From Salisapilia sapeloensis CBS 127946 (lineage: Eukaryota; Protista; Oomycota), in contig JAADVB010000151.1 of the NCBI GenBank assembly GCA_023334545.1, forward strand, positions 1 to 47,037: 47,037 nt of DNA. Direction: 5' to 3'. Below are positions 1 to 47,037 of this stretch, piece by piece (within the stretch, counting starts at the first letter, position 1; each line of letters opens with the position of its first letter). The notes beneath the pieces were generated by a model, which saw only the letters and a program-made list of their open reading frames with translations, made no database searches and was not told where the DNA came from. The position numbers and the translations under genes are program-made.

Positions 1-1
1 A

Positions 2-235
2 ACTAGCGCAAGTAAATCGAATGCACCTTCAACTTGGATGACTGCCGACGATCTACCGCGATACGCTCGACACGATTCCCACGAAAACATGACAGAGGAA
101 CATACGATACACGTGGATAGGAATGGAAAGGTAAAGAGCGACGTTAGAGTAAGGGAAATTGCCAAAGAGTTAGGTTATGATTCCTCTTACAATTCGTCCA
201 TGTTTGTTTTACGATACCTACTATGCCTTGTATAA
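2..235 (+). CDS. Possible 3' end of a gene or ORF running in from the left window edge (unidentified)
   Basis: The frame of ORF 38..235 is open from position 2 (TSASKSNAPSTWMTADDLPR...) to TAA at 233-235, and AT-rich UTR-like sequence follows. No family recognised. Confidence 0.25.
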   Translation, partial: TSASKSNAPSTWMTADDLPRYARHDSHENMTEEHTIHVDRNGKVKSDVRVREIAKELGYDSSYNSSMFVLRYLLCLV

Positions 236-944
236 TATTCGATTTTCTGTTGAATAAACACCACCTTTTTTATTCTTGCTTACTTTTGGTTATGCTGTCA
301 GATTGACTTTTAGATACACTGACAATTTGCCCTAAAACAGTACCCTGACTCCTTTGCTCTTTTCATTATGGCTATGATATATAGAGATTAATGAAACAAT
401 GGGAAAGAAAATTCCTAAACGCGTCTATAATCAATTCTTTTATTTATATTGTGCCTTTTAGTAAAATTGGTCGATTTGGATCGATTTGACTGTAGGTTTC
501 AATTCGGCGCTAGTATTTTACTGGCTTTTATTGGTTAAAATTAAGCTATTTAAACTAATCAGATCGCGAAGAATGTGGATCGTCTATTATGACTCAAAAT
601 ATATAAGAAAATGTATAGTAGGATCGATTCTCGGACCGATACCGGACATTTTGAATGCAACTCACAATACTAAGCAAGAATTAATCTGCATCAACCTGTA
701 GAGCCCACTTCTAATGGGCTTAACCGTTTTGGATAATGGCGAGTAGATTGCTCGACGTCTACATAGTCCTAAGACTGGAAATTCATCGCAAGTGTCTTCC
801 AGAGCCAGCAATGAAATTTAAACGCGCTGCAGTCTTTTCAACTTAAGCTTAAGTTACCATACATTGTGTATGAATGTAAGCGCAAAAGATACATTTTTCA
901 TTCATAAACGTAAACATGGACAACTTGTTGACTTTTAACTACGC

Positions 945-2132
945 TTAGCTGCTAATACTGATGCTCTTAGAAAAAGAAGCTGACATAGAAGCTGATGCGG
1001 AGTTTGTGTTCATCTTCGCTCGAAGCTCATCACTCCTCAGTGCTCTAGCATCCATTCGCACCGCTTCATACAGACACGGAGAGCAAAAGACAACATCTAG
1101 CTTGCTCATCTCGTTGTCTTGAGTGATCTCATACATGCGCTTCTTCACTTGACAATCATTGCAGAGCAAATGGTAGCAAAGACGGCAAAACTTTGCGTTT
1201 GATGGCAGTTTCGAGTCGCAGACGGTACAGCTCCGATTATTAGTTTCCGCATACCGCTCCTCCTTGCTGCGTACATGCACCAACCACGTCAGTTTTCTCA
1301 TGATTCCGCGTTCGACATGCCGGGATGCTGTGTTCGCTATCACCTTTCCGTACGCATTTAGTACAACAGGACGGAGAATCTTTTTCGGTGAATTTGCGAG
1401 CCCTCGACTGAATGTTTCCAAAACACCGTCACTCTTTTGTCGCGCCATGTAACACAAGGCAATATTACTCCAAGAAGCTCCTTCAAGATATGATGTTTCA
1501 GGAAAGCTGACGCTGTGCGCGAGTAAGAACCCGACCCTTTCGCCACTTCGAAGTGTTCGGAAGCCTGTCAAGTCCATGTAGACAAAGTCTAGATCTTTGG
1601 CAACGTAGTTGACTAGCCCATCAAAGTCGTTTGTTCGATATTTGACGACGAATGTGTCGTAGGGATCTTCCGGTGTCGGTGATTTAATCGTTGCTAAGAT
1701 ACATTTCTTCTTTGCGTTGTCCTGGACATACGCAGTCTTTAACCGAAAGTCTGCAAGCGTGCTCGCTTCTACTCCATTCATAAAATCGTCCAGAGTACCA
1801 TTAATAGTACCGATGCCTTGCATGTCGATCAGACCTTCCGTATCCTCCGCCATGCCCACTTTGATATTCGATTTTTTGTTGATACCAAGTAGACTACTCA
1901 GAGGATCTGCATCTTTGCGTCGTGCATACACGTGAACATTTTCATTCTGACGAGTGTGCTTCCATTTCGACTTATCGCTGAAATCATCGCCAGAGTCGGC
2001 GAGGTAGTCTTCGTAAGCAGCGAGGTGGCCTTGGACTAAACTTTCTGCATATTCACGTAACTGAATTTTTTCCTCGTCAGACAGAATTAACGGTGGAAAT
2101 GGATTTGCGAACAGAGTATCGGAATTAGGCAT
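945..2132 (-). CDS. START-like domain + FYVE-type zinc finger protein (oomycete-expanded family)
   Basis: Single 395-aa ORF. The N-terminal LPPLILSDEE...W..T...ENVHVY and GTLDDFMNG segments are typical of the oomycete START-like/FYVE family. The C-terminal 8-Cys finger is CTVC..CRLC..LCNDC..FCSPC. Confidence 0.8.
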   Translation of the reverse strand: MPNSDTLFANPFPPLILSDEEKIQLREYAESLVQGHLAAYEDYLADSGDDFSDKSKWKHTRQNENVHVYARRKDADPLSSLLGINKKSNIKVGMAEDTEGLIDMQGIGTINGTLDDFMNGVEASTLADFRLKTAYVQDNAKKKCILATIKSPTPEDPYDTFVVKYRTNDFDGLVNYVAKDLDFVYMDLTGFRTLRSGERVGFLLAHSVSFPETSYLEGASWSNIALCYMARQKSDGVLETFSRGLANSPKKILRPVVLNAYGKVIANTASRHVERGIMRKLTWLVHVRSKEERYAETNNRSCTVCDSKLPSNAKFCRLCYHLLCNDCQVKKRMYEITQDNEMSKLDVVFCSPCLYEAVRMDARALRSDELRAKMNTNSASASMSASFSKSISISS

Positions 2133-2950
2133 ATCACACTCGTGTGTTGGGTTTCGGAGAATTAACGAAATGAACTGATCACCAACGAAAGATTAGTAGC
2201 TGAAAGACTGACGTCAATGTGTCGCATTGACACTTGAAGAGGTTACTTATATAGTTACATCCTACTGTTTATCATAAAAGAATCAATTTCCATTGCGTCA
2301 ATGCCCTGCTATGTGTCATTTAGGCATTCTGGAGAAGAAGCAAAAGGTTATGGTCTTTGATTGGGCCCTCGCTATCGTTATGGGAGCATCACATTGACTC
2401 CAAGTGATGCCATGCTTCTTGTAGCTTGTGTGCCACGAGCTCTAATGTATAATAGGGCGGAAGACCAGGTATAATTCCCCGGTTTTTGCAGCGAGCTGAA
2501 CGGAAGATAGCGGGAAACATGTGGCATACTTGACAGGCGACTCAGATGCACTAGTGAAAAGTTGAATGAAAAGACCAATTTACATATATCTGAATGTTAA
2601 TGGATTCTTCTGATTCTTCTGCCTCTTCAAGCCCATGATCTTTGTTACCGCTCTCCATGGTTTTGACTACCTTATAACTTCAACAAGTCTATGAGATGGA
2701 GGTACCATTCTGCACTTTTGCATGGAACGTTTCCCACTTCTATCTCTTTGTCATCGATCACCTAACTAGTTTGATGTTAGTTTACGTGTTCAAAATGTCT
2801 ACCACACACTCATGACCGTACAATAATCATCAGAAACTGTGCATTCGACTCAAGGTGGGAAACCAAAATAATTTTTGTTCTATTTTCTTTTCTTGCTAAA
2901 GTTGGTACCTCCACGGTACAACGAAGACAACCACTACCGAGATAATCGCC

Positions 2951-5669
2951 ATGAGCTCGAGTACGTTTGGTGCTCGGATTGCGCAGGTGCTAGAGTTTGC
3001 CGATGCACGCGGACCAGAGCTGCAAGCTTTGCATGAAACTGCAAGCTGTGCACAATTGGCGACTGATGGAGAGATTAAGATAGAAACGCAGAGGCGGCTA
3101 CGACGGCGGCGAGCCAATGCATTTAAAGCCTATCGTCTTCCCCGTCGACTTCGTACGGATAAACCATCCCAATCGGAGAATCGCCAAGAAGAAGAGTACA
3201 TAGGACTATCTGCTAAAAAGCAGTTGACACAAACGTCGGAGCCGCTAGTACAGCCAAGTGACCCATCTACACGCAGCCGAAAGCATCGTCGTCGGCCACA
3301 GCAACTGGCGATTGAACGCTCTTGGCAGCACACCCAGGCTGTAAATGCACAGAGTAATGGTGAGCAAGCTTCCAAGAATGTTTGGTTAGCAACGCATCTA
3401 TGGCACGCCAAGCGGATGCACATGGCATCTCGATATGGAATGCAATTGCCTACTAGACGATGCGACAAATCCGTCTCTGCTTCCCTCCAGGTTCTGCCAT
3501 CTCTGCTTTAGTAAATACTGACAAGATTTAAACTCAGCGACGATGTCTAGGCCCTACGTCAGAAAGCCACCGTGCACGATATGTCGTACTACGGTCTTTT
3601 GGAATTGGATGGACGAGCTCAGCTGATCCTGGAAGTCCTGGAGCTCGTTACAGTACACATTTCATTGTTCTACTAAAAAGCTTATCTGATGCAGTTTTAT
3701 AGGATCCTGGTGCGTCGGACCTCGAGGATGAATCGATCGTGTTAGGAAAACAAGAAGGACAGAGCATGCTGTATCACGCGAACGAGTTTCCGCGCTGTGC
3801 GATTTGTCCTGTGAAGTTTATGTGGCTTCCTCAACGTTCCGATCAGAAGGATGCTTCTGATATCGAGCCGCTATCGGACGATTGGAAGAATTCGAGACGT
3901 CAGGTCTGGCTGTGGATCCACTCTGCTTCCTTTGTCGAAGCAGCGAATGCAATCGGATCTGCTTGTCGAGCTGTTGTTTCTCCTAATGAAAGCATCTTTG
4001 TCTTGGACCGACGCGGAGAACTGTGTCGATTCAAGCTACGTGGTAAGGAATCTGCATCTATCTTGCGTACGCTGCTGCAACAGCCGAAAGCAGCTCATAG
4101 GGATGATACTCCCGACCTGGATGTGGATGCGAAAGATCTAGGTGGATACACGCCCAATGATGTCATGACGTTTGGTCTCCACAATTTAGGTATATTCCAG
4201 CGGGACCTTAACGCAACGTCGAATAAAAATGGAGTAGTGTACTCTGTTGTCGCACAAGACCCACGAGTGCGTCATAAACGGGAAGAAGAGAAAGCGACGG
4301 CGTGGTCTAGCTCGCTGTCTCTATTACAGGAACCAAACGCTAGTTTTACGGATGTTACGTGCCCAGTGTCTGGGGTGTCTCTAACGACGACTCAGAGTGG
4401 GGATGATGAGCCAGATACGGCGTTAATCCTCCAGCAACTCGACCACATAACATCGTGGACTCGACAGGCAGAAAGCAACGGAAACGATCCCAAGGCGACG
4501 TACCCTAACGTACCCCCACATAAAGTGCAAATATGCTCAGATGACGTAGAGATGACCAACGCTGATGAGAATACCTGTCACCCGTGCTCACTCTTGTGCT
4601 CGGTGTCTGGACGTAAAGATATCGCCGACGCTTTCCGTCCTGATGACGAATTGAATCAGGAACTGTATGAGGAGCGTCGACAGCACCGTTTGGGAGCACC
4701 CAGTCGATCTATGGAGTTGAGATCCAAGCATGATGGGAAGTTGCATCTGATGCTGATATATCAAAAGGATAAATTTCCTAGCACGGGTGGATGGGACATG
4801 ATCATGTCTCCTGCATACGCACCTTCCCTCCTGCACGCTTTATCATTTGCTGGGGCTCTTGTCGTTGGTCTTGAGGAAGATGAGGCGCTATCTACTGTCG
4901 TGAACGAATGCAGCTTCCCTAGAGACTATCCTGACACGAAAGCAGGTGAAGCGTATTGGAAAGAGCTTGCGTCTGACTTGGAAAAGAAAGATAAAAATCG
5001 TCCGAAGGGAAAGCGATATTTGTACGAAAAGGATGGAGTGTCTAATCCTTTTCAACCGGAGTGGCATCACCTCTTCTCAAGTGACGAAGACACAGAGGAA
5101 TCGTTCTGTGTTTTACGTGGTAAAGACTACTTGGAACCATTCGGCTTCCATGGCGTTGATGAAGAGGACGAAGAGCGAGAAGTAGTGCCAATGGCGATCC
5201 CAACATTGATCCGCGTGACCATACTCTTCCCTCGACGTGGTCGAGTGGAACCAAATGCAATGGTATGCATTTACGTCGACAGTATATATTCTCTAGTAGA
5301 CTAACTCGTTCATCAGTTGTTTGCACCAACACCGGATGAACAAAAGTTGTATGCGACTCGATCCAATTGGCACGGGACAGAAGTGAAGAAAGGAAGCAAG
5401 AAACAGGTTGGTCGATCATACTACATATACCAAAGTCTATAAAACGAATGAAATGTATATAGGTGAAGAATCGAGATGTTATCGGGTATGTGACATCCGC
5501 CATATATGACAAGCCGAAAGGAGCGTATCGAGCAATCGGATTTTGTGAGTGCGATCGACTACAACATCTTGCTATCTCTCAGTCGACTCCAGAAGGATAT
5601 ATGGTTATGCTGCTTCCACCTCGTGGGAACATCTATCGCCCCGTCTTGCTCCACATCGAAGCCAACTAG
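2951..5669 (+). CDS. POP1: POP1, protein subunit of RNase P/MRP (5 exons, about 832 aa)
   Basis: Exons 2951-3490, 3551-3652, 3703-5262, 5317-5406 and 5463-5669 splice in frame at GT-AG sites. Motifs: WLATHLWHAKRMHM, HDMSYYGLLEL.G, GWDMIMSP...FPRDYPD (POPLD-like), RPKGKR..Y...NPF.PEW, IGYVTS. Confidence 0.92.
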
Positions 5670-5746
5670 TGTAGTTTTGGACCAACAGATTGGAAAACGC
5701 ATGGTTAGACATAAACAACAGGACTTGAAATCTCGCCTGCTTCGCA

Positions 5747-7701
5747 TTAGTCGACCGATTCAAAATTGCCATCCCCACCTTGCGCTCTTTCACTGTCCAT
5801 CGCATCGTCTTCCGCATTTTCTTCTGACGGAGCGACGTTGTCGTCCACATGCTCCGCTGCATTTACGCCTTCAACCTCATCTCCATCGTTTGACGAGCTG
5901 TCTGCCTCGTCATTCTCTCCTTCACTCGAACTGCTACAGCTCTCTGCTTTCGAGCCAGGGTACAAGTGTCGTGAAGGAGGTACCAATTCAAACGTCAGTG
6001 GGGCTTTCTCCTTTTCTTCTACCTGTGGCGGATGACCACATTGCTCTAGGACAGTCGGATCCGGTCGAGGTAACACCCACCCCAGCTGTCGACAAAGCTC
6101 ATCGACAATGTCATCCGAGTAGCCTAGCAAGTCGACGTCAAACTTGTGTGGTCGGCCCACTGGTTCCCTACAACATCTATAAGTTTCTTCACGACAGCAA
6201 GTGTATCCATGTGACGTACCTGTTGATTAGAACCATGGGAGTGGATGGAGCGATTCGACTAACGATGCCACGGACAGGGTTTACTTTTAATGAAGAGCCC
6301 ATGACGAGCACAAGGTCTGCATTGCGTTCATCTCGTTCAATCGAGTCATGGAAGCGTTTCGGCAAGGACTCGCCAAAGAAGACAATGTCAGGTTTAATGA
6401 CCCCGTCTTCCGATTGACATGCTTGACACATTGGTACACGCTGGTTCTCTACGTCATCACGAATGTCTTCGCTCGAGTACAATTTCTTGCAATGGAGGCA
6501 GGTGGCGGTCGCAAAGGATCCGTGGCATTGGATGCACTTGTCATGAGAAATACCGGCTGCCTGTTCTAACATGTCAATGTTCTGGCTGTACACACGCAGA
6601 AGTTTGCCTTTTTCTTCCAGTAGCTTAAGGAAGTAGTGGCTCCTGCAAACATGAAACGTGAGAATGGGGATGTAGTATCATGATGAAGTGTCTTACTTGG
6701 ATGGAACGAACGTGAAGCCATTAGCTTTCGGGAATAGTTCCTTTGCAAAGGCAAAGAACGGTCGAGGGTTTGTCCGGAAGAACTCGATGTCTACAAGGAG
6801 ATGCTTGTAAGTATAGGAAGAGCATGTTGTGTAAAGTAGATCATACCGAACATGCACTGCGGATTCGGCAAGTTGTACTCACCCAGTCTCTATATGTGTC
6901 GCATGTTGATATACCAATATTTTATCCAGATTTCCAAATGACATGCGACGTACATTGTATATGCCATTCTCAGAGCGAAAGTCTGGAATGCCACAGGATA
7001 CAGAAATCCCAGCTCCTGCTAAAACGACGATACGTTTGGACGTCTGTAGCAACTGGACAACGTCTTGGACTGTATTGATGTGACTAAGCTTCTCTCGTGG
7101 CTGTGCAAAAGCGGTAAGCAACGGACTAGAGCAGAATACGACAATACGATAACGTACTGGAGCCGAAGGCTGGATCAAGCGGAAGCCCATGGACATGATG
7201 GCATCCCACAGCTCGTCATCGTCGATAGCCACGCCATCGGCGATGCTAAGTCCAAGTGTTTCTAGCACTTGCCCTGGTAAGACGCCTGCGGCTTTCTAAA
7301 CTCTCATATTACTTTGTGTTCTAAAATAGGCGTTTCTGGCACTCTACCTGCTGCATGATCCACATGAGGAATGCATCTTCTTTTGATGTGGTAGATGAGG
7401 AAGAAAATAACGCGGGTGATTCCGAGTCTTCACCTTCACTGTTTGCGAGTCCATTGTCTTCGCTACTGACATTTCCTTCAGTTCCCATAACGTCTGTTGG
7501 TACGGCCGGTGTCGCTGTATTCGTCTCTTCTTCGTCATCAGAAGATCGATGCTTTTTAGATGGAGGGGGCGTCGAATGCTGATTCAGACTCTGACTTCGA
7601 TCACGACTTGTGGAGCTAGTTGTGGATCCGACTGGGCTTGGAGCTGCTGAAGCACCTAGTGTGATCCCGTTGTCGCCATCCACATTCGTGTAGTTGCTCA
7701 T
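5747..7701 (-). CDS. SIR2: NAD+-dependent protein deacetylase, class I sirtuin (Sir2/SIRT1-like), multi-exon
   Basis: Motifs spread across exons: [28 protein letters not shown] (catalytic His), Zn-binding [29 protein letters not shown]...FDVDLLG. Mapped introns include 7296-7347 and 7101-7157. The termini are acidic/Ser-rich. Confidence 0.95.
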
Positions 7702-7926
7702 AATGAAGTTAAGTTGAAGTTGTTGATGCGGCGAATTTGAAACGGACCAAAGTAGTTCTAAAGTAAGGATATGGGCTGCTGTTCGTAGGCGACCAGGGTG
7801 CTCGTTGTGGGCGGGGAAATATCAATACGGCAACGATAGCGGCTTTAGGTAGCGATAGAGGTGGTACACGGCGGTTGTAGACGGTTGCGGACGCTGGCAG
7901 AAGCTCAAGTGATCGCTGGTCACTGG

Positions 7927-7996
7927 TTATTCCTGCGTTTCGCTTTTTGTTGTCATGGGTAAGAAAAGAAGAAAGAAAAGAAATTTAGGTGATTGG
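7927..7996 (-). promoter_or_regulatory. CCAAT box, pyrimidine tract and 9-aa uORF upstream of the sirtuin
   Basis: On the minus strand: CCAAT at 7996-7992, then a T/C tract, then ATG-ACA-ACA-AAA-AGC-GAA-ACG-CAG-GAA-TAA at 7956-7927, about 225 nt before the sirtuin ATG. The transcription start is unknown. Confidence 0.3.
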
Positions 7997-8581
7997 TGGA
8001 AAATATGAAGCGGGAGCTCTTGGATGCATTATTGCGTATCATGAGAAGACGTGAGTATCTATTGCTTAGACGTATTAGAAAGCAAAGTTAGCAAAAGTAA
8101 AGGACAAAGCAGCTAAAGGAACTTATGCATTAAATGGGATAGTATGACGATATGATGTTAATGCAAATGCCCAATGCAATTGATTGCAAACTCCATCATG
8201 ATGGATTCAAAGACAAAAGGATGCTTGAAGTCCATCGCGATCCACTAGGCGAAAGTAAGACGAGTGGATACAAGGGCAAATTTTTTGTTGGGAGATCCAA
8301 ATTCCTACTTTGTGCTGCTTCCGAACAAGTCATTTAAATCCAAATTACGATTTCGTGATAAGTTGTCGTATGTCAGTGCTTTCGAATAGAAACTTCTCTC
8401 GCTTGCCTCGAATAAAGACTTCTGTTGCAGATATAAAATAAATCTGGTAGTCTTCTTAAACAGATGTGCAAAAGGTATGTTGGTCTCGTTCCTAGATTAC
8501 CATAAATAGACATTTCTGCTGCGTCGTTTCAAAATATCATTGCGAATAGCTATCACATATTTTCATCCTTTGATCATCTCC

Positions 8582-10716
8582 ATGGCGGGTGATAGTGGCA
8601 TAGGAAAAAATGCTCCTTCACCAACTATTGCTAAGTCGTCTTCGGAAAGTTCGATTGCCAAGAGGAAGCTTTCAAGTAAAATTGATCAAGAGCTACTACT
8701 GCTAGAGCGTGACGAAGGAAATCGACACTCTCGACAGCTCTCCGAATATTTTAACGAATATGCTAAGAAGATTGAACAAGTGCAGTCGAAAAATCGTCTT
8801 TTGGAGGAAGAGGTATGGATGCTCCCGGCCTGTTTCAATGGGCATATCTTTTAGGACACAACTTACAAGATAGCATAGTTATCTTTTGACAGCGGGATTA
8901 ATCGAAATGATCCATACTTCAGCGAAGAAGTCTCAGAGAAGATATGTCAGCTTGATACCCAAGGAAATCAAGTCATGGTCCGACTTGAACTTTGCCGAAA
9001 AGAAGTAGCTCGATTAAACAATTTAATCAAACGTTATGAAGGCTCGCTCGCTCATCAAAGGAGCAAATTGTATGAACTTGCTGCATTCGATCACAATCAC
9101 AATGTTCTTTTCTCTCGCGTACGCAAGATGGAAAATGAGATTGACCGTCGAATCGTCCGAATGAATGAAAAGCTAAGCAATAACCGGAAACTTCGAGCTG
9201 CGGTCGACGCTCAGCGTAGTGAAAGGGCGCGAATGGATGCGATATATACCAAGATAGCGACTGAATCCCTCTCAAAACGACACAAGGTAGAAAAGTTGAA
9301 CGCGGAGGTGAATGAGCTTCGGCAAGAAGTGGCTGAAATTGAACAGCAACTGGAAGATATTCGTCAAGAAGGAGAAGATTGGGAGATGGAATGTGATAAG
9401 AAAGCAACAGCAATATTGCAGGAGATAAAAGAGATTGCAATCGGCCAGCACACCGTTAATATAGATATGACAGAACAAGAGGAAAAGGAGACGGAGGAAG
9501 AAGCATCTACACCGACACTTTTAGAAAGTAATCAAGACGTAAGCAGGTCTACGATTTCTCGTGGCCGATGGAAGATCGGACAAACGCATGTCGTCACAGA
9601 CGTAGCATTGACCAAATACCAAGAGAACCGCAGCATTATTGAAAAAATAAACGAAGTTACTGGCACAACGACCGTATCGGGGATGATCGAGGCCTTTAAA
9701 AATCAAGGTTTGGTGCAAAGAGTCTAGTGATGGACGATATGGCTAAATGTCACTGTAGAATCTGAGCAGTTTGAGCAGATCCAACGAGTAAATCAACTGG
9801 CTGAAGAAATTGAATCACACCGGACGGTGAGCTCAAGACTACGGGAAGAGATTGGAAAGCATGTGTGCATGCATTCGTCTGTTCCACGCAGGAATTAATA
9901 TAAATATATGCATATAGGCTAAAGCAGCGCAAAGACTCAGCCGACTTTCAGAGGCTACATCGTATTAAAGGACTCCATGCTCGACTTCAGGTACGTATCT
10001 ATTCTCTAAATGAGAACCTTTGATCAATATTCATCATGTATGGGTACAGTCGAGCTTGGATCAAAAGAGTCGAAAAGATGAAGCAAATGGGGAATTGCAA
10101 TCTTTTCTTGCAGCCTTAAGACCTACTCTGTTACTCTTCCACTCCCGCATTGGATGTCCAGAAAACCACAGTATGTAGACAAAGTATACCAAGCTTGCAG
10201 AGTATTTATTCGCAAGTAGGTGAACACGACATTAAGACTCTCTTGGGTGATATCGAAGAGCAAGTACTATCCATTTTGCAAAAGTACCATGCCAAGGTCA
10301 ATGCCAAGCACATTGATGAGGATTCAGGAGACACTGTTGGGGCTGAACAAAAAAGAACTTCCTCGCGTGTGAGTACGTCAATGGATCCTGGATACTACGC
10401 CAGAAACGGGCAGTCGCATGGAACGACAAATGAAGACCATTGGGATATATTTCATGCGCCCTCTCCTCTCGACGCTATCACCAAGTTGCAGGCAGATGTG
10501 AGCAATCATACAGCAACATCCGAATCTGCTTCCCCAGATGCAAAACCGACGGCGACAGTATTGGCGAAAGATCAACCATATCGCTATCGAGGTTTGCGGC
10601 CTCCACATCTATCCGTCGATGAGTTAAGAAAGAAAGACAATGTGGAAGAAGAGTATCCATTAACGTATGGCGAACTGAAGGACCGTGTATGGCAAACAAA
10701 TAACAACAGTCCATAG
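8582..10716 (+). CDS. Outer dynein arm docking-complex coiled-coil protein, ODAD1/CCDC114/ODA-DC2-like (multi-exon)
   Basis: RKMENEIDRRIVRMNEKLSNNRKLRAAVDAQRSER...IYTKI resembles the DC2 coiled coil. IEAFKNQESEQFEQIQRVNQLAEEIE, IKTLLGDIEEQVLSILQ and the C-terminal YPLTYGELK also fit. Introns 8813-8878 and 9708-9758 are in frame; junctions at 9.85-10.2 kb are uncertain. Confidence 0.7.
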
Positions 10717-11138
10717 CTGCAGCTTTTGTATTTGCATCTTTTTTATTGCCACATCGAGCGTTTCGATTGATAGGAGCAGCCATGGAAATTTCCTACTGAC
10801 CCTTCATCCACGTTTGTATGGTCACTTACATAGATACTGGCAGGATATCTGATCTTTGTGTACGATTAGGCAGATGAAGAGTCTTTAACTACATTTTGAT
10901 CGTAGTATATTTAATTCCCTTTCTTTATGACACCACAGAAGCTCTAAATCAAAATGTGACTATTCGTTTCTCGTACGTACCGAGCAGAAACCTGGTAGAG
11001 ATCAACAGACACATGGAAACTGCTTGTTACGAGACGCTTTGCACTAGAAGAACGTTTCAAGTTTCTGCCACAAGGGACCCCACCTCGGACTATCGATTTC
11101 CAGCCATCGCGATCTTCGAACAGTCCTCTTGCTAATCA

Positions 11139-11154
11139 TCACTTCTTCATTTGC
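11139..11154 (+). promoter_or_regulatory. Oomycete-type INR+FPR core promoter
   Basis: TCACTTC-TT-CATTTGC matches YCAYTYY-NN-MWTTTNC exactly and ends 30 nt upstream of the ATG at 11185. Confidence 0.65.
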
Positions 11155-11184
11155 GACATCTAGAACACAACGCTTTCAAGCACG

Positions 11185-13167
11185 ATGGTCTTTTCGACTT
11201 CATGCCGACGTGCTGCAGCACTACTTTGTGCATCTCTCTTTATCGGAGTACCGCTGATACGCGCGCATAATTGGATCGATTGTTTCGATCATGACCGTAA
11301 TGTGGTATATGACGACAGTGATGTTTGGGTTCTGGGTGGAAATAAAGGACATGGAGCATGTGAAGGCTACGGCTACAACTATCCTGGACGTGGAGACCCG
11401 GATATTAACACCAAGTACACCTACCTCATTTCCAGGGAAGATGTTATAAATGACGTACCAATTTGCCAGTACACATCTTCTGATGTAGATTACTCTGGAT
11501 GGAGGACTGTGCTTAATGCACAGCCCGGTGATAAGATCTACTATGCATATTTGCCAAACGGACACGTTGTAAAAGACAAAAGTGGACTTGACACAAGACA
11601 AGGTATCTACTGGTCCGGCAAATCAGACGTCCAGCTTATTTCCTACAGCGACATTGTAGACGGCAACCTTGTCGATGGAAGCTTAGCTCCATACGATGAC
11701 GGAAACTGTGGAGAGACATACGAAGATGGTGACTTTAATGGCGGTATGATCCCATCCGGACGTGCTGGTGATTATAAGCCTTGTGTTGGCACTTTTGTCA
11801 TACCAGAGAATACTGCATCCGGAACTTATCCTATGGTTTGGTGGTGGGATATGTTTACTTATGATGACGAAGAGAACATTATATCTGGAGCAGCATTCTC
11901 AACTTGCTTCGATGTTGTCATTACAGATGCGGGCAATGATCCTGCTACGCCGACTTCACCGAGTACAGATGGAAATGAGCCTCCGTCGAATCTAATCCAA
12001 AATCCTACTCCATCTCCGGGATCAACCACTCCCTCTCCGACTATATCGAGCCCTCCATCCGCAAGCGGAGACAACCCCACCAGTCCTCCACCGTCGGATG
12101 TCTCTTTCACTCCTATCACCACTCCAACCCAGGCTCCCGTCCCATCAGACCCACCAGCTCCGCCATCGACTTCACCTCCTCCAGCACCGACATCAGCACT
12201 GCTGCCTGCTCCCATTGTCTCAGACGAACCACTAGGTGCTGTGCGATACACTAGTGTGGGTGGTACCGGATCATACGGGCTAGTCACTACCATCGAATGT
12301 GTCCCTGAAGATGAATGCATTCAGGCTGATTACCCTGTCCAAGGTCCTCTTGTGCCGTTTGATGAAGACTTGACGTTAGCACTACGCGGACCGATGGATG
12401 TCGAGGAGATCTCTGTCTTTACTTTAGGCGAAAATGAATGGAACAGAGCTTCGTACTACTCCAGTCAGCAGGGCCAAGGTACACTTGAAAACATGGTGTT
12501 CTTAAACAACCGAGGCAACGATGCTATAAGCGGTACCTTCACAACATGCCACGGCAACAGCCAGTCGTTCGCAACTGCCGATGGACAAACAGCAGCATTT
12601 CAACCTACCGTATTTGACGGCTACCTTGATGATGGTGTTGAAGTCAATGTCATGTCGAATACACCATGCAATGAACAATGTGGTGCGTCTCGTGGTGTAG
12701 CCTATGAAGGGTGGGCTGGCGCTTACAAGATTTTCATGATAAAGTCGAGAATGCCATTTGGGCAAGGAGGAATTGATATGCCTGCTATATGGCTCTTAAA
12801 TGGTCAAGTAGTCCGAACGGCACAGTACAGTTGCAACTGTCGTGGCGTTGGAACGGATGGACGTTGGCAAGGGGGTTGTGGAGAAGTAGACATCGCTGAG
12901 ATCCTTTCTTCCGGTGGGACCGAGCTTACATCCACCGTGTTTTCATTCCAAGGTGCACGAGGCACCGAGAATTTTACAACTCGGCCAGTCGATTCTAGCT
13001 CCATCTACATCGCTCTCTTCCATGGAGATAGTGGCGACGATCGTGGCACGATCACCATTCTCAGCTACGACGAATCTGCACTCGATCTTTCCGTCGCTCC
13101 ATCTCCAGACCAAGTCCAGGAATGGCTAGACTACGCCAATGCGCAAGTTTTGGACTTTGAGAATTAA
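11185..13167 (+). CDS. Secreted two-domain protein: N-terminal His1 LPMO-like (DUF7492-like) domain, P/S/T linker, TOS1-like (DUF2403 + GH16-like) domain
   Basis: Intronless 660 aa with signal peptide ...PLIRA|HNW. N-terminal domain motifs: A.PG...NGHV, YDDGNCGE, YPMVWWWD, FSTCFDV. Linker is about residues 250-345. TOS1-like motifs: YTSVGGTGSY..VT, GPLVPFDEDLTLALRGP, DMPAIWLLN.QV.RT.QY, GCGEVDIAE. Confidence 0.85.
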   Translation: MVFSTSCRRAAALLCASLFIGVPLIRAHNWIDCFDHDRNVVYDDSDVWVLGGNKGHGACEGYGYNYPGRGDPDINTKYTYLISREDVINDVPICQYTSSDVDYSGWRTVLNAQPGDKIYYAYLPNGHVVKDKSGLDTRQGIYWSGKSDVQLISYSDIVDGNLVDGSLAPYDDGNCGETYEDGDFNGGMIPSGRAGDYKPCVGTFVIPENTASGTYPMVWWWDMFTYDDEENIISGAAFSTCFDVVITDAGNDPATPTSPSTDGNEPPSNLIQNPTPSPGSTTPSPTISSPPSASGDNPTSPPPSDVSFTPITTPTQAPVPSDPPAPPSTSPPPAPTSALLPAPIVSDEPLGAVRYTSVGGTGSYGLVTTIECVPEDECIQADYPVQGPLVPFDEDLTLALRGPMDVEEISVFTLGENEWNRASYYSSQQGQGTLENMVFLNNRGNDAISGTFTTCHGNSQSFATADGQTAAFQPTVFDGYLDDGVEVNVMSNTPCNEQCGASRGVAYEGWAGAYKIFMIKSRMPFGQGGIDMPAIWLLNGQVVRTAQYSCNCRGVGTDGRWQGGCGEVDIAEILSSGGTELTSTVFSFQGARGTENFTTRPVDSSSIYIALFHGDSGDDRGTITILSYDESALDLSVAPSPDQVQEWLDYANAQVLDFEN

Positions 13168-13350
13168 AATAAAGATCATTTTGCTCCAATTCGATCTACG
13201 AATGCTCCAAGTTTCCACATCTCCTTCTGTAGTTGAAGTTTGGCTGTGAGAATGCATACGACCTTTGAAAATGAATTTACAAGAATGCGTGTGGCATCCG
13301 TTTATTTTGGCCAAGAATTCATCATCGAATCTCTCATGATAACGACCAAA

Positions 13351-14144
13351 ATGCTAGCAAAGGTAGCTCGGCAGCAACAACAGTGCTCGAGTCTGTTGCG
13401 CACAGCCAGCTTGCGTACAACTACTCGGATGGGTTCCGTCCGTCAAACGATGTCGTGGTCTCCAGTGAACATGACCACGATACCAGCCTTTGTTCCAACC
13501 ACAGGCTGGCGATCGGTTGGCACCATCCGTAAGCGGTATGTCACGCCACTTCCATTTACTCGCAAAGTCCGATTTGGAACGACTACGACGACCAAATCGG
13601 GTTCTACGAATCATGCTGCGAAAGAAACGAGCGAGCAAGCGAGTCGACGTGAAATGATGGTGGAGAAATCCAAGCCGCACATGTCTCGTTTGAAGGAGAT
13701 GTGGCGCAAATATGGCTTAGTAGCTATCGGCACGTACGTTACGATGTATGGTATCGTTCTTGGCTCGATCTATCTCGCCATGGACCTCGGTCTGGTGCAG
13801 AAAGCGAAACCAGTTTTGAAACGATTTAACACACAAGGCCATGTCGTGGAAGACAAAGACAGAGAGGCCAATGAAGACGACTTTAGTGTCGTCTCGTACA
13901 CGAACAAGTACGTTGTATGTACCATGTAAAGATATATTTGTCTAAAGTCGCGTATAGATGGATTGAAATCGCGGAAAAGTATGGCATCGCAGACTACATG
14001 GACGTTCATAAAGTGAACTCCAAGACGGGCACGTTCCTATTAGCGTGGGTGGCCACGAAGTTCACGGAGCCGCTACGTCTGGCTTTGACTGTTGCCATCA
14101 CTCCTCGAGTTGCTCGACTAGTTGGTCGTGTGCCGAAACATTAA
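13351..14144 (+). CDS. FAM210/DUF1279-family mitochondrial membrane protein (about 247 aa)
   Basis: Arg/Ser/Thr-rich transit-peptide-like N-terminus. LKEMWRKYGLVAIGTY and GTFLLAWVATKFTEPLRLALTVAITPRVAR are DUF1279 signatures. A 50-bp intron at 13908-13957 joins the two ORFs in frame. Confidence 0.85.
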
Positions 14145-14576
14145 GAGAGCGTGGATAAAAATTAGAATGGGCATTGTCGTCCAAGTCGTGGATATGATTG
14201 ACGTCTCTTCATTTACTGCCAACTCAGCTGGAATCTGTGGTGATAAGTAGAATTGGCGCTAATGAGCAATATGTAACGACCTTTTGGACATTTTGCGATG
14301 CATTAATGATAATTGTGCCTTGGCATTTTTGTGATAAAGGATGTGAGTTACTTTTTACCTGCGTGACGAGTCACGTCGATGGTTATTCCCATGAGATGCG
14401 ACTGTTCATTGGCAACGTCTGACATCTCCAGCACGATTGTGCTAGGTAAGACGCTACCTTTGCGAAAGTCTGTTTACATTCGTTGACAATGCCACCTGAT
14501 AGGTCATGCAACTGTGCTCTTTATCTCTTTCTCTCGGTTTAGTACGTTATAAGCTTCCAGTCGCGATCTTGAAGCC

Positions 14577-17191
14577 ATGAGCAATGCTCCACCACCGTAA
14601 CCACTATCGATTATTTAGTACTTTTCATAAATTGACGTGCCATGTAGCCGTGGACCTCCTCCAGGACCTCCGCCAGGTAGACCACCAGGTGTACCGCCAT
14701 CGTATCCGCAGGCAAGAGGACCGCCTCCAGGAAGTGGACCACCTCGACCGATCGTACCAATGAACTCTCCTCCTCGCGGACCCCCAGGTTTCCATCATAC
14801 CTCCACTCGAATAAATCATGTAACTCATTGTGACCTAGGCATACAACCAAGAGGCCCACCTCCGGGAGGACCACCTACTGGACCGCCAGGTAGAGGACCT
14901 CCTGCAGGGTCTCCACCACCAAGGGGGCCACCTCCAGGTGGTCCACCTGCTGGTCCACCGGGTAGAGGCCCACCTCCAGGAGGCCCTCCTATTGGGCCAC
15001 CAGGTAGGGGACCTCCTGCAGGATCTCCACCTCCTCGTGGACCACCACCGGGCGGTCCACCAACGGGTCCACCAGGAAGAGGGCCACCAGCAGGGTCACC
15101 TCCGCCTAGAGGACCACCTCTGGGTGGCCCACCGGGCAGGGGACCTCCAGCTGGATCTCCACCACCTCGCGGTCCACCAGGACGAGGGCCTCCAGCGGGC
15201 TCACCGCCATTGAGAGGACCACCCCCTGGCATGCCTCCTGGAAGAGGTCCACCAGGTGTAGGTATGGTGGGGAGAGGTCCTCCTCCTGGAATGCCATTAG
15301 GAAGAGGACCGCCTCCAGGTATGCCGCCGAACATGGCGCCGGGTCAAATGCCAAGAGGTCCTCCTTCTGGAATGCCACCGCGAGGACCGCCGCCTGGAAT
15401 GGCACCTCCTGGACAGCCTGGCAGAGGGCCGCCTAGACCTCCTCCTGGTGTTCACTCGCCAAGTACGGAACAACCACAAGCGCTACCAGGTACTGCGACT
15501 GAAGAAGCCGCGTCAGGAGTCCCACCAAGTGGTCCGCCAGGTCCACCACGTGGCCCACCGGCACGACCACTAGAGCCTACAAGCGTCGCACCACCTCCAG
15601 GAACAGTGGAAGACTCGACGCCATCATTGCAACCATCAGGACCAATGGCTCCGCCTAGAGGACCTCCTGGACCTCCTCGTGGTCCACCTGGTAAGTGTCA
15701 TCGACAGTACAAAACTATCTTTTCATGTGGTAACCTAGTCAAGCAGGACCTCCTCGCGGCCCACCTGGACATCCAGGCAATGCTGCTTCAGGAAGTATTC
15801 CACCACAAGCACTTCCACCGAGTGGAGCGTTCGATCGCTTTGGAAAGTTGACAATCAAAGTACTTCGTGCTTTTGAGTTGAAAAAGTTGGGTATGATGGA
15901 TACAGCCGATCCGTTCGTGAGGTTAACGATTGGGGCACAAAACTACCAGACGAAGGTGCACGAGAAAGGAGGGCGGAATCCAGAGTTTGATGAAAGCTTT
16001 GAGTTTAATATTTCAACTGAGAAGGAGCTTGTACTGGAAGTACTAGACAAAGAAGATGGAAGTAAAGACCGGATGATGGGACATGCAAGAGTCGACATTG
16101 TCCCGTGGTTGACAAAAGGTAACTTTGATGGAGACATTGATCTTATCGCAAACAAGGACGAGCAAGCTGGTAAGCTCTCCGTTAGTGTCAAGTTTATCAA
16201 ACCAAGTGTCCCGTCCAATGCGCCTATTAAGGAACCACCAACTGCACCCCCGGTTCTATCTGGTCCAGCGGTTGCCCCACTACCTCCTGGCAGCAACGCA
16301 GTAAACGTTCCAGGCAGCACGGCTGCGATCGCTCCATCGGAACCTCCTCGAGATCCGAATGGGAAGTTTACTGATAAGGAGATCTTGGAAGCATTCCAAG
16401 CGTTTGATCTCGATCATAATAACTATGTCGGTGCTGCTGAAATTCGACATGTGCTGATTAACATCGGTGAGTCGCCGACGGATGAAGAAGTGGATGAGAT
16501 GATCAAGATGGTAGATAAGGACGGTGATGGACAAGTGAGCTTTGATGAGTTTTATGCGATGGTCACGAAGGGCCAGAAGCCACCTCCTGGCTTTGGTCCT
16601 ACCCCGTTACCTGTTGGCGGACAGCCAGCTGGATCATCTGCACCTGTTTCAACTGGAGCTCAAGCCATTCAACAACGTAAAGAACGGAAGTCGGCTTTAG
16701 AGGAGTTTGCTCGGGACAATGGGATCAAGTCAGAAAGTGTGAAGAAAGCGTATAAACGGTTCCAAGCAACAGATCAAGACGACTCTGGTCTAGTTGACTA
16801 CGCGGAGTTCTGTGAAGTTATGCAAGTGGATCCGTCGCCAGTGTGTCAAAAAGTCTTCCAACTCTTTGATAATGAACGCATCGGGAAGATTGACATGCGT
16901 GAGTTCTCTATCGCGCTTTCCAACTTTTCCGGTGCAGAGAAGGAAGAGAAGCTCAAGTTTGCCTTCTTAGTCTACGATAGTGATGGAAACGGAGTGCTCA
17001 CGAGAGCGGAGCTTGTTCGTATCCTGAAAGCGAACCACATGGCGTCGAGTGAGGCCGAGGTGGCCCGTAAGGCGGACACAATAATGGCGGCGTCGCAAAA
17101 AGACGGAAATCGTGACAACGTCTTAACCTTCGACGAGTTCGCGGTTGTAGCGAAGAGATTTCCGAATATTCTCTTCCCAGCCTCTCTATAG
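14577..17191 (+). CDS. Pro/Gly-repeat + C2 domain + six-EF-hand calcium-binding protein (about 818 aa)
   Basis: Exons 14577-14596, 14648-14787, 14839-15690 and 15747-17191 total 2457 nt in frame. C2 domain: LTIKVLRA..L...[23 protein letters not shown] loops: [60 protein letters not shown] and a degenerate sixth. Confidence 0.85.
14839..15690 (+). repeat. Coding tandem repeat of RGPP(P/A)G units (10/14-aa modules, then PGM variants)
   Basis: [14 protein letters not shown] alternates with [10 protein letters not shown], followed by RGPPPGM units. Synonymous codons differ between copies. Confidence 0.9.
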
Positions 17192-17476
17192 GAGTAGCGA
17201 AATCCGGAAGATAAAAATGAACCATATACAACTAGTAGATCCGTTTTTATTTGTGACAAAAGTTATTCATTCGATTGTAGTTCTCTCGTATCCTACAGGT
17301 AGTTTATAACGACAGCGTCTACCATTGTCAAGTTTGTAAAGATAGTTTGTCAGAGAAAGTCTCCTTGAAGTTATAATCAGACATATGCGATTGGCTATTA
17401 ATTCTGTAGGAGCTCTAGGATTGAGTAAAACTCAAGAGCACACAGACACAAATCGAGCAAAGTACAAATTGGACGG

Positions 17477-20400
17477 ATGAAGCGCCGATCGACGAGGGAG
17501 GCGACGCGCCGAGTGCTGCGTCGAAAGAATGTTGTAGATGATGACTCAGAAGAGGAAGAGGATGAGGTCGAACAGGAAGAGGAAGAAGAAGAGGATCCGA
17601 CGCCAGTAACTACACGCAGTCAGCGAGCTCGACGTCGAGTCGACGATGATGATGATGATGAAAGTAATGAAGAGGAGGAGGAGAAAGAAGGCAAAGAAGA
17701 AGAAGATGATGATGAAGAGGAAGAGGAGGAAGAGGAAGAGGAGGAAAGTGAAGAGGATGCTGAAGAAGATGAAGAAGAAGACGATGACGAGGAGGAAGAT
17801 GAAGATGCGGACGAAGAGGAGGAGACGAAAGAACGGCCACGACCAACGCGTGGACGTGCAACTCCACTCCGTTCTGCCTCGACAAAAACACGAGCAGCCA
17901 AGACTCGAGCGTCTCAAGCGAATAAGGACACTGGAAAGGTGCCTAAGACGCGAAAAGAGATTGTCGATGATGACGACGATAGTGACAATTCTGAAGTCAG
18001 CATGAAAGAAGAGAGTCCGAAGCCAAAAACCCCGTTTAACCGACCAATGCCAAACAAGGTAGTAAAGAAAGAAGATACTTCTAGTAAAGACGAGGATGAT
18101 AGTGGCAGTACCAGTGGTCAGAAACGGAAGCTTTCGGACGCATCTTCATCTGCTGTGAACACACCGAACGCTTCTCCAGCTAGGCGGATGATGAAAAAGT
18201 CTCGTCCGAACTCTCCGGCTACACCTATCGAAGACATTAGCTCGAGCGAAGTGCCTTTCCAGGACATTCGAGAAACCTTACGCACACCAAAGTCAGAAGA
18301 GGACCTGCTGTCGGCAATCACAGACTTGTGTGACAAGGTGATCAAGACAGGTAGATCTCCTAGTCGTCTCTTCACCGTCGGTTTCTTACAAGTTGTCAAG
18401 GAGGACGTCGAACGATTCCGTCAAGCGTCCGTCCAAAAGTACTTACTACGCATGCTACGATCGAAGCATTACGCTGGTGTAAAAGACACGTCTAGTGTCT
18501 CTGACTTTGCAAGTAAAAACCCTCGCTCATCTCCTGCATCCTCTCAGTCCTACGCAGAAATCCCATTGCCAGTGCTCATCGCCAACGTCCTCGTTCAAGT
18601 GTTAAAAGGTCAGGATGAATGGCCAGTGGATACCGTGAAAGTGTTTCTAGATGACTCTGTCACCGGACGTACGTGGGTCGATCATGAGCTCAGCCAAGTC
18701 TTTGTCCAGAACGTCAAGACCTTGCTAAAGACGCCTACAGCAGCAAGTGGCGACAGTCTCATCCGTCAACGTTATCATGGTGAAAAGACCATGACGGAAC
18801 TCTATGGAATATGCACGCAGCACATCAAGTTTCGTTTAGGAGAACTGGACAAGGAGCGCAGTAGTCACTCGAGTTCGTCACTTGGTAGTGGAGGCAGCAA
18901 TGCTGCTCGTAACCTCATCTTGACGCTATTAGACTTTGTATCTTTACCGGAAGCAAGAGTAGGTGGAGCAGAGCACATGGAGACGTGGCTACAGAATCCA
19001 TCTGTAAAAGGGCCAGCGAAAGACTTGCTTAGTCAGATCGTCAACCACTGCACAACGACTGAGACCCTGGACATGAAGACAGTCGATTTATTGCTAAAAC
19101 TAAAGTTAAAGTCGACCATGTTCCAACTGAAAGTCGAAACCATCTCGCGTCTCGTCCTACAGAACAGAGCATACCTCAAGCTCGGACTATCCGTCTACGT
19201 ATCTCGTCAACGTCCGAATAACATTGGGAAAGACGTAGACAACATGAAGATGCTGCAGCACATCTTCCGTGCTGCTCGATCCCACGCATCCTCGAGCTCT
19301 GTCGTAGGCAGATCAGATGATTCGTTCTATACAGTTCCCATGGTGCATCAAGGCGCAGTGGCTAGTACGGAACTTGCACATGTCTTTCGAGAACTAGCTG
19401 CAACGTCAGAGTTTGCACCTGTATTGCGATCCGTCGCCAAGAAGATTTTAACACAACTGACGTTTGAACAAGTGGACATCAAGGCGTTGTGCACCAGTCT
19501 CCTGGACAATGAACCGCATTGGGAGACTCTAACAAAGGTAGCTGATTCTAGACTTGCAGATCACATGGGTCTTGTCGCTAGTATCGCCTGGCTGGTGCTC
19601 TTCATGCGTGGGACGGCCGTCAAGAGCCTTCAGATCCAGCAGTCGAGTGGATCGGGGCGGTCTGGAGGAAACAATAGCTCCATCGGACCGGCCGTGAAAC
19701 TCGGTGCGACGCAGTCCTTGTCTCGCCGAGGACCGCAGTCGGGTAGTCTCTCCCGAATGCCAAAGCTCGGGAGTCGAGATCCAAAGGCAAAAGTAGCTTC
19801 CGGAAAGCATGGTGGCTCGACACCTCCTGGCAGTACCTCGAGTACGAATGAAGGTACAGCAGGTACTCCTGGCAGCTCAAATGCAGACAACAAGCACACT
19901 GTTAAAGTCCATGAGCGTGCAAAGGAAGAGCTGTTACAAGCACTTGCACATGCACAACGCAGTGCTGTGGTGTGTTGCCTCGATTTGTTCCAGCGATTCA
20001 GTCTAACTGGTGCGTCACCTTTTGAAAAGATGTTGTACGAAGTGATTGTCAAAAGACTCTTGTTTCTCGACATTCCGTCGGACGTTCACCCGACGGAGCA
20101 TGATCGTACGTGCTTCCAGTCGACGAAAGAGGACATTCCGCTTCATGAAGATACGTTTGGGATGCTCACGACGCTCTATGCAACCTGTTCTGCCGTCGAC
20201 AGGACAGAGGCACTTCGGACGCTAGAGACTGTCGTGTGTCGAGCAGCTGATGGCCAACTACGTCGAGAGAGTCAGTGGAAGAACCGAGAGAGTGATTTGG
20301 CGGTATATCGACAGAACGGTGGTGTCGTTGGTGTCCAAGTGAAGGACGTGAGCTTTCTAGAGAATCTGTTTGCGCTTGTTAAAATCAGTCGAGAGCAGAT

Positions 20401-23400
20401 CAACCAGGACGTCGATTTATGTCATTCCAACCGCTACTGGATCGTCTGCTCTGTTCTCATGGTACTCGCAGCCTTTAATCCATCCACTGTAGGTGATTAC
20501 TTGTGGCAGCATGTACCCATGCTGCGCTGTCTGATGCAGATGGCGATTACAGGAAAGTACTCTTTCATCCCGGTCGAGTCGGAGAATGAACGGCTGTTAG
20601 GTAAACACCGGGGGAATGTCGAAGGACTCAAGCAAGGAAACCAACAGCTTAGTGAGTATGAACGTCAGTTGCTTCTTCAGGTAGGACAGAATCCGCCGTT
20701 CAGTGAAGACCCGCCGATGGTGTTTGAGCCGGAAGGTATGGCACGTGAACCTCCTCAACCAGTGTTAGACCACTTGTATACGTTAGACAAGAAGTTCCAC
20801 ATTGGCACTCGTCTCCGTCAATCTCGATCGAATGACTTTTTGATGGAAATGGTAACTGGAAGCGAGTCGTTAGATGCAACGTCTGGTGCAGCGACAGATT
20901 CATCTTGGATCGTCGATATTGTGTGCGAAGACATGGAAACCGTCGAGTACCTTCCATCCGGATGTCTGTGTAAGCTACTTTTGCTAGCAGAACAAGGCAC
21001 GAGTGCTTTAAACGATCAAAGCACTGCCGAGTGGACGCAAAAGAATGAAAAGATGCTGCGTCAACTTGTACCAAAGCTACTTTCGAAGTTGAAAGAGTAC
21101 ATTTTCGAACCAAAAGTGAAGAGTGGTCCGTCTTGCTCGGAGATTATTGGCTACTACCTCGACTGCCTCATGTCCGACAAGCAATCTACTCGTCGCGCAG
21201 CTTCTCGTGTCTTATACCTCCTCACATGCAGCAACGATAGTCCTTCTGTAGCATTAGATGATGATATTAATTTCCAGTGGTTAAACCAGATCGCCAAGAT
21301 GGACTGGTACGCTGATATGCGCAGTCGAATCTTTTCTTCACTTGAAAAGCTGCTAGAGATGGAGTCATCTCTTGCCTCTCTACGTCTCGGTGTCCAAGCA
21401 TTATACGACTTTTGGGAAGAATCGAGCGGTGCGGAAGGATTGAAAAATAAGACGGAAGATGCTGGTTTGAATGATATCGACCAGAGTATACTACTTGCGA
21501 CAACGTTTGGGAAGCTCTTGGTCAATCGAGAATTTGTTTCGGATCTGCTACTGCAAGATGAGCATATCTATGGCATTGCCCTCAAGGTCCTGTGGCGAGC
21601 GATTAGTGCACAGTTGCGTGGGAAGCCTAGCGTCAAAGCGAACTTTGCGGCAAATCTATCGGAATGCAAGATCTTCTACGTCGTCGACTCTTCCCACAAC
21701 GTGCGTGAGATTAAACTACCAGTGTGCGTTACCATCGGTACACTGCATCTATTGTGCTCTCCTCATGCACATGGAGAAGGTAGAAATCAGGAGTTATCGT
21801 CAAGCTTCCGCAGTATCGTCCGCTGCTTATTCCCAAAGAAGGAGGCTAGTAAAGGTATGATGGCAAGTACAGGACTGCTTGCTTCGAAAGATCCAAAGCT
21901 GTATCCTTCTGAAGTTATGAGTAAGCTTGCGTTCATGTCCAAGGATGCACATGTGAGTGCATCTGCAGTTCAAGCATTGCCACTTCGAGAAAAGTGGACG
22001 CTACTGACTAAATCTGGTCTTTCTGCACATGTCGTTGATGTGATTGTAAAGTGTTTAATGACTTCGATCCAATCGAATGAAAAGAAAGTGGAAGACGAGA
22101 TGCAAACGTCAGTGGGAGTCGAATCGACACAAGTAGCAGCTTCTTCCATTCATGTGTTTTTGGAAGCTATGAAGCAGTCTTTAAAGAACCAGTCCTCGAC
22201 CAAAACTGCACTGGACGGACTTTTGGATTGGGTTAAAAAGCGTACACTTGCGTCTGATAAGCATACTGTAAGTGAAGTAGATGACTTGATGTCGTTTAGT
22301 AGTTTCCAAGACCGACAGCATTCACTTTCAACCTCCGACGACGAGCAAGTGGCATGTGTATCTGGCTTATTCACAACTTGGAAAGACAAGTCGGAGGATG
22401 TAAATATGACTCCTGCAAGTAGTAGTAGCCCAAAGTCAGTGACGACGGCAGACATGTTCAAGACAGAGTACTTTGGCAAGAAAGATTGTCCACAGGTCTT
22501 CAATGAGGCGGTTGGAAAAGTTAAGACAGAAGATACGAACGAGTACTCGTATGCATCGATAGAGGGGATGATAAAAACTTGTGTGAGCTCAGACGCGTCG
22601 GTAATGGAGACGTGGCGAATGCACACGTCTATCTTGCATGCTCTTCATCTCTATTGCCATTCTCCTGCTGCAAGTGAGAGACTAGCGTCAGTCCTCATGG
22701 ATGTTGTTGGGCACATCATCACTTGTAAGAACGCGCATCATCAACGTCAGTGCTTGACTTTCCTTCGTCAGGCGTTCTCAAGCAGTCTCCACTCGCTGTC
22801 AGCAGTCGCGATGCATAGCTTCATGCAGCGCATAGCTCACTCTTCTGTTCTTGGCAACGGTCTTCAAACGTGCAACGTAAATTCCTTTGACAGTATCCTT
22901 CGAACACTTGAGCTAGTTGTCACTTGCTTGAACGAGGGTGGAAGGAAATGGATGGAATGTGGACACTTTTTCCGAATGGACATGGCTTGCATTCATGGAT
23001 GGACGAGTCTGATTAAAAACGTATCAATCCTTCGTAAACACTTGTCTCGCGATGCTACCGATTTATCGACACTTTTGCAGCCTCTGTTCGATCTAACGCG
23101 AGCACAGGAAGACGACGATCAGTTCATACTGCTCATGGATGCTGTACTAGCAGCCAATGCGCATGTAAAGAGTGTGCCTCGTTTTAATGAGCTAAATGTC
23201 GATATACAAGAAGACATGGTGACGATCGTGTACTCGAAGGACCCGCTTCTGACTTCCGAGGTCCTGAGTGAGCTACAACCAGGATGGGAAGCTCTTGTCA
23301 ACTTCCATACCTTGGCGAGTAGCTCCTCTACTACTGAATTGAAGAACTTGGAGCAGTTCCTTCAGCATGTTGACAAGACACTTGAGAACTTGGATACTGG

Positions 23401-24460
23401 TAGTCTAGACGCAGTTGATCGCTTTCGAGAACTTGTCATTGCTGCTCCGTTAGTCATGACACTGTGGCTGCCTCGACGTCTGCAGAGAATAGCAGGCAAA
23501 GCGTCACTTGCGCAGTTGTATAGCAACCTGTCATTCTATCAAAGTGTGTTGACGACGTTGGAAGTCGCTCGTCCGCTTCTAAAGCGACGACCAGATGTGC
23601 TCGTCGAACCTGTTTGTAACTTTTTAGTTGAGCTCTTGGAAGTGATTGTTGGACAGCCGACGGCAGAGTTCTACAGCTTAGTCTCACGAACGTGGTCGTT
23701 GCTGTTCGATGCACTTGACTCCGACTGCCAACGCACGCTTGGTCTACTAGTCGAGGCATCTAACTACACTATCATTGAGAATGTGATGTCAGCGTACTCG
23801 ACACATGCCGATACCAAGGCCTTTGGCGAGTTGCTTTCTCTTCGTCATGATGGTTTGAGATTACGGCAAGCTCTATCGACGACTGCTGCCACGTCACGCA
23901 CTTCTCAGTGTTTATCCGTGGAAGAGCAGCGAGAGCTTGATGCTTTCGTTTCTCGCGCACAAGCAGCTGTGACGGAACTCGCGCCAGCTCCTTTCTCACT
24001 CTTGCAAGCTCAAGTGAATGAAGCAGACGTGCAGCAGAATGTAAAGCGGATTCAGTCTGCGTGTGACAAGGCAGACGTCGGACTCTCCCCTTCCCCGAGA
24101 GATTTATCGAAGTGGTCGATTGCGCTGTCCAATCTCTTGTATGCTACAGACCTACCAAAGTCGGTTATGACTGGTGTCTGTCAGACACTGCTGACGGTCA
24201 TGAAGACGGATACGTCGACTGTGATGCATTCGATGGAGAGTATTGTCGAGTGTCTAGAGGTGTTACGATCTGGACCGAAGGATGCTGTGCTCAGCCACAT
24301 TGTCGAGTTCCTGAGCTTTGCGAATGCACGGCAGCGACGACGATTGATCGGCTATCTGTTTCAAGATCAAGGCGACTTGGCGAGATCGAAGCTGTCTGCT
24401 TATGTCAAGACGCCAGCGTTTAAAGCTAGTTACCTACTAATGGGACCAAGTGCAGTATAG
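17477..24460 (+). CDS. INTS1: Integrator complex subunit 1 (intronless, 2327 aa)
   Basis: WPVDTVKVFLDDSVTGRTWVDH..SQVFVQNV, HMETWLQNP..K.PAKDLL, YW....LMVLAAFNPSTVG...W...PMLRCLMQM, RLRQSRS.DFLMEM and WIVDIV......YLPSGCLCKLLL match conserved INTS1 blocks. Confidence 0.88.
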   Translation: MKRRSTREATRRVLRRKNVVDDDSEEEEDEVEQEEEEEEDPTPVTTRSQRARRRVDDDDDDESNEEEEEKEGKEEEDDDEEEEEEEEEEESEEDAEEDEEEDDDEEEDEDADEEEETKERPRPTRGRATPLRSASTKTRAAKTRASQANKDTGKVPKTRKEIVDDDDDSDNSEVSMKEESPKPKTPFNRPMPNKVVKKEDTSSKDEDDSGSTSGQKRKLSDASSSAVNTPNASPARRMMKKSRPNSPATPIEDISSSEVPFQDIRETLRTPKSEEDLLSAITDLCDKVIKTGRSPSRLFTVGFLQVVKEDVERFRQASVQKYLLRMLRSKHYAGVKDTSSVSDFASKNPRSSPASSQSYAEIPLPVLIANVLVQVLKGQDEWPVDTVKVFLDDSVTGRTWVDHELSQVFVQNVKTLLKTPTAASGDSLIRQRYHGEKTMTELYGICTQHIKFRLGELDKERSSHSSSSLGSGGSNAARNLILTLLDFVSLPEARVGGAEHMETWLQNPSVKGPAKDLLSQIVNHCTTTETLDMKTVDLLLKLKLKSTMFQLKVETISRLVLQNRAYLKLGLSVYVSRQRPNNIGKDVDNMKMLQHIFRAARSHASSSSVVGRSDDSFYTVPMVHQGAVASTELAHVFRELAATSEFAPVLRSVAKKILTQLTFEQVDIKALCTSLLDNEPHWETLTKVADSRLADHMGLVASIAWLVLFMRGTAVKSLQIQQSSGSGRSGGNNSSIGPAVKLGATQSLSRRGPQSGSLSRMPKLGSRDPKAKVASGKHGGSTPPGSTSSTNEGTAGTPGSSNADNKHTVKVHERAKEELLQALAHAQRSAVVCCLDLFQRFSLTGASPFEKMLYEVIVKRLLFLDIPSDVHPTEHDRTCFQSTKEDIPLHEDTFGMLTTLYATCSAVDRTEALRTLETVVCRAADGQLRRESQWKNRESDLAVYRQNGGVVGVQVKDVSFLENLFALVKISREQINQDVDLCHSNRYWIVCSVLMVLAAFNPSTVGDYLWQHVPMLRCLMQMAITGKYSFIPVESENERLLGKHRGNVEGLKQGNQQLSEYERQLLLQVGQNPPFSEDPPMVFEPEGMAREPPQPVLDHLYTLDKKFHIGTRLRQSRSNDFLMEMVTGSESLDATSGAATDSSWIVDIVCEDMETVEYLPSGCLCKLLLLAEQGTSALNDQSTAEWTQKNEKMLRQLVPKLLSKLKEYIFEPKVKSGPSCSEIIGYYLDCLMSDKQSTRRAASRVLYLLTCSNDSPSVALDDDINFQWLNQIAKMDWYADMRSRIFSSLEKLLEMESSLASLRLGVQALYDFWEESSGAEGLKNKTEDAGLNDIDQSILLATTFGKLLVNREFVSDLLLQDEHIYGIALKVLWRAISAQLRGKPSVKANFAANLSECKIFYVVDSSHNVREIKLPVCVTIGTLHLLCSPHAHGEGRNQELSSSFRSIVRCLFPKKEASKGMMASTGLLASKDPKLYPSEVMSKLAFMSKDAHVSASAVQALPLREKWTLLTKSGLSAHVVDVIVKCLMTSIQSNEKKVEDEMQTSVGVESTQVAASSIHVFLEAMKQSLKNQSSTKTALDGLLDWVKKRTLASDKHTVSEVDDLMSFSSFQDRQHSLSTSDDEQVACVSGLFTTWKDKSEDVNMTPASSSSPKSVTTADMFKTEYFGKKDCPQVFNEAVGKVKTEDTNEYSYASIEGMIKTCVSSDASVMETWRMHTSILHALHLYCHSPAASERLASVLMDVVGHIITCKNAHHQRQCLTFLRQAFSSSLHSLSAVAMHSFMQRIAHSSVLGNGLQTCNVNSFDSILRTLELVVTCLNEGGRKWMECGHFFRMDMACIHGWTSLIKNVSILRKHLSRDATDLSTLLQPLFDLTRAQEDDDQFILLMDAVLAANAHVKSVPRFNELNVDIQEDMVTIVYSKDPLLTSEVLSELQPGWEALVNFHTLASSSSTTELKNLEQFLQHVDKTLENLDTGSLDAVDRFRELVIAAPLVMTLWLPRRLQRIAGKASLAQLYSNLSFYQSVLTTLEVARPLLKRRPDVLVEPVCNFLVELLEVIVGQPTAEFYSLVSRTWSLLFDALDSDCQRTLGLLVEASNYTIIENVMSAYSTHADTKAFGELLSLRHDGLRLRQALSTTAATSRTSQCLSVEEQRELDAFVSRAQAAVTELAPAPFSLLQAQVNEADVQQNVKRIQSACDKADVGLSPSPRDLSKWSIALSNLLYATDLPKSVMTGVCQTLLTVMKTDTSTVMHSMESIVECLEVLRSGPKDAVLSHIVEFLSFANARQRRRLIGYLFQDQGDLARSKLSAYVKTPAFKASYLLMGPSAV
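17530..17830 (+). repeat. Coding GAA/GAG/GAT triplet-rich tract (poly-Glu/Asp) at the INTS1 N-terminus
   Basis: Runs such as gaagaggaagaggaggaagaggaagaggaggaa encode about 100 residues dominated by E/D. Confidence 0.9.
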
Positions 24461-24502
24461 TCGCAATAAACTTTTTCTCTAATGGAACTGGATTTATCGC
24501 TT

Positions 24503-25533
24503 TTAAAAGTCTTTCTTGGAGTCTTGAGCAAGCAACTCGGGGCGAAGGGAAGTCAGCACAATAAAGATGATCGATGAGATACATTGTCCTAAAGTGCTTC
24601 CGTAGACGCAAGTGAGCGGCCATTGCTATGATGAGAGATGAGTACGACGTTCTAGTTCAACTGCACTTGCTTTATATATGTAGGACTTAAGAAAAGCACG
24701 TTACCTGCCACGGCTCATCCCAATCTAGTGGTATCGGCAATGCTCCAAAGTACCCGCCAAGGATAGATCCGATGAATGATGTTGCGATGAATAAGTCTGT
24801 TTTATTCCGGAATCTATAGAAAGATGATTAGACATGGGGTGCCGTGTACTGCTTTCAGAAACTAGCTCACTTCAAGTTCAGGACGACGTCGATCCAATGT
24901 GCATGCTGTAGACCGAGAATGCTTGTCAATGGCAAGAACGATTTAGCTGAAATGAAGATAGAGAGAAGTGCCGTGCGATTGATCAACCTGGTACATGAAT
25001 ATTGGTAAGATTTGAATGAAGTGGCAGTAAAGATAGAAGAGAGTACTCGAACACTGGTGCTCCGAACAATATGATTGTGACATAAAGCACACAGCTGCCG
25101 ATGAAGAGACCAATTAAGGCGTTTAAAAATGTAGAGAACTGCATTTGTGGGAGGCGTGGCAGAGCAATGTTAGCGTTCGTCTGTCATTGTATGATCACTA
25201 GCTAAAGTCACGCACCAGAGGTTGACGGCGTTCCTTCGCAATCCACACAGATACCACAGTGTAGAACAAAATGTTAAACACAGTGGCACATAGCAAAGCT
25301 GACACCACATTCTCCTCAAGAGAATAACCTAGTCTATGCATTTGATGATGAGATCGACCATTATTACAAGTGTAGATCCACGATGCATCCATTCCAACGC
25401 TGCATACAAACATAGATGGTTGCACAAGCTCTTATATAGGAACTTACATCCGTCGAGGCACATACAAAGCCACTGGAGGCACTATAATTTGTAAAATAGC
25501 TGCATGCAAGAATGCACCGGAGCTCTCGACCAT
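24503..25533 (-). CDS. PIGF: PIG-F/GPI11, GPI ethanolamine-phosphate transferase stabilising subunit (multi-exon, absent as such from the ORF track)
   Basis: Manual minus-strand splicing gives ...VTIILFGAPVFE|LINRTALLSIFIS...LPLTSILG...|...SILGGYFGALPIPLDWDEPWQ|QWPLTCVYGSTLG, which carries the PIG-F PIPLDWDxPWQxWP signature. Stop TAA at 24505-24503. The 5' exons and the start at 25533 are less certain. Confidence 0.88.
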
Positions 25534-25646
25534 TTTAGCGTTTCGTGTCGCGACTTTGTTGTCTCCATCTGGCACACTTCTGGATCGAGTGGTACAGTTC
25601 GACACATTTGACCGACAAAACAGCGAAAAGCTGATACCGCAAGTCG

Positions 25647-26231
25647 ATGGAGTTACCACGCATACTACGCGACAAGGAAGACAATCAGCAAGCTGGACAT
25701 CTCACTAGCAACTGGCCGAGCAGTACACCCTGTCAATCTGTCCGAACGAGACAGCAAATGAACAGCAAGGTACACGATTTGGAGATGGCATATGCAATGC
25801 TTAATGTATTTTAGTCTTACGCAGCTTTCTTAACTAGGTACTTTAAGTGGTTCATTAAGACTGACAAAATTGTGTTTATGTAGCTGACTCAGCCTCCGAC
25901 ATACCACGCAACATACGACACACGACCCTTGTCGAAGCAAAGTATGCTTTAGTTTCTTCCTGATGTGATTTTTATCAGAACATATTAACATTGCGTTTGT
26001 CCCTGTTCGATGCATATAGTCGCTCATAATGCTACCTCCTATTCAAATAATCAGGACTATGAAGAACGCAGCAGCAAGAAGGTTTTCTGCACTTTGCTCA
26101 CACTTGCACTTTGTTTGTTTAACAAACTTTTTGATTCGTAGACTTCACGAGAAGCTAGGTCGAAATGGGAAGAGCCAAATCGCTCTTTAAAGCGACGGAG
26201 ATCATCCGAATTATCCTTTGATCCGATTTAA
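25647..26231 (+). CDS. Tentative small spliced hypothetical protein (about 122 aa)
   Basis: Exons 25647-25805, 25884-25941, 26020-26081 and 26142-26231 join in frame through GT-AG introns of 78, 78 and 60 bp, giving MELPRILRDKEDNQQ...SSELSFDPI*. No homology recognised. Confidence 0.4.
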
Positions 26232-26292
26232 ACTAACTCTATTCGAAGTCTCGAACAAAATTTCGCTTTAATAATTTTACAAAGCGCTACCT

Positions 26293-27150
26293 TCATCCAG
26301 CGTCAAAACTCTCTAGATTATCTGTCCAATTCAGCAAATCGTTGACCGCATCTTCATCCAAAGACGCTTCCAAATCTACTTCCTCCTCTTCATTTTCATC
26401 AGTCACATCCTGTCTTTCCATATCACTAGCACCAACACCGTCTGTGCATCCTTCCGCAATACTCAGATTGTACAGTGGAGGTAAGATAGTCGCTTCCTGT
26501 TGCTCGACAAGCACATGTCCATTCTCAGGTGGCACATTTATGCCATTATAGTTGATTCTCGGCAATTTGGTCGTACTTCCAATATCACTACTCTCAACTG
26601 TAGTAATCTCCTCGTTGGAAGTAGAAGAGTCGGATGGTGGTTGTTTCAACCAATTCGCAAATTTCTTCTTACGCTTCTCCATTTCTTTGGCGAAACTTGG
26701 TTTGTCCTTCGATTTGCTTTTCGTTTTACGCTTTGGCTTTTTATAGTTCACATAAGAGTTCCTTTGACTTGCTGACCCTGCGTGGTCGTGATTGTCGGGT
26801 ATCTCGTGTGATTCTTGATTACTGCTTGTCTGCTTATGACTGTGACCTTCTTCATCTCGATGAGATGAACGAGAGCATATGGGCGGTCGTGGCTTTGGAC
26901 GCTTCTTGTGTACTTTGTTTGGATCCAGAGCAGGTAGTGTAAGTGGCAACTGCTCCATGAGCTCACGAAGTCTATGCTCATGTATTAGAAGTCATCATCT
27001 AGCGAGTACGCTCACTCCATTCTCATACCTTGGATCTCCAGATTCCACCAACTTCTCGTGCAGCTGAAGTTGCCACTGCTCTTGCAACTTTTGCACAGCA
27101 TCATCTTGTAGCTTTGCTAAGCGGTATTCTTGCCATGGTCCGATGTACAT
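26293..27150 (-). CDS. Hypothetical protein (about 266 aa), MYIGPWQEY N-terminus and LLNW C-terminal motif
   Basis: Exon 1 (27150-27029) and exon 2 (26971-26293) join in frame through a 57-bp GT-AG intron. The middle is charged and low-complexity; the C-terminus is VNDLLNWTDNL. Confidence 0.75.
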
Positions 27151-27252
27151 GTTCCTCCAAGACTTGATGTGTCTGTCTAAGATCGAATGTCTATTATCGG
27201 CTGGGATCAACGTCTATCTGAGACGAAGCGAGTGGCACAAGCCGATAGATCA

Positions 27253-27495
27253 ATGACCAAGGGCAGACGTCTCTCGTCCATACTGCCAGTGGTGGTGTTC
27301 TCCACGCTCAGTGTTGGAGCTATCTCGGCTGTCTATTATGCTCATTATCAGCAAAAGGAAGAGAAGAAATTCATGCGCAGTGGCGTCATTCGGGACATTC
27401 GTCGAGCTCGACTTCGACGTCATTTGAGCAAGGAAGCAGAGCAAGGTCAAGGACACCCGGAAGGACAAGAACAAGGAGGACATGCACCACAGTAA
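27253..27495 (+). CDS. PET117: Cytochrome c oxidase assembly factor PET117
   Basis: 80 aa with one hydrophobic segment followed by AHYQQKEEKKFMRSGVIRDIRR, matching the PET117 H..Q..E...M..GV.RD pattern. Confidence 0.8.
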   Translation: MTKGRRLSSILPVVVFSTLSVGAISAVYYAHYQQKEEKKFMRSGVIRDIRRARLRRHLSKEAEQGQGHPEGQEQGGHAPQ

Positions 27496-27586
27496 ATGCT
27501 AGTGACTTTTCGAATAAGATGACATTCGTTCATTGTAGAGTGGAGAGATAGACAAAGTCATGCACATTGATACGTTTATTCATTGT

Positions 27587-30500
27587 TCAGTCTCTAGATG
27601 AACATGTACGATCCTCTCGCGAACAAGTCTTTGACAAGTCTTCCAACATGCATTTACATCTTTCATAGCCAAGATACCCGTACATCACAAGCATCCTCTT
27701 TGACCAATTTTGGAAAGCATTTGCTGCTCCTGGAAGTGAGGAAGGTAGTCGATCAGCTTCCATAGGTGTAGAGTCAGTACCATCATTTAATGAGACTAAC
27801 AAAAGAACTTGGAAGAGGGGTTCCAGGATATGAAAAGTGATCTCGTCATCCAACCTCATCTGCTTGCCATCATTCTGAATCCTTTCCATCGAAATGATGA
27901 CTTTTTCCCATGTCAACTCTTGCGTAGACCGAGTGATGACGTCGATCAAGTCCAGTTCAGAAATGGCTTCTTGTACTACTGATATCTTTCGACTAGTCTG
28001 ACCGTCTACCTCTGTATCCACAAGTGTCCACTCGAGCATCGACTCAAGCAGTTGGAAGCTGTCTCGACAGTCTTTCGGGCGCAGTCGATTGCACAATCGA
28101 TGGAAGAGTCGTCTCTGCATTGCTAACAAAGACACCAGACGGCATGTCATTTCTCCTCTCTTCAAACTAGCATCCATCCAAGTCTGTAGCCATACCAATA
28201 GTAGCTGGAAGGTGTCGTTCTGGAATTCGATGGGAAGGTAGAACTGGAGGATGGCGTCATGAAAAGCCTTTTCCCATGCCTTGCTGTCTTCGGAGCTGGA
28301 TGGAATGTACAAGAATTGCTGAGAATGCCTCAACGCAGCCTTGAGGTACAAGTGGCACGGTAGAAAGACAAGTCGGAATGGGTCGTTCACACCGCTCTGG
28401 TCTACTTGATCCCGATTAAACAGTCTCTGTCCAAATTGATGTACAAGATGATGCTCAAGCTGCATCCCACTGACATCGAAAATAGTAACTCCGTCGGTGT
28501 GTACGTAAACCTTCTTGAGGATGCAGCTGCCTCTATTTAAGCTGTTCGACTCGAGCAGTTTGACGTGACAGCACTGTTGGACAATGCCATTCGCCTCATA
28601 CTCTGCCCCGCCCAAGTCAAGTTGCTGTAGAACAAACGCAGATGCATCACGCAGTTTCGAGCTTGCATCTTGTAATACACTTTTATAAGTAAGTAGTGTC
28701 GCACTAGATAACAAAGCAGCTAGCCAATATGCCTTTGCAAGAGATGCCTTCTCAGCCTTGGACTCAAAACACTTTACTAGTTGCTCTAACAGCCTTCTAG
28801 CATCGTCCTTATCACCTTGCAGACACAGTCGAAAGCAAAGCTCCATCCAATCCACTGCCTCATCAGCCCCGAAGAGATGCACATCCCAATCGAGGTGGAA
28901 GACTGTCGTGAAGGAAGGTGCTTTCAACATTCGCAAAGCGTTCTTCGTCCTAGTAGTCTGACCTATCATGTTTACTGAGTCTGGACCAGACAGGTGCATT
29001 GCCTGTTTAATCTCTTTCTTCACGACTTCATGTAAGATCGACTGCTGAAAGCGAATAGCAAGGTCCATCATCTGAGTAACATCAGTCGCACTCTTGGCCT
29101 GTAGTGTTGACTGAATGATCAGGCGTGTGAAGTCCGCAAGGTCAGGTAGCATGACAGCAGACAAGTATGCACGCAGCGTAAGCTCTAGTGAAAATGTCGA
29201 TGCCACAGCAGTGGTATCATTTGGAAATAAGATCTCTCCATTTTCAGAAAGACCAGTTATAAATCTCTCGACTGTCTTTCGAACGTGATGCGTCACTGGT
29301 GTTTGTAGTGCTTCAATGTTTCCAGTGACTTTGGGGAAGTGGTAAAGCAACTGGCACGCAAGTAGTACTAGCTCCGATCTAGTCTCTTTACCAACAAGCT
29401 GTTCTCCACTCTTTTGACCAATTAGTATGACCCATCTCTCCACATTCGTCTTGACCTGCATCAGAACCGACTCGTCTCCTTCTCTGTATTTGTGTAGCGT
29501 ATACTGCAGTAGAGTATTCGCTCTTCCAGCATGTGCCAGTGCTGCTGATAAATCTGTAAACTCTTCTTGCATTGATGACGTGTCATCTTTGATAGCTGCA
29601 TAAGTCATGTCGTCTGGGCCAGAACGTCTTAAGCTTTCGAGAAAATTGCAAATGTACTCGCTCTTCTCTTTCAAGTGTGTCGGCATTGAGTTTGGCTTTT
29701 GCAAAAGGGAACGTAGCATCACTTGGCTTGACGCATCCACTTGCTGTAACTTTCCTTTCGTATCAAAGTACGATAGGATGTCGGTATATACAAACGTTTG
29801 CTGAAGAAAGTCGATTCCCCATTCACTAGTGCTAGTCTTATCTTGTACAAAGGTGTCCACACAGTAGGCATCCCAAGCTCTACAGAATCGAAGGAAGGAT
29901 GGTAAGAAGGCTAGTTGAGCATTAGCCTCTTTCAGCTCACTATAAGCAGAGGAGAGAATGGAAATAAATGTACTTCGCATCTGCTTTCTGTTTGGTTTCT
30001 TCGAAGGTACTTTTGGAGTGATGTAGTGATTGAAGGCAGGAAACAAGTAGTGCAAGAGTCCCAAGTACCACAAGCCACTTGATTCGGATACTTGATGCTT
30101 ACCAGTGCGTAAGCCATCCGATTCGATGATACTGGCAAGTAGCTGACCTACATCTTGTATCTCCAGCTGCTTTACAATGCTCGTGATGATTCCCTGAAAT
30201 TGCACAAAATCGTCCGACCTTGGGGTTGATAGTGCTTCTCGATCCTGTCGGCAATTGCTGCCATTTGTCACGATGATTTCACTTAGTTGGTACTGTATGA
30301 AGGCTTTTAAAGTGCGGATGAACAAGACTGCAGCGGTATTAGTCCAATTTCCAGATGCTTGTTGCCTCTGTAAGCTAGCAAGAATGCTCAAATACGTTGT
30401 AGGGCTTGGAGGTTGGTCTGTCGATCGTTTTTCGACGAGTTGGATGATAAGCATCCATGTCTCTGGACTTTTATCAGGTCCAAATATCTCAAACAAAATG

Positions 30501-31975
30501 CGAAACCATTCGATGTTTACGCTTAGAGCTTGATCGCTTATCGATTGACGAGATATGATCTCGTACAGATACTTTTGTAGCATTCCACCTATTGAAGTCT
30601 GTTTGAATTCAGTCCTTTGATGGGATATAGCACCTGTATGTTGACGCTGTTCACTCCGTGTTGTGTCCCACGTCATGTAAAAGCTTTCAAGAAGTTTGTC
30701 GAAAGATATTGCTGACTTTTGGACTAGCCGTACAAGTAACTGATATCCAAATTGTTGAACAACGGTTGTGTAGGTAGATGTCGTAAAGTCTAAGCTTGTC
30801 ATCGATATACACGTAATATCTACCTCACAGCATTGGCAAATAATTGTGGGTAGAGGAATGTTGTCGTGTGTGGAGTTATTCTGGACAGCCCGATGCCATA
30901 CGCTGTTCCATACGCCCACTTCAGTGGAGGGATTGCCTGTGTTTGCTTTGATAACTTCCTGTGCTACACGATGGTATTCTTCTCTTGAAATTCGAGACTC
31001 TACTTGTCTCTCATCCGCATCCTTCCATTCGCCATTTGATGACGCTGTCGGGATTTGACTAAGACTCCTGTGGATACTTGTGGCTATAGAAGCAGAGCTG
31101 TCATTTGTATGTAGCATACGGAATGTTTCGGAGAGAAAGGATAGAGACTTATAAGCGTTCGACAGATCTCCATCCTTATCTCGGTGCTGTATTGTTCGGA
31201 CAGCATTTGATAGCTGCTGTTCAATTGCATCCCATTCCGACCAGAACGATTTGAATGATGTGAGACTGCTATCTTCCTGGAGCATGCAAAAGTCGCACTT
31301 GGTATGCTGTAGATGACCTAGATTCTGTTTATCCTGCTCCATCTTACTCCGTCGACGCTTTTTGGTTGGTGTGCGCAGCCCATCTTCTTGCATCGTCTGT
31401 TTAGAATACTTGAGCACATTGATGGACTCTGTTAAGATCGACTGAATGGAGTCGGTCGCTTCCTGTATCCAGTCTGCAAGCTCTTGGTTCGTCACTACCC
31501 AGTCCTCAGCTTTCTTGGAATGGTGCGTTAAATCACTTACAGATAACGTTTTTAAAGCTGCAATAAATAGTAAAAGTCGAGGTCGCAATGGAAGCGGTGC
31601 TTTCGTGTCCGTGACAATGTGTAAGATAATAAATGGAGGCACGAGATGGACAAGTCGTTCTAATACGTCGTTTGCGTCACTGTGCAAGAGTCCAGAGCTA
31701 CGCATCGAGTAGCAAAGATGCGAGAAACAACGTGCAGATCGATCTGTGTCGAAATTGGTTTTGTATAGCTGAAAGCATCGCCGCCATTCGTCTAATACGT
31801 GACGGTAGAGCACTGGAAATCGACGCAAGCTATCAAACTCACATGGTATGGCACAAGATCCTTTGCATTCGCACAGATGCTGTTCTTCTGCTGTGTTTCT
31901 GCTTACTGGCAGTCGAGAAGGATTCTTAAATAGTTTCTTAACACCATGCTCCACTTGTGAGATCGCTGCTTCCAT
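27587..31975 (-). CDS. Large uncharacterised, apparently all-helical protein (1462 aa, intronless)
   Basis: Uninterrupted 4.4-kb ORF with Leu-rich amphipathic helices, a basic NLS-like PTKKRRRSK and Cys clusters (HLCECKGSC..PC, KCDFC, CQCC). No family recognised. Confidence 0.85.
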   Translation of the reverse strand: MEAAISQVEHGVKKLFKNPSRLPVSRNTAEEQHLCECKGSCAIPCEFDSLRRFPVLYRHVLDEWRRCFQLYKTNFDTDRSARCFSHLCYSMRSSGLLHSDANDVLERLVHLVPPFIILHIVTDTKAPLPLRPRLLLFIAALKTLSVSDLTHHSKKAEDWVVTNQELADWIQEATDSIQSILTESINVLKYSKQTMQEDGLRTPTKKRRRSKMEQDKQNLGHLQHTKCDFCMLQEDSSLTSFKSFWSEWDAIEQQLSNAVRTIQHRDKDGDLSNAYKSLSFLSETFRMLHTNDSSASIATSIHRSLSQIPTASSNGEWKDADERQVESRISREEYHRVAQEVIKANTGNPSTEVGVWNSVWHRAVQNNSTHDNIPLPTIICQCCEVDITCISMTSLDFTTSTYTTVVQQFGYQLLVRLVQKSAISFDKLLESFYMTWDTTRSEQRQHTGAISHQRTEFKQTSIGGMLQKYLYEIISRQSISDQALSVNIEWFRILFEIFGPDKSPETWMLIIQLVEKRSTDQPPSPTTYLSILASLQRQQASGNWTNTAAVLFIRTLKAFIQYQLSEIIVTNGSNCRQDREALSTPRSDDFVQFQGIITSIVKQLEIQDVGQLLASIIESDGLRTGKHQVSESSGLWYLGLLHYLFPAFNHYITPKVPSKKPNRKQMRSTFISILSSAYSELKEANAQLAFLPSFLRFCRAWDAYCVDTFVQDKTSTSEWGIDFLQQTFVYTDILSYFDTKGKLQQVDASSQVMLRSLLQKPNSMPTHLKEKSEYICNFLESLRRSGPDDMTYAAIKDDTSSMQEEFTDLSAALAHAGRANTLLQYTLHKYREGDESVLMQVKTNVERWVILIGQKSGEQLVGKETRSELVLLACQLLYHFPKVTGNIEALQTPVTHHVRKTVERFITGLSENGEILFPNDTTAVASTFSLELTLRAYLSAVMLPDLADFTRLIIQSTLQAKSATDVTQMMDLAIRFQQSILHEVVKKEIKQAMHLSGPDSVNMIGQTTRTKNALRMLKAPSFTTVFHLDWDVHLFGADEAVDWMELCFRLCLQGDKDDARRLLEQLVKCFESKAEKASLAKAYWLAALLSSATLLTYKSVLQDASSKLRDASAFVLQQLDLGGAEYEANGIVQQCCHVKLLESNSLNRGSCILKKVYVHTDGVTIFDVSGMQLEHHLVHQFGQRLFNRDQVDQSGVNDPFRLVFLPCHLYLKAALRHSQQFLYIPSSSEDSKAWEKAFHDAILQFYLPIEFQNDTFQLLLVWLQTWMDASLKRGEMTCRLVSLLAMQRRLFHRLCNRLRPKDCRDSFQLLESMLEWTLVDTEVDGQTSRKISVVQEAISELDLIDVITRSTQELTWEKVIISMERIQNDGKQMRLDDEITFHILEPLFQVLLLVSLNDGTDSTPMEADRLPSSLPGAANAFQNWSKRMLVMYGYLGYERCKCMLEDLSKTCSREDRTCSSRD

Positions 31976-31984
31976 TTTAGTGTT

Positions 31985-32001
31985 TTCGAATTTTGCGCGG
32001 G
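31985..32001 (-). promoter_or_regulatory. CDE/CHR-like (DREAM/LIN54-type) element
   Basis: On the minus strand, CCCGCGC-AAAA-TTCGAA: a GC box, a 4-nt spacer and TTYGAA, ending 10 nt upstream of the ATG at 31975. Confidence 0.4.
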
Positions 32002-32875
32002 TTTTTGTGAATTTGTGTCATATATCGATACTTAATTGATTTCAGTTAGAAATGTATGAGAATACGAACAAATTAATTGGTAGAGGCATGTAAATCTTAT
32101 GCACATATCACCGTCTCACATGTGGCGCTTGATGCATCTTATCGTCTACTTCTTACTTTCAACCTTCACTGCTAGAGCATAAAGTCAAGTAGATTGTCAA
32201 CGCGTACGTTTAGACTTGTGGTAATTAAAGATAAGGAACGCCTCATTAAACTCGGAAATGTAGAGTACGAAAAATGTCAGAAGAGCAGTAGAACAGATAT
32301 TCAGTTTTAATCCGTGCATTGTTGGTCTCTAGTGCAGTCGCTATAAACTGAGAAGCTTTAGGGCTACTAGAGATTATATTGATCTAGATAGTAAGCTCGA
32401 CGTATTTAACGTATACAATCCTCGCTGCATTTTGGCATCTAAAATAGTGGCACTCAAGCAGTTAGCAAAAGATGACACTCGAGTATTTCTCGCATCCCTT
32501 TCAAGAAATTCATAAAGTCATCCATGTAACTTGGTACTTCCGGCCTTGATAGGATAATCAGCTTCAAGCGCTCACGTCAATTCAAGTGGAATTGCATCTG
32601 GTGATTAAAGCAAATGCCTGATCCATATCAAACAGCATAAGCAGCTACAGCTACTCCAGACAAGAAACAACGAGGATCGAACAGGACATTAGTACCGTCC
32701 TAGTGTCATATCCTTCGCCCAACCCATCAACAAAAACACTCAGCATCCGATCCTAAAGGGAAAAGCAAATTTTTAAAAGAAAGAAAACAGACATAGCGCA
32801 TCGCCCACTCCTCGTCCACCATCTAGAAAAAGGCTACCTGGCGGTGTCCTCGACCGAGTCCTTATCCTGAAAGAC

Positions 32876-35800
32876 CTAGTACTGGTATCCGCCACCATAG
32901 TTCTGGGGCATGCCACCCATACCGCCCATGCCGTTCATACCCATGCCTCCCTGCATGCCTACCTGCATTCCTCCTTGCATGCTTCCTCCGCTCATGCCGA
33001 GCGCAGGGTTCATGCCGACACCGCCATACTGGTTCGGATCATTGTACGGCGTCGCAGCAATCTGCATCATCGGCTGCATGCCGCCCATTCCAAAGCCAGC
33101 ATCCATCTGCGGCGCATCTTGCGTCGTCTCCTCCTCACGGGTACGCTCATCAAGCTCCTTGATCTTCTCGTCCGTGTTCTTGACGTACTGGATCATGTAC
33201 GGCATGACAAAGTCCGTGTACCCGTGGCGCCACGCAAGTTCCATCGCAACATCCGGCTTGATCAGCTTAAAGCACGTGAATAAGGTCGCCGCGAATCCTT
33301 CCTTGTCCTGCTCACCGACAAAGAATCGAAGGATATCTTCGGCCAATTCTGGATCTTCCGAATCCGCAGCACAGTCGATGCAGTCCTTGTACATCTTGTC
33401 TTGCTTGCTCAGCTTGACCGCTTGCTTGTAACGGCGGTTCATACGGTGCAAGAGTGCAGAGACACGTCGGAACTCGAGCAGCTCATGCTTCTCCAGTTTC
33501 TGCGCCAAAGCGACTTGATCAAAGTTGTCGTACGCTTCGATGGATTCACGAAGGCTAGCGTAATCCTCTTCCTCGACGTACACTTCGTTCAACGCTTCGT
33601 TCACAGCCGACAGATTCTCCTTCTGCACGTCTTGGAGGTACTCGATCGCTAGGTCGATACTCATGGCCTTACGCAACTGGTGGACGACACGTGCGTGGTC
33701 GAGATTGGGCGTCAAGACCTGGAGTAGACGGTTGAGCTCCATCGGGTGCTGCTCCAAGTAAAAGTTAATCGACTTGTAGTGGATCTCTTGGTTGCGCACA
33801 CGTTGGATGCAGTCGAGGAAGAGGTCATGGGCGAAGGCGACTGGGTGGTCGACCATCGTCCGAACGGCATTGTCGTACTGACCGTCCTCCTTGTACAAAA
33901 AGACGGCGTGGTCCCAGTGCAAACCCTTCTCACAAGCACGCAGCACCTTGGACACGTTCATGCGCGAGTGGAAGATCTTGAGATGTTCCATGAGCTTGCT
34001 CGTGTTATACTTGGCGTACAGGATCGCGAGCTCCGTGAAGATACCAGCGTGAGCGCCTTCCAGTCCAAGCCCTTGCTCCAAGAGCTTCAGTAGCTCCTGG
34101 AAGTGGCCACGCTGTTCATAGTGGAGGATGAGCTCTTCCAAATGGTCTGGGTGGACAACAATGTGGAGACCGCAGAGTCCAGCGAGACGGAACTCGCCGA
34201 CGTCAACACAAGCGTAGTTGACTTCCTTCCACGTCCCGACAGAATTCGCTTTCGTCGCAGCATCGACAGCATCTCGGAACTTGCCGAGACGGACGTAACA
34301 GATCGCGAGACGAGCGTTGTTGTTAATGTTCTTAAAGAGCAACGTCGCAGCGTGGTACATGCCTTCATCGTAGCATCGTTCGCCAATGTTCTGGATCTGA
34401 GCAACGTTCGGTGCGGAGATAAAGTCTTCCAAGTCCGAGTATCGCTCACACTTGGCAAAAGCGTAGATGAGACTCGTGTCGAGGAATTGCTCCTTAACCG
34501 ACTTGCGAGCCATCTGGAGGTACGGGATCAAGACTTCATAGTCGTCCTGGTGCTCGGCAGCAGAGATCACGTCCGCGTAGCTACCTGGATCGTCTGCCTT
34601 GATGTACGACGAGATGGCGTCGTGCACTTGACTCTTCTCGAGCTGTGCTTTAGCTAGACGAGACCAGACGGCTGATTCATTGCATCGATCGGCAAACTCA
34701 TACGCACGTTCCATGTCGTTGACATAGTCGAGCAAGACCTCAATCGCCTCGACATGATGTCCACTCTTCTTGTAGATCACGAACGCTTCTTCATGCAGAC
34801 CGTATTGCTCTCCAACCGCGATGCGTGCAATCTCCGGACCGTCAAAGTTGTCGAGACGATTGACATAGTCCATGACCTTATCCTTCCCGGCCTTAATCGC
34901 CGTGAGAACGAGCAGATTCTGCAGGTTCTTGTTGTCGGAAAAGTCAGTGCCTTGGAGCACAATGCGTTCCAGCAACTCGATCAATTCACTCGGGAGCTCT
35001 GCGTTCATGAACGCACGCACGGTCGTCGACACTTCATCTGGGTTCTGCGTCTCCGGCAACGCCGTCTGAACGATCTGATCGATCAACGCGCGGCGGCTAG
35101 GAGACTCTTCCTCTCCTTCCTCCTGCTTCACGAGCACTCGACCCCACAAGTCCAAGTCCTGACGCTCCACGAGGTATCGTGCGAGGTCCTTGAAGAGACC
35201 ATTCTCGGTCGTCACACGCACGAGCTCATCGTCGCACTCGCCAGCAGCACGACGGTAGGCGAGGAAGGCGAGTGCCGGGTCGAGCTTCTCGCAGTACTTA
35301 CCGAGGACCATGGGATCGTAGTACTGGTTGTTCTTCAAAAAGTTCTGCGGCTCCTTGTTGAGCGTAATGTAGATCTTACCGATCGCATTGTGCGTCGCGG
35401 TTTCCGTGTTACCTTGCGCCAAGCGAGTCTCGAGCCACGGCTGGAGCAGACGTAGACGGTTGCGGCGTTCAACATGCTCCACGAGCTCATCGACAGGACA
35501 CTGCTGCACTTGGTTGAGGAGTTCCTTGAGAAAGTCTTCGTTACAGTCCAAGTCGAGGAGCTTGCCGATGACCATGGGAGTCTTCTGCGGACTCACCTTG
35601 GTCGCGTAGACCTCAATGTACTTCATCAAGTTGTTCGAGTACAAGTACTGCGTCAGCTCTTCGACAAAGTCGTTGCGGTCGCACACGTGGATGAGCGGAC
35701 GAGGGTCCTGCAGCTTGCTTTCCTTCAGGAACTCCTTCACCTTGACTGGATCGTAGACGGATGAGTCACGACAGACACGCTCCACTTCCTTGAATTGTCC

Positions 35801-38124
35801 CATCTTGGTCGCAGCTTCAATGTACTTGAAGTGGACGTCCGGGTCTTGAGAAAAGTTGACGATCGAGCCGAGGAAGTAGTAGAGACCATCAAAGCTCTTG
35901 TACTTCTCAAAGACATCGATGAGCTGTTGACCTCCGAGCTGCTCTGCGTACTTGGTCGCGACTTGTACGACGATCTGGAGGTTCTGACGCAAGTTGCTCG
36001 ACAACAAGGTGTTCAAGAGCTCCATAGACGTTTCACTCGTCAACGTGCCAAAGAACGAGACGAGGAACTCTTGGTTAATCGCTTGTGTGTTGACAATCAC
36101 GCGCTTCAAGTCCGAGAGCTCAGAGTAGTGCTCTAAAGCACGTTGGAAGAGCCCTGCCTTTTCACACATTTGCGCTACGTTCGGACGATCATAGTGCGAG
36201 AACATGTTGTTCGATAGGATGGCATCCGCGACTTGTGGTGATCCACCCAGCAAATTGATTTCGAGCAGACGCGTCTGGAGGTATCCTTCTTCCGGCCGGT
36301 CATTCTTCAGAGCTTCCAAGAGGAACTGCGTCGTCTCTTGGATGCGATTCACCTGCATGAAAATATCCACGACCGAGTTAATGTCGACGAACGGACCGTT
36401 CTCGGCTGTAGCGAGTTTCTGCGCAAAGTCCAACGCGCCTTGAGGGTTCGATCGCACGAGGTTCTGCAGCATGAACGTGTAGTCACAGCGGTAGCCTGTC
36501 TGGATAGCGTACTGGACGATCTTGTCGAACTCGCCACGCTGCATGAAGCAGTTGACCACCTTCTCCGACACTTGGGCACGGAGGTAGACGGACAGCGCGA
36601 GGTTCGTGTCCGACTGCGCGACGAGGTCACCCAGCTCTTCACTGCACTCGAGTTTCTCTTCGCCCAACCACTTCTGGAGCAACTGACCACGTCCTTGCAT
36701 CAATACTGGACGTGCGAGCTCTAGTGACTCGAGTTTGTTCAAACTGCCCTTCTCCAGGAGCACACTGAAGTACTGGAGCACTGGCTGCGGCTGTCCCTGC
36801 TGCGCCGGCATCTGCTGAAAACGCTGGATGGTCTGAGGAGTCCGAAGCACGCCTTGTGGGGACGCAGCAGCAAGTCGAGCTGCGCCTTGGACGTCGTTCG
36901 AGGCCATCAGACGCTCAAACTCGGTAAAGTAGAGATCCTCGGCACCTGGCGCATCGAGACGCGTGGCTAGTGAAAGCGCGAGCTGGGAATCCCGAAGCGT
37001 GCCCGTGACGTACGGCACGAGCTTGTCCTTGTTCATGGCGAACTGGAGGACCTGTCCACGACGCGTGATGCCGAGCATGCCCTTGGTCTTGGACTCGAGG
37101 CAGCAGACAAAGGCCGTATCTTGCGTCGCACGGATGCGAGACACAGCTTTGCCTGTGTGTGCGTCAAAGACGAAGAGGTAGCCCATCTTGGTGATCATGA
37201 AGATCAGGTCTTCCTCTGGCGTCACGACCATGGAGACTGGGAAATCGTTCTGGGCGTCCGCGGCGACAGGAATGTTCTGAGGAGGCAGACGGAAGACACC
37301 ACCCTCTGCGTTCTTGTCACGTCCGACTTCCATCACAAAGAGCTGAGGAGGAGAGTCACCCTTCGTACCAGCAAAGATTAAGACCTGTGCCTTGTCCGAG
37401 CGACCAGGAGGCGTCATGGTCGTGAAGGAACCGGCGTGGCCTTGGAGGACTTGGCTGACCTTACGGTCGACAGAGTAGAGCTGCATGGTGCCGACGATGC
37501 GTCCTCCTTCTCCTTGTGAAATACCCGTGAGCAAAAGCCATTTGCCGTCTTCCGATGCGTCGTAGCTGATGATCTGGGTGCCAGCGCTAAGGTTGGCGTG
37601 GCGGTCGAACATCTTGACGGGGGCCGAGTCTCCCTCGAGACTCCAGTGGTAGACAGCCTTGGCAGTCACGAGTGCCACCGTGTTGACCGAGACCCAGCGC
37701 CAGTAGACGACGGCTTCGTTCATCAAGTGGCTCTTCATCTTCGCTCGTAGCTCGAGGTTGAAGATCTGGAGTTGATTGCCAGAACGTAGCGCAATAACTT
37801 TACTAACGGGGTTCATGATGGCTGCTTCAGCATTAATCGGACGTCGCTGGACAGCATTGTTGTCCGACATGTCAATGATGACAATCGACGTTTGTCCATT
37901 CTGTTGTTCACAAACGCAAATGTACTTGTCCGACTCCATCGTCGTGGCGCCAAACTTGACATAATCCGAGTTCACGCCCAACGAGCTCAACTATATCCAA
38001 ATAAAGTATAAAATCAGTCTTATTATGCCCATCGGTGGTACGCGATCTATTGATCTGCTACGATTATAATAAGAGTGCATACATTAAGCCGTTCGCTAAC
38101 GGTAATAGGTAGATCTTGGGCCAT
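32876..38124 (-). CDS. CHC: Clathrin heavy chain (2 exons, 1718 aa)
   Basis: Exon 1 (38124-38083, MAQDLPITVSERLN) joins LSSLGV..TMESDKYICV through a 92-bp intron (38082-37991). The protein has the terminal propeller (RRPINAEAAIMNP), CHCR repeats and trimerisation region (FVMPYMIQ). Confidence 0.99.
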
Positions 38125-38334
38125 GCTTCTTTTTGTTTTTGAAAGTAGATACCAAGTAGATATCAAGGGGGAGATACAGGAGACTCCTAGAACGCTCGCT
38201 CGCTTGTTCCGAACGGCCCCTCTTTCGTTTTTGAGGTCGTCTGACGTGGAATCCGGGCAATAGATCTTCCCGATCAAGTACGAAAACCCAACATCGAAAG
38301 AAAAGAATTTCAGATTCCTTTATCTTTTTCCTTG

Positions 38335-39284
38335 CTACACTTGGACATCCGAGGTAGTCGTTACGGTCACGCCCGCTGCTTTCATATCCGCCACGAATTT
38401 CTACACCTGATAGTAGTATATAGCTTCTTTCGTGTAGTAGTGGATGGGTGTACCTCTCCATCGGCTTCGAATCCGGCGACGGACGAAGTGCAGTCTTCGA
38501 GGAGGATGAGGTCCTGGATGCGGTCGGATGGCCAGTTGTCCACTAGGTCGCGCATGGTGTAGTTTACGCAGTGGGACTTGGCTTCTCCGCAGACGATTAC
38601 TTTTCTGGCATGCTTGAGAACCGCAATCAGGTCTTGGTTCAAGCTAGAAATCAGGATACAAGTGTCAGTATGAAGATCGAGATCGAGATGTACTTGGGCG
38701 TACCTAGTGTGAGGGTCATACTGTAGCTCGACTTCAGCTTTTAAAGCCGAGTAATGCTCCGTAAATGAATTATTGCCTTTCATCACATATTGGATTGGCT
38801 TTCGTGACTCCTTCGACCACTTCACAGCAGCGTCATGCACTGGAGTAACAACATTATGTCCAGGAGATCCAATCAGGCAGTGCTCTGGCCAGATGCACAG
38901 CTTGAATTTGCCACTTGCTTCCAATGACGCAGCGTAGTGCTGAGCATATTCGACGAGGCTTCGGTCTTTTGGAAGCCACTCTCCATCCTGCACTTGCTTG
39001 GAAGTGATGAGCGTAAACGGAGGTGGAGATTCCCCCTTGGCATTTTCCCAGAAGATGCCATGCGCGATGTTATACCGTTGGTGCGAATCCAGCGTCAGCA
39101 CAACTTGCGAGATCTTGGATTCATGCTTTTCCATGAACTCGGCAATGCGTTTCGAGTCTTCATTCGCAGTAGCGACTGCAAGTGACCCTCCCGGATGAAA
39201 ATCATTCTGGGCGTCAATCACGAGCATGCAAATGCCTCCCTTGGGTACACCGGCAGCTCGTTTTAATGCGTCGTCAAAGCTCAT
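38335..39284 (-). CDS. Nicotinamidase/isochorismatase-family cysteine hydrolase (3 exons, about 278 aa)
   Basis: Catalytic triad motifs IDAQNDF (Asp), MKGNN (Lys) and GEAKSHCV (Cys); metal-binding TLDSH and WPEHC. Introns at 38703-38644 and 38453-38401. The last exon is KFVADMKAAGVTVTTTSDVQV*. Confidence 0.9.
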
Positions 39285-39526
39285 TTTGCAAATGAAAGTA
39301 CGGACGGTGGCAGTTACATACAAACGACTCTAATCTTCAAGGGATAAAACTACATCTACATGAACTTAAGAGCACATCCTATGTCTATTTCGTCTTATAA
39401 AGCTTACAAAGGCACGTACTTGTAAGATACGTCTACTATCATTCATCTGGTTCTCATGAATAAGATGGCCAAAGCGCCAGTCTTATGTCTCCCGAACGTC
39501 GCGCGAAGGTTAAATTCTACATGCAT

Positions 39527-39540
39527 TGACACGCCTGTCA
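39527..39540. promoter_or_regulatory. Palindromic TGACA-N4-TGTCA dyad in the divergent nicotinamidase/HECT promoter
   Basis: TTGACA-CGCC-TGTCAA at 39526-39541. The same 10-bp dyad with the same spacing occurs at 46918-46931. Confidence 0.35.
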
Positions 39541-39729
39541 AGGTATAATTGAATCAGCATTACTCCCTCTTCTCAAGCGTCGGAGTGCTGAACGCAGCAC
39601 GCTTCGCCGCACCTGCTTTCCTATCAGCATCCATTACGGCGTGCCTTCCACCAAGGACTAGCTATATCACTTTGCGTTCTGCCTTATCATCCGACAGTGG
39701 CATTCACTACACATAACGTGGCCAATACA

Positions 39730-41927
39730 ATGCGAATACGTCCAATAATTGGAAGACGAAGACCGACGATACATGCATTGTTGCTATGCATACTCGCTCT
39801 TCCTCATGCTAGCGTAGGGGAATACAGTGGTGCATTTCTTCGGCAGGATGCTGTTCTGCTGCTATCCCAGCCTTCTCGACGTCTATCATCTTCGACGGCC
39901 AGTTATAGCATTTGGTTCTACATGATCGTCGGAGCTTTATTGCTTACTTGCTTAGTCTACAACTTCTTCTTTAAACGACGGGTGCAAGCAACGATGGACC
40001 AGCAGCGAGGTCTGCCAGATACCATGCTACGCCAGGACGTCATCGCTAGGTACATTTGGTCACTCCGCACCCATTTCGTATACTAAACTGTCCGCATTCC
40101 ATAGTGATCAGGAGATTAACCGTCTATGGGAGTGTGACGTCTGCTACTTTAAAAGCTATGATGCCCATCAGACGTGTATGTTATGTGGGACTGACCGATC
40201 TTTCCAACTGCTCGAGACTAGTCGAGCGTCTTTAGAACTGCCCCGTCGGTCTTCAGCAATAAGTGCTTCATCCACGACAAGTTCATCGGAAAAATACATG
40301 ATGTACACATCCGAAACACCGACTACCAAGTCACGCGTCCGGTCTGCTCGTCGCTCCGGTCCTTTAAAATTCAGTCGGGAGTTTTTGAAACGAAAATTAC
40401 GCAGTCTTAGCCTTCGTCAGCAGTCCGCACGTCGACGTCACGAATGGACGAGGGAGAAGAATGATGAAGGACAGCTCGTGTGGGTCCGTCGGAAGCGTCA
40501 TTTAGATCGCGTAGAGCTCCAGCGCTTGCGTAGTCACTCGAGCTCTTCCCTTAGTTCCATCGCGAGCGTTAATTCCATCGGTCTTGTCTCTCGTATCGTT
40601 TTATCGCCTACCAATCCAACAGGTCGTATTGAAATCGAAGCACCAGAAGGTGCCATCGCAACGCGTCGAGCTTCCGACTCGCAGTTTCCACCGAATGAAT
40701 TAGAAGATGTGGCGAAACTGACATTCCAACAGAAACACGCGTGGTTCGTGCAGCATACAGCAACATTGGAAGTACCGTGGGAGTACGGTCACTTGCTCCT
40801 GGAGATCGATCGAGATAACCTTTTGCATAACTCGTGTGAGCAGCTTTTGTGGGCAACGTCTGAGCAGTTGCATCAATCGTTGCGCATTAAATTTGCGAAT
40901 GAACCTGGTGTCGATGCTGGTGGGTTAGTACGCGAGTGGTTTACACTTATGACGAAAGAAGTGTTTGACGACACGACCGGACTGTTCTGTACTTGTAGCA
41001 ACGGAGGTGCATATACGATCAACTCGGCGTCAAGCGAAGCAAGTGTCGATCATCTCATGTACTTCCAAGCCATCGGGCGATTCATTGGTCGAGCACTCTT
41101 TGAAGGTACATTAATCGACGCTCACTTGGCACTCCCTTTGTGTAAACATATCCTCGGCATCCCGATTACATTCTCCGATCTTCAGTTTGTCGATTATGAG
41201 CTGTATAAGAATTTAAAATGGCTGCGAGATAATGATAACGTCGAGTCCCTCGCACTCGACTTTACAATATCGAATGAACATTCGATCGACAAGTCCAAAG
41301 TGGTCGAATTGATACCGGACGGAGCGCAAGTACCGGTGACAGACGCGAATAAGCAGCAGTTTATCGATTTGCGATTCCAACATGCTGTTGCGACTGGCAT
41401 GTCGACGCAACTCGCATCATTCGTACAGGGAGTGTATGCAGTCGTACCAAAGGAATTGCTGTCGGTCTTTGATCATCAAGAGCTTGAGCTACTGATTTGT
41501 GGCATCCCGGAGATTGACGTCCAGGACTGGAGAATGAACACGGTATATGTGGGCGAGTACAATGACCTGGTGGCTGCTTGGTTCTGGAAAACGGTCGAAG
41601 GGTTCTCGAACGAGCAACGTGCGAGACTATTGCAGTTCACGACTGGATCGGCGCGAGTACCTGTTCAAGGGTTCAAGGCATTGACCATGAACGACGGTCG
41701 CATTTGTCCGTTTGCCATCCAATTCGTCGACACGAAGGAATGTTACTACCCACGAGCACATACTTGCTTCAATCGGTATGACTATGTATTTAAATGGAAG
41801 ACTGGTGTATTTGGTATTAATGATGAGCTTTAGGGTGGACCTCCCGACGTACGAGACGGAAAGGGACCTGCGAATGGCGTTGAACCTCGTAGTTCAAATG
41901 GAAGTGACTGGCTTTACGATCGAATAA
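39730..41927 (+). CDS. Membrane-anchored HECT E3 ubiquitin ligase with an NZF/RanBP2-like finger (3 exons, about 694 aa)
   Basis: Introns 40050-40104 and 41776-41833 are in frame. Order: signal-like N-terminus, TM (IWFYMIVGALLLTCLVYNFFF-KRR), WECDVC-x10-CMLC, then HECT (GVDAGGLVREWF, LLQFTTGS.RVP, catalytic RAHTCFNR.DLP, GFTIE* end). Confidence 0.93.
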
Positions 41928-42434
41928 GCGATAGTCATCAGTACAATATATGTTTGAAAAGTGAAGTAGATGAAGAAGAGGCTTCAAGTCGTTTGTGTAA
42001 AGTCTATATACGATGAATTGGCTTCGAGGTATAGCGCAGTGGATGTAAAGGCATTGATGCCGATATTTGACATGCGCCCAGTAAAGATATCAAGTCCTGT
42101 ACCTTTAGACTAAGACATCCTTCATAAAATAAACTCATGTCCAAAGCCAGCATCAGAAGTATAAAAGACCTTGCACTTGGAAACCTAGAAACAACTTTGA
42201 TTTGGATCATCATGCTTCGAGATAGAAGGTTACTTGAAGATACAGATCTACTAAAGCTGACTTATGGATTCAGACTGTGATTTACGAAAGTGATTTATGT
42301 ATCGAATAGAAGCTTTGAGCACGAACAATACGCTGGAAATCTAAGACAGATTAAGCAAACTTCAGTATCCTTTATATACCTTTAAGAGGCGTATATGTAT
42401 GCGCAATCAGATACGGCTACATGTACTTCATCCT

Positions 42435-42450
42435 GCTCATTCCTCTTTTT
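42435..42450 (+). promoter_or_regulatory. INR(+degenerate FPR) core promoter of the Tam gene
   Basis: GCTCATTCC-TCTTTTT is one mismatch from GCTCATTYYNCAWTTT and ends 16 nt before the ATG at 42467. Confidence 0.5.
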
Positions 42451-42466
42451 GAGCTCTACTAAAGCA

Positions 42467-43382
42467 ATGCAACAAGATCACTCACTAGCCACGCAGACGT
42501 GGAACCCCAAAAGCTACTTGACTTTTGAACGAAATCGAATCCGTCCTGCACTAGATTTGTTGGGCCAAGTTACCACTCTGCCCGGGGAATCTACTTCACG
42601 ACCGATCCAGATCGTCGATGTTGGAGCTGGCACTGGCAACATGGTCCCAGCATTCTTGTACCTTTGTTTTGACTGTGCACATGTAAGCCATTTTCTAACG
42701 ATGCATTAGGAACCGCTGGCCGGATGCCCAAGTCGAACTTGTGGACTCATCAAAGCACATGCTGACCCAAGCCAAGCAGAATCATCAAGTACATGATGAA
42801 GTGGATACTTCACGCTGTAAGTACACGCAACAAGACTTTGAGTCCTATAGTCCTTCAGAACCTCTGGACTTGATCTTCTCGAACGCAGCTCTACAGTGGG
42901 TTGATGGAGACCGTCAAGATCAGCTCATCCGACGCCTCTACTCATTCCTTCAACCCGGCGGGACCCTTGCTATTCAAATCCCGGACCTACGAGCCATGCC
43001 GCTATACCGCTTAATGCGTAAAGCTGCTGAAAAGCTCGGGTTTACAAATCGCATCGAAAACGTACGAGACGTCAGTGTCGAGCAAGACCCTCCTCACTTT
43101 TACGAACTCCTGCGTCAAATGGATGCGGATGCGGAGATTGACATGTGGGTATCGACATACTGTCATGTCATGCACGGCGACAACCCAGTCGGCGACTTCA
43201 TCTCTTCCACTGGTCTCGGTCCGTACCTGGAACAACTCGGCGGTCGAGACTCAGAAGACAGCAAGACGTATGAACGAGTGTATCGAGATATGCTGCTCGA
43301 GGCCTATCCGAAGCAAAGTGATGGCAGTACCATCTTCAACATGACTCGCTTCTTCCTCGTCGCCAAGAAACCAAAATTATAA
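42467..43382 (+). CDS. tam: Trans-aconitate 2-methyltransferase (bacterial Tam-type SAM-dependent MTase), about 287 aa
   Basis: WNPKSYLTF...R.RPALDLL, VDVGAGTGN, RWPDA...VDSS..ML, LDLIFSNAALQWV, PGGTLAIQIPD and F...RFFLVA follow the Tam family pattern. A 52-bp intron lies at 42658-42709. Confidence 0.85.
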
Positions 43383-43418
43383 AAACATTTTAAAATGTTC
43401 ATTTGCATTCGCTTTTGC

Positions 43419-45289
43419 TTATAGTGTCGTCCCCTTCTTCGCCCACACACAGAGCTTTCCATAAAAGTCCGGTGAAACAACCGTCGGATCATACGGATGC
43501 CAACGTACGTCTCGCGTAACACCTCGTGTACGCATCGAAAACGCTTCCACAAGTTCTCCCGTGACGGTATCGAAAAAGTAGACACGGCCATCTGCAGAAC
43601 CAGTGTAGACGTACTTTTGCGCCGTCGTGTGCAGCGGTGAAAAGTGGCATCGAATTAGCGTTTCCATCACCATGTGACCTCTGTACGTCATCACCGACAC
43701 ATCGTTCGGATGAGGTGTCGGTGCATCCATCAAGCCAGGATATGGTTCGAAGCGGTAATCCCACAAGTACGGCTTTCGGAAGGATGGAAGCTCTGCATGT
43801 TTCTCAGCAGACATACACTTTCGAATATCCCATAGCCGACAGCTCTGATCTTTCGAGTTCGAGATAAAGTAATGCCCATCATCTCTTGCTGAAATGTACG
43901 TGAGTCCATCCGTATGGCCTGGGAACACTCCTTGTGGCCTCGGATCCGCAGTCGAAATCACTCGACGGTCCCACATTTTGATCAGTCCATCGTCCGAGCC
44001 ACTGACAAAGACATTCGAGTGCAATGGACCATCGACAAAGGCAATAGCGTTGACGTCATCGTTATGTCCTTCTGCATGGCACAATACCGTCCGCTTCTCC
44101 AGGTCGTACAAGACGACACTGTTGCGAGTGGTACCAGCAATAAGCTCCGTGCCCGAATAGTTCATCCCAAAGCTCCAAATGCCAAAGTTTGCTCGATGCA
44201 TGTGCCTCCCATGTCCTACCTGCACTCGATCTCCCATGGACAAGTCGAACGCGACTTCATTCGCAGGTTCCTCATCCTCTCGCGCATCCACCATACGCAA
44301 AGTGCTGTTGATGGTCGAGTACAAGACTTTCGAGTCGTCTGGTGTGAACTTAGCATCCGTCACTGTCCAGCGAATGTCATTCACCGGTAGCTCTGCTACA
44401 GATTCCCATGTCGTGGAGTCGTACAAGGTAATGTCATCTCGTTGGCCAGCCGTGAGGAAACGGGAACCAGTGCTATTGAATCCGCCGCAGTAGAGTCGAT
44501 CGTCGTGCTCATCAACGACACGACAGTGTTTATTTTCCTGGAACGGCATGAACGCTTCATGCATCTGAATCGCCTGTGCTTTTGTGCTCCGACCGAGTTG
44601 CTCGCGTTGCAAGAGAGACGTATGAAGACGCTGGTTGTGGCGATAGCGTCCATGCAGCAAGAGAGCAGCACCGCTGTCCATGTTATACCCTTGAAGCTGC
44701 TGTGCAATTCGTTGCTGTGGCATTAGTTCTTCTTGTTTTCGTTCATGAGAGCTTTTGATGAAAAGCATCGGTATGAGCTGTTCATTGGCAGAGGCTCCTG
44801 TGAAGATACGACGAATCGACGCGAGGACATGCGCCGGAAGCATTTCTTCCGGATTCGGAAGCCGCCTCACGTGGTGCATTGGTTCCTATTACATGTTTTT
44901 TAAGTTTCAAAGTACGTAATAGATGAAGAGGAGGAAGAAATAGATCGAATCATGCGCTTGCAAAGTACTAGACTTGCATGATAATAGACGTTTTGACATG
45001 CATTATTGTCATGATGTACATATTGTAGATAGAATAGGAGGTAGAAACGTACACCGTTTGAATCATTTGGTTCTTCATCATCGCTGTGGTCGGCGCGATA
45101 GAGGAAATAGAGTCCTTGGTCTTCTTCATCTTCGTCCATCTCACTGTCTTCGTTCTCATACCTACCTTCCGGCATCCAATCTCCATCTGAATCATACTCG
45201 GATTCAGAGCTTTCACCACCCACCACATCTTGCCAAATCGCCCTCCCAACACCAGCTGAGTCGATTTGATGCTCTTCCTCGGAGCTCAT
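43419..45289 (-). CDS. DCAF11: DDB1-CUL4-associated WD40 protein DCAF11/WDR23/LEC14B
   Basis: WD40 repeats with WDxR motifs (SGSDDGLIKMWDRR, SNSKDQSCRLWDIRK), TYRGH.V.ETLIRCHFSP and YTGSADGRVY. The acidic first exon starts at 45289; the junction near 44.9-45.05 kb is uncertain. Confidence 0.9.
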
Positions 45290-45454
45290 CTCGAGATATA
45301 GACCTCTTCCTAGTAGACCTCCAGATGATGACGTATTCCATCTTGAACTACTTTATCAAGATGTCCCAATTTGAGCATACATCCAGTAACTTGAACTTTG
45401 TATGGGAAGATCTTCGGAAGAGCTCTTAAAGATAGTGGGAGAATCGGAGACGTG

Positions 45455-46792
45455 ATGTCCTCGACCCCAGCGCATGTAGCCTTCTTCGTCTTCGTCCTCA
45501 TTGGCATCGGATCGAACCTACCATGGAATGTCTTCATCACGGCCCAAGGATACTTTAAGCAACGCCTGATCAACACTGTGTATGAAGAAACGTTCCTCAA
45601 TTGGTTCTCCATCGGATATAACCTCACGACACTTGTGACGATGTTAATACGCACCGTGTGCATTGGAGATCGGATCCCTAGTGCCGTTAAAACTGTCTTT
45701 GCTTCCCTCGTTGTTATCATGACTGTTATCTTTGGCCATTGCCAGCTCACGCAAGTCCCGGAATACACGGGAGCTCCCTTCTTCAACGTCACCATGGCGA
45801 GTATTGTGCTGGTTGCGGCGGCGTCCACACTAATGCAAGATGGGACGCTGCGGATTGTTGCTAAATTCCCCTCCAAATACACTCAGGCCGTCATGATCGG
45901 TCAGTCGATCGCTGGCTTCGCTGTCGCCGTATCCAACTTTATCATCTTGTTGGCAGAGAAAGAGGAAGATGCACTCTTCATGCTGGATAGACTCGCGGCA
46001 GATGCCAACTTAGAGGCTTTTACCTACTTTCTCATGGTCTTCCTTACCCTTGTTGTATGCACATTGAGCTTCATCTTTATGATACGCATGCCGCTATTCA
46101 AACACTACAACGAGCCGAATCCAGACGACAAGTACATTGACGATGAACGCATCGCCATGGATGATGAAGATGGTGCGGCGGAAAAGTTGCTGAGTGGAGA
46201 GGAAACGGACATTACGATGGTAGACTCGCCTCAAACGTCCGATCCAGAACCAGATTTCGTGGTCATCATGTACAAAGCTCGATACTATGCAGCAACACTA
46301 TTCCTCGTCTTTTTAGTGACTATGGGCCTCTTCCCAGCCATCACATCCGCCATCAAGTCGGTGAATCCTGGTCGAGGCAAATTCTTCCGAGACTACTTTA
46401 CACCATCTTCGCTTGTTTTGCTCAATTTTGGTGACTTTATCGGACGTATGGTGGCTAGTATGCTGCCTCGTATCACCTCCAAGCAGCAATTCGCCACTGG
46501 ATTGGCACGATTGCTCTTCATCCCGCTGATGATGCTCTGTAATGTCCAAAATGAGCATGGACAAGTGATCACGCACGTCGTCTTCCGCAATGATCTCTTC
46601 CCGTTCTTTTTCCTATTGGCGATGGCAATTTCCAATGGCCTGCTCTGCACAGTTGCACTCATGGATTATCCTCGCAAGCTACATACTGCCGCGGAAAAGG
46701 ATTTAGGCGGTACCGTCATGTTCTTCGTACTATGCTCTGGATTGTCTTCAGGTTCACTAGCGTCATTTGCGTTGCGAGCGATGTTGGGATAA
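45455..46792 (+). CDS. Equilibrative nucleoside transporter (SLC29/ENT family), intronless
   Basis: About 11 hydrophobic segments with GIGSNLPWNVFITA..YF, AVMIGQSIAG, LFPAITS, NFGDFIGR and SNGLLCT. First in-frame ATG is at 45455. Confidence 0.93.
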   Translation: MSSTPAHVAFFVFVLIGIGSNLPWNVFITAQGYFKQRLINTVYEETFLNWFSIGYNLTTLVTMLIRTVCIGDRIPSAVKTVFASLVVIMTVIFGHCQLTQVPEYTGAPFFNVTMASIVLVAAASTLMQDGTLRIVAKFPSKYTQAVMIGQSIAGFAVAVSNFIILLAEKEEDALFMLDRLAADANLEAFTYFLMVFLTLVVCTLSFIFMIRMPLFKHYNEPNPDDKYIDDERIAMDDEDGAAEKLLSGEETDITMVDSPQTSDPEPDFVVIMYKARYYAATLFLVFLVTMGLFPAITSAIKSVNPGRGKFFRDYFTPSSLVLLNFGDFIGRMVASMLPRITSKQQFATGLARLLFIPLMMLCNVQNEHGQVITHVVFRNDLFPFFFLLAMAISNGLLCTVALMDYPRKLHTAAEKDLGGTVMFFVLCSGLSSGSLASFALRAMLG

Positions 46793-46917
46793 CAAATAAA
46801 ACAAGAATGGATACAATTGACATCCAACACAGCTTGCAGTCTTTATTATCATCACGTATCTGACCTCCATTAACATGCATCTAAACGCCCAATCAGCAGG
46901 CAGAGAATGGCGGCAAT

Positions 46918-46931
46918 TGACAGCCGTGTCA
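46918..46931. promoter_or_regulatory. Second TGACA-N4-TGTCA dyad, downstream of a CCAAT box
   Basis: TGACA-GCCG-TGTCA, with a CCAATCA box about 25 nt upstream and a candidate + strand ATG at 47001. Confidence 0.3.
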
Positions 46932-47037
46932 CCGACTTTTGAAGTGTCGGTAAAGTAGCGCAAACTGGTGCTTCGAGGATAGCAGCTTCATTCGGACGAA
47001 ATGGACGGGCAGGATCAGTGCAATGGGGACAAGACGC

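What the first reader, a model, noticed from the sequence alone, without database searches (positions are those of the whole stretch)
11185..13167. Secreted fusion of a His1 LPMO-like domain with a TOS1/GH16-like hydrolase: a candidate oxidative-plus-hydrolytic cell-wall enzyme
Seen: predicted signal cleavage exposes His28 as residue 1 (codon 11266). A second His lies in NAQPGDKIYYAYLPNGH (His127). The domain ends with IP...GTYPMVWWW and AAFSTCFDVVI. A Pro/Ser/Thr linker of about 100 aa precedes a TOS1-like domain with EVDIAE (12883-12900). Established: LPMOs (AA9-11, AA13-17) and X325 bind copper through a His1 brace, with a PG..H strand motif and a late aromatic (F/Y)-x-x-C-x-D; GH16 enzymes use ExDxxE; catalytic domain-linker-domain is standard CAZyme architecture. 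Inference: a previously undescribed copper-protein family fused to a beta-glucan hydrolase/transglycosylase, acting on own or host wall glucan. Caveat: the second-shell Glu/Gln expected before the aromatic is missing (GAAF), so it could be a non-catalytic copper binder.
Basis: partly seen in the sequence, partly recalled or inferred. Interest (0 to 1): 0.85.

Follow-up and report, generated by a model that had tools for sequence, protein, structure and literature searches.

The report
LPMO-like domain fused to Tos1 glucanase
An oomycete gene encodes a secreted protein that joins a likely copper "histidine-brace" oxidase domain from an uncharacterised family (DUF7492, distantly related to AA11 LPMOs) to a Tos1-type beta-1,3-glucanase domain. 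This natural pairing hints at what the uncharacterised family acts on.

Summary
ORF 11185-13167 (+) encodes 660 aa in this order:
- a signal peptide, with predicted cleavage before His28;
- a DUF7492 domain;
- a 96-aa linker that is 64% Pro/Ser/Thr;
- Tos1_N plus Tos1_C domains with an invariant ExDxxE motif.

**N domain.** The AlphaFold2 model (pLDDT 86.6) matches only LPMO structures. The top 50 have Z 8.5-10.9, and model residue 1 starts each alignment, opposite the first residue of the LPMO chains. A profile of the wider family hits three AA11 structures at E about 2e-5. That alignment puts the conserved aromatic residue (Phe238 here) on the tyrosine of AA11's 'EMY' motif, which I recall as the axial copper-site Tyr140. 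His28 and His127 are invariant across oomycete, chytrid and zoopagomycete members. One homologue has lost both together.

**C domain.** It is a clear Tos1 family member. Its best structural matches are GH16 endo-beta-1,3-glucanases.

**Distribution.** The fusion is not unique to this window. It forms one clade with Pythium oligandrum and Albugo laibachii proteins. Phytophthora carries the DUF7492 domain alone.

**What is open.** "Previously undescribed" is only partly right: the family is in Pfam, and some members carry automatic LPMO names. I found no paper on it, no biochemistry and no described LPMO-Tos1 fusion. Copper binding, catalysis and substrate remain untested. The second-sphere Glu is absent from its AA11 position.

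The parts
11185..13167 (+). Complete intron-less coding sequence, 660 codons plus stop, of the secreted two-domain protein
   Evidence: ORF list. Collinear alignments with homologues.
11185..11265 (+). Signal peptide, residues 1-27, with predicted cleavage IRA|H
   Evidence: Sequence pattern. The cleavage position is conserved in close and distant homologues. No predictor was run.
11266..11268 (+). His28 codon: first residue of the predicted mature protein and candidate first ligand of the histidine brace
   Evidence: Invariant in alignment A4. Model residue 1 starts every alignment to an LPMO chain, opposite that chain's first residue.
11266..11928 (+). LPMO-fold domain of the DUF7492 family, residues 28-248, with six Cys
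   Evidence: Pfam. AF2 model pLDDT 86.6. Fold matches are all LPMOs. Profile hits to AA11 structures.
11563..11565 (+). His127 codon in the N-G-H motif: candidate second ligand of the histidine brace
   Evidence: Invariant. Lost together with His28 in homologue P0046.
11896..11898 (+). Phe238 codon: candidate axial aromatic residue. It is Tyr in all 27 other close homologues that cover this position.
   Evidence: The profile alignment puts this column on the Tyr of 'EMY' in AA11 chain 4mah_A. Counts.
11929..12216 (+). Pro/Ser/Thr-rich linker, residues 249-344, 64% P+S+T
   Evidence: Composition. Homologues have non-alignable low-complexity sequence here.
12238..12423 (+). Tos1_N domain (PF10290), residues 352-413
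   Evidence: Pfam E 6e-13.
12436..13122 (+). Tos1_C domain (PF10287), residues 418-646, GH16-like beta-jelly roll
   Evidence: Pfam E 7.7e-55. AF2 model pLDDT 87.4. Best structural matches are GH16 glucanases.
12883..12900 (+). EVDIAE, residues 567-572: ExDxxE catalytic motif of GH16-type enzymes
   Evidence: E, D and E are invariant in 30 sequences. The motif aligns to CGEIDILE of GH16 laminarinase 4bq1.

Best explanation
The gene encodes a secreted enzyme with two catalytic modules for beta-glucan walls.

1. After signal-peptide removal, His28 becomes the free N-terminus of an LPMO-fold domain. The domain belongs to the DUF7492 family, a separate family whose nearest characterised relatives are the AA11 LPMOs.
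2. His28 (amino group and side chain) and His127 would hold one copper ion in a histidine brace, with Phe238 below it.
3. Once reduced, the copper would use O2 or H2O2 to oxidise and nick a polysaccharide chain at a surface.
4. A flexible, probably O-glycosylated Pro/Ser/Thr linker tethers a Tos1-type domain. This is a GH16-like, circularly permuted beta-1,3-glucanase or transglycosylase with Glu567, Asp569 and Glu572. It would hydrolyse or re-join the glucan chains exposed nearby.
5. The likeliest substrate is the beta-1,3/1,6-glucan-cellulose wall of the oomycete itself, or of a neighbour or prey. The likeliest role is wall remodelling.

Shown here: the architecture, both folds, conservation of the candidate ligands and of the catalytic motif, homology to AA11 and Tos1, and a single origin of the fusion.

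Inferred: copper binding, oxidative catalysis, the substrate, cooperation between the two modules, and the biological role.
For: Architecture.

N domain:
- The AF2 model has pLDDT 86.6 and pTM 0.86.
- All seven Foldseek PDB hits at E<=0.001 are LPMOs, and so are nearly all of the top 50.
- The VIA-align top 50 are all LPMOs or fusolins, Z 8.5-10.9, about 140-155 aligned residues. Each alignment starts at model residue 1, opposite the first residue of the LPMO chain.
- The family profile A4 hits AA11 structures 7p3u, 4mah and 9exj at E 1.8e-5 to 4.7e-5, and AA9 structures more weakly. The IPxGxxPGxYxLxWxW hairpin aligns, and the family aromatic falls on the Tyr of AA11's 'EMY'.
- H1 and H100 (mature numbering) are two of only five invariant columns across oomycete, chytrid and zoopagomycete members.
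- Twenty-one of the 23 members inspected, most of them distant, show a signal peptide followed directly by H-S/T-W.
- P0046 lost both histidines together, Q and N.
- The language-model neighbours are DUF7492, LPMO, LPMO_10, BIM1-like and AA14 clusters.

C domain:
- Pfam Tos1_C E 7.7e-55.
- ExDxxE is invariant.
- The profile aligns this motif to the catalytic motif of GH16 laminarinase 4bq1, E 0.019.
- The best of 48,161 representative chains is the GH16 endo-1,3-beta-glucanase 3dgt, Z 8.4, and most of the top 25 are GH16.

Fusion: it forms one clade in both domain trees.

Precedents:
- Oomycete OPEL and I06 proteins join a different glucan-related domain (thaumatin-like) to Tos1 through a linker (PMC7219551).
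- LPMOs take part in the remodelling of an organism's own wall (PMC10166503, PMC9040799).
Against: - There is no biochemical evidence for any DUF7492 protein.
- The second-sphere Glu/Gln that sits two residues before the axial Tyr in AA11 is Ala in the whole oomycete clade. LPMO-fold copper binders without LPMO activity exist (X325/Bim1).
- The brace geometry could not be measured, because model coordinates are not exposed.
- Similarity to AA11 covers only the C-terminal third of the domain.
- Some relatives dropped or degraded the N domain: Globisporangium P0193 lacks it, and P0195 and P0046 have lost brace residues. So it is dispensable for whatever Tos1 does.
- Tos1 activity is itself only predicted. 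A truncated, cell-free-made Pythium insidiosum Tos1-domain protein showed no activity on laminarin or Avicel (PMC7219551).
- Structural Z scores for GH16 (7-8.4) lie in the range the tool calls middling.
- Transcription evidence is thin: one 178-nt contig at depth 3.8 in an RNA run.
Confidence: 0.6

Rival explanations
1. The N domain keeps the LPMO fold and perhaps copper binding, but it is not an oxidative enzyme. It would serve as a wall-targeting or copper-handling module, like X325/Bim1 or a carbohydrate-binding module. Its job would be to place the Tos1 glucanase on the wall.
For: - The oomycete clade lacks Glu/Gln at the AA11 second-sphere position.
- A BIM1-like cluster appears among the language-model neighbours.
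- The N domain decayed or was lost in P0046, P0195 and P0193 while Tos1 stayed intact.
- In the parallel OPEL architecture, a thaumatin-like domain of no shown activity sits at the front (PMC7219551).
Against: - Both histidines and the aromatic residue are conserved from chytrids to oomycetes. This fits an active site better than a binding face.
- The best structural and sequence matches are catalytic LPMOs (AA15, AA9, AA10, AA11), not X325.
- No C-terminal GPI-type hydrophobic tail is present; the protein ends ...VLDFEN.
- Second-sphere residues come from different loops in different LPMO families (established knowledge for AA10).
Confidence: 0.25
2. The protein acts mainly as an attack enzyme or as an elicitor on a foreign wall (plant, fungal or oomycete prey), as proposed for OPEL. 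It would not act on the producer's own wall.
For: - Tos1-domain OPEL of Phytophthora parasitica triggers plant defence, and the P. insidiosum homologue is secreted and immunoreactive (PMC7219551).
- An orthologue exists in the mycoparasite Pythium oligandrum.
- AA17 LPMOs of Phytophthora are infection factors (cited in PMC8615602).
Against: - The fusion is kept in lineages with very different lifestyles: the obligate biotroph Albugo, the mycoparasite P. oligandrum, and this organism. That fits a housekeeping wall role better.
- Yeast Tos1 proteins are components of the cell's own wall (PMC11657238).
- The thaumatin-like domain that defines OPEL is absent.
Confidence: 0.1
3. The match is a gene-model or assembly artefact: two neighbouring genes read as one.
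For: Only a 178-nt RNA contig covers the gene. Merged models do exist among the homologues, for example the PPR fusions P0044 and P0048, and P0194.
Against: - A single uninterrupted 1,983-nt frame, with no stop, runs between the domains.
- The same architecture occurs in at least ten independent proteins from different sources.
- The RNA contig (11903-12080) spans the boundary between domain and linker.
- A DNA contig of 45 kb is identical over the stretch.
Confidence: 0.02

Closest known systems
AA11 lytic polysaccharide monooxygenases (Aspergillus oryzae AoAA11, PDB 4MAH/4MAI; A. fumigatus AfAA11B, 9EXJ; 7P3U)
   Same: - LPMO beta-sandwich fold, Z 8.7-9.2.
- The only characterised family reached by sequence, profile E about 2e-5.
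- Shared IPxGxxPGxYxLxWxW hairpin and aromatic-x-x-C motif.
- Histidine directly after the signal peptide.
   Different: - Similarity is limited to the last third of the domain.
- Different N-terminal motif (H-S/T-W-I/L-D-C) and N-G-H around the second histidine.
- About 40 extra residues in the middle.
- No Glu two residues before the aromatic in the oomycete clade.
- AA11 enzymes are fungal and act on chitin. The substrate here is unknown, and oomycete walls contain little chitin (established knowledge).
Pfam DUF7492 (PF24320), uncharacterised eukaryotic domain
   Same: The N domain scores above the curated cutoff. The nearest language-model clusters are DUF7492.
   Different: Most catalogued members are stand-alone ascomycete proteins. 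Here the domain is fused to Tos1. No function is recorded for the family.
Tos1 / YJL171C cell-wall proteins of yeasts (predicted circularly permuted GH16-like beta-1,3-glucanase; Steczkiewicz et al. 2010, as cited in PMC4176579 and PMC7219551)
   Same: Tos1_N plus Tos1_C domains, an invariant ExDxxE motif, and secretion.
   Different: Yeast proteins have no LPMO-like domain in front. Only 35-40% identity to fungal members.
OPEL / I06 elicitor proteins of Phytophthora parasitica and Pythium insidiosum
   Same: Oomycete secreted proteins with an N-terminal glucan-related domain, a low-complexity linker and a C-terminal Tos1 domain with ExDxxE (PMC7219551).
   Different: Their N domain is thaumatin-like (GH64-TLP) and the linker is Gly-rich. 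Here the N domain is LPMO-like and the linker is Pro/Ser/Thr-rich.
Modular bacterial LPMO-hydrolase proteins, such as the AA10-CBM5-GH18 chitinase whose LPMO domain is PDB 5AA7 (Jonesia denitrificans, from my own knowledge)
   Same: One polypeptide with an N-terminal LPMO and a C-terminal glycoside hydrolase for the same wall polymer. 5AA7 is among the fold and profile matches.
   Different: Bacterial, AA10 and GH18, chitin. Here eukaryotic, DUF7492 and Tos1, probably beta-glucan.
AA17 pectin-active LPMOs of Phytophthora, and X325/Bim1 copper-binding LPMO-like proteins
   Same: AA17 is an oomycete LPMO family with Ser/Pro/Thr-rich tails (PMC8615602). X325 has an LPMO fold with a histidine brace but no LPMO activity.
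   Different: No AA17 or X325 structure appears among the sequence matches or in the top 50 fold matches.

Membership tests
LPMO superfamily (histidine-brace copper enzymes, AA9-11 and AA13-17) | Histidine as the first residue of the mature protein, directly after the signal peptide | tested here: met
   IRA|H28. The same junction is found in 28 of 29 close homologues and 21 of 23 inspected members, most of them distant. Cleavage is predicted from the pattern only.
LPMO superfamily (histidine-brace copper enzymes, AA9-11 and AA13-17) | Second conserved histidine completing the brace | tested here: met
   His127 in N-G-H is invariant in A4. It was lost together with His1 in P0046.
LPMO superfamily (histidine-brace copper enzymes, AA9-11 and AA13-17) | Conserved axial Tyr/Phe on a late beta-strand | tested here: met
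   Phe238 here, Tyr in the other close homologues, and Y, F or W in distant ones. It aligns to the Tyr of 'EMY' in AA11 4mah_A.
LPMO superfamily (histidine-brace copper enzymes, AA9-11 and AA13-17) | Immunoglobulin-like beta-sandwich fold with the N-terminus at the active face | tested here: met
   The top 50 VIA matches are all LPMOs or fusolins, Z 8.5-10.9, and every alignment starts at model residue 1, opposite the first residue of the chain. Foldseek E about 2e-4.
LPMO superfamily (histidine-brace copper enzymes, AA9-11 and AA13-17) | Brace geometry in three dimensions (the two histidines within metal-sharing distance) | not testable with these tools
   Model coordinates are not exposed.
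LPMO superfamily (histidine-brace copper enzymes, AA9-11 and AA13-17) | Second-sphere Glu/Gln near the copper | tested here: inconclusive
   Absent at the AA11 position (G-A-A-F) in the oomycete clade, but present as E or D in many distant members. It could come from another loop, as in AA10.
LPMO superfamily (histidine-brace copper enzymes, AA9-11 and AA13-17) | Copper binding and oxidative cleavage of a polysaccharide | not testable with these tools
   This needs the protein. No publication on the family was found.
CAZy family AA11 | Clear sequence similarity over the whole catalytic domain | tested here: not met
   The single protein gives no PDB hit at E<=10. The family profile reaches AA11 only over about 45-70 C-terminal positions at E about 2e-5.
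Pfam DUF7492 (PF24320) | Score above the curated gathering threshold | tested here: met
   46.4 bits against a cutoff of 27, residues 60-252.
Tos1 / YJL171C family (PF10290 + PF10287) | Both Tos1 domains above threshold and in order | tested here: met
   49.4 and 186.4 bits against a cutoff of 27.
Tos1 / YJL171C family (PF10290 + PF10287) | Conserved GGCGExDxxE catalytic motif | tested here: met
   GGCGEVDIAE. G, G, C, G, E, D and E are invariant in 30 sequences.
Glycoside hydrolase family GH16 | ExDxxE on a concanavalin-like beta-jelly roll | tested here: met
   The motif aligns to the catalytic motif of 4bq1. The best of 48,161 chains is GH16 3dgt, Z 8.4.
Glycoside hydrolase family GH16 | Canonical strand order and family-level sequence similarity | tested here: inconclusive
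   The profile E is only 0.019. Foldseek finds nothing significant. Alignments cover residues 71-316 only, and an engineered circular permutant (1ajo) aligns over a different range. This fits the published circular-permutation proposal.
OPEL elicitor family | Thaumatin-like domain plus Gly-rich region before Tos1 | tested here: not met
   No thaumatin or GH64-TLP match. Architecture as defined in PMC7219551.
AA17 and X325 | Sequence or closest-fold match to a member | tested here: not met
   No such chain appears among the sequence hits or the top 50 fold hits.

The most novel reading that the evidence does not exclude
DUF7492 is a new, catalytically active LPMO family whose natural substrate is beta-1,3(/1,6)-glucan, a polymer for which I know of no LPMO. 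The Tos1 fusion would then be a self-contained oxidative-plus-hydrolytic machine for remodelling or breaching glucan walls in oomycetes.
Probability: 0.25. Interest if true: 0.85.

Novelty: new variant of a known kind. Interest (0 to 1): 0.6.

Why it matters
Each new LPMO family so far has brought a new substrate or a new biological role. Examples are starch, xylan, pectin and copper import.

DUF7492 is a small eukaryotic family: 242 clusters at E<=0.001 among 1.84 billion representatives. It carries all the sequence hallmarks of an LPMO, yet I found no paper on it.

Substrate is usually the hardest thing to guess for a new LPMO family. Here nature gives a hint. In one oomycete clade the domain is tethered to a beta-1,3-glucanase-type module.

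This turns "what does DUF7492 do?" into a direct experiment on glucan and cellulose walls. It would also give the first biochemical test of an oomycete Tos1 domain in its full-length context.

Oomycete wall enzymes interest people who work on crop and animal diseases. No such role is shown here.

Tried and rejected
- **Single-sequence and oomycete-only searches of PDB sequences.** They gave nothing or only a marginal AA11 hit. Only the broader family profile reached significance.
- **Foldseek on the C domain.** It returned spurious coronavirus spike and lectin hits, all above E 0.02. VIA-align was needed.
- **AA17, X325 and OPEL membership.** All were considered and rejected (see the membership table).
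- **AA15.** It was the top structural hit (5msz, Z 10.9), but it has no sequence support, so I read it as shared fold only.
- **AA18.** Checked in the literature. Its source reference (Santos et al. 2025) is, as I recall it, an unrelated bacterial enzyme.
- **'LPMO14' of Voshol et al. 2017 (PMC5320794).** Considered. As I recall, it corresponds to what became AA16, which is LPMO_10-like, and no such Pfam match is present here.
- **Pythium oligandrum CAZyme paper supplements.** A search for 'AA11' rows found nothing.
- **Paralogues in the window.** None found.
- **Literature searches.** Searches for DUF7492 and for Tos1 together with LPMO returned no papers. No direct enzymology of Tos1 was found.
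Full report
**1. Observation**

The window holds a single uninterrupted ORF at 11185..13167 on the + strand, 660 aa.
- The His28 codon lies at 11266-11268, after ...GVPLIRA.
- His127 closes NAQPGDKIYYAYLPNGH.
- IPENTASGTYPMVWWW and GAAFSTCFDVVI are there.
- A 96-residue stretch (249-344) is 64% Pro+Ser+Thr.
- EVDIAE lies at 12883-12900.

Pfam finds three domains above their curated cutoffs: DUF7492 (60-252), Tos1_N (352-413) and Tos1_C (418-646, E 7.7e-55). NCBIfam finds nothing, which is expected for a eukaryote.

**2. Organism and relatives**

The closest proteins (52-55% identity in the N domain) have the same three-domain architecture. They include Pythium oligandrum and Albugo laibachii entries. 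Phytophthora, Plasmopara, Bremia, Peronospora and Lagenidium carry the DUF7492 domain alone, followed by a low-complexity tail. The window is therefore from an oomycete or a close relative. Its own protein is not in the searched collection.

In a tree of N domains the ten fusion proteins form one clade (SH-aLRT 82), sister to the stand-alone oomycete proteins.

In a tree of Tos1 domains the fusion proteins form a well-supported clade (96). That clade also holds three proteins for which Pfam reports no DUF7492 domain:
- P0193 (Globisporangium ultimum) has only a signal peptide and a linker before Tos1.
- P0195 carries a degraded N domain.
- P0194 looks like a merged gene model.

So the fusion arose once and the N domain was later lost or degraded in a few lineages.

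**3. The N domain is an LPMO-fold domain with the LPMO active-site pattern**

*Structure.* An AlphaFold2 model of residues 28-248, built on 27 homologues, has mean pLDDT 86.6 and pTM 0.86.
- All seven Foldseek PDB hits at E<=0.001 are LPMOs, and so are nearly all of the top 50: AA10, AA9, AA16 and AA11.
- VIA-align gives Z 8.5-10.9 for the top 50. All are LPMOs or viral fusolins (AA15, AA9, AA10, AA11).
- Each of those alignments starts at model residue 1, opposite the first residue of the LPMO chain.
- In AlphaFold DB the nearest named clusters are 'DUF7492', 'Chitin-binding type-4 domain' and 'AA9 family LPMO'.
- Language-model neighbours tell the same story.

*Sequence.* The oomycete-only profile barely touches AA11 (E 0.08). 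An exhaustive profile search of 1.84 billion representatives found a small family: 242 clusters at E<=0.001. It includes a chytrid (Rhizophlyctis rosea) and a zoopagomycete (Conidiobolus coronatus) protein. The Conidiobolus protein, P0156, itself passes the Pfam AA9 threshold.

A 23-sequence alignment across this range has only five invariant columns: H1, W3, C67, H100 and P180 in mature numbering. Its profile hits three AA11 crystal structures at E 1.8e-5 to 4.7e-5 and several AA9 structures weakly.

In that alignment the family's aromatic-x-x-C motif falls on 'Y-M-N-C' of AoAA11. By my count in the printed alignment this Tyr is residue 140 of chain 4mah_A. From my recollection of the AA11 literature, that is the axial tyrosine of the copper site.

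*Correlated loss.* Among 29 close homologues, 28 have both histidines. The one exception, P0046, has lost both (Gln and Asn). That is the expected pattern if the two residues work as one unit.

*Signal peptide.* The junction with the signal peptide is conserved ([A/G/S]|H-S/T-W) in 21 of the 23 members I inspected, most of them distant.

*Limits.*
- I could not measure the geometry of the putative brace.
- The Glu that sits two residues before the axial Tyr in AA11 is Ala throughout the oomycete clade. Many distant members do have Glu or Asp there.
- The window's protein is the only close homologue with Phe instead of Tyr at the axial position. Both residues occur in active LPMOs (established knowledge).

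**4. The C domain is a Tos1-family, GH16-like module**

- The GGCGExDxxE motif is invariant in 30 sequences.
- The profile's best PDB hit is a GH16 laminarinase, E 0.019, with the motif aligned to the enzyme's catalytic CGEIDILE. The E-to-S mutant of the same enzyme scores lower.
- The AF2 model has pLDDT 87.4 and pTM 0.90.
- Foldseek fails on it.
- VIA-align finds GH16 endo-beta-1,3-glucanases on top, both within Foldseek's list and in an independent pass over 48,161 representative chains: 3dgt at Z 8.4, with most of the top 25 being GH16.
- The Z values are modest and cover residues 71-316. An engineered circularly permuted glucanase (1ajo) aligns over a different range. Both facts fit the published prediction that Tos1 is a circularly permuted beta-1,3-glucanase (Steczkiewicz et al. 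2010, cited in PMC4176579 and PMC7219551).
- I found no direct enzymology of any Tos1 protein. A truncated, cell-free-made P. insidiosum Tos1-domain protein was inactive on laminarin and Avicel (PMC7219551).

**5. Mechanism proposed**

The domain order is the only one a histidine brace allows, because the LPMO domain must own the free N-terminus. The Pro/Ser/Thr linker is the usual flexible, glycosylated tether of modular carbohydrate-active enzymes.

I propose that the copper domain oxidatively nicks an ordered beta-glucan surface, either beta-1,3/1,6-glucan or cellulose. These are the two main polymers of oomycete walls (established knowledge). The tethered Tos1 module would then hydrolyse or transglycosylate the loosened chains.

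Three facts favour action on the organism's own wall over attack on a host:
- The fusion is conserved in lineages with opposite lifestyles (Albugo, P. oligandrum, this organism).
- Yeast Tos1 proteins reside in the cell's own wall (PMC11657238).
- LPMOs are known to act in own-wall remodelling (PMC10166503, PMC9040799).

This point is inference. A parallel oomycete architecture, thaumatin-like domain plus linker plus Tos1 (OPEL/I06, PMC7219551), shows that Tos1 has more than once been given an N-terminal glucan-related partner.

**6. Rivals**

- A non-catalytic, copper-binding or targeting role for the N domain is the serious alternative (0.25). It rests on the missing second-sphere Glu and on the repeated decay of the domain.
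- A role against a host or prey wall, or as an elicitor, is possible (0.1).
- A gene-model artefact is very unlikely. The frame is continuous, the architecture recurs in at least ten proteins, and an RNA contig crosses the domain-linker boundary.

**7. Novelty**

The family is catalogued (Pfam DUF7492) and some members carry automatic LPMO-type names. The fusion proteins of Pythium and Albugo sit in UniProt under the name 'glucan endo-1,3-beta-D-glucosidase'. So the sequences are not new.

I found no paper that mentions DUF7492, or Tos1 together with LPMO, and no biochemical work. LPMO-hydrolase fusions are known in bacteria (an AA10-GH18 chitinase, PDB 5AA7).

I therefore class this as a new variant of a known kind: a candidate new LPMO family, nearest to AA11, in a natural fusion that suggests its substrate.

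**8. Expression**

Evidence is weak. In the one RNA run from the same organism, only a 178-nt contig (11903-12080, depth 3.8) lies on the gene. The next gene downstream is covered at depth 321.

Noticed in passing
P0046 (homologue, 728 aa; no window coordinates): This fusion-clade protein has Gln in place of the N-terminal His and Asn in place of the second His, while keeping the aromatic residue and an intact Tos1 ExDxxE motif. It looks like a natural 'brace-dead' variant.
   Followed up: partly
P0195 and P0193 (homologues; no window coordinates): P0195 carries a degraded DUF7492 domain that Pfam does not report: the N-G-H motif is replaced and there are internal deletions. P0193 (Globisporangium ultimum) has only a signal peptide and linker before Tos1. 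The N domain was therefore lost secondarily within the fusion clade.
   Followed up: partly
P0093, P0098, P0107, P0114, P0144, P0145 and others: These very long proteins (1,500-3,400 aa) match only profile positions of about 145-210, the IPxGxxPGxYxxxWxW hairpin region, in 6-16 repeated stretches. They may carry an unrelated repeat with a similar strand motif, or an array of partial domains.
   Followed up: no
P0188, P0043, P0052: Other DUF7492 architectures exist: DUF7492 plus CBM96 (P0188), DUF7492 plus an NHL repeat in Lagenidium giganteum (P0043), and a 352-aa protein with two DUF7492 stretches (P0052). Fusions with PPR repeats (P0044, P0048) look like merged gene models.
   Followed up: no
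window 13386-13600 and beyond: The gene just downstream is covered by an 847-nt contig at depth 321 in the RNA run. The fusion gene is barely covered in the same run.
   Followed up: no
window 11139-11154: Another first-stage note (s1-283016) places an oomycete-type INR/FPR core promoter about 30-45 nt upstream of the ATG of this gene. I did not test it.
   Followed up: no
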